Part shown: positions 1 through 64,000 of the stretch, in pieces
How the letters are laid out: every line of letters begins with the position of its first letter
Position numbering within the stretch: position 1 is the stretch's first letter
Position numbers and translations under genes: made by a program
The notes under the pieces: generated by a model
Database searches by the model: none
What the model saw: the letters and a program-made list of their open reading frames with translations, nothing else
What the model was told of the DNA's origin: nothing
Source: an uncultured Thermoplasmata archaeon
GTDB lineage: Archaea; Thermoplasmatota; Thermoplasmata; RBG-16-68-12
Direction of reading: 5' to 3'
DNA: 64,000 nt
NCBI GenBank assembly: GCA_963768855.1
Contig: CAVYJM010000012.1
Span: forward strand, 1 to 64,000

Positions 1-1423
1 ATGGGCCAGGACGCTGACGAACGGGTTCTCCACCGCCGACACGACGCGCTCGGTCATCTCCTTCCGCGGCAGCGTGAACTTCGAGTGGATCGAGGCCAGG
101 ACGTAATCGAACTCCTTCAGGACCTCGTCCGGATAGTCCATCGCGCCTCCCTCGAGGATGTCGCACTCGGTACCGACCAGGACCGTGAAGCCCTTCAGCT
201 CCCGGTTGAGCTGGCGGATCCGGTCGCGTTGGGCGAGCGCCTGCTCGCTCGTCAGGCCGAACGCGACGACGGCGGACAGGGAGTGGTCCGAGATGCCGAC
301 GTACCGGTAGCCCGCCGCCCGCGCGGCTCCGACCATGGCCTCCAGGGACTCGGTCCCGTCCGTCGCATTCGTATGGACATGAAAGTCCCCCTGGATCTCC
401 GACCGCTCCACGAGCTTGGGCAGGGTGCCCTGCAGCGCGGCCTCGATTTCCCCGCGGTCCTCGCGGAGCTCCGGCGGGATGTACGGGAGACCCAGGGCGC
501 CGTAGACGTCTTCCTCGCTGGCGCCCGCGAGCTTCTCTTCCCCTCGGAAGAGGCCGTATTCGTTGAGCTTGAGCCCCTTGTCCACCGCCATCCCCCGCAG
601 GTGGACGTTGTGGTCCTTCGACCCGGTGAAGTACTGGAGGCCGGCCCCCCAGCTGCCGGCGTCCAGGATCTCCAGGTCCACCTGGAGCAGATGCCGGCCG
701 CCCGCGTAGGCCTCGTACTCCACGACGACGCTCGACTTGATCTCGCCCTCCGAGTAGACCTGCTGGACCGCGGGAAAGGAGGTGAAGGCTCGGAGCGTTG
801 CCTTGACCTCGGGGGTCGTGACAAGGATGTCGACGTCCCCGACCGTCTCCCGCATCCGGCGGAAGCTGCCCGCGGCCTCGAACCTCGCGACAGGGGCATG
901 GGCCTCGAGGTACGCCCGGATGGCATCGACGACCTGGGCGGCGTCCCAGAGGAGCGCGCGCGACTGCCCTTGCTTGTACGTCTCGATCGCCTTGAGCAGG
1001 TTCGCCTCGGTCTTCTCCCCGAACCCCTTGACCCGCCGGAGGCGGTGGTGCTTGACGGCCTGCTCGAGCGTCGCGAGGTCCGTGATGCCAAGCTGCTGCC
1101 AGAGAATTTGCACCTTCTTCGGACCGATCCCTCGGACCTGGAGCAGGTCGAGGACTCCAGGCGGGAAGCGGGCCTTCAGGTCCTCTCGATATCCGATCCG
1201 CCGGGTCGTGACGTACTCCGTGATCTTGTCCGCGATCGCCCCGCCCACGCCCGGGATGTCGCCGAGCTTCCCCTCCCGCGACGAGGTCCTCGATGTCCTC
1301 CGTCAGGCCTTCGATGGCCCGCGCGGCGCGGTGGTAGGAGACGACGCGGAAGCGGTCCTCGCCCAGGATGTCGAGCATGTCCCCGATCTCGTGGAGGAGC
1401 GAGGCCACCTCGTCGTTCTTCAC
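1..1423 (-). CDS. polX: DNA polymerase X family / PHP-domain fusion (3' end runs off the window)
   Basis: Manual minus-strand translation from GTG at 1423 (missing from the track because there is no stop in the window): MKNDEVASLLHEIGDMLDIL..., HhH motifs (IPGVG, VRGIGPKK, VKGFGEKT), AGSFRRMRETVGDVDIL with intact DxD, QVDL, LQYFTGSKDHN, LNEYGLF, YIPPELRE, and PHP motif GDFHVHT...ISDHS. Confidence 0.93.
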   Translation of the reverse strand, partial: MKNDEVASLLHEIGDMLDILGEDRFRVVSYHRAARAIEGLTEDIEDLVAGGEARRHPGRGRGDRGQDHGVRHDPADRISRGPEGPLPAWSPRPAPGPRDRSEEGANSLAAAWHHGPRDARAGRQAPPPPAGQGVRGEDRGEPAQGDRDVQARAVARAPLGRRPGRRCHPGVPRGPCPCREVRGRGQLPPDAGDGRGRRHPCHDPRGQGNAPSLHLLSRGPAGLLGGRDQVERRRGVRGLRGRPASAPGGPGDPGRRQLGGRPPVLHRVEGPQRPPAGDGGGQGAQAQRIRPLPRGREARGRQRGRRLRRPGSPVHPAGAPRGPRGNRGRAAGHPAQARGAVGDPGGLSCPYECDGRDRVPGGHGRSRAGGGLPVRRHLGPLPVRRRRVRPDERAGARPTRPDPPAQPGAEGLHGPGRYRVRHPRGRRDGLSGRGPEGVRLRPGLDPLEVHAAAEGDDRARRVGGGEPVRQRPGP

Positions 1424-1446
1424 GGTTCACGCACGGCGGAGACCGT

Positions 1447-1454
1447 CTTTATAG
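1447..1454. promoter_or_regulatory. TATA box probably shared by divergent polX and DUF72 genes
   Basis: CTTTATAG (reverse CTATAAAG) lies 24 nt from the polX GTG (1423) and 25 nt from the DUF72 GTG (1479), spacing typical of leaderless archaeal transcripts. Confidence 0.55.
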
Positions 1455-1478
1455 TTGCGCGGGCGCATGCGCGCACAC

Positions 1479-2210
1479 GTGATCTGGACAGGCACTTGCG
1501 GGTTCGGGCGGCGGCAGGCCGACGCCTTCCGGGACTTGGACGCGGTGGAGGTCCAGGAGACGTTCTACCGGCCGGTGACTGCGGGCCGAGCGCGGCGCTG
1601 GCGGGAGGCCGCGCCGGACGCTTTCGTCTTCTGTGTGAAGGCCTCCCAGTTCATCACGCATCCCGCGACGTCCCCCACGTACCGCCGCGCGGGCCGAGGG
1701 ATTCCCTCCTCCGAGGCCGCCTCGTACGGCGGATTTCAGGGCACATCCGTGGTCCGGGAGGCGTGGGACGCGACGCTCGAAGTCGCGGGCCTCCTGCGCG
1801 CCAGGGCAATCCTCTTCCAGTGCCCGGCCTCGTTCACGCCGACCGAGGCCAACGTGGCCGCCCTATACCGGTTCTTCGAGTCGATCGGGACGTCGGCGAT
1901 TCGGGCGTGGGAGCCGCGTGGGCCGTGGGCGAGCCATATCATCCAGAAGATCTGCGAGGATCTCGATCTCGTCCACGTCGTCGACCCGTTCGAACGGGAG
2001 CCCGCGACGTACGGGCTGGCCTACTTCCGTCTGCACGGGAACCCACCCGGACCAACGAGGTACCGCTACACGTACTCGGCCGCCGACCTCGAGAAGCTCC
2101 GGTCCGTGTCCGCCGAGTACGACGACGCGCTGGTCTTCTTTAACAACCTCTCGATGCACGCGGACGCGATGCGGTTCCGCGCCCAGATCGACCCGGGCCG
2201 AGACGGATAA
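1479..2210 (+). CDS. DUF72 (YecE-like) TIM-barrel protein
   Basis: MIWTGTCGF, VEVQETFY, FVFCVKASQFITH, LFQCPASF, WEPRG, HVVDPF, YFRLHG, VFFNN are DUF72 motifs; start chosen at GTG 1479 from family N-terminus and TATA spacing (track starts 1455). Confidence 0.88.
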   Translation: MIWTGTCGFGRRQADAFRDLDAVEVQETFYRPVTAGRARRWREAAPDAFVFCVKASQFITHPATSPTYRRAGRGIPSSEAASYGGFQGTSVVREAWDATLEVAGLLRARAILFQCPASFTPTEANVAALYRFFESIGTSAIRAWEPRGPWASHIIQKICEDLDLVHVVDPFEREPATYGLAYFRLHGNPPGPTRYRYTYSAADLEKLRSVSAEYDDALVFFNNLSMHADAMRFRAQIDPGRDG

Positions 2211-2290
2211 TCAAGAATGGCACTCAGGGTTGAGCAACCGCGAGGAAACCTTTCTATATCGGCCCCCGCTCTTGCGGCCGAGGTCTCGAG

Positions 2291-3796
2291 ATGTCGAAGG
2301 CGGTGCGCATCCCCCGAGAGGTCATCGAGTTCTTCAACGCACCCGGCGGCCACTCCCTGATCGTGAAGGGGCAGGCCGGCACCGGGAAGACCACCTTCGC
2401 CTTGCAGCTCACGGAGGAGCTCGGCGAGGTCGCCGCGTCCCATTACCTGAGCTCCCGCGTCTCGGACGAATCCCTCTTCAACCAGTTCCCCTGGCTGCGG
2501 GAACGCCTCAAGCCCGCGGTCCTCCAAACGGCGCCGAAGCCCGCGAACGTGACCACGAAGGTCACCCGCACGGCCCTGGACCAGCTCGAGGGCAAGATCC
2601 AGGCGGGCGAGGAGAGCGGCGACGAGGAGGCGGCCAAGTCCGTGGCGGGAGCCGAGGTCAAGGACGGCTTCCTCGAGATGTCGATCGGGTTCGACCTGCC
2701 GGAGATCGAGGCAGCCTACGACTTCGTGGACGCCCGCATCCCCAAGCGCTCCCTGGTCCTGATCGACTCGGTGGATGCTCTCGCCGAACACTACGGCATC
2801 GCCCACTCCAAGCTCATCAACGTCCTGCAGCGGGACCTCGTGGAGGCGAGCAAGCAGAACGTCCTCTACGTCCTCGAGGGGAGCGGGGAGACGCGCCTCG
2901 ACTACCTCGGCGACGGGGTGCTCAACCTCACGTCGACGGAGCACGAGGGCCGGCGGCTGCGCGTGATGACGATCGAGAAGCTCCGGGGGCAGCAGGTCCG
3001 CCAGCACAAGTACCTCTACACGCTGGACAGCGGCCGGCTCCAGGCCTTCGACATCGCGGGGGGCGTGGAGGCCGCGGCACCCCGCCCGTGGAAGGCCGTG
3101 CCTGATCCGTCCAAGGCGGCCGTGAGCACGGGCATGAAGCCGCTCGACGCGATCCTCGGCGGGCTGCCGAAGGGAAGGGTCGTGGCGTTCGAGATCTCGA
3201 CCAGGGTGCCGGCCGACTTCGTGGACTGGCTCCGGACCGCGCTCATCTGCAACTTCGTCGCCCAGGGCCGCGGCGTGGCCCATGTGCCGCCCCGGAAGGG
3301 GAGCGCCGAGTACGTCCACGAGATCGTGGGCCCGCACCTCCCGGCGAACGCGTTCGAGACTCACATCCAGGTATTCGAGTCCGTGACGCTTGGAGGCGGA
3401 GAGGTCTCTCGCAATGCCCTGCACATGGAGGGCAACAACGTCGACAACGACCTGAAGTGGTCCAACGTCGAGTACCACCTTCCCAAGTCCGCGCGCCCGT
3501 TCCTCGCGCTGATGGCCTTCGACACGCTCGAGAGCGTCTACGGGGACAAGGTCCTCGAGCAGATGTCCGGTGTCCTTGGGACCGTGCGCCGGGCCCACGA
3601 CGTCTTCGTGGGGTTTGTCACGCCGCAGAGCGCGTCCGCGGCGAAGCTGGCGAACCTGGCCAGTTCCGTCCTCCATCTCGAGAGCATCAACGGCTCCGTC
3701 GTCCTCTATGGGGAGAAGCCGTACACGGAACTGTTCAACCTCTCCTGGGATCTGAGCGGCGGAGTGCCCGAGGCCGTGCTCCGTCCGATCGTCTGA
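2291..3796 (+). CDS. GvpD-like / KaiC-RAD55 family double-domain P-loop ATPase
   Basis: GHSLIVKGQAGTGKTTFALQ Walker A, VLIDSVDAL Walker B, LDYLGDGVL, RVMTIEKLRG; second RecA-like domain (STGMKPLDAILGGLPKG) lacks Walker A. Confidence 0.8.
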   Translation: MSKAVRIPREVIEFFNAPGGHSLIVKGQAGTGKTTFALQLTEELGEVAASHYLSSRVSDESLFNQFPWLRERLKPAVLQTAPKPANVTTKVTRTALDQLEGKIQAGEESGDEEAAKSVAGAEVKDGFLEMSIGFDLPEIEAAYDFVDARIPKRSLVLIDSVDALAEHYGIAHSKLINVLQRDLVEASKQNVLYVLEGSGETRLDYLGDGVLNLTSTEHEGRRLRVMTIEKLRGQQVRQHKYLYTLDSGRLQAFDIAGGVEAAAPRPWKAVPDPSKAAVSTGMKPLDAILGGLPKGRVVAFEISTRVPADFVDWLRTALICNFVAQGRGVAHVPPRKGSAEYVHEIVGPHLPANAFETHIQVFESVTLGGGEVSRNALHMEGNNVDNDLKWSNVEYHLPKSARPFLALMAFDTLESVYGDKVLEQMSGVLGTVRRAHDVFVGFVTPQSASAAKLANLASSVLHLESINGSVVLYGEKPYTELFNLSWDLSGGVPEAVLRPIV

Positions 3797-3937
3797 GCGG
3801 CGCGTTGCCGCGCCTTCCGCATGGGTGCATCGGGCGTCGATTGCCCCCGAGGTGGACTGACTTCTCGTCCGGGGCGGAGTATCAAAAACGAGAACCGGAT
3901 AGAAATGGAGTTAATATGGACCCCGAATCGACACCCA

Positions 3938-4282
3938 ATGCGGGAAAAGGATGTTTCGCGGTTGCTCACGGATGAGTACGCGGAGCGCATCCTCGTGGCC
4001 ACGCAGGATGTGCCGAGGTCGGTCCAGGAAATCTCGGACCGGTACGACATCCCGATCGCCGCCTGCTACCGCAAGATCCACGAGCTCGAGTCCGCGGGGT
4101 TCCTGAAGGTCGCCGAGATCGTGACGACCCCGAAGGGCAAGACGATGAAGCTGTATCGTTCCCTCCTGAGGTCGGCGCATCTCGTCTACGAGGACGGCGT
4201 GTTCAAGGTCAAGTTCGAGTTCGACATCGAGAAGGACATCAACGGCAAGTGGATCGAGCTCAACTCGGCGAACGGGACGTGA
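3938..4282 (+). CDS. winged helix-turn-helix (ArsR-like) transcription regulator, paralog 1
   Basis: LLTDEYAERILVAT...SVQEISDRYDIPIAACYRKIHELESAGFL wHTH; start at ATG 3938 after TTAATA at 3911-3916. Confidence 0.8.
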   Translation: MREKDVSRLLTDEYAERILVATQDVPRSVQEISDRYDIPIAACYRKIHELESAGFLKVAEIVTTPKGKTMKLYRSLLRSAHLVYEDGVFKVKFEFDIEKDINGKWIELNSANGT

Positions 4283-4314
4283 GCGTCCTCGCGCCCGCGC
4301 GGACGCGTTTTCCG

Positions 4315-4337
4315 CGCGCGGTGATAATCACCGCGCG
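4315..4337. promoter_or_regulatory. perfect 11-bp inverted repeat (candidate operator), core TGATAATCA
   Basis: CGCGCGGTGAT-A-ATCACCGCGCG read directly; the 1-nt spacer argues for a protein-binding palindrome rather than a hairpin; the core recurs at 4354-4362 before TATA CTTAAATA (4373-4380). Confidence 0.6.
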
Positions 4338-4426
4338 AAACAGGTTCTCTGTCTGATAATCAAGGCCGATAGCTTAAATATCCCGCATCCGCATCGAACC
4401 TCTCACAAAGGATGCGGGGTTGAATC

Positions 4427-4825
4427 TTGGAGGACAACACCGGAAACATCGATGACATCCAGGGCGCGTCGAAGTTCCTTTCGCCCCTCGAGGCGTCGCA
4501 GCTTCTGACCGACGAATACAGCGCCAAGATCCTCTTGGCGACGTACAAGCGCAAGATCAGCGCCCAGGAAATCAGCCAGCGATACGGCATCCCGATTGCG
4601 GCGTGCTACCGCAAGATCCGGATCCTCGAAGAGGTCGGCCTCATCGAGTGCGTCGAGCGGATCCTGACGCAGAAGGGGAAGAGGAAGAACCTCTACACCT
4701 CCTGTCTGCGCAACGCGTACATCTTCTTCGAGAACGGGAAGCTCCGCGCGCGGTTCCAGCTGGCCACGGGCCAGGTCAAGGACTTCGGCGGCGACTGGAA
4801 CGGGCTCGACCTGCTCGGCCAGTGA
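4427..4825 (+). CDS. winged helix-turn-helix (ArsR-like) transcription regulator, paralog 2
   Basis: LLTDEYSAKILLAT...SAQEISQRYGIPIAACYRKIRILEEVGLI; clear paralog of 3938-4282; TTG start. Confidence 0.8.
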   Translation: MEDNTGNIDDIQGASKFLSPLEASQLLTDEYSAKILLATYKRKISAQEISQRYGIPIAACYRKIRILEEVGLIECVERILTQKGKRKNLYTSCLRNAYIFFENGKLRARFQLATGQVKDFGGDWNGLDLLGQ

Positions 4826-4826
4826 G

Positions 4827-4875
4827 CCTCCCACCCCTTTCCTCTTATCCCATCCCTTCCTTTTTCTGTTTCTGG
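4827..4875 (+). terminator. pyrimidine/T-rich tract, possible archaeal terminator
   Basis: Almost purine-free run ending CCTTTTTTCTGTTTCT immediately after the wHTH-2 stop. Confidence 0.35.
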
Positions 4876-4991
4876 TCCACGCGGAGCGCTGCTAAGGTCC
4901 TTCGGCTCGAACGCACATTATCACGTATCGTACCCGAGAACCGTGCCGAGATGTTTCATATTCCAAGGCCCACATCGGTCCTCGGGGGAAC

Positions 4992-5129
4992 ATGCGGATT
5001 CAGTATCACAAGATCCTCTCCGAGGGTCGGAGCGTGCGATACGACCGGATGGACAACGAGGTCATCCACCTGAGCGTCATCGTGACCGAGGACGAGATCC
5101 GGCGCCAGCGCTCCCGCCGCTCCGCGTAG
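4992..5129 (+). CDS. small hypothetical protein (45 aa)
   Basis: MRIQYHKILSEGRSVRYDRMDNEVIHLSVIVTEDEIRRQRSRRSA; purine-rich GGGGGAAC before ATG, AT-rich box TTTCATATT upstream, GC3-rich codons; below track cut-off. Confidence 0.45.
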   Translation: MRIQYHKILSEGRSVRYDRMDNEVIHLSVIVTEDEIRRQRSRRSA

Positions 5130-5229
5130 GCTCCGCGTAGTTCTGATCCAGTCCTCGGGGCACCAGGCCCGTCCGCCGGGCGCGGATTCCCCCTGATTCG
5201 TTTTATACTTTCAAGACGTTCCTCGGGCA

Positions 5230-6486
5230 ATGGCGCTCGGCCCAACCGCCATCTACGAGCAGCTGACCATTCTTCTCACTTTAGCAGTCGCGAGCCACCT
5301 TTTCAGCAAGCGGTTCCACCAGTCGACTCTGGTCGGGGAGATCCTTCTGGGGGTCATCCTTGGCCCGAGCCTCTTAGGCAATCTGGGCATCTTCCAGTTC
5401 GATCCCACGTTCATCGGCACCTTCGCGACCCTGGGTGCGATCTTCCTGCTGTTCCTCATCGGCCTGGAGGGCGACTTCCGGACCCTCTACACGCGGAAAA
5501 ATTTCCTTGTCGCGCTCGGTGGGGTCGTATTCCCGCTCGCCTTCGGCTTCCTGGTCGCATGGTACCTCGCGCCCGTCGGGCTGACCACGGTCGGCGCAAA
5601 CGGCAACAAGTTCCTGATGGCCCTCTTCATCGGCGCAACGCTCACCGCGACGAGCACGGCGATTGCTGCGTCCGTCCTCCTCGAGCTCAACTTGATGCGG
5701 GAGGAAATCGGGAAAACGATCATGGGGGCGGCTGTGGTCGACGACATCCTTGGCCTCCTCATCCTTTCCATCGTCGTGGGGGTGGCGCATGGCGGGATTG
5801 ACGCCGTTGGCTTGGCGGTCGTCATCGTCAAGGCCGTGGCCTTCATCGCTGTCGGGATTCTCGTCGGTGTCTACGGATTCAGCCCGATGGTCGTTCGGCT
5901 GCAGGTACTGGGGCTCCGTCTCGGAGTCAAACACGGCGGCTTCCTGATCGCCCTCGCCGTTGCGTTTCTCTATGCTCTGATCGCCGAGTCGATCGGCCTG
6001 TCTGCCATCATCGGCGCGTTCTTGGCGGGGACCATGTTCGCCCCCGCGCCCCTCAAGGAGGAGTTCGCGGAGGGCGGTCGCTACCTCGAAGCGATCTTCA
6101 CGCCCATTTTCTTCATCTCGTTGGGTATTGCGGTTGACATCTGGGCGGTGTGGAGGACGCCCGAGCTCTTCGTCTTCACGGTCGTCCTCCTCATCGTGGC
6201 CATGGTCACAAAGGTCGCCGGGTGCGCCTTGGCAGCCTGGCTTCAGCGGATGACCCCGATCGAGTCGATCGCGGTGGGATGGGGGATGACGCCCCGCGGG
6301 GAGGTGGGCCTCATCGTCGCCCTGACCGCCTTCACGGCCCTGATCATCCAGGATGCCATGTTCAGCGTCATCGTCCTCGTGATCATCCTCGTGAGTGTGG
6401 TGCCCGCCCCGCTGTTCAAACAGGCCCTGCGCGCGGTCGAGCAGGAACGCAAGACGAACGCCACGGCGGAGGCGAAGGCCGACTAG
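5230..6486 (+). CDS. cation:proton antiporter (CPA2, NapA/KefB-like)
   Basis: About 12 TM helices; VGEILLGVILGPS, LLFLIGLE, LTATSTAI, AAVVDD, GMTPRGEVGLI motifs. Confidence 0.9.
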   Translation: MALGPTAIYEQLTILLTLAVASHLFSKRFHQSTLVGEILLGVILGPSLLGNLGIFQFDPTFIGTFATLGAIFLLFLIGLEGDFRTLYTRKNFLVALGGVVFPLAFGFLVAWYLAPVGLTTVGANGNKFLMALFIGATLTATSTAIAASVLLELNLMREEIGKTIMGAAVVDDILGLLILSIVVGVAHGGIDAVGLAVVIVKAVAFIAVGILVGVYGFSPMVVRLQVLGLRLGVKHGGFLIALAVAFLYALIAESIGLSAIIGAFLAGTMFAPAPLKEEFAEGGRYLEAIFTPIFFISLGIAVDIWAVWRTPELFVFTVVLLIVAMVTKVAGCALAAWLQRMTPIESIAVGWGMTPRGEVGLIVALTAFTALIIQDAMFSVIVLVIILVSVVPAPLFKQALRAVEQERKTNATAEAKAD

Positions 6487-7046
6487 GTGCGCTCGACGAG
6501 CCTCTCCCCGACGACGTCGACGGCCATCAGCGTCTGGATCGGGAGGCCCAGATCCTTCTCCATCCGCGCCTTCTCGCGGGTCTTCTCAAACACGATCAGG
6601 ACGTCGGTGACCTCGGCCCCGATCTGGCGCAGGGCCTTGACGATCGCGGAGAGCGTCCCTCCCGTTGAGATCACATCGTCGACGAAGACGACCCGGTCGC
6701 CGCGGCGGATGTTGTTGATGAACATGTCCGTCTTCGAGTACCCGGTCAACTGCTTCAGCGAGACCTCGCCGGGGAGGCCGTACTGCCTCTTCCGGATGAA
6801 CACGTACGGTCGATGGACCCGCATGGAGAGGCCGGACGCGAGGGGGAATCCCATCGACTCGGCGGTCACGATCTTGTCGCACCGGGACCAGTCGCCTCGC
6901 TTCGCGAGCTCGCCGAGCACCTCGTCGAGGACCTCCGGCTTCCCGAGCGGAATGCCGTCCGTGATCGGGTGGACGAAGTAGTCGTAGTCGCCGAACCTGA
7001 CGACCGGGCACTCGGCCAGGCTTTCTCGAAGCCGTTCGAGGCTCAT
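6483..7046 (-). CDS. hpt: archaeal hypoxanthine/guanine phosphoribosyltransferase
   Basis: YDYFVHPITDGIP N-terminal signature, KIVTAESMG, PRPP-binding VVFVDDVISTGGT; last gene of an MTA-salvage operon. Confidence 0.8.
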   Translation of the reverse strand: MSLERLRESLAECPVVRFGDYDYFVHPITDGIPLGKPEVLDEVLGELAKRGDWSRCDKIVTAESMGFPLASGLSMRVHRPYVFIRKRQYGLPGEVSLKQLTGYSKTDMFINNIRRGDRVVFVDDVISTGGTLSAIVKALRQIGAEVTDVLIVFEKTREKARMEKDLGLPIQTLMAVDVVGERLVERT

Positions 7047-7050
7047 CCCC

Positions 7051-8307
7051 TCACTCCCGGGACAGGAGGTCGCGGGCCGCCTGGGAGGCCTTCTCGAGGA
7101 TCTCCGCCTCCCCTTTCACGCGCCGTCCCTTCATGATGACCTGCCCGTCGCAGATGACTGTGTCCACGCAGTTGCCGTGAGCCGAATAGACCCAGTTGCT
7201 GACGTCGTCGTGACGCGGCGTCAGCTCGGGGCGGCGCGGATCCAGGAGGACGAGGTCCGCGAGGCGCTCCGCCTGGACGAGCCCTGCGTCGATCCCGAGG
7301 GCGCGAGCGCCCCCGAGGGTGGCGAGCTGGAACGCTTCGTGGGCCGGGAGGACGGACGGGTCGCGATGGGCGAACTTCTGGAGCAGCGCGGCGAACTTCA
7401 TCGCCTCGAACATGTCCAGGTTGTTGTTGCTCGCGGCGCCGTCCGTGCCGAGGCCCATGACCACGCCCGCCTCCTTCATCGCGGCGTAGGGCATCGCCTG
7501 CCCTGCGGCAAGCTTCATGTTCGAGGTCGGGCAGTGCGCCACCTTGGCTCCCGTGCGAGCCAGGATCTCGATTTCCGCGGGGTCGAGCCAGCATCCGTGC
7601 GCGGCGACGACGTCCTTGGACAGGAACCCGATCTTGTCGAGATAGGCGGCAGGCCGGGCCCCGTGCTGGGACATGCAGTCGTCCACCTCCCGTTTCGTCT
7701 CGCTGAGATGGGTGTGGACGAGGTACCCCTTCTTGTCCGCGATCTCGCGGATCTTCAGAAGGGTGGGCTCGGAGACCGTGAAGATCGCGTGGGGTCCCAG
7801 GACCGGCGTGATCCGAGAGGAGCGGAGCGCCTCGATCTTCCGGTTCGCCTCGTCCGCGGCCTTCAGCTGCGCCTCCGCGCGGCTCGGGATGCCGAGGTCG
7901 ATGATGCCCTCCGCGAGGAAGGCCCGGAGGCCCATCTCCTTGACGGCCTTGCCGACCTGGTCCATGTGGAAGTACATGTCCAGGAAGGTCGTCGTCCCGC
8001 TCTTGATCATCTCGAGGCAGGCAAGCTTCGCCCCCCAGTAGATGTCCTCGGGCCGGAGCTTCGCTTCCTGGGGCCACACCCGCGTCTCGAGCCACTGCTG
8101 GAGGACCATGTCGTCCCCGAAGCCGCGGAGCAGGACCATCGGCGTGTGGGTGTGGAGGTTCACCAGGCCCGGGAGGGCGATCTTCCCCTTCCCCTCGACG
8201 ACGACGTCGGCCTCGCGCTTCTTCCCGATCTCGGCGATTCGGTTTTCCTCGATGTAGATCTGCGTGACCTGGCCGTCGAGCTCGACGTCGCGGATGAGGA
8301 CGCTCAT
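7051..8307 (-). CDS. mtaD: 5'-methylthioadenosine/S-adenosylhomocysteine deaminase (amidohydrolase)
   Basis: True start MSVLIRDVELDG at 8307 inside the 1383-aa track ORF; LPGLVNLHTHTPM, SGTTTFLDMY, GPHAIFT, HTHLSET, AHG, HCPTSNMKLA, LGTDGAASNN. Confidence 0.85.
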   Translation of the reverse strand: MSVLIRDVELDGQVTQIYIEENRIAEIGKKREADVVVEGKGKIALPGLVNLHTHTPMVLLRGFGDDMVLQQWLETRVWPQEAKLRPEDIYWGAKLACLEMIKSGTTTFLDMYFHMDQVGKAVKEMGLRAFLAEGIIDLGIPSRAEAQLKAADEANRKIEALRSSRITPVLGPHAIFTVSEPTLLKIREIADKKGYLVHTHLSETKREVDDCMSQHGARPAAYLDKIGFLSKDVVAAHGCWLDPAEIEILARTGAKVAHCPTSNMKLAAGQAMPYAAMKEAGVVMGLGTDGAASNNNLDMFEAMKFAALLQKFAHRDPSVLPAHEAFQLATLGGARALGIDAGLVQAERLADLVLLDPRRPELTPRHDDVSNWVYSAHGNCVDTVICDGQVIMKGRRVKGEAEILEKASQAARDLLSRE

Positions 8308-9029
8308 CGGATCCGCTCCACCGCGCCGGCGACGATGCGGGCCAGCGTACTCCGGTTCTTCTTCTGAGTGGCGTGGATCTGCTCGATCGTCAGCGCGCGC
8401 TCGACGATGCCGTTGCAGTAGTTGTCCACGGAGCACACGGCGGCGTACGGCACGCCCAGTTCGCTCGCGAGCGTGGCCTCCGACGCCATCGTCATGCCGA
8501 GGACGTCGCCGAGCGTGGCGAAGTGGGCGATCTCGGCCGGGGTCTCGAGACGCGGGCCGGTGGTCTGGACGTAGACGCCGCGGTTGCGGACCGACGCTCC
8601 CGCAGCCTTTCCGGACGAAACGAGGAGGTCCCGCAGGTCCGCGTCGAGTCCCGGGGTCGAATGGAGCACGTCCTCGTCGTGGAAGGTCGGGATGGACCAG
8701 AAGGAGACGAAGTCGTGCGGGATCACGAAACTGCCCGGGCGGATCGCCTTCTTCAGGGATCCGCTCGAGGCGGTGGCCAGAATCGCGGTGGCCCCGAGCT
8801 CTTGGAGGGCCCAGAGGTTCGCGCGGTGGTTCACCCGGTGAGGCGGGATTCGGTGCTGGGCGCCATGCCGGAGGAGGAAGACGACTCGGACGTCGCCGTG
8901 GTGCCCGCGGACGGGAGCGTTGCTCGGAGGGCCATAGGGGGTGTCCAGGGACTCCGGCTCCGGGTCCCGCAGGAACGTCGGATCCTGCAGGCCCGAGCCC
9001 CCGATGAGGCCCACGGTGGGGTGCGCCAT
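8304..9029 (-). CDS. mtnP: MTA/methylthioinosine phosphorylase (PNP/MTAP family)
   Basis: VGLIGGSG, DTPYGPPS, FLLRHG, VNHRANLWAL, GPRLETPAEI, DVLGMT, YAAVCSVDNY; overlaps mtaD start by 4 nt. Confidence 0.85.
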   Translation of the reverse strand: MAHPTVGLIGGSGLQDPTFLRDPEPESLDTPYGPPSNAPVRGHHGDVRVVFLLRHGAQHRIPPHRVNHRANLWALQELGATAILATASSGSLKKAIRPGSFVIPHDFVSFWSIPTFHDEDVLHSTPGLDADLRDLLVSSGKAAGASVRNRGVYVQTTGPRLETPAEIAHFATLGDVLGMTMASEATLASELGVPYAAVCSVDNYCNGIVERALTIEQIHATQKKNRSTLARIVAGAVERIR

Positions 9030-9186
9030 CCGTGGCGCCAAGCGGGGTTGGTTCAATAAAGCTTCCGACCGACGGGAGGCCGGCCCTCCCCGGCGTGAGT
9101 TTCACCCCCGATAGCGAAACGCATAGCGTTAAGTCGGGCGCCGCCGGATGGGACACTGTATGCGCGGGCTGGGCTGGGTCCTCCTC

Positions 9187-9693
9187 ATGGCGCACGAGGA
9201 GGACGACCTTCTCAAGTCCCTCCTCTTCGGCAAGCAGAGGGAGCTCGAGGAAGGGCGGACGTACCTCACGAAGGAGAAGAAGCCCGAGCGCGCGCTCGCC
9301 TACTTCCAGCGCGCCATCGAATCCGGGTTCCGGCCGTTGTACGTCACTCGACAGCATCCCAACCACGTGCCGCGCGCTCACGCCGGGAAGGAGATCCGCG
9401 TCGTCTGGCTGTCGACCACGCTCGGGAAGGACTACGTCGATCCGCACAACCTGAACAGCCTCACAAACCTCGTGAGCAACTTCGTATCCGATGGTCCGAG
9501 GGCCGTGATCCTCCTGGACGGCCTCGAGTATCTCATGATCAACAACGACTTCCCGCGCATCCTTCACTTCCTGGAGTACGTCAACGAGCAGGTCGCGATG
9601 AAGCGCGCGATCCTCCTCCTGAGCGTGGACGACCGCGCCTTCGAGCCGAAGGAGCTCGCCCTCATCGAGCGGAACACGGTCACCGTCGAGTGA
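9187..9693 (+). CDS. stand-alone DUF835 domain protein
   Basis: LYVTRQHP, VVWLS, VDPHNL, VILLDGLEYLMINNDF, ILLLSVD, ELALIER match DUF835. Confidence 0.85.
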   Translation: MAHEEDDLLKSLLFGKQRELEEGRTYLTKEKKPERALAYFQRAIESGFRPLYVTRQHPNHVPRAHAGKEIRVVWLSTTLGKDYVDPHNLNSLTNLVSNFVSDGPRAVILLDGLEYLMINNDFPRILHFLEYVNEQVAMKRAILLLSVDDRAFEPKELALIERNTVTVE

Positions 9694-9735
9694 GCCAGAG
9701 CCTTTATACCGCGGTCCTCCATCGGCGCCCCCTCC

Positions 9736-11532
9736 ATGTTCGAGATCCTCGACCGCGGGGGGCTCGGTCGGATCGGACGCTGGGTCTACGACGGGCGTGA
9801 GCTGCGCACGCCCATGGTCCTGTTCGTCCACCGGGCGAGGGCGCCCGCACCCGCCTTCGCGGAGGCCCTCCTCGTCTCCGATCGAGTCGAGGATCCGAGT
9901 CCCCAGATCGGGGTCCGCGGCAGCCTCTTCGCCCCTCGATTCCCGGAGTCGCCCTGGGACCTGCCGCCGGGGAAGGGACTGCCGCGCTCCGTCGCCGAGA
10001 TCGAGCGCGCGGGGTCCGGGGCGTCGGGGCCGTTGGCTCTCTTGACCGCAGACCAGGACCGCGCGGGAGCCGCGGCCGCGGAAGCGGTTTTCTTGGCCAA
10101 CGGTCCGGAGTTCGCCCGCGATCCGCGGGACTTCGCGGCGGTCCTCTCGGGAGTTCGGGAGGAGGTCGGACCGGCGAAGGTCGTCGGCGTCACGGGCCTC
10201 GCGAGCCCCGCGAACCTCGCCCTCCTCATCTACGCGGGCGTCGACCTCGTCGATTCCAGCCGGGTCCTCCTCGACAGCGCGCGCGGGTTCTTTCACACCT
10301 CGGATGGATCCATCCCCGCGGGGGAGGCCGACCGGGACGCGTGCGGCTGCGCCGCCTGCGCCGCGGGTGAGGATCTGCGGGCGCACAACGAGCGCGCCCT
10401 GCACCGGGAGATGCTCCTGGTCCGCAACCATCTGCTCCACGGCCGGTTGCGGGAGCTCGTCGAGCGGCGCGTCGCGAACGATCCGTGGAACACCGCGGTC
10501 CTGCGCCATCTCGACCTGCGGCACGCGGACCTCCTGGAGTCCTACACGCCCGTGTCGGGCGGAGAGGTCCTCGCGTACTCCCACGAGTCCCTGACCCGAC
10601 CCGAGGTCGTCCGGTTCCGCGCCCGGGTCCGCGAGCGCTACGCGAAGCCGCCGTCCGCACGGGTCCTCCTCCTGCTGCCTTGCTCGGCCCGGAAGCCGTA
10701 TTCCTCGAGCCGGAGCCACCGCCGGTTCCGGGAGGCGATCCTCGCGTCCGGGAATCCCTCGGTCGTCCACGAGGTCATCGTGACCTCGCCCCTCGGGCTC
10801 ATCCCGCGCGAGCTCGAGCGCTTCTATCCCGCCCGGGCCTACGACATCCCGGTCACGGGCGACTGGAGTCGCGACGAGGCCGCGATGGTCTCCGGGGACT
10901 TGGGCGCGTATCTCGCGGCGAACCCGTACGACGCGGTCGTCGCGCACCTCGGCGCCGAGGCCGGGATTGTGAAGCAGGCTCTCCCGCAAGCGACGTTCAC
11001 CTCGGCGGGTCGGCCGACCTCGGACGAGTCCCTCGCGATCCTGACGAAGGCCCTTTCGGAGGTCGCGGCCCCGTTTCCGTCCGTGGCACGGGGCCGTCGC
11101 TTCCAGGAGGAGATGGGGAACCTCGCGCGGTTCCAGTTTGGAGAGCCGGGGCGGGCTCTCGTGGAGGGCGCCGAGTTCCGGGGCCGTTTCCCGAACGTCC
11201 ACGTTCGCAAGGACGGGTCTCAGGTCGCCATGTTCACGGAACGCGGGATGCTGTCCCTGACGCTCGAGGGAGGCCGGATCCTGTCCGCCGCGAACGCCTA
11301 CTGCATCGAGATCGAGGACTTCGTGCCGAAAGGGAACGTCTTCGCCGTCGGGGTCACTTCGGCATCACCCGAGATTCGGGTCGGCGACGATGCGGTTGTG
11401 CGGCACGCGATGGAGGTGAGGGCCGTCGGCACGGCCCGCATGAATGCCCGGGAGATGACCGACGCGGACCGGGGCGAGGCGGTCCACGTGCGCCACGCGC
11501 CCGTCCCAGCCGCTTCGTCTCCCATACCGTGA
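9736..11532 (+). CDS. arcS: archaeosine synthase subunit alpha (TGT-like + DUF5591 + PUA)
   Basis: GRIGRW N-terminus, LIYAGVDLVD, LLLPCSARKPYSSSRSHRRF, VTSPLGLIPRELE, YDIPVTGDW, C-terminal PUA domain (FAVGVTSASPEIRVGDD). Confidence 0.88.
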   Translation: MFEILDRGGLGRIGRWVYDGRELRTPMVLFVHRARAPAPAFAEALLVSDRVEDPSPQIGVRGSLFAPRFPESPWDLPPGKGLPRSVAEIERAGSGASGPLALLTADQDRAGAAAAEAVFLANGPEFARDPRDFAAVLSGVREEVGPAKVVGVTGLASPANLALLIYAGVDLVDSSRVLLDSARGFFHTSDGSIPAGEADRDACGCAACAAGEDLRAHNERALHREMLLVRNHLLHGRLRELVERRVANDPWNTAVLRHLDLRHADLLESYTPVSGGEVLAYSHESLTRPEVVRFRARVRERYAKPPSARVLLLLPCSARKPYSSSRSHRRFREAILASGNPSVVHEVIVTSPLGLIPRELERFYPARAYDIPVTGDWSRDEAAMVSGDLGAYLAANPYDAVVAHLGAEAGIVKQALPQATFTSAGRPTSDESLAILTKALSEVAAPFPSVARGRRFQEEMGNLARFQFGEPGRALVEGAEFRGRFPNVHVRKDGSQVAMFTERGMLSLTLEGGRILSAANAYCIEIEDFVPKGNVFAVGVTSASPEIRVGDDAVVRHAMEVRAVGTARMNAREMTDADRGEAVHVRHAPVPAASSPIP

Positions 11533-11611
11533 GTCCCCGTCTCCCCTCGAACCGGGGATGCCCGGCAAGCCATTATGTGCGCACCCGCCACTGTCCTTCC
11601 GGAGGGATATC

Positions 11612-12127
11612 ATGCGTCGTACCGGCTCGGCCCTTGGAGCGCTCCTGGTGTGGTTTCTGGCGTCCGTGATTGGGATGCTCGGGGTCGGATTCGTCGTCTC
11701 CGTCCTGGGAGTCCCCAGCCTGGCCGATCCGACGGGGATCTGGAGCGCGGGATGCATCTTCCTCGGGTTGGCATGGCTCGTGCTCGGCTTCCTCCTCGCG
11801 CCAAGCGTGGAGACCTTCATGAGCCCTGGAACGGGGGGGCGGGCTCCCCCCATCCTGTGGCCTGGGTCAGCCCGGCCGGAGCCCAACCAGGAGGTGATCG
11901 AGGACCTCGGGGAGAAGCTCTCGAGCGGGACCGATCTCGGGATCGCGACCGCAGCCTTGGGGGCGGTTCTCTTTCTCGTGGGCGTGATCTTCTACCTCGC
12001 ACCCGTGATGGGCCTCGTCGCCCTCGTGATCGTCTGCGCAGGCGTCGTCGGTATGCGGACCATCCCCCCGCACGGACGGGGTTCGGCGCGGACGCCCTCC
12101 AAAGACCGCGTCCCTCCGAACCCTTAA
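11612..12127 (+). CDS. hypothetical membrane protein (about 4 TM)
   Basis: GGAGG RBS before ATG 11612; four hydrophobic segments. Confidence 0.55.
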   Translation: MRRTGSALGALLVWFLASVIGMLGVGFVVSVLGVPSLADPTGIWSAGCIFLGLAWLVLGFLLAPSVETFMSPGTGGRAPPILWPGSARPEPNQEVIEDLGEKLSSGTDLGIATAALGAVLFLVGVIFYLAPVMGLVALVIVCAGVVGMRTIPPHGRGSARTPSKDRVPPNP

Positions 12128-12155
12128 GGGAGAGGCGGCTCATCGCGACGGGACC

Positions 12156-12404
12156 ATGGCGCTCCTGCCGGACCCCGCCACGGCGGGCCTGTACGCGGCG
12201 ATCGTGTTCCTCCTCACCCTCGGGGTCCTCGTGGTGTTCGTCGAGACGGTCCGGTTCTCGCGGTTCGTCGCGGTCGTCCTGGTATGCTTCGTCTCCGCGC
12301 TCGCCTTGATCCTGATGGGCGAACTGGGCCTCTCCCTGTCGTTCCTCGCATTCGGCGGGGCGTTCATCGCGAACCACGTGTTCGAGTGGCTAACGACCCG
12401 GTGA
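12156..12404 (+). CDS. small hypothetical membrane protein (3 TM)
   Basis: 82 aa, almost entirely hydrophobic, genome-like codon bias. Confidence 0.6.
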   Translation: MALLPDPATAGLYAAIVFLLTLGVLVVFVETVRFSRFVAVVLVCFVSALALILMGELGLSLSFLAFGGAFIANHVFEWLTTR

Positions 12405-12471
12405 TTCGGCCTACCTGCGGCAGGCCCAAGCAAGGTAGATGTTCCCGCCAGAAACTGACGGATCGGGAGAG

Positions 12472-12927
12472 ATGCGGATGAAGGAGCTCCGGTTGTCGCG
12501 ATCGTTCCTCGCGCTGAGTTGTGGGGTCCTGGCCGCCTCGACCTTGGCGGCCGCGGCCATGGTTCTCCTCGCGCCCGGCATGCAGGTTGCGCTCGGCGCT
12601 GCGCTCTTCTTCGGAGCTGCGGTCTGGGCGGTGCTCGCCTTCTTGGCTGGGGGGTTCGTCGGGACCTGGGAGGCGCCCACGTTGATCAGCAGCCTCACGG
12701 GAGTCGATCCTGCACACGTCACGGGCCTCCGGAAGAAGATGTCCGGCCCGCGGTCCGATGTCATGCTCTTCGCGGGGGCGAACGCCCTCCTTCTGTTCAT
12801 GTCGGCTGTCGTGATCAACCTCGTCGCACTCGGGGCCCTGTTCATCCTCCTCGGCGCCACACTGGCCACGGCGGTGCTATTGGTTGGGCCCGGCTCTCGG
12901 CACTCTGCGTCACGCTTGGGCCGCTGA
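12472..12927 (+). CDS. hypothetical membrane protein (about 4 TM)
   Basis: Two pairs of hydrophobic helices; GGAGAG before ATG 12472. Confidence 0.55.
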   Translation: MRMKELRLSRSFLALSCGVLAASTLAAAAMVLLAPGMQVALGAALFFGAAVWAVLAFLAGGFVGTWEAPTLISSLTGVDPAHVTGLRKKMSGPRSDVMLFAGANALLLFMSAVVINLVALGALFILLGATLATAVLLVGPGSRHSASRLGR

Positions 12928-13045
12928 GTACTTTCGCTCCTCCAGGGGGTTACTTTCACCCACCTCCCCTCGGTTCCGCGCTATATACGTCCTCGGTCAT
13001 CGGAGCGTCGTGGCAAGCGCAGCAAACACGACGGTGGTGAATGAC

Positions 13046-13135
13046 ATGATGAACTTCGAGGACACCAGCTGGCAGGACGTTTACGCGTCGTACGGGTGCT
13101 CCCTGTCCATGGACGCATCCGACGACGATGGCTAA
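13046..13135 (+). CDS. small acidic peptide (29 aa)
   Basis: MMNFEDTSWQDVYASYGCSLSMDASDDDG; TATATAC at 12982-12988, RBS GGTGGTGA at 13033-13040, 3' hairpin at 13157-13194. Confidence 0.5.
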   Translation: MMNFEDTSWQDVYASYGCSLSMDASDDDG

Positions 13136-13156
13136 GGCTCGCATCCATCCCATCCC

Positions 13157-13194
13157 GATCGGCGGGACGGGTCGCCTCGACGCTCCCGCCGGTC
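13157..13194 (+). terminator. GC-rich stem-loop downstream of the small ORF
   Basis: GATCGGCGGGA...TCCCGCCGGTC (one G-U pair), followed by CCTTATTTTT. Confidence 0.4.
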
Positions 13195-13275
13195 ACCCTT
13201 ATTTTTCGACTTGGACGATCCACGCCAGGCTCGCGCGGAAAGGTTAAAACGAATCTGCTCGCTTGCGCCGAGCGC

Positions 13276-13346
13276 GCGCGGGTAGTCTAACGGTAGGACA
13301 TAGGCCTTCCAAGCCTATGACGCGGGTTCAACTCCCGCCCCGCGCA
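13276..13346 (+). tRNA. tRNA-Gly (TCC)
   Basis: Acceptor GCGCGGG/CCCGCGC+A, anticodon arm TAGGC-CTTCCAA-GCCTA, T-arm GCGGG-TTCAACT-CCCGC; no intron, no encoded CCA. Confidence 0.96.
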
Positions 13347-13353
13347 TGGGCCG

Positions 13354-13572
13354 TCAGGCTTCGGCCTTCTCGGTTCCGCTGCGGAGCCGATTCGTGCTCT
13401 CGTTCACGAGGGCGTCCAGCTCGTTGATCGCGTCGACGAGCTCGCTCACGTCCTCGCCTGCGTTCTCCAGGTCGCGCGCAATGCCTCGAACGTCTCGAAG
13501 CGTGTGCTCGGCCAGCCAGTCGCGCGTCTGCTTCCGCATCTTGATCGGGTCGATCGGTCCCTTCTTCGGCAC
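13354..13572 (-). CDS. small helical hypothetical protein (72 aa)
   Basis: GTG start, amphipathic helical pattern, GC3-rich codons, AT-rich box (CTAAATA on minus strand) near 13620-13627. Confidence 0.55.
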   Translation of the reverse strand: MPKKGPIDPIKMRKQTRDWLAEHTLRDVRGIARDLENAGEDVSELVDAINELDALVNESTNRLRSGTEKAEA

Positions 13573-13675
13573 GGAATCCCATCCCTGTCCGACGACTGTC
13601 CGCCGAATGGCCGAAGCCCCTATTTAGCCCCATCGCGCCCGCTCACGCGCGTTGACAAAGCCCGCCCGCGCGTCA

Positions 13676-14455
13676 TCACGGCCCGCGGCGACGCCGGCCC
13701 AGCGCGAGGAACAGTAGCAGGGCGATCACAACGGGCACGGCGATCCAGAGGAAGGCGACGAGGATCTGCGAGCCCAGGTCGGGCGCCGCGGGTGCGGGAG
13801 AGGGTGAAGACCACGCGAGGCCGAAGACTCCCGCCAAGTCCCCGGTCACGACCCGGGCGACGAGGTACGCCGAAGTGTCCCGGGACGCGGGCAAGTCCAC
13901 GCCCACGGGCCCGGAGGCGACGACGTTCGTGGAGGTCACCGGGAGCAGCCGGTCGTCGTACACCTCGAGGGCGATCTCCTGGGCGTTCCCCAGGGAGACG
14001 ACGATCTCCACGTGGGCGCTCGCGGGGCGGAGAAACGCCACGATTGTCTCGTTGTCCGGGAAATTCTGGACGGAGCCGTCCGTGAAGTCCCACCCGAGCG
14101 CCGCACGGCCGTGACCTTCCAGATCGATCGAGTAGTTGCCGGGTGCGAGGGAGACCAGGGTTGCCGCCGATCCCGACTTATTGATCTGGGCTTCGGGAGT
14201 CCCGCCATAGGTGAGGGTGGCGTTCACGTAGCTCGAGGCGTCGTCCGTCGCCACGCCAAGGTAGTAGGTCCCGCCTTCGGACAGGGAGAGGGTCGTATTC
14301 GTTGAACCGTCCACCGTGAAGATGCCCGCTCCGTAGCCGGACGTCGGCAGCCCGCGAACGGGGTTGGCAAGCCCGGAGACCGCAACCGCGAGAGCGAGGA
14401 GGCACGCGGCCGCGGACAGTACAGGGGCTCGCACGCGGTCGGGAGCGGTTCGCAT
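13676..14455 (-). CDS. secreted, C-terminally membrane-anchored beta-rich protein
   Basis: Signal-like AAACLLALAVAVSGLA, Thr/Ser/Gly-rich beta strands with NxT/S sequons, Pro-rich linker, TM plus RRRRG tail. Confidence 0.65.
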   Translation of the reverse strand: MRTAPDRVRAPVLSAAACLLALAVAVSGLANPVRGLPTSGYGAGIFTVDGSTNTTLSLSEGGTYYLGVATDDASSYVNATLTYGGTPEAQINKSGSAATLVSLAPGNYSIDLEGHGRAALGWDFTDGSVQNFPDNETIVAFLRPASAHVEIVVSLGNAQEIALEVYDDRLLPVTSTNVVASGPVGVDLPASRDTSAYLVARVVTGDLAGVFGLAWSSPSPAPAAPDLGSQILVAFLWIAVPVVIALLLFLALGRRRRGP

Positions 14456-14619
14456 GAGTCGGCTCAGCCTCGGGGAGGCGACCCGCTCCCGGGCCAAGAA
14501 GGTTTCCTGGGCGGGCGCCATCTCCGGGTTTGACGATAGATATAAAGCGGCCTTGCACCATGTCGGCCATTTGTCAGACACGTCCCCGTCGTGGGACGTT
14601 GCAGGATGGGATGATAGGG

Positions 14620-17600
14620 ATGGCACTCCTCCCTGACCTCCTCGATCGCGAGGGGCGGGTCCTCGACCGGGCGAAGAGACTGGCGGAATCGGGCGACGCG
14701 CTGTTCGAGCGCGGATCGACGCGCCGCGCGATCACGGCGTACGAGCGCGCGCTGGGCGTGCTTGAATCGCAGATCGACACGCCGAAGCGGAAGACGGGAG
14801 AATGGTGCGACGCCTACGCCCGCGTGGGGGGCGGCGCCCTGCGCGTTGGCGCCGTGGAGGCCGCCGAGGTGGCCGCGGCCCGGGCCCTCACCCTGGACGA
14901 TTCGAGCGTCCGCGCCCTGGCCTGCCAGGGGGACGTCCTGACGGCGAAGGGCCGGGCGGCGGAGGCCTTGCCCTACTACGACGCCGCCTTGCGAATCAAT
15001 CCGAAGGCAAAGGGTGTGTGGGAACGGAAGGGCGACGCGCATGTCGCCCTCCAGCAGTCACCCGAGGCGATCCGCGCCTTCGTCCAAGCGGTCAACCTCC
15101 AGCCGGACGACGTCGAGGGGTACGCGCGGCTTCTCTCCCTGATCCCCAACGACGTGGACATGTGGATCCGGAAGGGCGATGCGAACCGGCGGCTCGGCCA
15201 GCACGAGGACGCGAACGAGGCGTACGACCGCGCGCTTCGCCTCGCCTCGGACCGGAAGGAGGCGCTCGAGGGGAAAGCCCAGGTCTACCTCGCCCTCAAC
15301 CAGACCGAACGCGCGCTGCGGTGCCTGGACCGGATTCTGCAGGTCGACCCCTACGACCCGGACGCGTGGCGCACCCGCGGCGAGGTGCTCGCCGCCGGCG
15401 GCAAGTCCGAGGAGGCGCTCCGCTCCTACGACGAGGCTCTCCGCAACCGGGATGGGGACCCGCGAACTTGGACGGCGAAGGCGCTCCTGTTGAGGAAACT
15501 GGGCCGCCATCTCGACGCCGTGGCAGCGTACGACCGGGCGGTTGCCCTCACCCCGAAGGTCCTCGAGCTCCACGTGGGCCGTCTGGAGTCCGTGCGCGCG
15601 CTCGCAAAGTGGGACGAGGTGATCAAGGAGTGTGGACGCGTCCTCGCCCTGGACCCGCGACACTCCGGCGCTCTCTTCACCCGTGCGGAGGCGTTCCTCG
15701 CGGCGGGACGGAAGGATGAGGCCCTGACCGCCCTGGACGAGTTCCTCGCCGTCGAGCCCCAGTCTTATGACGGATACGACTTGAAGCGCCAGCTCCTCCT
15801 CGGAGCGGAGCGGTGGTCCGACCTCGTGACCACCTGCGACGCGATGCTCTCGCTCCAGCCCCACAACCTCCGCGCGTTGAAGGACCGGGGTCGCGCTCTC
15901 CTTGCGCTGGGAAAGCCCGAGGACGCGCACTCGACCTTCGACCAGGTGCTCGTGCTCCAGCCGGACGACCTGGACGCCCTGCGCGGGGAGCGGGACGCGC
16001 TGCGCAGCGCGAAATCGCCGAAGATTCTCCTGCGGACGTGCGACGCGATCCTATCCCGCGACCCGAAGGACGCGGGCACCTGGATCGTGAAGGGGGAGGC
16101 GCACGCGACCCTCGACCAGAGGGCGGAGGCCCTCGAGGCCTACGAGAATGTCCTGCGCCTCGACCCCCGCAACGGCGGCGCCTGGGCGCACAAGGCCGCC
16201 CTCCTGCTCGCGCTCGAGAAGCATGACGAGGCCGTCCGGGCGTACGAAGCCGCCCTGGACGGGAATCCCGCGGATGCAGGCCTCTGGTACGACAAGGCCC
16301 GCGCCCAGTTCAAGCTCAAGGCGTTCGGGGATGCCGCCGACTCCCTCGACCGCGCGACGCGGTATGCGCCGAACGACGCGAAGACCTGGTTCCTCCTGGG
16401 CCTCTCCCTCCAAGGCGCGAAGCGGTTCGAACAGGCCGTGAGCGCCTTCGACCGCACGCTCGCCCTCGACGCGAAGCACGGGCGGGCGTTCTACGGCAAA
16501 GGGGTGTGCCTCCATGCCCTCAAGCGGTACGAGGAGGCCATCGCGGCCTACGGCCAAGCGACCGCTCTGGAGCCGACCCTCACGGTCGCGGCCGTTAACT
16601 TGGGGACCTGTCTCCTGGTCCTCCACCGGTACGAGGAGGCGCTCGCCGCCTTCAACCGGGTCCTCGCGATGGACCCGAAAGACCACGCCGCGACCCTGGG
16701 AACCTGCGACGCCCTCGAGGCGCTCGGGAAGGCTCCCGAGGCGCTCGAAGCGTGCGTCCGGCTCACCGCCCTCGATCCCAAGGATCTCGAGGCCTGGTCA
16801 CGGCGTGCCCGCCTGGCCCATGCCGCCGGGAACGAGAAGGACGCGCTCACCTCGATCAACCGGGCGACGGGCCTCGCTCCCGACCGCGCCGACCTGCTGC
16901 GGTTCAAGCGGGACATCCTGATCGCCTCGGACGCGCACAAGGCCGTCGTCGATGTGTGCAATCGCCTTCTCGAACTCGACCCGCGCGACGCGGACGCGGT
17001 GCGGGAGAAGGCGCTCGCCTACGAGCGCCTGGGGAAGGTCGATCTGGCCCTCGAGTCGTTCGACGTCGCGGCGCGGATCGATCCGATGGATCGCCGCCTC
17101 TGGAACGCGCGGGGTGGCGTCCTCGCACGCCTCGGCCGCTGGGACGACGCCCTCCAGGCGTTCGACCACACCCTGACCCTGAACCCGGGCGACCGTCACG
17201 CGATCGCCTCCAAGGGGAAGGCGCTCCTCGAGCTCGGCCGCGCGGCAGACGCGCTGAAGGTCTTCGAGGACGGTCTCGTCCTCGAGCACGACAACCTGGA
17301 CTTCCTCAACGGGAAGGCGGCCTGCGCGGCGGAGCAGGGCCACTACGACGACGCACTCTCGCTGGTCACGACCGTCTTCCAGAAGGATCCGAACAACTAT
17401 GACGCGTACCGCACGAAGGGCCTGTGTCTCCTGAAGACGGACCATGCCACGGACGCGCTCGTCTGCTTCGACATGGTCCTCAAGGCTCGGCCGGACGATG
17501 TCCACGTGCTGACCTGGAAGGGCGAGGCCCTCCAGGCCGCGGAGCGCCATCCGGACGCCCTGAAGGTGTTCGACGCCGCGCTCGATGCGGACTCCGGCTC

Positions 17601-18822
17601 GGCGGACGCCTGGCGCGGGAAGGGGATGGTCCACCTGAAGCTCGAGCAGTTCGCGGAGGCGGCGGACGCCCTCGCGCACGCCACGGAGGTGCGTCCCGGG
17701 GACAAGGCGCTCTGGTACATGCGCGGCTTCTGCGACGAGCGTTCCGGGAACTGGGAATCCGCGGCGGATGCCTACGACCACGCGACTCGCCTCGACGCGC
17801 GGGACAAGGCGTACTGGAACAGCAAGGCGCTCGCCCTCCTCCATCTGAAGCGCTTCGACGAGTCGCTCAAGGCGTTCGACGCGGCGCTCGCGCTCGACCC
17901 GAACTACGAGCCCGCGGCCCAGGGCCGCCAGACCGCCGAGATGCGATTGCACCTCGCGCAGGTCGAGGCGCACGCGGAGCGCGTCGTCCGGTTCGAGCAG
18001 CAGATGAAGCGGCCCGCGACCCGCGAGGAGATCTTCAAGTACTGCTCCGTCCCGCTCGAGAACCTCGACGAGGTCATCTCCTACGTGAACACGCCGGCGC
18101 CCCTCGCGCCGGAGAACATCTCCCCCGAGGACCTCCGGAAATACGAGGCCGTGGGCGCGAGCCTGCTCGCGCACCGCCCGGACCTGGACGCGATCCGCCT
18201 CACGGACGTGAGCTCGGCCCTGCCTCGCGTGGATCTCGAGGAGGCCCGGGAGATCTGGGGCTACCTCGATTGGATCCGGGACGCCCCGCTCGAGCCCACG
18301 CCAGAGTGGCACAACGACGAGCTGATCCGTCAGGCGCTCGACCTGCCGAAGGACGAGTGGAACCTCGTCGACCTCGCCAAGGAGCTCCGGCTTGGACCCT
18401 ACGAGGCGAAGAAGCTCGAGGTCTCCCTGAAGATCTTCCAGGGAGGCGGCTACCGCATCTCCACGACGGACGTTTCCGAGGGGCCGCGGCACAAGAAGGC
18501 GAAGCCCGAGGTCCGCCCCTCGACGCCGATCAAGGAGGCGAAGGAGGCGGCGGATGAGGACGAAGACGATGAGGACGAAGCACCCGAGCCGTCCGCCTCG
18601 AAGAAGGCCGCGAAGCCGAAGACCGAGGACGAGGGCCCGACGCGCTGCGCGGCGCACAAGCTCCTCGGGACGCAGAAGCACTCCTGCGGCACCTGGCTCT
18701 GCAAGGCCTGCATCGAGGGCGGTGCAGAATGCCCCGGGTGCCATGAGCCGCTCGCGGGCGCGCCCCACAAGGCCGTCGAGAAGCGTGAGGTCGACCCGGG
18801 AAGGGACTTCAGCCGCCTCTGA
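14620..18822 (+). CDS. very large TPR-repeat protein with C-terminal helical domain and Cys/His zinc-finger-like tail
   Basis: About 30 consecutive 34-aa TPR units (W..KG..L..LG..EEAL..YD.AL.LDP), acidic/basic linker, then CAAH...HSCGTWLCKAC...CPGCH. Confidence 0.9.
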   Translation: MALLPDLLDREGRVLDRAKRLAESGDALFERGSTRRAITAYERALGVLESQIDTPKRKTGEWCDAYARVGGGALRVGAVEAAEVAAARALTLDDSSVRALACQGDVLTAKGRAAEALPYYDAALRINPKAKGVWERKGDAHVALQQSPEAIRAFVQAVNLQPDDVEGYARLLSLIPNDVDMWIRKGDANRRLGQHEDANEAYDRALRLASDRKEALEGKAQVYLALNQTERALRCLDRILQVDPYDPDAWRTRGEVLAAGGKSEEALRSYDEALRNRDGDPRTWTAKALLLRKLGRHLDAVAAYDRAVALTPKVLELHVGRLESVRALAKWDEVIKECGRVLALDPRHSGALFTRAEAFLAAGRKDEALTALDEFLAVEPQSYDGYDLKRQLLLGAERWSDLVTTCDAMLSLQPHNLRALKDRGRALLALGKPEDAHSTFDQVLVLQPDDLDALRGERDALRSAKSPKILLRTCDAILSRDPKDAGTWIVKGEAHATLDQRAEALEAYENVLRLDPRNGGAWAHKAALLLALEKHDEAVRAYEAALDGNPADAGLWYDKARAQFKLKAFGDAADSLDRATRYAPNDAKTWFLLGLSLQGAKRFEQAVSAFDRTLALDAKHGRAFYGKGVCLHALKRYEEAIAAYGQATALEPTLTVAAVNLGTCLLVLHRYEEALAAFNRVLAMDPKDHAATLGTCDALEALGKAPEALEACVRLTALDPKDLEAWSRRARLAHAAGNEKDALTSINRATGLAPDRADLLRFKRDILIASDAHKAVVDVCNRLLELDPRDADAVREKALAYERLGKVDLALESFDVAARIDPMDRRLWNARGGVLARLGRWDDALQAFDHTLTLNPGDRHAIASKGKALLELGRAADALKVFEDGLVLEHDNLDFLNGKAACAAEQGHYDDALSLVTTVFQKDPNNYDAYRTKGLCLLKTDHATDALVCFDMVLKARPDDVHVLTWKGEALQAAERHPDALKVFDAALDADSGSADAWRGKGMVHLKLEQFAEAADALAHATEVRPGDKALWYMRGFCDERSGNWESAADAYDHATRLDARDKAYWNSKALALLHLKRFDESLKAFDAALALDPNYEPAAQGRQTAEMRLHLAQVEAHAERVVRFEQQMKRPATREEIFKYCSVPLENLDEVISYVNTPAPLAPENISPEDLRKYEAVGASLLAHRPDLDAIRLTDVSSALPRVDLEEAREIWGYLDWIRDAPLEPTPEWHNDELIRQALDLPKDEWNLVDLAKELRLGPYEAKKLEVSLKIFQGGGYRISTTDVSEGPRHKKAKPEVRPSTPIKEAKEAADEDEDDEDEAPEPSASKKAAKPKTEDEGPTRCAAHKLLGTQKHSCGTWLCKACIEGGAECPGCHEPLAGAPHKAVEKREVDPGRDFSRL

Positions 18823-18876
18823 GCCCGGAAGCTCCTCGCTCCCCCGCTTGTCCTCCGTTGCGGATCGGAAGCCGGC

Positions 18877-19693
18877 TCAGCTCGCGTACGCGGCCAGCAC
18901 GCCGCTCAGGAACGCCAGGGACTCCGCCGTGTCGACCCGGTAGTTGTTGTTCGTCGACTTGCACTGGGCGTCGCCCCAGGACGTGACCGCGACGATGTAC
19001 TCGTGCCCGTGACCGTCCGCGTAGATCGTGGGTCCGCCCGAGTCACCATAGCAGGTCCCGGCGCTGCCGGCCTTCATGTTCTGGGACATGTAGAGCCAGG
19101 CGCTGTGGAGGTTCTTGAACAGGGAGAGGGAGTACTCGCGGACGTTCGTGTCCTGGAAGTTCTGGTCCGTCCCGTATCCGACGTTCAGGAACGTCGTGGT
19201 CATCGGCACGAGCTTGCCCTGCGCCGCAAGTCCGTCCAGGTATCCCGCGGTCGGCACGAGCGCGCCGAACCCGAGGTCCGTGACCGGGTCCTTCAGGATG
19301 ACGACCCCGACGTCATGCGGGTCGGACATCGGCCCCCACCAGTACGCAGGGTTCGTGATCCAAAGCTGCGACATCGTGCCACGTCGACGTGTCGAGGACG
19401 TTGGGTCCGAAACTGATGTGCACGTCCTGCGGCCCGTTCACGTAGGCCGCGATGTCGACCGTGCAGTGGCCCGCGGTCAGGAAGACCCGCGGCGCGATGA
19501 GCGTGCCCGAGCACCACTCCGAGGTCCATCCGTAGATCGATTGCACGACCATCGCACCGACGAACGGGTGCGCCGTGTCCGGCGCCCCATAGGTGATGGC
19601 CTGCGCCGGCATGACCGCCACCATCAAGCCCACGACGAACAGGAGCCCGGCGAGATGGCGGGCTACCCGACGAGAGGATCGCTTCGAGAACAT
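18877..19693 (-). CDS. secreted S1 (trypsin/chymotrypsin-fold) serine protease, frameshifted at ~19362-19364
   Basis: Signal peptide, WCSGTLIAPRVFLTAGHC (His), DPHDVGVV (Asp), TCYGDSGGP (Ser); removing one T from GCTTTGG joins track ORFs 19313-19693 and 18877-19374 into 271 aa. Confidence 0.85.
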
Positions 19694-19811
19694 GTCCCTC
19701 CTCCTCGGCTCACGAGCGGGAGCGGGCCGCTAAAGCGTTCCGTATCGACTGTAACGTCTTGCGCCGCGGCCCCGCGGGACGGTTACCATGTTAACCCGCC
19801 CGACGAACGTC

Positions 19812-20456
19812 TCATTCGAAGGTCCAGTGGTCCCGCTCCCGTAGCAGCTCCCGCAGCAGGCGGACGGCCCGGGCGCGGTCGATGCGGAAGAAAAAGGCGC
19901 CCAGATGCTTGCAGAAGAGCCGCGCCTTCGCGCGGTTCGTGCGGAAGTCCACGCAGTCGTGCTCGACCCGACGCTCCTGGGTGTCCACCCGGACCGAGTA
20001 CTCCTTGACCGTCCCGGAGAGGAGGGTGGCGGTCGCTTTGTCCACGGAGACAAGCTTGGGATCGATCCCCTTCGCGGACGCGAGGCGGTTCGTGCCGAGC
20101 ACCACGAGGAGGAGCTCGTCGAGGCTCATCGCGTCAATGTCCTTGTTCAGCGGGACGTCGGCCTGGATCGTCCCCGCCTCCTCCGTAATCTCCCCGCCCT
20201 TCACTTGGATCGCGACCCCGAATTTCTCGAGGGCCTCGTTGATGCGCTTGTCGATGAACGCCTGTTCCTCGGGGGAGTACTTCGCCCGGTTCGCCTCCTT
20301 GTTGAAGTACCGCCGCGCCGCGCGCGCGTGGAACGGCGTATGGACTGGATACTTCCAGTTCGCTGGATCCGCGTACTTCTCCGGGTCCTTCGGATAGCCT
20401 TCCGGCGGCCCCGCCCGACCGTCGCGCTTGCGGGTAGGCTTGACCGCGCGGACCAT
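19812..20456 (-). CDS. DUF6582-like domain fused to a SWIM-like zinc finger
   Basis: N-terminal YADPANWKYPVHTPFHARAARRYFNK...YSPEEQAFIDKRINEALEKFGV; C-terminal HDCVDF...FCKHL; start ATG 20456. Confidence 0.6.
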   Translation of the reverse strand: MVRAVKPTRKRDGRAGPPEGYPKDPEKYADPANWKYPVHTPFHARAARRYFNKEANRAKYSPEEQAFIDKRINEALEKFGVAIQVKGGEITEEAGTIQADVPLNKDIDAMSLDELLLVVLGTNRLASAKGIDPKLVSVDKATATLLSGTVKEYSVRVDTQERRVEHDCVDFRTNRAKARLFCKHLGAFFFRIDRARAVRLLRELLRERDHWTFE

Positions 20457-20568
20457 GAGAAAGGGAATGCGAGGTCGGGCGATAAAGGCCATGTGCGAGC
20501 GAAGGCCGTGCCGCGTGCGGCCCCAACACCGTGCCGACCCCGGCCCCCGCTCCCCCGGAATCGCGCGA

Positions 20569-21663
20569 CTAGGTCCGTCCGCGGACCCGGCCGAATCCAT
20601 ACGCGACGAGCGCGGCCAGGAGCGCGATGAACAGGAACGTCGCGACAACGACCACGTTGGCCTGGGATTCGGTGTAGGTCGGCGGGGGAGGCGCCGCGGG
20701 CGGGGGCACCGTGAGCGTGCGGAAGGAGATCCCGGGCGAGACCGTTTCCTGCCCGGAGGCGTCCACCGCGATGACCCACGCGGTGTAGTCGGTTGCGGGA
20801 CGGAGCGCGACGTTCAAGGCGTTCGCACCTGGGTCCTCGATCCGGTACGACACGTTCGTCGCCTGATCCACAATCCATAGCTCCAGATGGTCGACGTCGG
20901 AGTCGACGGTCCCGGTCCAGTTGAGCGAGGCGCCCCCATAGGTGATGGATGTGGCGGGGCCGAGGACGAGCGCGTGCGGGAGCAGATCGACGGAGACCGG
21001 CGTGACGAGGGACTGCGCCCCCGTGTATCGGCCGAAGTCCGCGAGATCCGTGTGGCCGGCTTGCACGCCGGCCACCCAGACCGTGAGGCCGAGGGCGAGG
21101 GAGTAGGTGAAGTTGGTCTCCAGATCGGTGGTCACCACGCCGCCGTAGCCATGCGCCGCCTGCACGACAAGACGCTGCGCGCCCCAGGATCCCCAGTAGA
21201 CGTCGGGCTGCTGCACGGCCGCGACCGCGCTGCTCCCTATCGTCGAGGTGGAGTTCAGCGCGGTCTGCAGGTCCAGGCTCACGTCGACAATTCCGAAGGA
21301 GAATGTGGTCAGGCCAGGGATGTAGAACGAGTCCCGCCCGACCGGCGTCGTCGTGATCGTCGGGATCCCCACCTCCACGCCGAACAAGATGAGGACCATC
21401 GAGCAGTTCCCCGGCGCGGCCGCAACGGTCGTGCGCACGGTCGCGTTGTCCTGGAGCGCCAACGGTTCGCCGGAGGCCACCACGTCGCAGGATGCACGGA
21501 AGGCGGCGACCCCGGGGATCAGGTTCTGGCCCGGGACCTCGAAGTGGATCGTCTGGTTGACGAGCGGCGGGAGGCCGGCCGAGGCCGGGGTCGGCAGGAT
21601 GAACAGGGCGGCAAGCAGCGCGACGAAGGCGAGGGCTTTCGTCGGAATCCCTCCGGGCGCCAT
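20569..21663 (-). CDS. secreted membrane-anchored protein with a fibronectin type III-like domain
   Basis: Signal peptide, beta-rich body, FN3-like LNW...LRPATDYTAWVIAVDASG, Pro linker, C-terminal TM. Confidence 0.7.
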   Translation of the reverse strand: MAPGGIPTKALAFVALLAALFILPTPASAGLPPLVNQTIHFEVPGQNLIPGVAAFRASCDVVASGEPLALQDNATVRTTVAAAPGNCSMVLILFGVEVGIPTITTTPVGRDSFYIPGLTTFSFGIVDVSLDLQTALNSTSTIGSSAVAAVQQPDVYWGSWGAQRLVVQAAHGYGGVVTTDLETNFTYSLALGLTVWVAGVQAGHTDLADFGRYTGAQSLVTPVSVDLLPHALVLGPATSITYGGASLNWTGTVDSDVDHLELWIVDQATNVSYRIEDPGANALNVALRPATDYTAWVIAVDASGQETVSPGISFRTLTVPPPAAPPPPTYTESQANVVVVATFLFIALLAALVAYGFGRVRGRT

Positions 21664-21704
21664 GAGCGTCCCGGGATGATATCAAACGTGCGTAGGGATT
21701 CCCA

Positions 21705-22526
21705 TTACCGCCCGACCTCGCGCACGGGGACAGAGGGCGCCACGGCCTCCCACATCTCCTTGCGCGTGTCGCGGAGCGTCGGCCGAAACGTCCTCGCCGT
21801 CTTCGTGTCCCGCAGGTCGACGTCGGCCACGACGGTCCCTTCCTTGAAATCCGCCGCCTTGCCGAGGTCCTCGCCCCGCGGTCCGATCGCCTGCGTCCCT
21901 CCCTGGAAGACGATGTTCAGCTCGGTGCCCACGAGGTTCGCGTACAGCACGTGGATCGCGTTCTCAATCGCCCGGGCGGGGAGGATGCGGTCGAAGAACG
22001 GCTTCGACGTCGCGGGGGACGCGGAGATGATTGCGAGGAGGTCGGCGCCCTGGAGGGCGTACGCCTTCGCGAGCTCGGGGAAGAAGGTGTCGTAGCAGAT
22101 CAGGAGACCGATCTTGCCAAGCTTCGTGTCGACCAGGGTCAGCGCGTCCCCACGGCCGAAGTACAGACCCTCCTCAAAGGGCCCGAAGTTCGCCGGGTAG
22201 ATCTTGCGGTACGCGACTGCGCGGCCGTCCGGGGTCACGAGCACGGAGGAGTTGAACAGGCGCCGCGTCCCGGCCTCCCGCTCCGGCATGCCGAAGACGA
22301 TATGCGCGTCGTGGTCATGGGCGATCTTGCACGCGGCCTTGACGGACGGTCCATCCAGGGGCTCGGCGAGCTGCGCGAACGCGTCGCGGGCCATGTATCC
22401 GCTGAGGAAGAGCTCTCCCGCGAGGACAAGGTCGGCCTCCGACTTCGCGACGACCCGTTCGAGCTTCCGGAGGTTCTTCTCTTTCTGCTGGAGGGCGGGA
22501 GAGAGCTGGGCCAAGGCAGCCTTCAT
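21705..22526 (-). CDS. carbon-nitrogen hydrolase (nitrilase superfamily)
   Basis: MKAALAQ, ADLVLAGELFLSGY (Glu), YRKIY (Lys), GLLICYDTFFPE (Cys): catalytic triad present. Confidence 0.9.
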   Translation of the reverse strand: MKAALAQLSPALQQKEKNLRKLERVVAKSEADLVLAGELFLSGYMARDAFAQLAEPLDGPSVKAACKIAHDHDAHIVFGMPEREAGTRRLFNSSVLVTPDGRAVAYRKIYPANFGPFEEGLYFGRGDALTLVDTKLGKIGLLICYDTFFPELAKAYALQGADLLAIISASPATSKPFFDRILPARAIENAIHVLYANLVGTELNIVFQGGTQAIGPRGEDLGKAADFKEGTVVADVDLRDTKTARTFRPTLRDTRKEMWEAVAPSVPVREVGR

Positions 22527-22855
22527 CCGTTCTCCTCCGCCGCCTTGCGCTTCGCGACCTCGGCGAGCACCCGCTTCCGGGTCTGCGCGAGCCCCCAGTT
22601 GCCGAGGGCCAGCGAGACGATGAGCACCACGAAGAAGATCGTGGCGCGAACGAGCGTGTCCGTGATCGGTCCCCAGATGAACACGATTGCGGCCGCGAAC
22701 AGGATGATCCCGCTGAGGTAACTCTGCCACGGACGGCGGTGCCGCATGCGTTCGGCTGGACTGCCGCAACTCGTGCAGATGTCCCGCTCCCCGAACACGT
22801 TCGTGGAGACCGCGCCGCACGTCGGGCAGTAGACGATTCGCACGACGCGGGCCAC
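22523..22855 (-). CDS. zinc-ribbon plus 2-TM small membrane protein
   Basis: YCPTCG...ICTSCG followed by two TM helices; overlaps nitrilase start by 4 nt; GTG start inferred. Confidence 0.7.
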   Translation of the reverse strand: MARVVRIVYCPTCGAVSTNVFGERDICTSCGSPAERMRHRRPWQSYLSGIILFAAAIVFIWGPITDTLVRATIFFVVLIVSLALGNWGLAQTRKRVLAEVAKRKAAEENG

Positions 22856-22947
22856 GGTCCGCGAGGATGAAAAACCTTCGCCCCGGACGCCTCCCGGTCC
22901 GAGCCCTCGCAACCTTTATGTCGCACGTGCCCTTAGCGCGGTTCCGC

Positions 22948-23020
22948 GCTCCGGTAGTCTAGTGGCCAAGGATAGAAGCCTCTCGAGCTTCTGACACGGG
23001 TTCAAATCCCGTCCGGAGCA
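22948..23020 (+). tRNA. tRNA-Glu (CTC)
   Basis: Acceptor GCTCCGG/CCGGAGC+A, anticodon arm AGAAG-CCTCTCGAG-CTTCT with CTC anticodon, T-arm ACGGG-TTCAAAT-CCCGT; CTTTATG box upstream; no CCA. Confidence 0.96.
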
Positions 23021-23092
23021 TCCCTCGCCCCAGTTCTGACGTTTCGGTGCACCGAAAGGCCAAATAAGACCGGATGTGTAGGCCTCGGGTCC

Positions 23093-23866
23093 ATGTCGAT
23101 GCGGACATGCCCGGAGTGCGGCTCGAGCGTCAAGCTCGAGAACATGAAGAAGCACTTCGCGAACGTCCATCCGGGTAAGGACGCATCGGCGGCGATTTCC
23201 GAGGAGGAACATCGCGAGATCCGCCGCACCACCCGTCCGAGCCGTCCGGCGTTCTACACCCGGCGTTACTTCCAAATCGGCGTGGTCCTCGTCGTCCTGG
23301 CCGCGGTCGGTTATGTGGGCCTGCCGTACATCCTCGGGTCGCACCCAGGCTCGAGCTTTGATATCGTCGGATACTGCGGCAGCGAGGGGTCCGTCGAGCA
23401 TTACCACCCGCTTCTCGTGATCAACGTCGCGGGTGTGCAGAAGCTGGTACCAGCGGACATCGGCCTTACGGCTTCGGAGACGAATCCGTCCTACGCGTGC
23501 GCCAGCGGCGGCCACGCGCTGCACACCCACGATGGCTCGGGCATCATCCACGTGGAGCTGCCCGTGGTGCCCTCGCCCTCTCCCACTCTCGGGAATTTCT
23601 TCACGATCTGGGGCCAGCCGTTGAGCTCATCCTCGGTGTGGTCCTACCCCGGACACGTGACGGCCACGGTGTACGACAGCGACACCCATTCCACGTCGGA
23701 TTTCTCCTCCAACCCGCCTGGGATTCCCCTCTACGAGCCCGCGGGCGGACCGACCGCGAACCTCTACCCGATTCCGCAGTACCTAATCTGGAACGGCGCG
23801 AATGGCGACGGTCAGTCAGGCGGCACGTTCTCCGGCGAGATCATCTGGCTGAACGTGACGGCCTGA
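23093..23866 (+). CDS. C2H2 zinc finger + TM + His-rich extracytoplasmic domain protein
   Basis: CPECG...KKHFANVH, one TM, then EHYHPLL...VPADIG...LHTHDGSGIIHVE...TLGNFFTIWG. Confidence 0.7.
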   Translation: MSMRTCPECGSSVKLENMKKHFANVHPGKDASAAISEEEHREIRRTTRPSRPAFYTRRYFQIGVVLVVLAAVGYVGLPYILGSHPGSSFDIVGYCGSEGSVEHYHPLLVINVAGVQKLVPADIGLTASETNPSYACASGGHALHTHDGSGIIHVELPVVPSPSPTLGNFFTIWGQPLSSSSVWSYPGHVTATVYDSDTHSTSDFSSNPPGIPLYEPAGGPTANLYPIPQYLIWNGANGDGQSGGTFSGEIIWLNVTA

Positions 23867-23899
23867 ACGCGCGCGGTCGGCGGGGCGTACCCTGACAGC

Positions 23900-26800
23900 G
23901 TGAAAAGGCTAAAGCGCGTCCCCCTCTTACCCGCGCCCGCAGGAGGGCGGAATCTGGAGGGACGGGACCGTTCGGGGCGGCGCCTCGCGATTCTCGCCCG
24001 GTGGCCCGCCGAAACGCTCGCGCCCCTCATCGTGGTCGCGCTGCTCCTGACCGTCGGGATCGCGAACCTGCTGTGGGATGCGGGGGTGCCCTCCGCCGCC
24101 AGCCCGGATCGATTGTCCCCGGGGACCGATCCCTTTCCGGTGATTCCCCCCTCGCCTACCTTGCACGTCCTCCCCGTTCCTTCGACGACGAACGCGTCGA
24201 CGCGACTCACCCTCCTCTCAATCCAAGGTCTCGCGAACCGCGAGGGCGCGCAGCTCTACCTCGACGTCGACAACGAGACGGGGAATGCATCCTCGATGCT
24301 CTCGTTCCTGGTCGCACACTACGGCGTCTCGATCGACCTCGTCACGCAAGACTGGGTATACGCCCACTATCTGCCTTCCCGGAGCGGGATCGTCATCGTC
24401 GATCCCGCCCGCCCGGAGTCCGTGAACATCGCGACGATGGTCGCGAGCCTCCAAGACGCGGTGATCGCGGCGCCGGACACCGCCGCCTCCCTCGAGGGTA
24501 CGTACGGCCTCCGCGTCGTGCTCGACTACGCGTCGAGCAACTGGACCGCGACGGATTCGGTCGGCGCATACGACCGCGCGCTCGGCGAGCTGTACCCGCG
24601 CATGGACCCGAACCTCCTAGCAATCCTGCCGCCGAACCATCTGCCCCTCCGGGACTACCTGATCGCCTCGCGCACCTTCGTGTTCTATGAACCGCAGGGC
24701 GTCCTCGCGGCCCCTGCACAGCTCGCGTCGACCCAGCGCATCCTCGCGGCCGCCCCGCGAGGGATCCCGATCCTCGGCTGGTTCGACAGCCCGACGCTCA
24801 CGGAGGAGAACGCGTTCGTGCAGCTCGCGTCCCATTATGGGAAGCCCATCTTCGGCTCCGAGGACGTCCCGAACCTGAGCGTCCTGACGGCGTTCGGCCG
24901 CAACCAAGTGCGCTCCCAGCCCGCGCCGCCAACGACCCCGCCCCTCGAGAACAAGACCTACGTGGTTGTCGCCGTGCCGGACGGCGACAACCTCGACTTC
25001 ATCGCGCGCCGCATGCCCCAGCTCTGGGCCGAACCTGAGCGCGGCACGTTCCCGATTGCCTGGAGTCTCAGCCCTCTCCTCGCTGACCTGGCGCCGCCCT
25101 ACCTGGACTATTACTACGGGACCGCGACGCCGGACGACCGCTTCGTGCTCGGGCCGAGCGGTGCGGGCTACCTGTACCCCGACTACCTGGGCCCGGGGGA
25201 CCTCGCGCCCTATCTCGAATCCACTGCCCGTTATGCGAACGAGACGGGGATGGACGTCGCGTGGCTGCTGAACGCGTTCGCGGCCTCCGAGATTCCGTAC
25301 GGCCCCGCGACCTTGTCCGCGTACGTCGACGCGCTGCATCCGCGAGGGATCGTCCTCGATTACGACGACCAGGCGAAGACCCAGGAGATGTGGATGCAGG
25401 CCGGGACCGCCGCCGCGGCCCCCGTGATCCGCTCGACGCAGCTGTGGACGACCTTCGACAACTTCTACGCGAAGGTGGGCGCGGCTATGGCGGCATGGGA
25501 CTCCGGGCCCCACTTCCTCTGGGTCACGGTCTACACGTTCCGGTTCGACCTCGCGGACGCGGGCTCGCTGATCCAGGGGCTGACGAACCGCGCCGGTGGC
25601 AACCTCGCGGTCGTCACGCCCGAGCAGATGTTCTCCCTGATGGAGGAGGACTTCCGGGCGCGCGCCGCGGGCCAGCTCGCCTCCCTGCGGGCCGACCCCT
25701 TCGCCGCCACGTTCCTGGCGCCCTCGTTGGCCTCGGCCCAGGCGTGGCTCGACGCTTCGAACCCGCCGGACACGATCGAGCTCCGCGCCTACCATGCGTA
25801 CCTCGCCTCCGTCGACCTTCGTGAAGCCGGGCTGCAGGAAGCGGTCGACGCCTGCGGCTTCGTCCTCGTCCTCGCCGCCTTCGTGTCGCTCGGGCGGCTG
25901 CGCCGTGCGGCTCGTCCTCTCCGCAGCGCGCTCTCGGAAGCGCGGGGGCTTCCCGTCCTCACCGCCGCGTTCGCTCTCTTCCTGTTTGCGGTCCGGGCCG
26001 GTCTCGCGGTGAACTTCTGGAGCTATCAGTGGATCATCGTCGGGGTGGTCCTCGCAGGGGTCGGGAGGCCGTTGCGGCGGTACCTCGATCGCGCCTACCC
26101 GAGGATCTCCACGTTCGCGGTCGTCGGGCTGGACCTCGTCTTCGTCGCGCTGTCCCTGGCCACGAACGTCGCCTTCGCCCTCGCCGCGATCGGCACCGTC
26201 GCAGTGCTCGATGCGGTCCTCTCCCGCGAGCGCGTCCGCCCTGCGGATCTTGTCCTCGCGATTGGCCTCGGGTCCGCGCTCGGCTTCCTGGTCGAGATGA
26301 ATCCGGTCTCGTTCGGTCTTCTGGCGTTGCTCCTGGGGCTCCCCCTCTTCGTGACGCCGATGCATCGGGCCGCGGATGAGGCTCCCCACGGGAAGGGTGC
26401 TTGGGTCGCGGGCCTCATCGCGACGTTGCCGGTGGGGGCGCTGGCGATCGCCTCGAACTTCTCGATCGGGCTCCGCCTGGCTCTGCAGGGGAGCGAACTG
26501 CCGGCCTTTGCGAGCGTCGTCGTGGCGCTCGCGCCTCTTGCGGGGCTCCTTGCTGCGCGGCGGTGGATCGGCCACCGGCCACGGTCCATCCAGGCACTCG
26601 CATTCGCCCTGGCCGCCGGCTTTGCCCTGGCCACGGCCGTCTCGAGCGGAACCCTGGGCACGGCACTGCTGCTCTTCGCAACTACGGCGTCGCTCGCCGT
26701 TGCCGCGGAAGCGAGCCTGCGACTCCGTGCGGAGGGCGGGAACCGCATGGGGGCGGTCGCCGCGACCGTCGTATCCTGGATCCCGCTGCTCCTGCTGTTC

Positions 26801-26956
26801 CTGCGCATGCCCCCTGTGGTGTACTCGCTCTCGGTCATCCGTCTCCCCGAGCCCTTGGAGGCCGTCCTGTATGCGCCGGAGCTCCTCCTCGCCCTCGCTG
26901 CGGCATTGTTGGCGTTGTATCTTGTGGGCACACGGCTCCGCCGTTCGCCCGCATGA
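23900..26956 (+). CDS. GxGYxYP-family putative glycoside hydrolase fused to a multi-pass membrane domain
   Basis: SIQGLANREGAQLY, LRDYLIA, ILGW, DGDNLDF, PIAWSLSP, GPSGAGYLYP; C-terminal third has about 11-13 hydrophobic helices. Confidence 0.78.
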   Translation: MKRLKRVPLLPAPAGGRNLEGRDRSGRRLAILARWPAETLAPLIVVALLLTVGIANLLWDAGVPSAASPDRLSPGTDPFPVIPPSPTLHVLPVPSTTNASTRLTLLSIQGLANREGAQLYLDVDNETGNASSMLSFLVAHYGVSIDLVTQDWVYAHYLPSRSGIVIVDPARPESVNIATMVASLQDAVIAAPDTAASLEGTYGLRVVLDYASSNWTATDSVGAYDRALGELYPRMDPNLLAILPPNHLPLRDYLIASRTFVFYEPQGVLAAPAQLASTQRILAAAPRGIPILGWFDSPTLTEENAFVQLASHYGKPIFGSEDVPNLSVLTAFGRNQVRSQPAPPTTPPLENKTYVVVAVPDGDNLDFIARRMPQLWAEPERGTFPIAWSLSPLLADLAPPYLDYYYGTATPDDRFVLGPSGAGYLYPDYLGPGDLAPYLESTARYANETGMDVAWLLNAFAASEIPYGPATLSAYVDALHPRGIVLDYDDQAKTQEMWMQAGTAAAAPVIRSTQLWTTFDNFYAKVGAAMAAWDSGPHFLWVTVYTFRFDLADAGSLIQGLTNRAGGNLAVVTPEQMFSLMEEDFRARAAGQLASLRADPFAATFLAPSLASAQAWLDASNPPDTIELRAYHAYLASVDLREAGLQEAVDACGFVLVLAAFVSLGRLRRAARPLRSALSEARGLPVLTAAFALFLFAVRAGLAVNFWSYQWIIVGVVLAGVGRPLRRYLDRAYPRISTFAVVGLDLVFVALSLATNVAFALAAIGTVAVLDAVLSRERVRPADLVLAIGLGSALGFLVEMNPVSFGLLALLLGLPLFVTPMHRAADEAPHGKGAWVAGLIATLPVGALAIASNFSIGLRLALQGSELPAFASVVVALAPLAGLLAARRWIGHRPRSIQALAFALAAGFALATAVSSGTLGTALLLFATTASLAVAAEASLRLRAEGGNRMGAVAATVVSWIPLLLLFLRMPPVVYSLSVIRLPEPLEAVLYAPELLLALAAALLALYLVGTRLRRSPA

Positions 26957-27054
26957 CTGCGGATCCCTACCGCTCAGATGCGTGGCGGGCGGCCCTCCTC
27001 GCACGGGACAAAGGTTATCTCGCGAACGCTCCTCTCAGGGGGTGGAAGGTCGCC

Positions 27055-28192
27055 ATGCGGAAGCTCCCCAAGAAGCGGTTCCTCGAGGTCGGCTCCTACA
27101 TCCTGCACAACAAGATGGCGGGCGAGGCGATCTATCCGTTCTACGCGTCCTTCAAGCTGACGCGCCGCTGCAACTTCACGTGCTCGTTCTGCAACTGCTG
27201 GCACGTGAAGAACCGCTGGGTCGACATGCCGACCGAGGACGTCAAGAAGATCCTCGACAACCTCGCTCGTTCCTCCGTGATCATGACGAGCTTCGAGGGC
27301 GGCGATCCGCTGGTGCGGGACGACATCCTCGAACTCCTGAAGTACCAGTGGGAGAAGCCCTACTACCTCCTGTTCACGACGAGCGAGCGCGACCTGCCGC
27401 ACCGCTATCCCATGGCGGAGTATGCGAAGTACATCGACTTCCTGCACATCTCGATCGACGAGGGCCACAAGAACCTCGACATGTTCGACGAGCTCGAGGA
27501 GTACACGAAGTGGGGCTCCGTCGTCACGATCCAGATCGTCGTCACGAAGAACGACGTCGGGGCCCTCGAGACGAAGATCAAGCGCTGCTACGACGCGGGC
27601 GTGAAGGCCGTCGTCATGTGCGCGGTCCACCTGAAGAACACGAAGGACCACCTGCCCGACCTGATGACGATGTCGAGCAAGGGCCTCGAGCTCCGCAAGA
27701 AGTACCCGGGGGTCATCATCTCCCCGAAGGGCTACTTCAAGGGGATCCTCAAGGACCACGGCTGCGACACGTCCTCGATCATCGTCGACGCGGACGGCTT
27801 CCTCTGGTATCCCTGCCGGGTCCTCGAGGAGAAGACGATCAACCTGATCGACTCCGACCTGCTGACCTATATCGAGTCGCCCGACGCGGAGGAGCGTCGT
27901 GCCCGCATGGCCGCGTGCGATCTGCAGTGCGCGTGGTACCAGTACTACGCCACGCAGAGCTTCGTGAACCCGCGGGAGCTTCTCTCCGCCTGGGCGCCAT
28001 ACTACCGCGACCTGATCAACGGCGGGAGGCAGCCGATCGCCCTGGTCCCCTCCATGCCCACCCTGGGCCCGACGGAACCGGAGCCACCAGGCGATCCTCC
28101 AGGAGTCCGCGATGAAGGGAACGCTGGACGACTCGGATCCGACGGGGCAGTTCGTGCCGGTCGACTCCCTGGAGCCTTCGGCGAAGCGCTGA
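27055..28192 (+). CDS. radical SAM protein with C-terminal Cys cluster (twitch/SPASM-like); probable frameshift at ~28065-28080
   Basis: LTRRCNFTCSFC (CxxxCxxC), SFEGGDPL, ISID, WYPC and CDLQC; the +1 frame after ~28070 has genome-like codons (HQAILQESAMKG...) and stops at 28192, freeing the next gene's TATA. Confidence 0.8.
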
Positions 28193-28265
28193 AGAACGCC
28201 GGCACTTTCACGCATCCTCCCCGCGCTGTTAAGGGACCGCCCCCGATGCCCCACCCGGTGGCTCC

Positions 28266-29254
28266 ATGCGCATTGGGATGCTCGGCGCCGGGGGCATGGC
28301 TCAGGCCCATGCTGGTGTGTTTGGCCGGATGAAAGGAGTTGAGGTCGCGGTATTCTTCGGGCGGCACGCGGCCAGGGTTGCTGCCACGGCCAAACGGTTC
28401 GGGGCTTCCGCGACCACGGACCTGGACCGCATCCTCGATGACGAGACGATCGATGCCATCGATCTAGTGGTTCCGAGCGGATCACATCGCGGGCTCGCCA
28501 TCGCGGCCCTGGAGCGGGGCAAGCATGTGTTTTGCGAGACGCCACTCGCTCTGACCCTCGAGGATGCCGATGCGATGATCCGGACGGCGCGCCGATCCCG
28601 CAGGCTCCTCCTGTGCGCGCAACTCATGCGCTTCGTACCCCAGTACGCGCATGCGCGCGGCGTGGCCGCCTCGGGCCGGCTCGGCCGGCCGGTTGTCGGA
28701 GTCGCCTCACGCCTCTCCCGCCCATACTGGACGAGGAAGGATCCTCGCCCTTTCGCCACCTACGGCGAGCCCGTCGTCGAGCTCAGCATCTTCGATTTCA
28801 ACTTCCTGAACTGGGTGTTCGGCCGACCGATTTCCGTGAGCGCGAGCGGCTTGCGGGGCGATCGGGGCGCGGCGGACTACGTCCTGGCGACGGTCCAGTA
28901 CACCAGGGCGATTGGCTTGGTGGAGGGGAGCGCCCGGATGCCCCAAAACTACCCGCTCGAACACGCGCATGCGCTCTCCTCTTCGAGCAAGGCCTGCTCG
29001 AGGCCGACTTCCGGCTCCGGCCGAAGGGTTTCACATTCTCGTACGTGGAGTTCTCCAGACGAGGAAAGGGGAAAACGGTGCCCGTCTCGAGGAAGGACCC
29101 GTACCAAGCGGAATGCGAGTACTTCGTCGCGGCGGTCCGCGGCAAGGCGGACCCGTCCCTGATTGACGCGGTGCACGATCGCGATGCGCTTCGCGTGGCG
29201 CTCGCCGCGCGTGAGTCTCTTCGATCGGGAGGCCCGGTGCCGCTGCGCTGGTGA
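28266..29254 (+). CDS. Gfo/Idh/MocA family oxidoreductase, frameshifted at ~28950-28980
   Basis: MRIGMLGAGGMAQAH, IDAIDLVVPSGSH, GKHVFCETPLA, VELSIFDFNFLNW; C-terminus (LLFEQG...DPYQAECEYF...) continues in the +2 frame; corrected length about 328 aa. Confidence 0.82.
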
Positions 29255-29477
29255 GGCATCACCGCTTGTCCGCGAGGACGAAGAGACCTCGTTCCACCCG
29301 AGACGGGAGCCGGGTGGGCCGCGGGGAGCCGAGGCCCGACATTCCCAGGACGGAACTTTGACATCCGTCGAAGTCGGGTCGCGTCGGGTCTGGTACAGAG
29401 GCTTGCGGCCGACCATGGAAGAATAGACCGACAGGGTAATTAGGAGGGGTTCCCCCTAGACGGACTCGGGATGCGAT

Positions 29478-29990
29478 ATGCAGGAGCGCACCGTCCTGAT
29501 CCTCGTCGTGGTCCTCGTCGTGGCCACCGCGGGTGCGGGTGTGGCGGTGAACGCGCTCCGCGACAGCGGCTCGGGGACCTGGCACGCGTTCCTCCTGACC
29601 CTTGACTGGCACGGCACGCCGGCGGTCGGATCGGACCTCTCGATCACGGTCAAGGTGCAGAAGGGCCAGCTCGACTCGCGTTCCCTCCCTGCGCTCTTCC
29701 TCTCGCTGGACGTCGGCGGCCTGGCCGTGGTCTCCGCGACTCCGGGCACGAACCCCTGGGGATCGCCGACGGTCTGGAACCTCACGGGCCTCGACTTCTC
29801 CACGCCCCGCATGTACAACGTCACCGGTACGCTGACCGAGGCGGGATCCACGACGCTCTACGCGATGATCTGGGTCCCGCTCGGAGACTTGCGGTCCGTC
29901 GCCGTGGATGCCGTGGGCCACGTGAACCCCGCGGACGTCTCCCTCATGGCGGCGGATTTCTCGACCTTCACGGTGACCGCGGCCGCCTGA
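29478..29990 (+). CDS. secreted or N-anchored beta-sandwich hypothetical protein
   Basis: N-terminal hydrophobic segment, then alternating beta-strand pattern. Confidence 0.6.
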   Translation: MQERTVLILVVVLVVATAGAGVAVNALRDSGSGTWHAFLLTLDWHGTPAVGSDLSITVKVQKGQLDSRSLPALFLSLDVGGLAVVSATPGTNPWGSPTVWNLTGLDFSTPRMYNVTGTLTEAGSTTLYAMIWVPLGDLRSVAVDAVGHVNPADVSLMAADFSTFTVTAAA

Positions 29991-29997
29991 TCGGTGC

Positions 29998-30543
29998 TCA
30001 GGACTCCAGGAGGTCCGAGTACGACGACGCCATCAGGTCGTCCGGGTCGATCTGGAAGTAGGCGACGAGGGACTCGAGCTGGGCCCGGCCCGCCGCCCGC
30101 TCGGTCTCTCCCGAGACGACCTTTTCGAACTCGATGAACTTCCCGAGGCCGCGCACCGTGTCCAGGTGGACCTGCACCCCTTCCAGGCGGTAGATCTCCC
30201 GTGTCTTCCGCACCTCCGCCTTCACCGGGAACGTGCGGCGCAGGATGTCCAGGACGCTGGCGGCGTCCGGGAGGTCCGCGAGAAGCACGAGGCTCTCCTT
30301 CACGCCGCCCTCGTCCGGCCGTTCGTAGTAGACCAGCTGTCCTTGCCGCTGGCCGTCGACCGATCGGAGCTTGAGACGTCGCTCTCCCAGGGAGAAGTAG
30401 GTGTCCACCTGACGGAATCGTCCGATTCGCTCCGCACCCGACAGGAGGGCGCGGGCCTTCCCCAGGTCCTCGTAGCGGGCCTTGAGCTCGACGAGGTGCT
30501 TGCGTCCCGCCGTCACAGGAGGCGGGATGCGGCGAGGCCGCAA
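29998..30543 (-). CDS. cyaB: class IV adenylate cyclase / CYTH-domain protein
   Basis: VELKAR (ExExK), QVDTYF, LKLR, VRKTREIY, VHLDTVRGLGKFIEFE, SYSDLL. Confidence 0.85.
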   Translation of the reverse strand: MRPRRIPPPVTAGRKHLVELKARYEDLGKARALLSGAERIGRFRQVDTYFSLGERRLKLRSVDGQRQGQLVYYERPDEGGVKESLVLLADLPDAASVLDILRRTFPVKAEVRKTREIYRLEGVQVHLDTVRGLGKFIEFEKVVSGETERAAGRAQLESLVAYFQIDPDDLMASSYSDLLES

Positions 30544-30558
30544 GAAGGTTCGGGTGGC

Positions 30559-30861
30559 CTAGAGCCGCTGCTCGGGAAGGAAGTCTTCGACCATCGCGTC
30601 GAGGCCCGTGGGGGGCGTCCGTGCGCGGACGGACGGGAGGCGCGAGAGCCCCTTCGCCGCGGCGAGGTGCGCCTTCGGGCTCGCGACCGCATCCTGGAGG
30701 AGTTCGCGGTGCACGCGCAGGGCCTGCTTCGCGTCGCGGAGGGCCTGGAGGTCCGCCTTGCCAGGTTCCTTCGCGGCTTGTTTCAGCCTGCGGGCGATCA
30801 GGAGCGTCCGGAGGATGAAGATCCCCAGGGCCGCCAGGAGCGCGAGCCACACGATGTCCAC
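30559..30861 (-). CDS. single-TM coiled-coil protein, paralog A
   Basis: N-terminal TM, then ARRLKQAAKEPGKADLQALRDAKQALRVHRELL; aligns by eye with 31410-31841. Confidence 0.6.
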   Translation of the reverse strand: MDIVWLALLAALGIFILRTLLIARRLKQAAKEPGKADLQALRDAKQALRVHRELLQDAVASPKAHLAAAKGLSRLPSVRARTPPTGLDAMVEDFLPEQRL

Positions 30862-31014
30862 GGTATCACTTCGCTCCGGATTCTCCCGGAGCAAGTCGGC
30901 CTAAGGAGCGGGTCCTATTAAAGGTTCCTGTACACACGGCTGGAGGGGCCATCCAGACCGGCCTGGAGCCGCATCCACCGGGAGACGCGTACCTACCAGT
31001 CGCCGCCCGTCCGC

Positions 31015-31398
31015 CTATCCGAGCCCCATCAGGACGACCGCGCCCGCGCCGGCTGCGCCGAGCGCGGCGCCCCCGAACAGGAGCGTCCGGGAGAGCTTCT
31101 CGAGACGGGCTTCGGTGCGGGGGAGGTCCGCCGATGGGAGCGCAAGTTGGGACTGGATCCCCTGCAGGGTCAGGAGGACCATCCCGTCCAGACATCCGAA
31201 CGCGACGAGCATGGCCAGCAGGACGCCGAAGGCGAGGGTGAGCGTGAGGTGGGTCTCGTACAGCCCGGCGCCCACGAAGATCACGTACAGGGGTGCGGTC
31301 CACAGGATGAACGAACGCACTTCGTCGAGGCGATGGCGTATGTCCGTCACGGCCTGGTCAACCGACGCGTCGCTCCCCTCGTCCGGACGGACCTGCAA
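31015..31398 (-). CDS. hypothetical membrane protein (3 TM)
   Basis: Three hydrophobic segments; co-oriented between the two paralogs. Confidence 0.55.
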   Translation of the reverse strand: MQVRPDEGSDASVDQAVTDIRHRLDEVRSFILWTAPLYVIFVGAGLYETHLTLTLAFGVLLAMLVAFGCLDGMVLLTLQGIQSQLALPSADLPRTEARLEKLSRTLLFGGAALGAAGAGAVVLMGLG

Positions 31399-31409
31399 TC
31401 CGCCCGTGC

Positions 31410-31841
31410 CTAGATATCTTTTGGGGCGCGGTGGGGCTTGTGGGTCGAGCCGCCCCGGAGGAGCGTCTTCGCGTCCTTGAAGGCCTTCTGCGAGCGCAGC
31501 GCCTCGAACTCCTTACGGCTCCGTTCGCGGGACTTCATGCCGTACTCGAGCTCCCGCCGGCGGGTCTCAATGGACTGGTCCAAGGGGTGTTTGTAGTGGC
31601 GGAGCGTATCCCGGGCGTCGCCCAGGTTCCCGGACAGGGTCTCCGTCGCCTGGGCCAGCGAATCGTGATGCGCGTTCAGGGCCCTCTGCGCTTCCTCGAG
31701 CGCCCGCGTGTCCGCGAGAAGCGGCGCATGCGAAGCGGACTTCAATCGCTTAGCCAAGTAGACCACCCGACCGACGAACACGGCGACGGCGATGAGGATG
31801 ACCATCCATGGCTGTGTGAGGAAGACTAGGATCGGGTCCAT
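31410..31841 (-). CDS. single-TM coiled-coil protein, paralog B
   Basis: AAGGAGG RBS; TM, then AKRLKSASHAPLLADTRALEEAQRALNAHHDSL and a long heptad-like helix. Confidence 0.65.
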   Translation of the reverse strand: MDPILVFLTQPWMVILIAVAVFVGRVVYLAKRLKSASHAPLLADTRALEEAQRALNAHHDSLAQATETLSGNLGDARDTLRHYKHPLDQSIETRRRELEYGMKSRERSRKEFEALRSQKAFKDAKTLLRGGSTHKPHRAPKDI

Positions 31842-32147
31842 CGCAGTTACGCCTCCTTGTGCACGTCTGTTTCGTGTACCGGCCTATCTTTACCTTGGCC
31901 ATAGTCAGCATATACCGACCATAATGCCAGGCTGTAACACGGATGGTACGGATTTCGGGCGCGCCGTAGGGACGTGGCATGTACACGAGGCGGGTCTCGG
32001 GCGCCTCCGATTTTCGGTCATCCGAAAGGAGCCCGAGCACCTCCCTGGGTAGGCTCGCTCGAGGGCATAAGGCATTGCCTCCTGACTTGCTCCATGGGGC
32101 GCAAAGACGGAATAGCGCCGCGATTCTCCGGGACACGAGGCGACAGC

Positions 32148-32771
32148 GTGATCACGGTGTACGACGAGGTCTACAGCCCGTACTGCGGCAAAGTGAGGAA
32201 GATTCTCGAGTTCAAGGGACTCGCGTACCGCACGATTCCCGTCCCGTACCACGACAAGTCTCGCCTCCTGAAGGAGACCCGCCAGGACTACGTGCCCTTC
32301 CTCCGGGACGGGCGCCGCGGCGTCCCGTGGACCGAGGCCGTTGATCACCTCGAGCGGGTCCGACCCGAGCCCACGGTCTATCCGCTCGGGTTGCGCGCGG
32401 CGACCAAGCTCCTCGAGGCCTGGGAATACGACTGGTTCGAGGACCGCTTCTGGGGCCTCGTCGCGCCGTTCCTGGAACGGAAGCTCACGGATCCGGTGGA
32501 GAGGTGGAACTTCACGGAAACCTGGGAGCGCGCGTACGGCCCGTTCGATGCGATCCGGAAGGACCCGCGTCCGGTGTGGGAGAGCCTCGCGCCCTCCCTG
32601 CGGACCCTTGAACGAGGTCTCTCGGACCACCCGTTCCTGATCGCGGCGGAGCCCACCGCGTTCGACTTCGCCATGTACGGCAACTTCGCGGCAGGAGCCT
32701 ACGCGGACGTGAAGTGGCCGGCGTCGTATCCGAAGTTGCAGGCTTGGTACCGCCGGATCGCTCGGCTGTGA
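32148..32771 (+). CDS. glutathione S-transferase family protein
   Basis: YSPYCGKVRKILEFKGL thioredoxin-like N-domain, VPFL cis-Pro, C-domain FLIAAEPTAFDFAMYG...YPKLQAWY; GTG 32148 after GAGGCG. Confidence 0.82.
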   Translation: MITVYDEVYSPYCGKVRKILEFKGLAYRTIPVPYHDKSRLLKETRQDYVPFLRDGRRGVPWTEAVDHLERVRPEPTVYPLGLRAATKLLEAWEYDWFEDRFWGLVAPFLERKLTDPVERWNFTETWERAYGPFDAIRKDPRPVWESLAPSLRTLERGLSDHPFLIAAEPTAFDFAMYGNFAAGAYADVKWPASYPKLQAWYRRIARL

Positions 32772-32882
32772 ACCCCGTAGGTCCTCCCGGAGGGGTGCGG
32801 GCTCGTATACCTCTACATAGAGGTACGCCGGTCAGCCCGGTGCGAGACCACCGGGACGGCGTTTGCGCGGAAAGGGTCACGG

Positions 32883-34145
32883 TCATCCCACTCGGCCATA
32901 ATCCGTGATGCGTCGCTGGCTGCGCAGGTACGCGCGGAGCACGCTGGCCCGCCACCAGTTCGCCAGGGGCAGCCTCAGCCGCCGGCCGAGCTCCTCCTCC
33001 GCCTCGTTGAGCGTGCGGCAAACGGCCGGAGGCTTGGCAAGCGCGGCCCGCGCGAGTTCGCGGTAGCGGAAGACGCCGAGCGGGATCCAGTCGTCGTAGA
33101 CCTCCATGAGGACGATCGCCCCGGCCTGGCGCCGGCGGCGGGCGAGATGTTCCAGGACCGGGTTCTTCGTCGCGTGGTATGCGCCGCCGATCTCGTCGGG
33201 ATAGGTCTTCCGGCCCCGCGTGAACTCGTGGTCGTGGATTGGCGTCGGACCCGAGGACAGGTTCCACGCCTCGAGGCCCTCGAACATGAACGCCTGCGGG
33301 AAGAGCAGGATCGCGACCGTGTTCGCGAGACCCGTGGCGCTGTACACCTCGTACTCGGAGATCCAGGGATGGTCCCGCACCTCGTCGATCAGGCGCCGTC
33401 CCAGGATGTCGTCCACGGCAGTGATCGACCACTCCGTCGGCACGAGCCGGCGGCGCTCCTTCCCGCCCAGGAGGCCCACGGAGAAGATCCGCGTGATGTG
33501 GCTCTGCGTCACCCCGTGGGCATACAGGTCCGCGACGGCCTCGCCCGCCCCGACGTCCGTGTCGGAGACCAGGTCGTCCACGCGGCGCGGAACGGAAGGG
33601 TTCGACGCGAGCTCGACCTTCCGGATGTCCGCGCTCGGGCCGCTCGGCGGGGCGCGGGCGGAGAACGGGCTCACGAGGGTGGGCGTCTTCTCGAGCCACA
33701 TCTCCGTGTCGACGGGCTTGGACGCCATCGCGCCCTCCTGGACGACGGAGAGGATGGTGTCCGGCTCCCGCGCCTCGATCACGCGCCGCGGTGCCTTCCC
33801 CCGCACGAGGCTCAGGCGGAACCGGAGGATTTCCGCCAGGTCGTACTGGAGCCACGTCTCCGAGGCGTCCAGGATGGACGTGTCCTGGTCCCGCAGCGGG
33901 GGCACGAGCGGCCCGACCAAGACCCGGGGGTAACCCCAGGAGCCGACGAACGCGCTCGGTGGCGAGGCTCCGAAAAGGTCCGTGGACCGCAGGTCAGTCC
34001 GCTCCGTGAACCACTTGCGCACCTTGCCCAGGTACGGACAGACCGCGAGGCGACACCGCTTGATGTCGCCGCCGCACACGCGGCAGCCGATCTCGCGCTT
34101 GACCTCGGCGAGCGTCGCGCGGATTCCGTCCTCGGGGGAGGTCAT
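32883..34145 (-). CDS. nreA: Nre family DNA repair protein
   Basis: N-terminal Cys cluster, SPPSAFVGSWGYPRVLVGPL, RRLVPTEWSITAVDD, GGAYHA, W.PLGV, C-terminal PIP-like QRRITDY. Confidence 0.9.
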   Translation of the reverse strand: MTSPEDGIRATLAEVKREIGCRVCGGDIKRCRLAVCPYLGKVRKWFTERTDLRSTDLFGASPPSAFVGSWGYPRVLVGPLVPPLRDQDTSILDASETWLQYDLAEILRFRLSLVRGKAPRRVIEAREPDTILSVVQEGAMASKPVDTEMWLEKTPTLVSPFSARAPPSGPSADIRKVELASNPSVPRRVDDLVSDTDVGAGEAVADLYAHGVTQSHITRIFSVGLLGGKERRRLVPTEWSITAVDDILGRRLIDEVRDHPWISEYEVYSATGLANTVAILLFPQAFMFEGLEAWNLSSGPTPIHDHEFTRGRKTYPDEIGGAYHATKNPVLEHLARRRRQAGAIVLMEVYDDWIPLGVFRYRELARAALAKPPAVCRTLNEAEEELGRRLRLPLANWWRASVLRAYLRSQRRITDYGRVG

Positions 34146-34172
34146 GGCCCTCCGGGACGGCCGGGCGCCTCC

Positions 34173-34805
34173 TCAGGTCGCCGGGCTCGCGCGGGCCGCG
34201 GGCTGGGCGGGCGCGGGTGCCGCGGCGGGGATCAGCTCGCCCGTATCGGCGTACCACCTGTGGGCGCGGTATGTCTGGGAGTCGACGAGGACGAGCCGTC
34301 CCTGCACGATCTGGAAGTCGCTGGGCTCCGCCACGCCGTCGGACTGGCAGCTCGGGCAGCGCTTGACCTTCGCCCCCTGGAGGGCGTCCGCAAGGGTCTT
34401 CGCCGCGGCTGGCGTCGCAGCTGAGGTCGGTTTGGGAGTCGAGGTCGGGATCGGCGGGGTCGCTGCAGACGGAGAAACCGGAGTCGGCGGAGGCCGGGGG
34501 GCGGCCGGCGTGGGAGTCGCCCCAACCCCGGTCGGCGCGGAAGGCGGGGATGGCGCGGCGGGCTTCGCCGCGGGTGCCGGGCTCGGCGCCGGTGTGGGCG
34601 TTGCAGCGGCTGCCGGTTTCGGGGACGCCACCGCGGGCGGGGCCGGTTTCGGAACGCCCGGTGCGGCGGGCGGGGCGGGAACCGGGACGGGGACGGAGAG
34701 ATCCTCCTCCCAGATCGCCGCGCACACGCCGCACGTGTGGATCTTGCTCGTGGAGGCGTTGCAGGTCTGAGGCCCGCAATTCGGGCAGTGGTGTTCCCTC
34801 GCCAT
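34173..34805 (-). CDS. double zinc-ribbon protein with long Pro/Ala linker
   Basis: CPNC...CGVC at the N-terminus, about 90-aa P/A/T/S-rich spacer, then RCPSC...H domain. Confidence 0.6.
   Translation of the reverse strand: MAREHHCPNCGPQTCNASTSKIHTCGVCAAIWEEDLSVPVPVPAPPAAPGVPKPAPPAVASPKPAAAATPTPAPSPAPAAKPAAPSPPSAPTGVGATPTPAAPRPPPTPVSPSAATPPIPTSTPKPTSAATPAAAKTLADALQGAKVKRCPSCQSDGVAEPSDFQIVQGRLVLVDSQTYRAHRWYADTGELIPAAAPAPAQPAARASPAT
34400..34695 (-). repeat. Pro/Ala/Thr low-complexity coding tract
   Basis: PVPVPAPPAAPGVPKPAPPAVASPKPAAAATPTPAPSPAPAAKPAAPSPP... Confidence 0.7.
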
Positions 34806-34999
34806 GGCAGAACTCCGGAACCCCGAGGGCCACTTATCTCTTTCGGGATTCGGTCCTCCGGCATCCCGAGAGAGGCACGCTCCTCGAGGACCAGGGCGCG
34901 GCCATATGGAGTTCCCCCGCGACCTTTAAGGCCGAATCGGGCGTTCCTGCCGCGAGGAGGGATCGGACGACCGCTGCATTCCCCGACCAAACCCCGCCA

Positions 35000-36613
35000 A
35001 TGCGAACCGCCCTGGTGGGCTGCCTCGTCCTCGGACTGTCGCTCGCCCTGGTGCTCCTGGCCGCCGCTCCGGCGGTCGCGGGAGTGCCGCAGGTCGCGGA
35101 CTTCTTCACCTTCGACTCGACCACGACCGTCGACCAGGGTCAGGGAGAGTACTACGGCTACTCCGAGACCACCACGTCCCACTACCGCTACTCCGTGGAA
35201 TCCGTCTCCGGCGCGGACGCGACCTTGTCGGGAGTCGGCTCGTGGACCTACTCGAACACGAGCGGCGGTTTCGAGTCCGGGAGCAACCCGTACCACCCGA
35301 CCTTCTCCCTCAACTCGCGAATGTACCTGTCCGGATACGACGGCCCCGCTCTCCGGGACACGCCCAACGCGACGGTCTGGTTCTGGATCCTCACCCCGGT
35401 CGTCGCGGGCCAGGTCATCCAGGTCCTCGACGAGCCTCTCAAGGTCGCTTCGACGAGCGCCACGTACTGGATCGGTGCCCTGCCACACCGCGCGATCCTC
35501 CTGGAGGGCTCCGGAGCATATACCCGGAACGATGTCTATGGCGTCTTCAGCGCGACCTACACGGACCGATACTACTTCGATGCGGACTCCGGGTTCATCG
35601 TCGCCGAGCAGTACACGGAGACCGATCAGAGCTCGACCGCATCCTTCGTGAACTCAACGATGCTGAGCGTGACCGCGAGCAGCTACGCGATCCCGCTCGA
35701 CCTGGTGACCTTCTCCCTGCTCTACCTCGGGATCCCCGCCGCGGTCGTCCTCGTGATCGTCGGCGTGATCCTCGTCCGCCGCGGTCCGAGCCGCCTGCGC
35801 ATCGGCTCGGGCAACCAGGCCACGTACGTGCGGATCCGCAAGGCGAAGCAACCGGCCGACGCGACGGGGCTCATCCCGGACGGGTCGCCTTTCTTCGGCC
35901 CCTTCCTCCCGATCTTCGCGGAGCGGTCCATCGCCGAAGGCGATCCCGTCGTCCTCGCCCTGGACGAACGCAAGATTGTCGGCATGGCCCTCCTGGACCG
36001 GGAGTCGGGGATGGGCAGCCTCTTCGCCGCCGAGGAGACCGTGGCCCGGGCCCTCCTCAAGCGCGTGCGGATGACCGACTTCTTCGCGGACGCGAACATC
36101 CCCGGTCGCGTCCTCCGCGCAAACGAGATGGACCGCTTCACGATCCTCCAGCTCCGCAACCCGCAGCCCGTTGACTACGACTCGACGGTCGTGCGCCCGA
36201 TGACCGCGGACGACCTGCCTATGGTCGCGGGGATCGCCCAGGAGACGTACCGGAGCCGCGCGGCCCGGTTCATCGAATCGAGCTTCAAGGCAGGCGACCT
36301 CGGCTTCGTCGCGACCTCGGGCGGGCGCGTCGTGGGCTTCGGCTTCGCGATGGTCGTCGGCAGCGTCGCCCGCCTCCACACGCTCACCGTGGCGGCGACC
36401 GAGCGCGCACGGGGCCTCGGCACGGAAATCACGAACGCGCGGCTCTCCACCCTCGCGGCCCTCGGCGTGGACCGGGTCATCGTCGAGATCTCCCGCCAGA
36501 ACGCTGCCTCCCTACGAATCGCCACGAAGGCAGGATTCACCCCGGTAGGGGAGACGATCTACTATTCGCGGAACCCGCCTTCCGCCCCCTCCGTCATCCA
36601 GAGGCAGACGTGA
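35000..36613 (+). CDS. secreted beta-domain + single TM + cytoplasmic tandem GNAT acetyltransferase
   Basis: Signal peptide, about 200-aa Tyr/Thr/Ser-rich domain, TM LLYLGIPAAVVLVIVGVILV, degenerate GNAT, then GNAT with LHTLTV...ERARGLGT and NAASLRIATKAGF. Confidence 0.78.
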   Translation: MRTALVGCLVLGLSLALVLLAAAPAVAGVPQVADFFTFDSTTTVDQGQGEYYGYSETTTSHYRYSVESVSGADATLSGVGSWTYSNTSGGFESGSNPYHPTFSLNSRMYLSGYDGPALRDTPNATVWFWILTPVVAGQVIQVLDEPLKVASTSATYWIGALPHRAILLEGSGAYTRNDVYGVFSATYTDRYYFDADSGFIVAEQYTETDQSSTASFVNSTMLSVTASSYAIPLDLVTFSLLYLGIPAAVVLVIVGVILVRRGPSRLRIGSGNQATYVRIRKAKQPADATGLIPDGSPFFGPFLPIFAERSIAEGDPVVLALDERKIVGMALLDRESGMGSLFAAEETVARALLKRVRMTDFFADANIPGRVLRANEMDRFTILQLRNPQPVDYDSTVVRPMTADDLPMVAGIAQETYRSRAARFIESSFKAGDLGFVATSGGRVVGFGFAMVVGSVARLHTLTVAATERARGLGTEITNARLSTLAALGVDRVIVEISRQNAASLRIATKAGFTPVGETIYYSRNPPSAPSVIQRQT

Positions 36614-37824
36614 TGGTGCGCGAGGCCGTCTGGGTGCCGAACGATCCGGTGCACCTCGTTCGCCTCGAAGGGGGGGTGCAGACCGTGGGCGACCCGCGGT
36701 ACCGGTCGTACTGGGAGAAGGAGCCGCCTGCAGGGTACGTCCCGGACCTCCTCTGGAAGCTCGCTGGGAAGCCGGAAGGCGTGCCCGTCTCCGGAATCCG
36801 CGACGACAACCGCTCCGCGCTCCTCCCTGAACGGCGCTTGGCGATCGGCGGCCAGGAATTCCTGGCTGCGGTCAAGGGCTGCGGCGCCGGCGTGGACGCC
36901 TTCGAGAACGCGCCGCTGACCGCGGAGCGCGTGCGGGCGATCGGCCGCGATGGGGCCGCCCTCGAGAGGATCGCCTCGGAGAATGGCGCGAGCGAGGGCT
37001 TCATCACGGGCGAGCGGTGGTTCGGCAACACCCCTTACGGCGGCCAAGCACCCGACAACGCGGCGATTGGTTTCCTGACGAGTCTGCGGGCGACAGACGC
37101 GCAGATCGCGGGGTTCCACGTGTGCCCGATCATCGGCCTGGTCCGGCTCCCGGACGCGCTGGCGGGGATCGCCTCCCGCTTCTTCTGGTACCGCCGGTAC
37201 GAGGGAGAATTCTGGCAGGAGATCCGGCTCATGCCCTCGAACGTCCGCCTGTACTTCCACAGCCCGGTCACCTTCGGGATCGACACGTCGCGGGCCCTCT
37301 CCCTCTTCGGGGTCGCGTCGTTCGACGAGGCGGAACGGTTCCTCGAGAACCTCGCCCGGTCCGCCCTCGCCGCGCTCACGCTCTACGCCCGCACCCTGCG
37401 GCACGACTCCGTGCGCGGGGGGTACCGGGGCCTCGGATACCACGACGTGTGGCTCGACAAGGACGCGGTGATCGCGCCGGACGGCACGATGCACTTCGCG
37501 GATCTCGAGGGGATCGAAGAGATCCCCGCACCAAACGAGGAGGCGGTCCGGGAGGAGATCGGGAAGCAGTTCCACCGCAACGTGTACGAGGCCACGTACG
37601 CCCTCGAGGCTCTCGCATGGGACGTGGATCGCCGGTGGCGTGCGTTCCGCTCCGCGCCGGAGCGCCGGCGCTGGATCCTCGAGGTCCTCGAACGCGCCTG
37701 CGTCGCGGACCCCTTCCTCTCCCTCGACCGTCGCGGCGCGAACCTGGTCCTCGGAGTGGAGCCCGCGGTCGAGCCGGAGACCTGTCGTGTGGAGATTGAC
37801 CTCGCATCGGAGGTGGGGCGGTAG
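36613..37824 (+). CDS. hypothetical protein with SelO/protein-kinase-like motifs
   Basis: AVKGCG, NTPYGG, RLMPSNVRL, GYHDVWLDKD...HFADLEG; ATG overlaps upstream TGA. Confidence 0.5.
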   Translation: MVREAVWVPNDPVHLVRLEGGVQTVGDPRYRSYWEKEPPAGYVPDLLWKLAGKPEGVPVSGIRDDNRSALLPERRLAIGGQEFLAAVKGCGAGVDAFENAPLTAERVRAIGRDGAALERIASENGASEGFITGERWFGNTPYGGQAPDNAAIGFLTSLRATDAQIAGFHVCPIIGLVRLPDALAGIASRFFWYRRYEGEFWQEIRLMPSNVRLYFHSPVTFGIDTSRALSLFGVASFDEAERFLENLARSALAALTLYARTLRHDSVRGGYRGLGYHDVWLDKDAVIAPDGTMHFADLEGIEEIPAPNEEAVREEIGKQFHRNVYEATYALEALAWDVDRRWRAFRSAPERRRWILEVLERACVADPFLSLDRRGANLVLGVEPAVEPETCRVEIDLASEVGR

Positions 37825-39280
37825 ATGGACAGCGGTCGAGTGCGCGCAATCCTCGAAGGGATCGAAGGCCACCAGGAGGCGTCCATGTCCTCGGAGGAAC
37901 GGGGTGTCCTCGTGACGCAAGGCCTGGTGAAGAGCGTGGACGCTCCCACGCGGGACCGGTGGACCGCGGGCGTCGCCAACCTCGTCGCCTTGCGGGACCG
38001 GGTCCGCGATCTGTCGCGGCAGGCGCTCGCGACTCCGGGACCGGACGCGCCGCCCGAGCTGCGGCAGATGATCGCCAGCCTCGAGGAACTCACCCGGGAG
38101 AAGTCGTCCCTCGGCGCCCTCGTCTGGAACGGGCCCACGCAGGAGTACGTCCAGGTGACGCTCGCGGGCCGGGGCGTCCTGGAGGACCTCAAGACCTGGG
38201 AGAAACGGCTCTCGGGTCGGGACTTCGCCCAGTTTCAGCAGGAGCTGGGGACGTACCGCGCCGGGCTCGTCGACCTCGTGAACCGCGCCTCGCTCTTGAA
38301 CCGCAGCCTGACCCTGGACGAGCAGAGCCGCCTGGACGACGAGTGGGCCGCCGCGCCCATGACGAACGTGGACGTCCGCTTTGCCTCGATGATCCTCGCG
38401 AAGCGTCCCGTGAACCCGGGGATGCTCGTCTCGGAGTTCCAGTGGTTCAATCATGACACGAACTGGGGGACCTTCAGTCCCGAGGACCGCCTCGTCGCCT
38501 CCGCGATCCTGACCTCCCTTCCGTGGGACCCGGCGATCGTCCGGAGCACGTTCGAGCGGATCCGCATCGCGCTCCAGTACCACGGGATCTCTCCGGAGGA
38601 CCGGGTCATCGTCGCCGCGTCCCTCGCGGACCTCCAGGAGGGCTGGTGGGAGCAGGTCTTCTCCCGGATTGACGAGGTCAAGAAGCAGCGTCCCGCTCTG
38701 AACTCCCTCCTCGATCTCCGCGCTCGCCCGCTCGCCCTACCCCGTCGCGGAAGCGCTCGGCCGCTTCGACGGCGCGTTGTCGGGCATGGCTGCGAAGGGC
38801 TTCAAGGATGGAATCCAGTTGGACATCGCGGCCTCCCTCCTTGCGTCATCCCAAGTCCCTCAGGAAGCCCTGGTCGACCGTTTCGCCTACACGTTGTCGA
38901 ACGTGCAGGGCGCGTTCGATCCCCCGTTCGCGCCCGCCGCGATGCTCGCCACGAACCCGCTCGAGCCGAACGAGGCGATCGACGTCTTCCGGGACTGCAT
39001 CGGGGCCGTGACCCGGATGAGCTTCTTCGACCTCACCCTCGAGATCGAGGAGCTCGCCCTGATCATGAGCTACGGCGTCGCTCCCCTCGGGACGGGCTAC
39101 CTGGGCGGGAACCTGCCCCCCGGGGCCGCGCTGCAACCGCCCGCCGCCGCAATGGCCGCAGCCGTGACGGGCCTCGGGACGTCGTGGTACGTCTGGCACA
39201 ACTACTTCGTGTACCGCCCGATCGGCCGATACATCGCGACCCATCCGGTCCACGTGCACACCGTGGCGGCGTTCGGCTAG
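37825..39280 (+). CDS. helical-repeat hypothetical protein (about 484 aa), frameshifted at ~38710
   Basis: Repeated EDR(L/V)(V/I)ASAILT / DIAASLLAS helices; removing one base near 38712 joins the 37825 frame to track ORF 38777-39280 (ISALARSPYPVAEALGRFDGALSGMAAKG). Confidence 0.65.
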
Positions 39281-40143
39281 GCTTTCGGCTCGAACCCGTA
39301 CAGGCGGTCGCGGTTCGCCTCGAGCTGGTCGACCGCGCGGCCTGCGTACTCGGCCGCAGTCTGGAGGCGGACGTCGTGTTCCTCGGCCGTGGCCCGGAGG
39401 GGCTCGAGCCGAGTCCGCCACTCACGGTCCCGGAGCAGGTGGTGATCGAGGAGGAGGGTGCGGACGTCCGTGCTCCGCAGGGTCCTCGCCAGGTTCGCGA
39501 GGGAATGCTTCGTGTGCTCCTCGGGATAGTTCTCCGGCATGTGGGTCATCGGACCGTCCACGTAGAGGATCGTCGGGTTCGCGTCCACGAGGAACCCGAG
39601 CTGCTCCTTGAGGGGCGGACCCTCCACGTCGCCCGTGTGGACGAAGACCTCGTCGCCCTCGGCGATGCGCGCCATGACGACATAGCCCAGGGCGTCGTCG
39701 TAGCCGTGGGGCACCGCCGGCGAGAACGTGAGCTCCGTCCCACCGAACTCGACATCGTTCCCGTCCGCGACCTGGATCTCCTTTGGGTACTTCTTGAGCG
39801 CCCGGACGAACGCGCTCGCGCGCTCCCGCTGGCTGCGGTTGATATGGAACTTGCCGTCCTTGAGGAAGGCCACCTTGCCCTTGTAGATCGACGGGGCGTC
39901 CGGATTGTGGTGGTCGTAGTGGTAATGACTCACCGTCAGGACGTCCGCCCTCTTGGCTGCTTCCTTCACGCCCCGCCAGAGTTCCTTCTGCCGCTCGTCC
40001 TCCGTCGGGTGCGGCGGGAGGTCGTATCGCCAGGGAGCGAGCCGGACGCCCGGGTCCAGGAGGATCGTCACGTCCCGCGTCTCGACGAGGGTGGCCATGG
40101 ACCGCGCGCCGAGGCTGTCCGCGGCGAGGGGCGTGACCTTCAT
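39277..40143 (-). CDS. UPF0282 family metallo-beta-lactamase-fold protein
   Basis: PLAADSLGARSMATLVET, ILLDPGV.LAPWRYDLPPHP, VSHYHYDHH, SPAVPHG, HTGDVEGP, LLDHHLLRD. Confidence 0.85.
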   Translation of the reverse strand: MKVTPLAADSLGARSMATLVETRDVTILLDPGVRLAPWRYDLPPHPTEDERQKELWRGVKEAAKRADVLTVSHYHYDHHNPDAPSIYKGKVAFLKDGKFHINRSQRERASAFVRALKKYPKEIQVADGNDVEFGGTELTFSPAVPHGYDDALGYVVMARIAEGDEVFVHTGDVEGPPLKEQLGFLVDANPTILYVDGPMTHMPENYPEEHTKHSLANLARTLRSTDVRTLLLDHHLLRDREWRTRLEPLRATAEEHDVRLQTAAEYAGRAVDQLEANRDRLYGFEPKA

Positions 40144-40922
40144 CGGATCACCGCTTCGCCCCACACTTGCTTCCGCACGCGGTGGAAGCCGAGCGACGCG
40201 GTGAGCTCGAGCGACGGCAGGTTGTCCGTCTTCACATGGAGCGCGGGGATCTTGCCGCGGTCAAGAATATCCTTCGTGAGGGCCGAGGACACGGACCTCG
40301 CGTACCCCTTGCCCCGGTGGCCCTCGAGCACGTGCAGGAATCCCATCATGGACACCCGCGGCGTCTCGAGGTGGGTGAACGCCCACGCGACGGGCTTGCC
40401 CTCCTCGTAGACCGCATAGGCGTGGCCTGCCTGGATCCGCTCTCGGACGTACTCCGCGGCCCGGTCCCAATCGGGGTCCCAGACCTTGCCGACGAGCTCG
40501 GCCCACTCCGGTCCCAGGGGCCGGACGTCATGCCGCACTGCGTCACGGAAGTCCTTCGGATCGAGTTCGAAGAGCCAGAAGACGCCGCCGTCCAATTCGG
40601 AGGCGCGGGGCTCCACCAGGGAGAGCATCCACTCCTCGCCCAGATGGAAGAAGCACGGCCCGGACGGCCAGGCGGGCAGGACCTCCTGGGCCGCCCTCGG
40701 GTCGGAGGCGTACAGGGCAATCCCCGCGGCGCCGGTGGCCCACTCCGGCCGGACCACACCGAGGACGGCCTGCGGCGGCTCTCCGTCGACGTAGACCTCC
40801 TTCTCGCCCTCCATCTCGAAGCTGCGATACCGGGCGACCGCCGACGACACGGGGTCTTGGTCGAGGAACGCCTCGACCGCGGCGCGGTCCTTCGTCCGGT
40901 GTGGCGGCGTAGGGGGTGGCAT
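40140..40922 (-). CDS. GNAT N-acetyltransferase (FR47-like)
   Basis: MGFLHVLEGHRGKGYA motif A, ALHVKTDNLPSLEL...LGF. Confidence 0.85.
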   Translation of the reverse strand: MPPPTPPHRTKDRAAVEAFLDQDPVSSAVARYRSFEMEGEKEVYVDGEPPQAVLGVVRPEWATGAAGIALYASDPRAAQEVLPAWPSGPCFFHLGEEWMLSLVEPRASELDGGVFWLFELDPKDFRDAVRHDVRPLGPEWAELVGKVWDPDWDRAAEYVRERIQAGHAYAVYEEGKPVAWAFTHLETPRVSMMGFLHVLEGHRGKGYARSVSSALTKDILDRGKIPALHVKTDNLPSLELTASLGFHRVRKQVWGEAVIR

Positions 40923-40970
40923 GCCGACGCCCCTCAAAAACCTTCGACCTGCATCCCGTCCGGACGTCGC

Positions 40971-41612
40971 TCAGCGATTCCGGATCTCCGCCTCGATCTC
41001 GGCGGCCGCCTTCGCGGGATCCGCGGCTTCGTAGAGCGCGCGGCCCACGATGACCGCGTCCGCTCCGGCCCGGATCGCATCCGCGGGCTTCCCGCCCTGC
41101 GCCCCGACCCCCGGGGACAGGATGACGCGGTTGCCCACGATGCCCCGGAGGACGCGCACGCGCTCCGGTCGCGTGGCCGGCGCGATGATGCCTGCGGCCC
41201 CCGCGCGGACCGCGAGCCGCGCGAACTCCTCGGCATGCTTCGCGGTGAACTCCTGGCCGCCGGGGTGGCTCATCTCGGTCAGGACGAACACCTCGGCTTC
41301 CTTCGCCGCTTCGACGCAGGCCCGCACGGAATCCTCGCCCGCGAAGGCGTGGCAGATGACCCCGGACGCGCCGAGGGCGACGGCCTGCTCGACGATGAGC
41401 CGGTTCGTGTTGGGGATGTCCGCGATCTTGAAGTCGCACAGAACGTAGGCGGACGCTGCGAACTCTTTCACGATGCTCGGACCCGCGGCGAGCACGAGGG
41501 GCCAGTTCACCTTGAGGGCGTCCACGCGATCCGCCAAGGCCCTCCCGACGGAACGGGCGCGGGCCACGTCGGTTGCGTCGATCGCGGCGACGATCCGATG
41601 CTTCAGCCGCAT
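40971..41612 (-). CDS. pyrF: orotidine-5'-phosphate decarboxylase
   Basis: IVAAID, LKVNWP, LCDFKIADIPNT (DxKxxDIxNT), MSHPG, IAPATRP, SPGVGAQGG, IVGRALY; start ATG 41612. Confidence 0.93.
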   Translation of the reverse strand: MRLKHRIVAAIDATDVARARSVGRALADRVDALKVNWPLVLAAGPSIVKEFAASAYVLCDFKIADIPNTNRLIVEQAVALGASGVICHAFAGEDSVRACVEAAKEAEVFVLTEMSHPGGQEFTAKHAEEFARLAVRAGAAGIIAPATRPERVRVLRGIVGNRVILSPGVGAQGGKPADAIRAGADAVIVGRALYEAADPAKAAAEIEAEIRNR

Positions 41613-41686
41613 CGTCCCCCGACGGAGGGTCCTTTGACATAAACGTTCCCTCCTCCTCTGCGAAATCTGAATCGGGCTCCGCACGC

Positions 41687-41693
41687 TTAAGTA
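41687..41693 (+). promoter_or_regulatory. TATA box of Rab-like GTPase 1 (TTAAGTA); matching boxes at 42319-42325 and 42993-42999
   Basis: TTAAGT(A/G) precedes each of the three co-oriented genes at 41724, 42367 and 43105. Confidence 0.55.
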
Positions 41694-41723
41694 GCGTCGC
41701 GCGCATCTCCGCGGGGCCCTTGC

Positions 41724-42287
41724 ATGACCCAAGTCCAGCGCATTAAGACGAAGGTCTGCCTCGTCGGGGAGGCCGCGGTCGGCAAGACGTCCCTCATCCG
41801 CCGCTATGTGCAGGACGAGTTCGACGACCGCTACATCACGACCCTCGGCGCGAAGGTCTCGAAGAAGGAGCTGGAGTTCGATCTCCCGGACAAGGACACG
41901 AAGGTCCAGATGGACATGACGATCTGGGACATCATGGGCGAGAAGGGCTTCCGGGACCTCCTGAAGGAGGCGTTCTTCCACGGCGCGAAGGGCACGATCG
42001 CGGTCTGCGACCTCACGCGCTACTCCACGCTCAAGGAGCTCGACGACTGGGTGCAGAGCGTCTTCAACGTGGTCGGGGAGATCCCGGTCGTCTTCGCGAT
42101 CAACAAGATCGACCTGAAGGACGAGGTCATGATCCTCTACGGGGAGAAGGAGATCGGGCAGGCCGTGCGCGCGTTCGAGGCGCCGTATTTCTATACCTCG
42201 GCCAAGACCGGCGAGAACGTGGAGACGCTGTTCAAGCGACTGGGGTCGATGGTCCTCGCGAAGGAGGGCATCGCGACCCCTTCGTGA
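41724..42287 (+). CDS. Rab-like small GTPase (Ras superfamily), paralog 1
   Basis: G1 GEAAVGKTS, G2 YITTLG, G3 IWDIMGE, G4 NKID, G5 TSAK; RabF-like segments DMTIW, GFRDLL, FFHGA, AVCDLT; no C-terminal Cys. Confidence 0.92.
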   Translation: MTQVQRIKTKVCLVGEAAVGKTSLIRRYVQDEFDDRYITTLGAKVSKKELEFDLPDKDTKVQMDMTIWDIMGEKGFRDLLKEAFFHGAKGTIAVCDLTRYSTLKELDDWVQSVFNVVGEIPVVFAINKIDLKDEVMILYGEKEIGQAVRAFEAPYFYTSAKTGENVETLFKRLGSMVLAKEGIATPS

Positions 42288-42366
42288 TTCTCGCGGGCGG
42301 CAAACCGGGCCACAAGCGTTAAGTGCCCCACGGCCTCCCGTCGGGCGGTCGCAGCGGAGAGGTCGG

Positions 42367-42918
42367 ATGACGGAAACGAAGCACCTCAAGTCCAAGATCT
42401 GTCTCGTCGGGGAGAAGGCCGTCGGGAAGACGAGCCTGATCCGCCGCTACGTCCTCGACATGTTTGACGATCAGTACATCACGACGATCGGGACGCGGGT
42501 CTCGAAGAAGGAGGCGCGGGTCTTCCTCCCCGAGCGCGACCTGCTCGTCGACGTCGACATGCAGATCTGGGACATCATGGGCGAGAAGGGCTTCCGCGAG
42601 CTGCTCAAGGAGGCCTACTTCTACGGCGCCAACGGCATCCTGGCGGTCGCCGACCTGACACGCCGCAAGACGCTCGACGACCTCGACGACTGGATCGACG
42701 GGGTCGAGCAGATCGTGGGCAAGGTCCCGGTCCTGATCGCGGTCAACAAGAGCGACCTCGTGTCGAGCTCGCAGTACGGGGAGCGGGACATCGAACAGGT
42801 GGCCCGCGCGTTTGATTGCCCCTTCCTCCTGACGTCGGCGAAGTCCGGTTCGAACGTCGAAGAAGTGTTCCGGCGCATCGGCCAGCTGGTCACGGAATCC
42901 CAGCTCGCTCCGAAGTGA
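42367..42918 (+). CDS. Rab-like small GTPase (Ras superfamily), paralog 2
   Basis: G1 GEKAVGKTS, G2 YITTIG, G3 IWDIMGE, G4 NKSD, G5 TSAK; DMQIW, GFRELL, YFYGA, AVADLT; about 55% identical to paralog 1 by manual alignment. Confidence 0.92.
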   Translation: MTETKHLKSKICLVGEKAVGKTSLIRRYVLDMFDDQYITTIGTRVSKKEARVFLPERDLLVDVDMQIWDIMGEKGFRELLKEAYFYGANGILAVADLTRRKTLDDLDDWIDGVEQIVGKVPVLIAVNKSDLVSSSQYGERDIEQVARAFDCPFLLTSAKSGSNVEEVFRRIGQLVTESQLAPK

Positions 42919-43104
42919 GACCCGGGCGGCGCCGAGCAGTCGGTTCGAACGACGTTCACTTGCGCCCCTCCTGACCCGGGTCCGCGAAATCATTAAGTAC
43001 GCTCCGCTCGATGGACGCGCCCCCGAAGCCGGTGCCTGTGGGTTGCAGGCAATGGGGGAGGGGTCTCGGGCCGGGAGCGGGGACCAACCGGATTGGAAAC
43101 ACCC

Positions 43105-45768
43105 ATGCTCGCGCGAAGTCAGACTCGGACCGCAACGAGCCCGATACGGTGGCTCTTGTTGCTCTTCATCGTGTTCGTCCTGGCGCTCAGCGTAACACCT
43201 CCCTCTCGCGGGGAGATCCCAACCATGCAGCCGAATCCGGACGCATCGCGGACGGTCACATGGGTCATGAACGACTCGGCGGGGCTGAAGACCGCCCAGA
43301 ACATCTCCTTCGTAGGCGGGAACGCCACGCTGGCCTGGACGCCGGTCCTACTGAACTGGTCGCAGGGTTCGGATTTCGAGGCGAACGTGTCCGGGTCGCT
43401 CGATCCGAACGTGACCGCGGACGCGAGCGGGTTGGCCCTTGGGGCGAACCTCAGCAACCGCCTCATGGACGGGGACTTCGGGTCCTCCGGAGTCTGGGCC
43501 TACGCGAACGGAACCGCGAACAACACCACGGCTGAGTGGATCCCGTATCTTGGGATGGCGCGGCTCAACCACTCCTCGCCGACGACGCAGACTCTCTGGG
43601 ACTCCTTTGCGAACATCGCCGCGAACTGGACACCGACTTCGTCGCTCCAGTCGACCAGCCACGTCTACCAGGCCGCGGGTGCGATGGGCGACTTCGTGAA
43701 CGTAACGGCGGGGGTGGATCAGTTTGCCGGCGCCCTGAATGCGGGAATCATAAACTGGTCTGGATACGATCAGCTGAGGATCATGATTCATCTCAACGCC
43801 TCCGCGCCGGCAGCGTTCAACATGTCGGCCCTGGACAGCGGCTTTCACACCCAAACGACCCAGCCGGTTGCGTTGGCGGCCGATTGGAACACCGTCACGG
43901 TGGATCTCGACCAGCTCGGACCGAACCGGTCGGCGCTCGCCTTCCTGAGATTCCGAATCGTCGGGCTTGGCGGCCAAGCGTTGCCGCCTCTCAACGTGCT
44001 CTTCCTAGATGCCGAGATCGGTCGGGCGAAGGTGGCTGACACGACGGCCAGCGTAAGCCAGATGTTCACCAAGACGTTCACGGCGCCTTCCGCGGGGAGT
44101 GCCTACTTGTCCTTCGACTGGACGATCGAGAACCAGACCGGCGTGGCCAGTTCCATCATGAGCGCGACTCTGGACGGCCCGTCGGGGCAGTTCAGTACGA
44201 GCCTCTTGTGGAGGTTCCCATCCGAGTGGCACCACCTCGTCGCGGACGTCTCGCCCCAGGTGGCCGAGGCCGGGCCCGTACAGCCTGAGCTTCAGCCTGC
44301 GGGTCGAGCTCGACAACATCACCCCTTCGAATGTGACGGCCTACGTCGACAACGCGGCCTTCGTATACCCCGACCGCCACAACGGCACATACCTTTCCCA
44401 GCCCCTCAGCTTCGGCGCCGATTCGCGATATTTGCGTCTCACCTGGTTGGATGTGCTGCCCTCGTCCGAGACGACGGCTCGCCTCGCGTTCCAGACAGGC
44501 AACACCACGTCCGCTTGGGGGAGCTGGCACGAGTTCGCGACCCCCGGGACCTACGGCCTTGCGGAGGGAGCGGTCTGGTTCCGCGTTCGTGCGGATCTCA
44601 ACACCACGAACGCCAGTGTCTCACCAATCCTGTCCGCGCTCTCCGTTTCAGCGGAGCACCGGATCGCACACGGGGTCATCGTATCGGAGACGTACTCCGC
44701 CGATCCGGACTTCCTCCGGTGGCGGAGCTTCAACGCCTCTTGGGAGGCCGGCCAGTTGAATTCGGTCAACTTTTGGGTCGGCAACGGGAGCTACTGGACC
44801 GCCGTCACGCCGGGCGCCGATCTGGGCTTCGTCACGGGCCCCCGGCTCGCATGGAAGGCCGTCCTGACCACGTTCGACACCCTGCAGACTCCCGCGTTGG
44901 CGGACTTCGCGGTCACGTACGAATTCCTCGGCGCTCCGGTGTCGATCTCGATTGTCGCCGGGTGGCCCGCTCAATGTCACGCAGGGCCAGAGCGTTGCGT
45001 TCTCCGCTCGAGTTCTCGATGCGGGGGCCCACGCGGTCCCCACCGCTTCCATCGTTTGGTCGACGACAGATCCGATGGGTCACGTCTACAACAACGGTAC
45101 GTACGTCGCCGGATCGATCGGTGACTTCTACGTGAACGCCACGGTCTCTGGACTCACGTCGGTGACCCAGTCGGTCGTCGTCCATGTCTCGGCAGGCAAC
45201 ATCCCCGTGGCGGGCTGGTTGGTGGGGAGTCTGGCCGTATGTCCTCCTGGTGGCCGCAGCCGCGATGGTCGGGTTCGCCCTGTACCAGCTCGCGATCGTT
45301 CGGGTCTACCCCATCGACGATGTCTTCCTGATCGCAAAGGACGGACGGCTGATCGTGCACAACACGCGACGCATGCGCGCCGACCGGGACGAGGACATCC
45401 TGTCCGGCATGCTCACCGCGATCATGTCGTTCCTTCGGGACCAGGATCCCGAGGAGAACGGGGAGCTGAAACGGTTCGAAGTCGGAGGCAAAACGACCTT
45501 GCTCGAGCGGGGTCCCCACGTCTACCTTACCGCCATCTACTCCGGGCGCGTCCCGCGCTGGGCCGGGAAGGACCTGCATCGCTTCATGGGGGACTTGGAG
45601 GATCATTTCGGCGACGCGTTCGCGAACTGGTCGGGCTCCCCGGAAGACCTCCATGGCCTCAAGGAGTTCATGGGCAGGTTCGTCTCCCACGTGAGGTATC
45701 GCGGCGACCCCCCGCTCGAGCCGACGCGCAAGCTGAACGCGGCTCAGCGCGGGACGAACAACAGGTAG
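43105..45768 (+). CDS. single-pass surface protein (about 886 aa) with cytoplasmic longin-like domain; three +1 frameshifts (~44276, ~44952, ~45205)
   Basis: Track ORFs 43093, 44333, 44952 and 45184 join seamlessly if one base is removed at each site (GPYSLSFSLRVEL; SISLSPGGPLNV; NIPWRAGWWGVWPY). Signal peptide, NxT/S-rich beta domains, Ig-like unit, TM 45232-45300, then IDDVFLIAKDGRLIVH...DEDILSGMLTAIMSFLRD...DLEDHFGDAFANWSG. Confidence 0.72.
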
Positions 45769-45878
45769 AACATGACCGCGAATCCGAGGAGCATGAACCC
45801 CGTCGAGATGATCCACATCCACTTGAGGAGCCGCGACCGCTGCTCGGGGTTCTCCCACGCCCGCTCCAGGCGCTCCAT
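45744..45878 (-). CDS. 44-aa single-TM protein translationally coupled to atpD
   Basis: MERLERAWENPEQRSRLLKWMWIISTGFMLLGFAVMFYLLFVPR; ATG overlaps the atpD stop (TGATG); below track cut-off. Confidence 0.65.
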   Translation of the reverse strand: MERLERAWENPEQRSRLLKWMWIISTGFMLLGFAVMFYLLFVPR

Positions 45879-46498
45879 CACATGGCCTTGAACCGCTTGA
45901 GGCGCATGAAGTTGTCCCGCTCCATCTCCTCGAGCCGCTGGCGGATGAAGGCCTCCGTCGACTTCAGCTCCGGGATGACGCGGTACTCCAGCGCGTTCAC
46001 GCGACGCTTCACCTTCTCGATCTCCTCGATCAGGCGGCGCATCGTCGTCTCGATCTCCGCGGCGACGACGATGTCCTCGACGAGGGCCTCGTAGGCCTCC
46101 GCGGCCTCGTCGATCCGCGCCGACGTGGTGATCACGCCGTACCCGCGGTCCTCGAGCTTCTTCCGGACGCTCTTCGCGTCAATCTTGGGGACGATGATTC
46201 CCATCACGTTCTTCGTTTTCAGGTCCAAGGTGGGCACCTCGCGGGACGCCAGTGCGGCCGAGCGCACGCCGAGGGATCCCTCGATGGCCCGGGCGATCAC
46301 GATCCGCTGCTCCGCGGTCCGGTACTTCTCCGCGAGGTTGGATCGCAGGGTCTTCGCGCGGTCCAGGACGCGGAAGAACTCGACGATGAGCGCGTCTCGC
46401 TTCAGCTTCAGGAGGCGGTGGCCCCGCTCGGCCATCCGACGAGTCCGCCGCAGCTGGAGCAGCGCCGACCTCGTGGGCTTGTAGTTCTGGAGGACCAT
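45878..46498 (-). CDS. atpD: A/V-type ATP synthase subunit D
   Basis: KPTRSALL, RGHRLLKLKRDAL, IEKVKRRVNALEYRVIP, LEEMERDNFMRLK. Confidence 0.96.
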   Translation of the reverse strand: MVLQNYKPTRSALLQLRRTRRMAERGHRLLKLKRDALIVEFFRVLDRAKTLRSNLAEKYRTAEQRIVIARAIEGSLGVRSAALASREVPTLDLKTKNVMGIIVPKIDAKSVRKKLEDRGYGVITTSARIDEAAEAYEALVEDIVVAAEIETTMRRLIEEIEKVKRRVNALEYRVIPELKSTEAFIRQRLEEMERDNFMRLKRFKAM

Positions 46499-46499
46499 C

Positions 46500-47900
46500 T
46501 TACGCCTTCACCTGGACTGTCTGGGCACCGCGGTACTTCGGGTGGTATCTCTCGAGCGTCTTCCGGTCGATCTTCGTGAGCCATGCCTCATCCACCGTCG
46601 CGAGGAGCTTCCAACCGATGTCGATCGTCTCCTGAATCGTCCGGTCCTCCTCCGAGCCCTGCTGGATGAATTCCTGCTCGAAGCGGTCCGCGAACTCGAG
46701 CATCTTCCGGTCGCGGTCCGAGAGGGCCTCCTTCCCGACGATGGCCACGAGCCCGCGGACGTCCTTCCCTTCCGCGTACGCGGCGTAGAGCTGGTCGGAG
46801 ACCTGCTTGTGGTCCTCGCGCGTGCGGTCCTTCCCGATTCCCGCGTCCATGAGCCGCGACAGGGAGGGGAGCGGGTCGATCGGCGGGTAGATGCCCTTTC
46901 GGTGGAGGTCGCGGGCGATCGCGATCTGGCCCTCCGTGATGTAGCCGGTCAGGTCGGCGATCGGGTGCGTCCAGTCGTCGTCGGGGATCGAGGCGATCGG
47001 GATCTGCGTGATGCTCCCGGGCCTCCCGTGGATGCGGCCCGCGCGCTCGTAGATCGTCGCGAGGTCCGTGTACATGTACCCGGGATAGCCGCGCCGGCCG
47101 GGCACTTCCTCCCGAGCGGCCCCGATCTGACGCAGGGCCTCCGCATAGTTCGTCATGTCCGTCAGGATGACGAGGATGTGCATGCCGACCTCGTACGCTA
47201 GGTACTCGGCGGCGGTCAGGGCCATGCGTGGCGTGATGAGGCGCTCGACCGCGGGATCGTCTGCGAGGTTGAGGAACAGGACCGCGCGCTTCAGGGCGCC
47301 CGTGCGCTCGAAGTCGTTCATGAAGACGCGGGCCTCCTCGTGGGTGATGCCCATCGCCGCGAACACGACGCCGAACGGCTCCTTCGAACCGAGGACCTTC
47401 GCCTGCCGCGCAATCTGGAGTGCGACTTCGTTGTGCGGCAGGCCGGCGCCGGAGAAGAGCGGAAGCTTCTGGCCCCGCACAAGCGTGTTCAGCCCGTCGA
47501 TCGTCGAGATGCCCGTCTGGATGAACTCGGCCGGGTGCTCGCGGGAGTACGGGTTGATCGCGGAGCCGCTGATGTCCACTCGCTTCTCGGGGAGGATCGG
47601 TGGCCCTCCGTCCGCGGGCTCCCCGGACCCGGTGAGGACGCGGCCGAGCATCTCCTTCGACACGGAGAGCTTGATCGTCTCCCCGAGGAACTTGACGCTG
47701 GCGGAGCGGTCGATCCCCGCGGTTCCCTCGAAGATCTGCACGACGACGACGTCCGTCGAGGAGTCGAGGACTTGCCCCCGCTTCCGCGTGCCGTCCGTGA
47801 GCTGGACCTCGACGAGCTCGTTGTAGCCCACGGGCTCCGTCTTCTCGACGAAGATGAGCGGTCCGGCGATCTCCGTGATCGTGCGGTATTCCTTGGCCAT
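46500..47900 (-). CDS. atpB: A/V-type ATP synthase subunit B
   Basis: [70 protein letters not shown]. Confidence 0.97.
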
Positions 47901-47901
47901 G

Positions 47902-49666
47902 TCAGCGCGCCTCCAGCTTCTTGAAGTCCTCGTCCATCATCGTCAGCGTTTTCTCGAGCTCCTGGTCGAACTTCTCCTCGTACTTCACCCGGGTCAGGAG
48001 CTCCCGCGACTTGACGGAGGCGATGTCCTTGACCGGCACGTCCAGGGAGGCGGCTTTGCGGCCGAGGTCCGCGAACTTCTTGATCGAGGAGATCAGCTTG
48101 AACTGCCGCTCGGGAGGGCAGAACGTGTCCACGGGGTGGTACGCGTTCTGCTGCAGGAAGATCTCCCGGACCATCCGCGCCACCTCGAGGGTGAGTTGCT
48201 GCTCGGGGGGGAGCGCGTCCGCACCGACCAGCCGCACGATCTCCTCGAGCTCGGCCTCTTCTTGCAGGGTGCGCTGCGCCCACGAGCGCAGCTTGGGCCA
48301 CTCCTCGTTGACCTTCGTCCGGAACCACTCCTCGAGCTGCGGACCGTACAGGCTGTAGGAGGTGAGCCAGTTGATCGCAGGGAAGTGCCTCCGCGCGCGA
48401 AGGGCCGTGTCGAGGGCCCAGAACACCTTGACGATGCGGAGCGTCCCCTGGGTCACCGGCTCGGAGAAGTCGCCTCCGCTCGGGGACACGGCCCCGACGA
48501 CGCTGACGCTCCCTTCCCGGCCATTCAAGGTGGTCACGCGACCGGCTCGCTCGTAGAACTCGCTCAACCTGGCAGACAGATACGCCGGGAACCCTTCCTC
48601 GCCCGGCATCTCCTCGAGTCGGCTCGAGATCTCACGCATCGCCTCGGCCCACCGCGAGGTGGAGTCGGCCATGAGTGCGACGTTGTAGCCCATATCGCGG
48701 TAGTATTCCGCCAGGGTCATGCCGGTGTACACGGACGCTTCCCGTGCGGCGACGGGCATGTTACTCGTGTTCGCGATGAGGGCCATGCGATCCATGAGCG
48801 GAGCCCCCGTATACGGGTCCTCGAGCTTGGGGAACGTGGTCAGGACCTCCGTCATCTCGTTGCCGCGCTCGCCGCAGCCGATGTAGATGACCACCTGGGC
48901 GTCGCACCACTTGCTCAGTTGCTGCTCGCTCACCGTCTTCCCCGTCCCGAAGCCGCCGGGGATTGCGGCCGTGCCGCCCTTCGCGAGCGGGAACAGGAAG
49001 TCCATGACCCGCTGTCCCGTGATGAGCGGCACGGTAGGCATGAGCCGCTCCTTCGAGGGCCGGGGCCGGCGCACGGGCCACTCCTGCATCATCATGATCT
49101 TGCGGCCGTCGCTCAGCTCGACGACCGTCTCGTCGACCTTCATCTTCCCGGAGCGCACCCGGATGACCTTGCCGGACACATCCGGAGGGACCATGATCCG
49201 GTGCTCGACGTTCTTGGCCTCCTGCACGGTCCCGAGGACCTGGCCGCCCCGCACCGCGTCGCCTTCCTTGGCGAGGGGCTTGAAGTCCCAGAGTTTCTCG
49301 CGGCTCAGGCCCGGGGCGCGCACGCCGCGCAAGATGAAGTCGCCCATGACCTTCTGCAGGACGGGCAGCGGTCTCTGGACGCCGTCGTAGATGTTGCCGA
49401 GGAGCCCGGGTCCGAGCTCCACGGTCAGGGGCTTCCCGGAGTCCACCACGGGCTCGCCCGGGGCGGATGCCCGCGGTTTCCTCGTAGACCTGGATGACCG
49501 TCTTCTCGCCGCGGAGCTGGATGACCTCGCCCATCAGCTTCTCGGTGCCGACGTACATCACGTCGTACATCCGGGGCCGCAGGCCCGTCGCGGTCACGAC
49601 CGGACCCGCGACCCGCTGAATCTCCCCCGTCGCTTTCCCATGCTCCACCGTCGCGCTCAGCGCCAC
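47902..49666 (-). CDS. atpA: A/V-type ATP synthase subunit A (frameshift at 49457-49459)
   Basis: N-terminus (RVAGPVV...[12 protein letters not shown]) in track ORF 48761-49666, remainder ([38 protein letters not shown]) in 47902-49449; removing one G gives 587 aa. Confidence 0.95.
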
Positions 49667-49675
49667 TTCCTCACC

Positions 49676-49972
49676 TCACTTGAACAGATCAACGCCAATG
49701 GCCCGTTTCACCTTCGTGCGGAGGTCCTCGTCCTCCGCCGCGCCGACCCCGATCACGACGGGCCTCGCGGCGGACTCGAGCCGCCGGCGCATCGTGTTGC
49801 TCAGGGTCTTCATGTCGGCCGTGTCGAGCACGAGGATGCCGACGTCCGCGTCGTCGAGGACCTGCCCGATCTTCTTCTCGAGGTCCTCCCTCGTGGCGGA
49901 GATGGCTTTCCGCACGCCGACGAGCTTGAACCCCTGGACGAAGTCGTCCCGGCCCACGGCGGCGATCTCCAT
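49676..49972 (-). CDS. atpF: A/V-type ATP synthase subunit F
   Basis: MEIAAVGRDDFVQGFKLVGV...LRTKVKRAIGVDL; operon position. Confidence 0.93.
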   Translation of the reverse strand: MEIAAVGRDDFVQGFKLVGVRKAISATREDLEKKIGQVLDDADVGILVLDTADMKTLSNTMRRRLESAARPVVIGVGAAEDEDLRTKVKRAIGVDLFK

Positions 49973-49974
49973 CG

Positions 49975-51096
49975 TCACACCACCAGGAGTTCGCGGATCG
50001 TCTCGGTTGGAAGCCCGCTTTCCTTGCCGCGGGCGATGAGCCGGATGTTCGTTGCCTCTCGGTCCTTGAGGACGATGTAGTCCAGGATCGGGAGGATGGA
50101 GAGGGGATGGAGGTGCGCGTACCGCGCGGCCTCGAGCAGGTGGACCTTCTCCACCCGCCGCACGAGGACGCCGATCCCGGTCTCCTCGACTTTCTCGAGG
50201 GCGCCTGCGATGTCCTCGTAGTACGAGTAATCCTGGAGCCGGCGGACGAGGTTCACCTTGTCGAGGGTGACGAGCTCATGCAGCTCGTCCACGGTCATCT
50301 CGTCGCCTCCGTCCAGGAAGATCTCCCGGCCGAACTGGGCCTTCGCGGCCCAGGCGCGCAGGAGCGTCTTCAGGTTGATGATGTCGATCTCCCGCTGCAC
50401 GAACAGCCTCATCAGGCGGTTCGCGTCCGAGGACGGCGGGATCGACGCGAGGAGCTCGGCGTAATAGAGGCGCGACACGAGGTCCTCCCACTCGGACCAG
50501 TTCGCGACCTCGGATGGCTTCTTGCGCAGGATGGAGAGGGCCGCCGCGTAGATCGTCCCGTCGAGCGCCTTGAAGACGGCGTCGAGGCTCGGGGCCGCGA
50601 CGAGTTCGTCGAGGAACTCCGAACTGAAGCTCCCGGCGGGGACGAGGTCCTCCTCGACGTCCTCGGCGGACGCGCCGTACGTCCGTGCGCGCACGATCGT
50701 CTTGACGTTCTCCAGGTCGAAGCGGTCCAGGTAGCGGCCCACCATGGCCCGGAGGCTCCCCTCGGAGAAGTCGAAGATCCGGTTGTAGGTCTCGGCGAGG
50801 TTCTGCGAGACGGCCTTCTCAATCAGGTCCACACCGGAGTACTTCGCTCCGAGTGCGAGCATCTCCGCCTTGTACTCCCGCTCCCCGAGGAACCGTGCGA
50901 TCTCCGGCACTTCCATGAGCAGCAGCCGGTCGTACGTCTCCTTCGGCAGGAGATGGGCGCGTTTCGCCTTCACCCGTGCGGTCACGTACGGGTAGTTGCC
51001 CGATTCGATCGGAAGCCGGTCCCGGATCCAGCGGTACCGCCGGATCGCGCGGTCCCGGACGTCCTCCGTCACGCCTTGGAGACCCTCGAAGGCCAT
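49975..51096 (-). CDS. atpC: A/V-type ATP synthase subunit C
   Basis: YPYVTARVKAK, DLENVKTIVR, EIDIINLKTLLR, EATNIRLIARGK. Confidence 0.93.
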   Translation of the reverse strand: MAFEGLQGVTEDVRDRAIRRYRWIRDRLPIESGNYPYVTARVKAKRAHLLPKETYDRLLLMEVPEIARFLGEREYKAEMLALGAKYSGVDLIEKAVSQNLAETYNRIFDFSEGSLRAMVGRYLDRFDLENVKTIVRARTYGASAEDVEEDLVPAGSFSSEFLDELVAAPSLDAVFKALDGTIYAAALSILRKKPSEVANWSEWEDLVSRLYYAELLASIPPSSDANRLMRLFVQREIDIINLKTLLRAWAAKAQFGREIFLDGGDEMTVDELHELVTLDKVNLVRRLQDYSYYEDIAGALEKVEETGIGVLVRRVEKVHLLEAARYAHLHPLSILPILDYIVLKDREATNIRLIARGKESGLPTETIRELLVV

Positions 51097-51641
51097 AGGA
51101 TCTCGGCCACCTCACGCACGGAGTCGTTCCAAACATCTCGCAGGATCGATTCGTACCGCAGGTCGACGCGGCGCGTCCCGTCCGCGTTCTCGATAAGGAT
51201 GCCGCCTGCACACTCGATCGTCCCGGCGAAGGACCGCCCGGCCAGCTGCTTGACGAGCGCCTGGTCGTTCGCGTTGCAGTAGACCCGGCCGCCTGCTTTC
51301 CAGTCCTCCTCGTTCGCCTTCAGGAGGACGCGGAGGAAGTCCGCGTTCTCCCTCAGGGAGGAGAGGCGGGCCAGGGCGCGCTGGTACACCTCGTCGAGGG
51401 CTTCCTTCTGGGCCGTGAGCACGCTCTTCCGGGCCTCCAGCTCGGCGCGGGCGAGGTCCTGCACCTTCTTGCGCTGGGCCGCTTCCTCCCCCCTCTGGGA
51501 GGCCTCGCGGAGCATCTGGTCGCCTTCGGTGCGAATCTCCGAGAGCATGCGCTCTGCCTCGGCCCTTGCCTGGGCGAGAATCTCGCCCGCTTCGGTCTTC
51601 CCTTTGTCCAGGATGACCTGGACGAAGGTGTCCAGGGACAT
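51069..51641 (-). CDS. atpE: A/V-type ATP synthase subunit E
   Basis: Coiled-coil N-terminus, CAGGILIENADGTRRVDLRYES; operon position. Confidence 0.9.
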   Translation of the reverse strand: MSLDTFVQVILDKGKTEAGEILAQARAEAERMLSEIRTEGDQMLREASQRGEEAAQRKKVQDLARAELEARKSVLTAQKEALDEVYQRALARLSSLRENADFLRVLLKANEEDWKAGGRVYCNANDQALVKQLAGRSFAGTIECAGGILIENADGTRRVDLRYESILRDVWNDSVREVAEILWPSRVSKA

Positions 51642-51656
51642 CGCTCACCTAGCCGC

Positions 51657-51890
51657 TCAGCCCAATTGTCCGAGAAGCAGGAAGGCGATGACGAGGCCGA
51701 AGACGACAATGGTCTCAGGGATGACGACGAGCGGGAGAACCCGACCGAAGAGTTCGGGCTTCTCAGCGATCGCACCCACCGATGCCGCTCCAATCACTTT
51801 CTCGGCCCACGCTGTCGCCAATCCCGTCCCAAAGACGGTCAGGGCGGCAGCCATGGCCACCAGTCCTTGCGCTTCCGCTGCTACTGTCAT
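51657..51890 (-). CDS. atpK: A/V-type ATP synthase proteolipid subunit K/c (single hairpin)
   Basis: ATAWAEKVIGAASVGAIAEKPE...VIPETIVVFGLVIAFLL, with ion-binding Glu in PET. Confidence 0.95.
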   Translation of the reverse strand: MTVAAEAQGLVAMAAALTVFGTGLATAWAEKVIGAASVGAIAEKPELFGRVLPLVVIPETIVVFGLVIAFLLLGQLG

Positions 51891-51896
51891 GTGGTT

Positions 51897-53927
51897 TCAC
51901 ACCTCCGATTTCATTCTCTCGCCAAAGGGTCGGAACAACGTCCCGGTGCCCTTGTAAAACTTCAGGAAGAACTCCACGTAGTTGAGACGGATGGATTGGA
52001 TCGTCCCGGAGATCGTGCTGAGGAGGAAGATGAGCAGGTTCGACAGGGCCATGAGCACGATTCCGATGATGATGCCCACGATCGATCCCGGGATGATGAA
52101 GTAGTCCAGGGCGATCACATTGAGCGCGAAGATGACCGCCTCCTCCGCGACCCCGATGCCGGCGAGACGCGCATACGAGATCACGTTGGCCAGGAGGCCG
52201 AAGACCTCCATGAGATGCAGGCCGCCCTCCGTAACGAGGACGAGCCCAATTCCCGCGACGAGGAGGCCGATCGCCACATTCGGGATCTCGTTCGCGGCGG
52301 TGAATCCCATGCCGGACTCCAGGATCCCTCCCCGCGGAAACCACCCAAGGGGCCCGTTCCAGATCAGGTATCCCCACGTCCCCGGCCAGCGCGCGGCGCG
52401 GACGATGAGGACGACGTACAGGCCGAACAGGACGAGGAACCAGCCGAACTTGCCCACCGCGTGCTTGATGCTGTGGCGGATGTCGTCGAAGACGCCGATG
52501 ATGAAACCCGTGCCCAGGTGAAGGAAGGCCACGGACACGGACATGATGATGAAGTCGGGGACCTGGTGCAGCTTCTCGATGATGGGCGTGATCGGGAGGT
52601 TGAGGTGGAGGACGTTGTCGGACCAGTTGAAGAACTCCGCGGACCCGGCGACCGATCCGATGGGTGCGTGGAACGGGATGCCGAAGGCCTCCGCGAACAC
52701 GAAGGTCCCGAAGACCGTTGCCCAGAATCCGCCCCAGATGAACGCGACGAGAAGGTTCTTCCAGAAGTCCCACGGCCGGTTCTTCCAACGGCGGAGGAGC
52801 CAGATTCCGTAGGCCATCCAGATGATTCCATACCCGGCGTCGCCGACCATGATCCCGAACATCATCGGGAACGCGAGGGAGAACACGAGAGTCGGATCGA
52901 TCTCGCGGTAGCTAGGCGTGCCGAACATGTTCACGAGCATCTCGAACGGCTTCATCGGCTTCGGGTTCTTCAGCAGGACCGGGGGCTCCTGCGCCGCCTC
53001 TTCATGCTTGGCGGCCTTGTGGCCTTCTGCCTCGTCGAGTTCGGATACGAACGTGTCCGGGATCTTGCCGATCTCTTCCTTCAGCCGGGGGAAGGTCTCC
53101 TCGGGGACCCAGCCCTCCACGATGAAGGTGTGTTCCGTGACCGCGAACCGGAGGGGAGCCTCCGCCTTCTCGACCTCAATCTCGAGGTGTGCCTTCGCCG
53201 CAGCCAGGAACGCCGAGTACCGCTCGCGCAACGTGCCGAGGCTCTCGTCGATCTCGCTGAGGCGCTTCTCCCACCGCGCCCGCTCCGCGAGGGTTTCCGC
53301 GAGCGCGTCCCGGGGATGACCGCGGCCCTCCGGGATCGGCACGCTCGTGAAGCCCTGCTGGCCGAGGAAGTCGCGCACGGCGGCTGCGCCGGCCTTCGGT
53401 ACGAACAGGGCGATGAACCCGGGCACGGAGAACAGCTCGAACTCGGGCGTCACCTTGTCCAGCCCTGCAATCTCGCGCGGGGCCTTCCCAACGAGCACTT
53501 CGATGCTGTCATAGCCGGCATAGTCCTCGAAGGCGAGGGGGAGCTGCGCGAACGGGGTCAGCTCCTCGACCTTGTGACTCAATTCCTGCAGGAGGGCCTG
53601 GACCTTCTTCCGCGTCGCGTCCTGCTCGGAGATATTCAGCTCCAGGGAGAGGATCTTCTCGCGGATGTCGCCCGTGACCGGCTCGAGCGGCGCGGTCGTC
53701 TTCGGTTCCTGGACCTGGAGAACGTTCGCGATCGACCGGAGCTTCACGAGGACTTCGGAGGCCTCCGCGGCACGGGCGAGCGGCTTGCCGATCTCGAGGT
53801 CTTCGTGTCCGGCCGTGTGGTCGACGATGTGGAGAAGCTTGAGATCGTACAGGATCGTCACGGTCTTGTCAAGCGCGTCGCGCGGGCCCACGATCAGAGT
53901 CCGGGCCATCGGGGCGGGTCTAAGCAT
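51897..53927 (-). CDS. atpI: A/V-type ATP synthase subunit I/a
   Basis: VEGWVP, PPVLLKNP, PSYREIDPT, FGIMVGDAGYG, NVISYARLAGIG, QSIRLNYVEFF. Confidence 0.96.
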   Translation of the reverse strand: MLRPAPMARTLIVGPRDALDKTVTILYDLKLLHIVDHTAGHEDLEIGKPLARAAEASEVLVKLRSIANVLQVQEPKTTAPLEPVTGDIREKILSLELNISEQDATRKKVQALLQELSHKVEELTPFAQLPLAFEDYAGYDSIEVLVGKAPREIAGLDKVTPEFELFSVPGFIALFVPKAGAAAVRDFLGQQGFTSVPIPEGRGHPRDALAETLAERARWEKRLSEIDESLGTLRERYSAFLAAAKAHLEIEVEKAEAPLRFAVTEHTFIVEGWVPEETFPRLKEEIGKIPDTFVSELDEAEGHKAAKHEEAAQEPPVLLKNPKPMKPFEMLVNMFGTPSYREIDPTLVFSLAFPMMFGIMVGDAGYGIIWMAYGIWLLRRWKNRPWDFWKNLLVAFIWGGFWATVFGTFVFAEAFGIPFHAPIGSVAGSAEFFNWSDNVLHLNLPITPIIEKLHQVPDFIIMSVSVAFLHLGTGFIIGVFDDIRHSIKHAVGKFGWFLVLFGLYVVLIVRAARWPGTWGYLIWNGPLGWFPRGGILESGMGFTAANEIPNVAIGLLVAGIGLVLVTEGGLHLMEVFGLLANVISYARLAGIGVAEEAVIFALNVIALDYFIIPGSIVGIIIGIVLMALSNLLIFLLSTISGTIQSIRLNYVEFFLKFYKGTGTLFRPFGERMKSEV

Positions 53928-54246
53928 TCACCGCACCCTTGAACTTCTCGATCAACCGGTCGACGGCGCGCTCGACGTTGGCCTCGGCCTCCTTCCGGAG
54001 CACCTCCGCCTCCTTCCGGCCTCCCGCCAGGACGCGCTCGCGCTCGCTCGCCGTGGATGCGTCGACCTTGCGGACGATCTCGTCCTGCTTCTGCTCCGCG
54101 GTCTTGCGGAGTGATTCCCGGAGTTCGAACCCCTGCCGACGGGCCTCGCGGAGGATTCGTTCCCTCTTCTCGACGGCTGCCGCTTTCTCGCGGCGGACCT
54201 GCTCCTCCGTCTCCTTGATTTTATGGAGAGTTTCCTCTTTCTGCAT
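53920..54246 (-). CDS. atpH: A/V-type ATP synthase peripheral-stalk subunit H/G
   Basis: First gene of operon; charged coiled coil ETLHKIKETEEQ...AVDRLIEKF; TATA CTTATAAAG (minus strand) near 54275-54283. Confidence 0.85.
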   Translation of the reverse strand: MQKEETLHKIKETEEQVRREKAAAVEKRERILREARRQGFELRESLRKTAEQKQDEIVRKVDASTASERERVLAGGRKEAEVLRKEAEANVERAVDRLIEKFKGAVNA

Positions 54247-54638
54247 GGAGTCCAAGCCGCCGTAAACCCGGGCACTTTATAAGCGTTTGGTAGGTGTCCC
54301 GGAGTGCGTCGTCGCGGGCCCGTTGAGGCGGGCCGAACCGCCTCCCGCGAGCTATTTTTATCCAGCTTGGATTATGGAAATCCTGCCGCATCGATGCCTC
54401 GGTCGCAAGCCGCGCCGGACTCAACTCCGGGACGAATCCATGGCACGGAGAGGACGGCGGATGACGGCTCCATGAGCGCTCGCCGAATCGTGTTTGAGGA
54501 ACGCCGAAATCCGGAGACGCGGCGCGGTCGTAGCGCCGCGCCTTCGCGCTCGCCCAGCACAAGGTTTAAGTCTAATCCTTCTTTGTCGCAAACACCCGGA
54601 GACGCTCCATGGCGGCCCGGGCCCAAGAGGGTCGTGGG

Positions 54639-55262
54639 ATGAGGACCTTTGTACTGCTCGTAGCGGCAGTGATATTGAGCGTTTCCGCTCTTCCGATGAC
54701 TGCGACCCCGGCCACGGCAGCCTCAACGATCCCCGAACTCAAACTGACTATCCTCGGGGAGCAGAACGGGACCACGTACCAGTTCAGCCCGAGTCGGATC
54801 CTCCTGCCGCAGGTCCCGATCCTCATGAACATCACCTTCATCAACAACCAAACCGCCGGGAGCACGGTCCGGCACACCTTCTCGATCGACAGCTCGGGCG
54901 GGAAGACCATCCTCGACTACGACCTCGTCGCCCAGCAGAACGTGACGTTCGACATTCTGGTCAACTCGATGACGAACATCACGTGGAACGGGACTTCCTT
55001 CACGCCGGCCGTCGGGCCGACGGGCGGCATCAAGTTCTACTGCGTCTACCACCTCCCGGGCATGGTCGGTGAGCTGACCCTGGCGGGCGCCCCGTCCACG
55101 ACCGGCACGGAACAGAACGGCGTCTTCCTGCGGGCGTACTGGATCGGGATGATCGGGATCGCCGCGATGCTCGTGTGGATCGGCATCAGCTACTACATCA
55201 TCAAGGCCTCGACTCCCCGCTTCAAGGACAACCGCGAACACCTGAGGAAGGGTCTTCCGTGA
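54639..55262 (+). CDS. membrane-anchored type-1 blue copper (cupredoxin) protein
   Basis: Signal peptide, FSPSRI, RHTFSI (His), FYCVYHLPGMVGEL (C-x2-H-x3-M), C-terminal TM. Confidence 0.82.
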   Translation: MRTFVLLVAAVILSVSALPMTATPATAASTIPELKLTILGEQNGTTYQFSPSRILLPQVPILMNITFINNQTAGSTVRHTFSIDSSGGKTILDYDLVAQQNVTFDILVNSMTNITWNGTSFTPAVGPTGGIKFYCVYHLPGMVGELTLAGAPSTTGTEQNGVFLRAYWIGMIGIAAMLVWIGISYYIIKASTPRFKDNREHLRKGLP

Positions 55263-55552
55263 CCACGCTGATCCGGAGCGACGCGCCGCGACGGAGCGCC
55301 ATGGCGGCCGTCGCCATCGCGGGCCTCGTGATCGGCAGCCTCTGGTTCAGCGCCCTCAGCATCTTCCTCGCCCTCCAGGCCGCCAGCGGGGTCTACCCGA
55401 ACGACGTGAACGTCTACATGTCCCTCTTCCTCGGCATGGTCTTCGTCTGCGCGACGGTGGCCGTGGACATCTATCGCAGAGAGTTCATGCCCGACGAGCT
55501 CATCCATAAGATCCGGCGGCCCAAGCTGGTCCCGCCGAGGATGTTCCGCTGA
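55259..55552 (+). CDS. small 2-TM membrane protein in the Rieske/cytb operon
   Basis: GTG overlaps upstream TGA; two TM helices and a basic tail. Confidence 0.7.
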   Translation: MTTLIRSDAPRRSAMAAVAIAGLVIGSLWFSALSIFLALQAASGVYPNDVNVYMSLFLGMVFVCATVAVDIYRREFMPDELIHKIRRPKLVPPRMFR

Positions 55553-55560
55553 GGTGGTCC

Positions 55561-56343
55561 ATGAGCTGGGAGCAGGAGGAGAAGCAGAAGCGGTTCACCC
55601 GGCGCGAGTGGGTGAAGCTCAGCATGACCCTGGGCACGGTCGGTGCCCTGGGCGGCCTCGGCGGGCTCCTGAACGGGCAGCTCCTGCCGCCCCCGATCCA
55701 GCTCAGCGGCGAGGTCCGCGAGGGCCTGTACTACACGAAGTTCCCGACCCCGCAGTGGTGGAACGACAAGGACGGCACCCCGGTCAAGGCCGCGGACTTC
55801 AAGATCTGGGATGGGTCCACGGCGGTCTGGCGCGGGCTCTACCAGAACAACCAGCTCCTGCCGGGGACGGGCTTTCCATGCATCGTGATCCGGATTCCCA
55901 TCGACGCCCCGGAGTTCACCTTCCCGGATGCAGCGACCCTCACCGCCAACAGCATCGCGCCGCCGCCCGCGGGATTCGAGTACTATTACGAGGACAAGAC
56001 GACGGACACCCGCATCGTCGTGTGCTACGACCGTTGCGTCCACCTGTGCTGCTACCCGGGATGGCACGTCGTGACGAACCCGCCTCCTGGCCGGGACTAT
56101 GCGGTGCCCCCGCCGACCTACGATGTCTATCACGAGGACCCGATCTACTGCATCTGCCACGGATCGCAGTACGACCCGCTCCTCCTCACCGTGAACTTCA
56201 ATCCGCACAGCAACGTGAACTACATCGGGGCCGAGCGGGTCCACGGACCCGCCCCGCGGGCCCTCGTGGTGATCCCGGTGAAGAACGTGGGCGGCGCCCT
56301 GGTCGGGGGCATGCCGAACCCGAACTGGTACGTCTACTGTTGA
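55561..56343 (+). CDS. petC: Rieske [2Fe-2S] protein of a Rieske/cytochrome b complex
   Basis: Tat-like TRREWVK plus TM, box I CVHLCC, box II CICHGSQYD, GPAPRAL. Confidence 0.92.
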   Translation: MSWEQEEKQKRFTRREWVKLSMTLGTVGALGGLGGLLNGQLLPPPIQLSGEVREGLYYTKFPTPQWWNDKDGTPVKAADFKIWDGSTAVWRGLYQNNQLLPGTGFPCIVIRIPIDAPEFTFPDAATLTANSIAPPPAGFEYYYEDKTTDTRIVVCYDRCVHLCCYPGWHVVTNPPPGRDYAVPPPTYDVYHEDPIYCICHGSQYDPLLLTVNFNPHSNVNYIGAERVHGPAPRALVVIPVKNVGGALVGGMPNPNWYVYC

Positions 56344-56352
56344 GGTGGTGCG

Positions 56353-57129
56353 ATGGCGTCAGGAGCGTCCGGATCGTTGCGGGAGGACGGCCAGCGCACG
56401 GTCTTCGGCTGGTTCAAGACCCGCTTCCCGACCGTGCCGTGGGCCGACCTGACCCGGAAGGCGCTCGAGACGGACCAGCGGCAGATGCCGCGCAGCCACG
56501 CGGAGAAGTACGAGCTCAAGACGATCTGGTACTGGTACCCCCTCTACTGCCTCGGGGGCATCTCGTTCGTCGCGTTCATCATCCTCACCCTGACGGGGAT
56601 TATCCTGGGCTTCTTCTACGTCCCGAACGGCGCTTACGTGTACTCGGCGACGGGCGGGCTCACGAACGCCGCCTACGACTCGATGACGCGGATCATGACC
56701 CAGGTGCCCTTCGGCTACATCGTCCGGGGAATGCACCACTGGGCCGCGCACGTGATGATCGCGGCCGTCTTCCTGCACATGTGCCGCGTCTACTTCACGG
56801 GCGCGTACAAGAAGCCGAGGGAGCTGAACTGGCTCATCGGCGTCGTCCTTCTCCTGCTCACAATCCTGTTCGGGTACTCCGGCTACCTGCTCCCGGCCAA
56901 TGACCTGAGCGAGGGCGCCGCGAACATCGGGATCGAGATGACGCGGGCCTCCCCGCTCATCGGGGACCAGCTCGCGACGCTCCTCTGGGGCAGCACGAGC
57001 ACGCTCTCCGGCTACTACATCCTGCGGTGGTACTGGATCCACGTGTTCATCTTGCCGTTCGTCGGCGTGGGCCTGATGGTCGTCCACATGGCCCTCGTCT
57101 GGATCCAGGGCGTCGCGGAGCCGCACTGA
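56353..57129 (+). CDS. petB: cytochrome b6-like N-terminal subunit (split cytochrome b)
   Basis: YCLGGI, LTGIILGFFYVP, GYIVRGMHHWAAH...FLHMCRVYFTGAYKKPRELNW, FGYSGYLLP, WIH...VH: four heme His ligands. Confidence 0.93.
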   Translation: MASGASGSLREDGQRTVFGWFKTRFPTVPWADLTRKALETDQRQMPRSHAEKYELKTIWYWYPLYCLGGISFVAFIILTLTGIILGFFYVPNGAYVYSATGGLTNAAYDSMTRIMTQVPFGYIVRGMHHWAAHVMIAAVFLHMCRVYFTGAYKKPRELNWLIGVVLLLLTILFGYSGYLLPANDLSEGAANIGIEMTRASPLIGDQLATLLWGSTSTLSGYYILRWYWIHVFILPFVGVGLMVVHMALVWIQGVAEPH

Positions 57130-57137
57130 GGTGGGTC

Positions 57138-58448
57138 ATGGAAATCGAGAAGGTCAAGGAGAAGGTGATGGAGGGCCGGCCGGGCTTCACCCGGCAGTAC
57201 GGGCCGTCCCGCTCGGACCACCAGCCGGGAATCCCCTTCTTCCCCCAGGAGATCACCCGCGACGTGGTCGTCTCCTTCCTGCTCATCGCGATCCTCTTCT
57301 TCCTGACGGCCGCCGTCGTGCCCGCCCTGGGGCCGCCGCGGGCGGAGAACCTCTCCGAGCTCATCGTGCCGGACTGGTACCTCCTGTTCTCCTGGGGCCT
57401 CCTGAAGATCGGCGACATCTTCCCGAGCTTCATCCTCGGAGCGGGGACGCCCCTCGAGACCCAGTTCAACGCGGCGTTCTGGGGGGACATCCTCAGCGGC
57501 ATCCCGGTCATCTTCCTCCTGGTCCTGCCGTTCCTGGATCGCGGCCGCGAGGCGCGTCCCGCGAAGGCACCGTTCCGGTCCGCCCTCGGGATCTCCTTCC
57601 TGCTCGTCTGGACGTTCTCCGCCTCCCTGTACGCAATCCGCGAGGTCATCGAGCAGCGGTGGCAGAGCCCGAACGGGGCGACCCTGTTCCCGGACGACGC
57701 CCTGAAATGGCTCTTCGTCCTGCCCGCCGTCCTGGCCTTCTTCGCGACCTACATCGCGCTGCGGCGCCTCGGGTTCCAGCCGATGCGCAAGTGGCTTGTG
57801 CCTGCGACGGTCCTGCCTTTCCTGGTCGTGGCGGCGCAGTCCCTCCTCATCCTGTTCGTGCCCGGCTGGCTCGGCCCGGAGGTCATGCCGTACTGGCTTC
57901 AGCTCGCGATCGGCCTGCTCATCCTGTGCGCCGCGACCGGGGCGACCGCCCTTGCGGTCCTCGTCCTCCCCGAATCGACCGCGCGGCGCGTCGTGCATTG
58001 GGTCGGCGGGCTGACCCTGCTGGCCTTCGTCGGCTATCTGGTCGGCCTCTACTACACGAGCTACCTCGGATACATGTGGGTCGCCACGGTCCTCGACCCG
58101 AACTTCAACACGCTCATCCTGCTCCCCGGGTTCGCGGTCGTCACGGCGTGGTTCGGCCTGCGGCGGCCGTACAGCTCCTACGAGTACCTGCTCAATGAGT
58201 GCTACCAGTGCGGCAAGTGCCACACGGTCTGCCCCGTCACGAAGGTGGAGGACGACGCACTCGGCGGCCTGAACCTCGTCTACAACAGCTTCAAGAAGCA
58301 GCACGACGGCGTCCCACTCTGGACGTGCCTCGCGTGCGACGCGTGTAGCGCGGTGTGCCCGCTCGACATCAAGTACAGCGACTACATCCTCGAGGAACGT
58401 TCGAAGGTCCACGCCCGGGCGGCGGCGGACGGAGGTGAACCGAAATGA
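57138..58448 (+). CDS. petD: cytochrome b subunit IV (PetD-like) fused to about 5 extra TM helices and an HdrC-like 2x[4Fe-4S] domain
   Basis: PFFP, PDWYLL (PEWY variant), LVLPFLDR; about 8 TM in total; C-terminal CYQCGKCHTVCP and CLACDACSAVCP. Confidence 0.85.
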   Translation: MEIEKVKEKVMEGRPGFTRQYGPSRSDHQPGIPFFPQEITRDVVVSFLLIAILFFLTAAVVPALGPPRAENLSELIVPDWYLLFSWGLLKIGDIFPSFILGAGTPLETQFNAAFWGDILSGIPVIFLLVLPFLDRGREARPAKAPFRSALGISFLLVWTFSASLYAIREVIEQRWQSPNGATLFPDDALKWLFVLPAVLAFFATYIALRRLGFQPMRKWLVPATVLPFLVVAAQSLLILFVPGWLGPEVMPYWLQLAIGLLILCAATGATALAVLVLPESTARRVVHWVGGLTLLAFVGYLVGLYYTSYLGYMWVATVLDPNFNTLILLPGFAVVTAWFGLRRPYSSYEYLLNECYQCGKCHTVCPVTKVEDDALGGLNLVYNSFKKQHDGVPLWTCLACDACSAVCPLDIKYSDYILEERSKVHARAAADGGEPK

Positions 58449-59419
58449 TGACCACCGACGAGACGGAGTACGGGCCGGGGCGGACGATCCCCCACCCGAT
58501 GCTCTTCCGCGTGCTGGACAGCGAGGCGGAGGACACGACGGTCCCGGAGATCAAGGTCGAGCACAAGTCCGAGTTCGCGTACTACCCGGGCTGCGTCGAC
58601 TACTACGACATGGAGATGCAGTTCTCCCACGCAAACTACGGGGACACGAACCACGGGATCATCTTCGACTCCTCGATCAAGCTCCTGCGCGCGGTCGGGA
58701 TCGAGCCGATGATCCTGGACCGGTCCTTCATGAAGTGCTGCGGCCACGACCAGCTGTGGCAGGGCAAGGTCGACGTCTTCGAGCGGATGCGGGACTACAA
58801 CACGAAGATCATCCAGATGCTCGGCGTGAAGACCTTCATCACCTCCTGCGCGGAGGGCTACCGGACGTTCAAGCTCGACTACAAGCTGCCCGGCGTCCGG
58901 GTGGTGCACATCACCCAGATCCTCTACGAGCGCGGCCTGCGCGTGCCGCCCCAGGGGGACAACGCCAAGAAGATCCGTGTGGCCTACCAGGACCCGTGCC
59001 GATCCTGCCGCCAGATGCCCGTGGACCCCGTCTACGAGGAGCCGCGGGAACTCATCAAACGCGTCGACAACGCGGAGCTCGTCGAGCTCAAGACGTTCCG
59101 CGCGGACGCCCAGTGCTGCGGCGTCGCGCAGATGATGTACTGCAACGACAAGACGAAGGGCCTGACCCGCAAGCGGATGGACGAGGCCGACGAGGTCGGG
59201 GCGGACTACCTGCTGACGGCCTGTCCGAAATGCCTCACGCACTTCGGCTGCCTCCACCACGAGAACAAGTGGAAGCCCGGCGAGGAGCGCCAGAACTACC
59301 GGGTGATGGACATCACCCAGTTCCTCGCGGAGCGCCTCCCCGGCGACTACCCGTCCGGCAGCAACGTCGACGCGAAGCGCAAGGAGCCGCCGCTTCCGGG
59401 CCGGAAGGGAGGCTGGTGA
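58445..59419 (+). CDS. CCG-domain iron-sulfur protein (HdrB/HdrD/GlcF-like)
   Basis: YYPGC...KCCG...TSCAEG and YQDPC...QCCG...TACPKC: two CCG domains; overlaps upstream gene by 4 nt. Confidence 0.88.
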   Translation: MMTTDETEYGPGRTIPHPMLFRVLDSEAEDTTVPEIKVEHKSEFAYYPGCVDYYDMEMQFSHANYGDTNHGIIFDSSIKLLRAVGIEPMILDRSFMKCCGHDQLWQGKVDVFERMRDYNTKIIQMLGVKTFITSCAEGYRTFKLDYKLPGVRVVHITQILYERGLRVPPQGDNAKKIRVAYQDPCRSCRQMPVDPVYEEPRELIKRVDNAELVELKTFRADAQCCGVAQMMYCNDKTKGLTRKRMDEADEVGADYLLTACPKCLTHFGCLHHENKWKPGEERQNYRVMDITQFLAERLPGDYPSGSNVDAKRKEPPLPGRKGGW

Positions 59420-60030
59420 TGGCCGCTCCGGCCGCAACCGCCAACCCACCCCCCGCGACGCCTCCGCAGCCGGCGCCTCCGTCCAAGCCGGCGACACCCG
59501 CCCCCGCGGCGCCCCCGGCTCCTTCCGATCCGCTCGTGGCCTACTACCGTTCCGTGCGGCAGATGAACTGGGATCTCGCCAAGCAGCGTTTCAAGGACCT
59601 CGGCGTCAAGGCGCGGACCCAGGAGTACATCCGCGGCCGCGGCACGACCGCGATCGTGGACGACGAGGTCTGCATGGGCTGCATGCACTGCTTCGACAAC
59701 TGCGCCTTCGAGGCGATCAGCGCGCTCGACCGGAAGTTCTCCCTGCCCGACTACACGTACACGTCGCGCAAGGCGACGATCATCGTGGAGAACTGCGTCG
59801 GGTGCGAGAAATGCGCGATCGTCTGCCCCGTCGACGCGATCAACATGATCACGAAGTTCGGCTTCGAGAGCCGCGAGGGCAAGGTCGTCGAGATCGAGAA
59901 GCCCGCTCCGCCGAAGCCCCTCGCGCCCCCCGCGCCGCCCGCCGCGCCCCCGGCGAAGCCCGCGGGCCCCCCGCAGGCCCCGCCCAAGCCCGCCCCGCCG
60001 CCGACCCCCGCCCCGAAGGGAGGCGCCTAG
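59419..60030 (+). CDS. 2x[4Fe-4S] ferredoxin with Pro/Ala-rich termini
   Basis: CMGCMHCFDNC and CVGCEKCAIVCP; PAPP-rich N- and C-tails; TGATG coupling. Confidence 0.88.
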   Translation: MAAPAATANPPPATPPQPAPPSKPATPAPAAPPAPSDPLVAYYRSVRQMNWDLAKQRFKDLGVKARTQEYIRGRGTTAIVDDEVCMGCMHCFDNCAFEAISALDRKFSLPDYTYTSRKATIIVENCVGCEKCAIVCPVDAINMITKFGFESREGKVVEIEKPAPPKPLAPPAPPAAPPAKPAGPPQAPPKPAPPPTPAPKGGA

Positions 60031-60366
60031 GTGGCCTCCGCGGCCGAGGGATCCGGGACGAGCCCGGTCGTCAAGGCCCGGAAGGCGCCCCGCCTCACGT
60101 ACAAGCAGGAGATCCAGACGATCCAGAACATGCCGCGGGTCCAGCGCTTCATCGTCGTCATGAAGATCGCGGGCGTCTTCCTCGTCGCGATCGGCATTGA
60201 GGGGATCGTGACGGCCACGTGGTGGATGGCGGTCCTCTTCATCCCGCTCGGGGTGGTCGTGTCCATGATGCCCATCAAGATCCGCACGGACCGCTGCATC
60301 GCCTGCCGGACGCCTCTGGCGCCGGGGGCGTCGATTTGTCCCGCTTGCGGAGCTCCTCAGATGTAG
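60031..60366 (+). CDS. small 2-TM protein with C-terminal zinc ribbon
   Basis: Two TM helices, then RCIACRTPLAPGASICPACG. Confidence 0.7.
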   Translation: MASAAEGSGTSPVVKARKAPRLTYKQEIQTIQNMPRVQRFIVVMKIAGVFLVAIGIEGIVTATWWMAVLFIPLGVVVSMMPIKIRTDRCIACRTPLAPGASICPACGAPQM

Positions 60367-60478
60367 GCGGGGTTCCGCAAACCTTGAAGTACCCGACGGC
60401 GATGACCGTCCGCTTCCCGGCGGATATCGCCATCGCCACGACTCGGCCCTACGCCCGTCGGGAGGAGGGCCGGCCCCC

Positions 60479-60991
60479 TTGACCACTGATACGTCGGACG
60501 CCATTCATCTCGCCGAACGGTGGAAGGGACTCGACCTCCGGTTGCTGCCGATCGACGAGGTGGACGTCCGGATCCTCAGCCGCCTCCGCGAGAACGCACG
60601 CCTCTCGAATGTGGAAATCGCCCGCGAGCTGGCGATTTCCGAAGCCACGATTCGCCGGCGGATCAAGGCCCTCGAGGAGAAGGGGATCATCCAGGGCTAC
60701 TCCTGCTACCTGAACTACCAGCTCATCGAGAATCCGGTCAAGGCGTACGTGAACCTGGCCCTGGAGCCTGGGCAGCGCGAGAGCGTCGTCGCGAAGGTGA
60801 CCGCCCACCCGCGTGCGGTCGCGGTCTACCGCGTCACGGGGGAGCACGACGTGCTGTGCGTCATGTTCTTCATCGACATGTCCGAGCTCCACGAGTTCCT
60901 GGACCGGTACCTGCAGATGCCGGGCATCCGCCACGTGGAGACCCAGATCGTCCTGAGCCCGTACAAGGGCGTCCCCTGGACCGGCGTTTGA
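60479..60991 (+). CDS. Lrp/AsnC family transcription regulator
   Basis: IDEVDVRILSRLRENARLSNVEIARELAISEATIRRRIKALEEKGII HTH; VTGEHDVL RAM domain. Confidence 0.92.
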   Translation: MTTDTSDAIHLAERWKGLDLRLLPIDEVDVRILSRLRENARLSNVEIARELAISEATIRRRIKALEEKGIIQGYSCYLNYQLIENPVKAYVNLALEPGQRESVVAKVTAHPRAVAVYRVTGEHDVLCVMFFIDMSELHEFLDRYLQMPGIRHVETQIVLSPYKGVPWTGV

Positions 60992-60994
60992 ACC

Positions 60995-62425
60995 TCACGG
61001 CCGGACGAGCGGTTCGAGGACGTGCGCGGAGTCGAACCGCAGCTTGATCTCCCGCAGGAACCGCATCCGTTCGAGGTAGGCGGGATCCTCATTCCAGAGG
61101 TGCGCCAGGCGAGAGACGAGGACCGCTCCGGGGATCTTCTCGACGACCCGCACCACGCCCTTCGAGAGGTCGTACATGTGCGACCGGTCCTTGGGATGGT
61201 CGAAGAAGGGGAACGCGGAGAAGGTGCCGGACGCACGGAGGGTGCCGTAGAATCCGACCTTCGAGGCGACCTGCTGGCCGAGCGCCTTCAGGCGCGTCGC
61301 GAGGTCTCCCGCCGAGGCGGTCGGGAGTCGGACCTCCCCGACGAACAGGCTCCGCTCCGCGCGCTTCGCTGCCTTGTCGTACTCCGTCGCGGGGACGTCG
61401 AACGGGTTCGGGACCTCCGCGGACTTGACCTTGAAGCCGGCCAGCGCCGCGTCGAGCGCCTTCTCCCGGCCGGGGAGGCCCGAGGCGGTGCCCGCCAGGG
61501 CCACTTGGACCGTGAACGGGTCCGGGACGATTCCGGGCCGCAGAACGCCCGCCGCCACGGCGTCCGTGACGTGGACCCACGGGACGCGCTGTCCCGTCCG
61601 GGAGAGCTTGTCGAGTGCCGCGGAGAGCTTCGCCGGGTCATCGAAGGTGTAGGTGAGCGTCTTGCGGGCGGGAGGCTTCGGCGCCAGCCGCAGGGCCACC
61701 TCCACGGGCACGTAGAACTCCGCGGCGAGCGGGAGGGTCGCGTGGAGGACGTCGTATCCGGTCCCGTTGTTCGAGGCTGCCTCGAACCCGACCCGCGTCC
61801 GGTGGCCGTAGGCGGAGATCGTCCGCAGGGCGTTCACGTAGGCGCCGAACTCCCCGTCGAAGGCGGCGAGGGGCGCGTCCCCCCAGACCGCGTCGCCGAT
61901 TGCGAAGCCGAGCGGGACGGTCGGCACCACCGGAAGGAGGTGCCCCTTCGCGAGGGCTTCGTCGTACAGGCGCTTCCAAGGGAGGCCGACCTGCGCGATC
62001 GCCGCGTGTCCCTTCTCGGTGAGCTCGAGCCCGGTGTACGCAGAGAAGTCGACCTGCACGCCGCGTTGCTCGGGGACGAGCCAGTCGAACGTCAGGAGGG
62101 TGTGCGGCTTCACCGTGAGTCCGATCTCGCGGTCCTTCCCGACGCCGAGCTGCGTGCGGAAGTAGTTGTAGTCCGCGGCGTCGAGCCCGAGGTTCAGCGT
62201 GCTCTCGGAGCCGTTCAGGACCTGGATCAGCTTCCGCAGGTCCGCGTCGTCCTTGACCTTGACCGTAACCGCGGGCGTGCGCGTCAGGTCGGCGATGATC
62301 TCCCGCGGCAGGACCCGGTCGTTCCGAACGAACAGGGCGTGGATGAGCGCCTCGCGGATCATCTCCGAAAGGGCGGGGATCTCCGTGGCGGCCTCGATGT
62401 AGTTCCAGTCGCGCAGGAGTCCCAT
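60995..62425 (-). CDS. divergent FAD-binding PCMH-type (GlcD/GlcE-like) oxidoreductase subunit
   Basis: AQVGLPWKRL, GYDV, C-terminal IKLRFDSAHVLEP; the glycine-rich FAD loop is not recognisable. Confidence 0.6.
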   Translation of the reverse strand: MGLLRDWNYIEAATEIPALSEMIREALIHALFVRNDRVLPREIIADLTRTPAVTVKVKDDADLRKLIQVLNGSESTLNLGLDAADYNYFRTQLGVGKDREIGLTVKPHTLLTFDWLVPEQRGVQVDFSAYTGLELTEKGHAAIAQVGLPWKRLYDEALAKGHLLPVVPTVPLGFAIGDAVWGDAPLAAFDGEFGAYVNALRTISAYGHRTRVGFEAASNNGTGYDVLHATLPLAAEFYVPVEVALRLAPKPPARKTLTYTFDDPAKLSAALDKLSRTGQRVPWVHVTDAVAAGVLRPGIVPDPFTVQVALAGTASGLPGREKALDAALAGFKVKSAEVPNPFDVPATEYDKAAKRAERSLFVGEVRLPTASAGDLATRLKALGQQVASKVGFYGTLRASGTFSAFPFFDHPKDRSHMYDLSKGVVRVVEKIPGAVLVSRLAHLWNEDPAYLERMRFLREIKLRFDSAHVLEPLVRP

Positions 62426-62426
62426 C

Positions 62427-63917
62427 CTAATCCGCCTCCTTGCCCCGCTCGTACGATCGCACGAACTTGTCCTGGGTCGGCTTGATCCTCCGCAAGAACG
62501 CGGCGAGGTCGAGACCGATTCGCATCGCCGGCGGCGGGATGGCCCGGATCCCCGGGAACTGGTACTTCGTCCACACCTCGATCGTCTTCCCCGGGTTCAC
62601 CTTCCGCTTCGGGTCGAAGACATCCTTGACGTACGCGGTGTAAAGGGCCGCGCGGCCGTGCATCGTCCGGAGGTTGAAGACCATGAAGAGGCCGAGCCCC
62701 ATCGGGTGGCCGCCGAGCTCGAAGGCGGCGTCCCCCATCTTCTTCACGTATCCGAGGGCCGTGCCGCCGCTGGGCACCGTGTCGTCCATCAGGACGTAGG
62801 GCGCGAGGATCACGGAGGTCGCGTCGATGGGGTGCGCCTGGACCGCGCCGTTGAGCTTCATCTTGCGGATCAGCTCCCGCGCTGTGTCGCAGGCCTCCGG
62901 GAGCTTCGCGAGCGGGACCACGTTGTTCGCGACGATCAGGCCGCGGCTCATCCGCCGCGCGCTGTACATCCGGAACCGGTGCTCCCAGAGCGCGTCGGGC
63001 TCCGCCTGGGGGCGCTTCGTCCCCTGGTTCTTCGGCGCGAGAGCGTCGAGGGTCTTCTCCTGGTCCGCGACGTCGTCCTTCGGCCCGGCGAGGCACACGA
63101 GGACCAGGTCGGCCGGCTCGGGCGTGTCCGTGCGCAGCGCCCTCTCGAACACGAAGTGATCCTTGTCGAGCAGGGAGATGTGGTACGCCTGGATCCCTGA
63201 GTCGACGACCGCCTGGAGGAAGGTCGCGGCCGCCTTCAGGGTCGGGAAGGCGTACGCGACGGGTTTCATCAGATCGGGTTTCGGGTCCAGCCGGAGGGTC
63301 GCGGCGGTCAGGACGCCGAGCGTCCCCTCCGCCCCGAAGAAGAGCGGCGTCAGGTCCGCGAACTGGCCCCCCGCGTCGCGCGCGAGCGCGGTGCGGAGGA
63401 CCCGGTTGTCCGGCAGGACGACCTCGAGGTCGCGGACGACCTGGCGGAGCGCTCCGTTGCGGAAGGCGCCGAAGCCGACCACGTCGCTGTTGATCGCGCC
63501 TCCCACCGTGCTCGCCATCGCGTTCGTCGGCATGGAGGGGAGGGTGAGTCCGCGCGCCTCGACGTACTCGGCGACGTCCTGCCAGGTCGCACCCGCCTCG
63601 ACGGTCACCGTGCGCGCCTGCGGGTCGAAGGCGCGGATCTTGTTCATCTTGCGGAGGTCGATCAGGACGCCGCCCCGGTTCGGGACCGATCCGCCGTACC
63701 AGCCCGTCCCGCCGCCCCGCGGGACGATCGGGAGGCCCGACTCGTCGCTGAGCTTCACGATCGCCGCGACCTCTTCCGTGGTCTGCGGCAGGACGACGAA
63801 GTCCGGGTAGAGGCGCCACTGCAGGAGCGCAATCTTGGGGAGGGAGGCGAAGTCGTGGCTGTAGACCATCCGGTCAAACTCGGTCCGGGAGACGCGCTCG
63901 GGACCGAGGGTGTTCAC
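62427..63917 (-). CDS. FAD-linked oxidoreductase (GlcD / D-lactate dehydrogenase family)
   Basis: PDFVVLPQTTEEV, VPRGGGTGWYGG, VTVEAG, TVGGAIN, FFGAEGTLGV, VFDPKRKVNPGK; frame stays open upstream (LANTDYAYRRL), so the true start may be near 63950-63958. Confidence 0.88.
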   Translation of the reverse strand: MNTLGPERVSRTEFDRMVYSHDFASLPKIALLQWRLYPDFVVLPQTTEEVAAIVKLSDESGLPIVPRGGGTGWYGGSVPNRGGVLIDLRKMNKIRAFDPQARTVTVEAGATWQDVAEYVEARGLTLPSMPTNAMASTVGGAINSDVVGFGAFRNGALRQVVRDLEVVLPDNRVLRTALARDAGGQFADLTPLFFGAEGTLGVLTAATLRLDPKPDLMKPVAYAFPTLKAAATFLQAVVDSGIQAYHISLLDKDHFVFERALRTDTPEPADLVLVCLAGPKDDVADQEKTLDALAPKNQGTKRPQAEPDALWEHRFRMYSARRMSRGLIVANNVVPLAKLPEACDTARELIRKMKLNGAVQAHPIDATSVILAPYVLMDDTVPSGGTALGYVKKMGDAAFELGGHPMGLGLFMVFNLRTMHGRAALYTAYVKDVFDPKRKVNPGKTIEVWTKYQFPGIRAIPPPAMRIGLDLAAFLRRIKPTQDKFVRSYERGKEAD

Positions 63918-64000
63918 GAGGCGGCGGTATGCGTAATCGGTGTTCGCCAGACTCCCATCTCCAAGCCGCGGGCGTCCGTAACCCCATGGCCCTGATAAAG

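Follow-up and report, generated by a model that had tools for sequence, protein, structure and literature searches.

An archaeal subunit IV-like protein with eight predicted membrane helices and a two-cluster ferredoxin domain, and its proposed role as an electron wire to a Rieske/cytochrome b complex

In a soil archaeon of the Thermoplasmata, a subunit of a respiratory Rieske/cytochrome b complex was found to carry a cytoplasmic two-cluster iron-sulfur domain which, together with the product of the next gene, is probably a built-in wire feeding electrons from cytoplasmic enzymes to that complex. The design also occurs in the abundant marine group II archaea and has barely been described so far. 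The window analysed was a stretch of 64,000 nucleotides of contig CAVYJM010000012.1 (assembly GCA_963768855.1), and the features around the fused gene are listed in Table 1.

Table 1. Features of the Rieske/cytochrome b locus and its downstream flank; positions are those of the window and residues those of the encoded protein.
Feature	Position	Strand	Basis
Cupredoxin-like blue copper protein, C-terminal anchor	54609..55262	+	H...C-x2-H-x3-M (YCVYHLPGM); C-terminal hydrophobic helix
Small two-helix membrane protein, start uncertain (GTG 55259 or ATG 55301)	55259..55552	+	ORF; tblastn match in several related loci
Rieske iron-sulfur protein, twin-arginine leader	55561..56343	+	FTRREWVK; CVHLCC and CICHGS boxes; weak NCBIfam Rieske match; synteny kept
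Four-helix cytochrome b6-like subunit with CxGG (haem ci/cn) cysteine	56353..57129	+	PF00033 1e-34; His pairs 128/142 and 230/245
Subunit IV-like protein, 8 TM helices and C-terminal 2x[4Fe-4S] domain (P0001)	57138..58448	+	ORF, Pfam, hydropathy, AlphaFold2
Subunit IV core of P0001: helices E, F, G and H-like fourth helix, residues 37-209, PDWY 78-81	57246..57764	+	PF00032; NCBIfam QcrB alignment, residues 21-205; Foldseek to QcrB C-terminal halves
Four lineage-specific helices TM5-8 of P0001, residues 214-340, weakly conserved	57777..58157	+	AlphaFold2 pLDDT >90; absent from 4-TM fused relatives
Linker and HdrC/HdrD-type dicluster ferredoxin domain of P0001, residues 341-421	58158..58400	+	Fer4_8 8e-9; nearly invariant
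CCG protein, 324 aa, other half of split HdrD-like module	58445..59419	+	Two PF02754 domains (Pfam, 80 bits)
RnfB-like 2x[4Fe-4S] ferredoxin, proline-rich N- and C-terminal tails	59419..60030	+	Fer4_21 3e-11; NCBIfam rnfB below cut-off (34.6 bits vs 68.7)
Two-helix membrane protein, C-terminal zinc ribbon	60031..60366	+	Zinc-ribbon matches all below Pfam cut-offs; kept in all loci with flank
Lrp/AsnC-type regulator (by eye)	60479..60991	+	ORF; in L001, L002, L003, L020, L024, L041 and L042 only
GlcE-like degenerate FAD-oxidase paralog	60995..62425	-	Weak FAD_binding_4, 22 bits, below cut-off
GlcD-like FAD-dependent 2-hydroxyacid dehydrogenase-like protein	62427..63917	-	PF01565 1e-39; PF02913 5e-16

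The fused gene encodes 436 amino acids (P0001). Pfam assigned residues 74-154 to Cytochrom_B_C (22.7 bits against a cut-off of 20.7, so that the gathering score was passed) and residues 352-411 to Fer4_8. The PDWY motif of the Qo site, located in the ef loop, and two CxxCxxCxxxCP motifs of the HdrC/HdrD type (residues 355-366 and 397-408) were invariant in 52 sequences, and the MEIExVK start was kept in all homologs. Hydropathy revealed eight transmembrane segments in addition to an amphipathic ef helix, and AlphaFold2 placed helices at residues 37-60, 112-133, 141-166, 186-209, 214-240, 250-276, 279-307 and 309-340, leaving five helices after the three canonical ones of subunit IV. The first of the five aligned with helix H of long cytochromes b, both in the NCBIfam QcrB match, which reached residue 205, and in Foldseek matches to actinobacterial QcrB. 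Residues 180-340 were modelled with pLDDT >90, but a Foldseek search with the P0001 model matched the subunit IV part alone (QcrB), and no fold match accounted for TM5-8. The family profile also matched QcrB and the C-terminal halves of cytochromes b in the PDB, where the best match of the Fer4 part was HdrC2 (9sfi_E). Mean column identity in the family was 0.54 for TM5-8, 0.77 for the subunit IV core and 0.97 for Fer4. With its eight helices and 2x[4Fe-4S] domain, P0001 departs from a standard subunit IV, which has three transmembrane helices and no cofactor domain; its gene is placed as a subunit IV gene would be, directly 3′ of that for a four-helix cytochrome b6 with two His pairs.

Lysine and arginine counts were 14.1 in the loops proposed to lie inside and 5.2 in those outside. 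Hydropathy, the AlphaFold2 model and this charge bias all put the N- and C-termini of P0001 in the cytoplasm, and from the even number of predicted helices the iron-sulfur domain would be cytoplasmic too. A preliminary description of the gene, made from the letters alone, had read it as a subunit IV with about five extra helices and a 2x[4Fe-4S] domain, kept on the cytoplasmic side by an even helix count; Pfam, hydropathy, AlphaFold2 and the charge counts agree with it in these respects. That the domain lies near the Qi site, as also proposed there, is an inference from topology and from analogy with EtfD, without a measured distance. In the AlphaFold2 models of P0001 and of a fused relative, P0155, the Fer4 domain had pLDDT <50 and pTM was 0.53-0.64, and no geometry or cluster-to-haem distance was therefore taken from them.

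The start of the CCG gene overlaps the stop codon of P0001 (ATGA). The best solved relative of the CCG protein was EtfD of M. smegmatis (9ojn_A, 2.7e-13), followed by HdrB. The motif CXnCCGXmCXXC was full in only one of its two CCG domains: domain 2 is complete, bridging cysteine included (C185, C224, C225, C260 and C263), whereas domain 1 reads C50, C98, C99 and C135-A-E-G138, and the bridging cysteine is missing. The position of Cys81 in HdrB was occupied by Gly138 in all 21 of 21 sequences of the split clade, whereas the fused relatives keep CAEC. Since Cys81 and Cys234 are the catalytic bridging cysteines of HdrB (PMC13083937), this replacement argues against a disulfide cleavage of the Hdr type. 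The CCG protein is among the most conserved of the locus (60-96% identity).

A complete HdrD-type domain set is thus spread over two genes here, and in relatives it is found in a single chain. Residues 325-433 of P0001 were 41% identical to residues 172-277 of P0155, and residues 34-298 of the CCG protein 47% identical to its residues 292-536 (E 4e-73), so that the two proteins together align end to end with single-chain relatives of this kind. The CCG region of the P0155 model matched HdrB in Foldseek, and EtfD was the closest solved analogue of P0155 (1e-11). The suggestion that the iron-sulfur domain and the downstream CCG-only gene are the parts of a split HdrD-type protein was in this way borne out. 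Of the alternative labels HdrD and GlcF that came with it, the former holds, as a cytochrome b-associated family, but the latter does not: the Fer4 domain scored 19.1 bits with NCBIfam GlcF (cut-off 333), the CCG protein had no GlcF match, and the module was only 25% identical to the GlcF-like paralog of the same genome.

The single-chain relatives, marine group II archaea included, combine a subunit IV of four transmembrane helices, Fer4 and two CCG domains, and all architecture variants with resolvable helices had an even count of them. The marine group II version is one chain of 917-942 aa, the 'MGII-specific complex III'. P0140 and P0332 were considered as single chains of cytochrome b6, subunit IV and HdrD, but their extra N-terminal helices lack His pairs and are not a cytochrome b. 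In the tree, the split clade was nested among fused relatives, which suggests that the split is secondary, although the root is not fixed. The idea that an Fe-S half had been transferred onto the cytochrome b complex is right in that this half sits on subunit IV; with relatives carrying a whole HdrD, a later gene fission and the insertion of four helices are more likely, as judged from this unrooted phylogeny, than a transfer of the Fe-S half alone.

Upstream, the partner cytochrome b, a protein of 258 aa, carries the CxGG motif (PLYCLGGIS), whose Cys66 was invariant in all related hybrid loci, marine group II included, and is lacking in the second, unsplit cytochrome b of the genome. This motif denotes the haem ci cysteine of the b6f type (Dibrova et al. 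2017, PMC5600118), and the complex would by motif be of that type; a covalent third haem is inferred only. No Pfam match was obtained for the blue copper protein. Its gene was found upstream of the Rieske gene in most related loci, and Diamond et al. (2022, PMC9038741) report a plastocyanin-like protein there for 23 of the 30 loci of this kind. It is the probable acceptor of the Rieske centre.

These findings may be brought together as follows. The fused gene would encode subunit IV of a b6f-type Rieske/cytochrome b complex, with an HdrD/EtfD-like module, made up of Fer4 and the CCG protein whose translation is coupled to it, fixed on the cytoplasmic (n) face. The module would act as an electron wire and not as a disulfide reductase: electrons from cytoplasmic donors would travel along the CCG clusters and then both cubane clusters, reach haem bH/ci and in this way bring about menaquinone reduction at the Qi site. 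Two candidate donors, acting alone or together, are the flavoprotein dehydrogenase of the GlcD/GlcE kind that co-occurs with the locus and the operon's RnfB-like ferredoxin, for which reduced ferredoxin would be the ultimate source. Oxidation of the resulting quinol would follow at Qo of this complex, and its electrons would reach an oxidase via the Rieske and blue copper proteins. We hold this reading, an EtfD-like wire grafted onto complex III, with moderate confidence. To the observed architecture, topology, conservation, relation of split to fused forms, CxGG cysteine and altered first CCG motif it adds binding, cluster-haem proximity, direction and donor, which are inferred. In its support, the fusion was found in 47 species genomes, down to 43% identity, in a fixed order of genes whose start and stop codons overlap, and the closest solved analogue of the soluble module, M. 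smegmatis EtfD, has the same order of membrane domain, Fer4 and CCG. Ferredoxin entry at this complex III was independently suggested by Diamond et al. (2022, PMC9038741). That paper, which mentions the neighbouring hdrD-like and rnfB-like genes, contains in one sentence the only mention of the fusion found in a literature search. Besides the separate GlcF-like protein, the genome encodes a true EtfD homolog of 698 aa (4e-101), located about 3 kb away from one of its two EtfAB-type pairs; the module on subunit IV would accordingly be one more wire, paralogous to these. Against the proposed wire, no structure or distance connects the iron-sulfur domain to haem bH/ci.

Which donor feeds the wire is an inference. 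The ATG of the RnfB-like gene, termed rnfB-like in PMC9038741 as well, overlaps the stop codon of the CCG gene, and the gene was kept in all loci with flank; the following gene abuts its stop codon in turn. It is possible, though we doubt it, that ferredoxin acting through the RnfB-like protein is the sole donor to the wire, and that the GlcD/GlcE-like genes are unrelated neighbours in a conserved respiratory island (ATPase, Tat, complex I). The ferredoxin gene belongs to the same coupled operon, and an RnfB-like gene is also found near the marine group II version, without GlcDE nearby; orphan RnfB genes were remarked on in PMC9038741 and in a second paper. The GlcDE genes lie on the strand opposite to the operon, with TatA and TatC upstream, and their linkage to the fusion could, given the island, be partly inherited synteny. 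Their orthologs, however, occurred only in the four families with the fusion and not in the three without it, always about 3 kb away on the same contig, and the GlcE-like gene tracked the fusion through these seven families and remained adjacent even where the ATPase neighbour was lost; the related genomes are not independent samples. No other Fe-S or CCG partner of the pair was detected among the genes examined on its own strand. The best solved relatives of the GlcD-like protein were mouse D-lactate dehydrogenase (8jdb, 1e-70) and LctD (7qh2). Its active-site motif is atypical, GGHP in place of the usual GEHG, and its TIGR00387 score was 176.8 bits (cut-off 567.9) although both Pfam domains are present. 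A complex prediction of this protein with the CCG protein and Fer4 holding two 4Fe-4S clusters gave a score of 0.00, which speaks neither for nor against binding. In other lineages the module is paired with HdrABC-FlpD or other flavoproteins and not with GlcDE, and the donor is therefore lineage-specific at best.

Electrons might also leave by the same route. Quinol oxidation at Qo would then send one electron to the Rieske and copper proteins and the other via bL and bH/ci into the Fe-S/CCG module. From there either a disulfide, at the intact second CCG site, or ferredoxin, by way of the RnfB-like protein, would be reduced in the cytoplasm, as in a quinol-driven reductase of the bifurcation type. 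In HdrDE and DsrMK, the characterised pairs of a cytochrome b and an HdrD-like protein, the CCG site receives its electrons from the cytochrome b in the membrane, opposite to the direction proposed for the wire. The second CCG domain has the full Hdr motif, and the CCG protein is extremely conserved (84-96% identity across most of the clade), as would be expected of a catalytic site; one fused relative is located 5′ of HdrC-HdrB-HdrA-FlpD genes. Such an exit is nevertheless unlikely in our judgement, as the first CCG domain lacks the bridging cysteine that Hdr-type cleavage needs on both clusters, moving electrons to the negative side and to a low potential costs energy, and EtfD, the closest solved analogue, runs inward. 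These archaea are aerobic heterotrophs, for which a substrate of the CoM/CoB type is not expected (PMC9038741). In Methanoperedens the relative is HdrD-like and unfused, encoded by the first gene of an Hdr cluster, and no HdrD fusion is described in the Methanoperedens Rieske/cytochrome b literature.

Subunit IV could instead be no more than an anchor, tethering an independent quinone reductase of the GlcF/SdhE kind whose CCG module reduces quinone at the membrane surface without the b/ci haems; the fusion would then provide proximity (substrate channelling) to Qo. The four extra helices are poorly conserved and spacer-like, and the CCG proteins SdhE, GlpC and GlcF are thought to act at the membrane without a cytochrome (in part PMC2754724). 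We find this improbable: the same module in EtfD delivers its electrons to a haem b that is 7 A away from the proximal cluster (PMC13083937), a specific interface is suggested by the near invariance of both the linker that follows TM8 and the N-terminal end of subunit IV, and none of the loci examined departed from the association with a CxGG-type cytochrome b.

An assembly or frameshift artefact joining a subunit IV gene to a ferredoxin gene can be dismissed, even though some family entries are chimeric or frame-shifted (P0102 and P0038) or internally duplicated (P0107), because the same uninterrupted frame of 427-458 aa was found in more than 200 database proteins from independent studies, down to 53% identity, as well as in the 47 species genomes. 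The question raised in the preliminary description, whether the fusion is absent in homologs, is answered by these full-length proteins. The carriers were all Thermoplasmata MAGs, probably of Ca. Angelarchaeales. P0102 (595 aa, PF00032, Fer4 and CCG), which had appeared to be a fused form of the split clade, proved to be a chimeric, out-of-frame entry and was discarded, as was P0038.

We tentatively suggest that a widespread class of archaeal Rieske/cytochrome b6 complexes (Angelarchaeales, marine group II and others) has its low-potential chain of bL, bH and ci hard-wired on the cytoplasmic side to an HdrD-like module and runs new chemistry, either injection from ferredoxin or flavoprotein at haem ci, a permanent form of the debated cyclic route from ferredoxin to ci, or quinol-driven reduction of a low-potential acceptor in the cytoplasm by bifurcation at Qo. 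The role of haem ci and the entry of cytoplasmic or stromal electrons into b6f-type complexes are a long-standing question, which a natural complex with a fixed Fe-S arm at that face would make directly testable by structure and kinetics. Marine group II rank among the most abundant archaea of the plankton, and current schemes of their respiratory chain leave complex III unexplained and RnfB an orphan. The principle of EtfD and HdrDE, an Fe-S/CCG wire with a membrane haem, would be extended to the Rieske/cytochrome b family, which suggests that dehydrogenases can connect to the Q cycle directly.

Among known systems, mycobacterial EtfD (Rv0338c family; PDB 9ojn) shares a membrane domain and, past a short linker, a pair of cubane [4Fe-4S] clusters together with two CCG domains, of which the first has a non-catalytic site of four Cys ligands. 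Its role is also alike, in an aerobe: it is a wire from the cytoplasmic flavoprotein ETF via four clusters and haem b to menaquinone (Courbon et al. 2026, PMC13083937). Its anchor is a five-helix, one-haem NarI/HdrE-like domain of the same chain, whereas the archaeal module is anchored by subunit IV of a Rieske/cytochrome b complex, with the haems carried by a different subunit and the CCG half made as a protein of its own; EtfD reads CTG and CPHC where the CCG protein reads CCG and CAEG. HdrDE and DsrMK likewise dock a Fer4 dicluster and two CCG domains cytoplasmically on a dihaem membrane cytochrome b tied to the quinone or phenazine pool, but that cytochrome is of the NarI type and not of the Rieske type. 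Their substrate is a disulfide or trisulfide, and both CCG sites are catalytic in Hdr but only one in DsrK, whereas the first site here has no bridging cysteine, and we know of no Hdr/Dsr-type substrate for this organism.

QmoC of sulfate reducers also fuses an HdrC-like dicluster domain to a membrane cytochrome b and links HdrA-like flavoproteins to the quinone pool, but in reversed domain order and on an HdrE-type anchor, and the NCBIfam qmoC score of P0001 was 25.7 bits (cut-off 300). GlcDEF, GlpABC and LutABC pass electrons from an FAD dehydrogenase to a Fer4 and CCG subunit at the membrane, which the GlcD/GlcE-like pair beside the locus recalls, yet the Fe-S/CCG genes here are outside the dehydrogenase operon and far below the GlcF and GlpC cut-offs. 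Finally, cytochrome b6f and the b6c-type complexes of Firmicutes and heliobacteria share the split cytochrome b6 and subunit IV, the PDWY/PEWY motif and the CxGG cysteine for haem ci at Qi. Their acceptor is cytochrome f or c, unlike the probable blue copper protein here, and their subunit IV is limited to three helices, without an Fe-S domain. Electron input from ferredoxin on the n-side has long been discussed for them too, with ferredoxin/FNR binding that is transient only, where the archaeal subunit IV carries its iron-sulfur domain in the same chain.

Hydropathy analysis of P0001, the 436-aa protein with a subunit IV-like part and a C-terminal 2x[4Fe-4S] domain, gave eight membrane segments and an amphipathic ef helix. 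The AlphaFold2 model contained the same eight helices (pLDDT >90 at residues 180-340), in agreement with the approximately five helices beyond the canonical three proposed in the preliminary description. Pfam assigned residues 74-154 to Cytochrom_B_C, barely over the cut-off, and residues 352-411 to the Fer4_8 dicluster domain; PDWY (78-81) and both CxxCxxCxxxCP motifs were invariant in 52 aligned homologs. Since the fourth helix is the counterpart of helix H in long cytochromes b, P0001 consists of helices E-F-G-H and four lineage-specific helices. The N-in orientation of subunit IV is established for b6f and bc1 complexes, and the positive-charge bias of the P0001 loops agrees with it, K+R being 14.1 in predicted cytoplasm-facing loops versus 5.2 in the others. 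The Fe-S domain is therefore cytoplasmic, the only location possible for a 2x[4Fe-4S] domain that lacks an export signal, and the earlier expectation of an even helix count with this domain on the cytoplasmic side was met.

Genes of the cluster encoding P0001 and their positions in the window
Product	Position	Strand
Blue-copper-like protein	54609-55262	+
Small membrane protein (beside blue-copper-like gene)		+
Rieske protein, Tat-type	55561-56343	+
Cytochrome b6-like protein, four helices	56353-57129	+
P0001, 436 aa	57138-58448	+
CCG protein, two CCG domains	58445-59419	+
RnfB-like ferredoxin, proline-rich tails	59419-60030	+
Zinc-ribbon protein, two-helix	60031-60366	+

The genes from 54609 to 60366 are tightly packed on one strand, and from the P0001 gene to the zinc-ribbon gene each stop/start codon pair overlaps or abuts. 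The ferredoxin has a long, low-complexity, proline-rich tail at each end (~35 and ~45 residues) of no obvious function; these are perhaps flexible tethers. An A-type ATPase subunit I, indicative of an archaeon, is encoded upstream of the cluster. Just past the end of the window, TatA and TatC (C12:64041-65543, minus strand; L070:1042-2544) are directly upstream of a GlcD-like/GlcE-like pair on the same strand, and next come complex I (nuo) genes on the opposite strand. Together, ATPase, Tat and complex I make the surroundings of the locus a compact respiratory island.

An indel artefact could be excluded as the origin of the fusion, since the whole architecture is common to more than 200 database proteins (427-458 aa, down to 53% identity) and to 47 species genomes. 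The latter are without exception Thermoplasmata MAGs, recovered from soil, sediment and aquifer samples, and among them are the Rifle RBG and Angelo 'EA' genomes. These two sets are members of Ca. Angelarchaeales (GTDB order RBG-16-68-12; PMC9038741), and the placement of the window in the same order is inferred from them. The family is narrow, as an exhaustive profile search at 50% identity gave no more than four clusters of full-length proteins. Among 301 sampled genomes of the class Thermoplasmata, full-length matches occurred in four families of this order (15/16, 7/7, 3/3 and 1/1), and were found neither in three others (0/7, 0/5 and 0/2) nor outside the order. Three public family entries (P0102, P0038 and P0107) were chimeric, out-of-frame or internally duplicated, and such entries could distort architecture counts. 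Down to 43% identity the order copper protein, Rieske, cytochrome b, P0001, CCG, ferredoxin and zinc-ribbon protein was conserved, ending with the convergent GlcE-like and GlcD-like pair.

Profile searches also revealed single-chain proteins of 539-798 aa composed of subunit IV (four helices), Fer4 and two CCG domains, and versions of 917-942 aa, with hundreds of members, named from Poseidoniaceae (marine group II). One single-chain protein, P0155, aligns with P0001 across the subunit IV part and the Fer4 domain, and its residues 292-536 align with the CCG protein (47% identity, E 4e-73). The HdrD-type module had been described as divided between P0001 and the downstream CCG gene, and both halves thus have their counterpart in one chain; such gene fusion is evidence that the two proteins function as a unit. 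The helix count ahead of the Fe-S domain was even (4, ~6 or 8) in all architecture variants whose helices could be resolved. The split 8-TM proteins made up a single clade (SH-aLRT 99) in a tree built on the shared regions, and with midpoint rooting this clade was nested among the fused forms. Secondary gene fission and insertion of four helices would therefore be the simpler history, the root not being established. The HdrD-type Fe-S part on subunit IV thus stands, whereas the proposed transfer of the Fe-S half alone is not favoured.

Gene context varies with lineage. One fused gene is followed by genes for HdrC, HdrB, HdrA and FlpD. Its cluster (L048:4729-14876) runs from a multihaem cytochrome c through Rieske, cytochrome b and the subunit IV-HdrD fusion to HdrC, HdrB, HdrA (1010 aa), FlpD and a multihaem cytochrome, and apparently couples a Rieske/cytochrome b complex to a bifurcating Hdr module. 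Another fused gene is followed by FAD oxidoreductase, polyferredoxin and FlpD, and the closest relative without the fusion is encoded at the head of a Methanoperedens Hdr cluster. The marine group II gene, found on marine metagenome contigs (L068 and L069; L068 gene 6001-8805), lies directly after cytochrome b and a Rieske-like protein, with an RnfB-like ferredoxin nearby; its 917-942 aa chain comprises a subunit IV-like part, extra helices, a ~260-aa insert, Fer4 and two CCG domains.

The cytochrome b6-like protein contains the His pairs 128/142 and 230/245 and the sequence PLYCLGGIS, also carried by the cytochrome b preceding the marine group II chain. Its cysteine belongs to CxGG, the haem ci/cn-binding motif of b6f-type complexes (PMC5600118); every hybrid locus examined has this motif unchanged, the fused and marine group II types among them. 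Much of the interest of the finding comes from the question of haem ci and from the link to marine group II. A second, unsplit cytochrome b of the genome (430 aa; C21:77377-78669, minus strand; L062:7378-8670) is without the CxGG cysteine. It adjoins an ethylbenzene-dehydrogenase-like (EB_dh) haem protein, and the two are probably a Nar-associated NarC-type complex.

In the literature searched, the neighbouring genes were mentioned only by Diamond et al. 2022, in one sentence, where 'hdrD-like' and 'rnfB-like' genes were noticed and ferredoxin entry at complex III was suggested (PMC9038741). In Tully 2019, which refers to an 'MGII specific (complex III)' and to RnfB as an orphan, the fusion is not noted, and Dibrova et al. 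2017 made no mention of Fe-S fusions (PMC5600118).

Also encoded in the genome is an EtfD homolog of its own (698 aa, 4e-101 to 9ojn_A, CTG and CPHC motifs present; C10:52947-55043, minus strand; L065:5947-8043), located ~3 kb from one (C10:48720-49971) of two EtfAB-type pairs and, judged by sequence, an archaeal EtfD-type ETF:menaquinone wire. Because the genome also contains an HdrABC-like cluster and, close to a further GlcD-like gene, a GlcF-like protein, the subunit IV module adds one more, paralogous device for coupling. Two candidate donors, both inferred, are the RnfB-like ferredoxin from the module's operon and the GlcD/GlcE-like pair. D-lactate dehydrogenases are the closest relatives of the GlcD-like protein (8jdb, 1e-70), which has GGHP in place of the family's GEHG, and no Fe-S partner was found among the same-strand genes examined, only TatA and TatC being upstream. 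GlcE-like orthologs occurred only in the four fusion-bearing families, ~3 kb from the fusion, and were not found in the three families without it. This co-occurrence is suggestive but not proof, since related genomes were compared and the locus lies in a respiratory island.

Reduced ferredoxin and/or the GlcD/GlcE-like flavoprotein would deliver electrons to the CCG clusters, from which they would pass to the two cubane clusters of P0001 and by haem bH/ci to menaquinone at Qi; the quinol would be re-oxidised at Qo via Rieske and the copper protein. It remains open whether the complex instead passes electrons out to a disulfide or ferredoxin, or whether subunit IV is merely an anchor and the CCG module itself reduces quinone. 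For the proposed flow towards Qi, the haem contact, direction and donors are inferred, and the parts list, topology and homologies alone are established.

The best solved match of the CCG protein family was M. smegmatis EtfD (9ojn_A, 2.7e-13), with HdrB second; for the fused relative's model EtfD was also on top (1e-11), followed by LutA and HdrB. EtfD connects ETF with menaquinone as a wire; its five helices carry a single haem b and precede two cubane clusters and then two CCG domains, and the haem is 7 A from the proximal cubane cluster (PMC13083937). Its clusters are shielded, fully ligated and non-catalytic, read by the authors as an adaptation to aerobic life, and HdrB catalysis relies on the bridging cysteines Cys81 and Cys234 (PMC13083937). 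In the CCG protein the second motif is complete (C185, C224, C225, C260 and C263). The first comprises C50, C98, C99 and C135, with Gly138 at the HdrB Cys81 position. This glycine (CAEG) was found in 21/21 clade sequences, whereas fused relatives retain CAEC, so that the clade shows a fixed loss of the bridging cysteine, which argues for a wire and against Hdr-type disulfide cleavage. EtfD and the pair of P0001 and CCG protein would have the Fe-S/CCG wire in common, with clusters that are non-catalytic in EtfD and a first motif without the bridging cysteine in the CCG protein. The system joins two known kinds, the Rieske/cytochrome b6 complex and the EtfD/HdrD-type wire.
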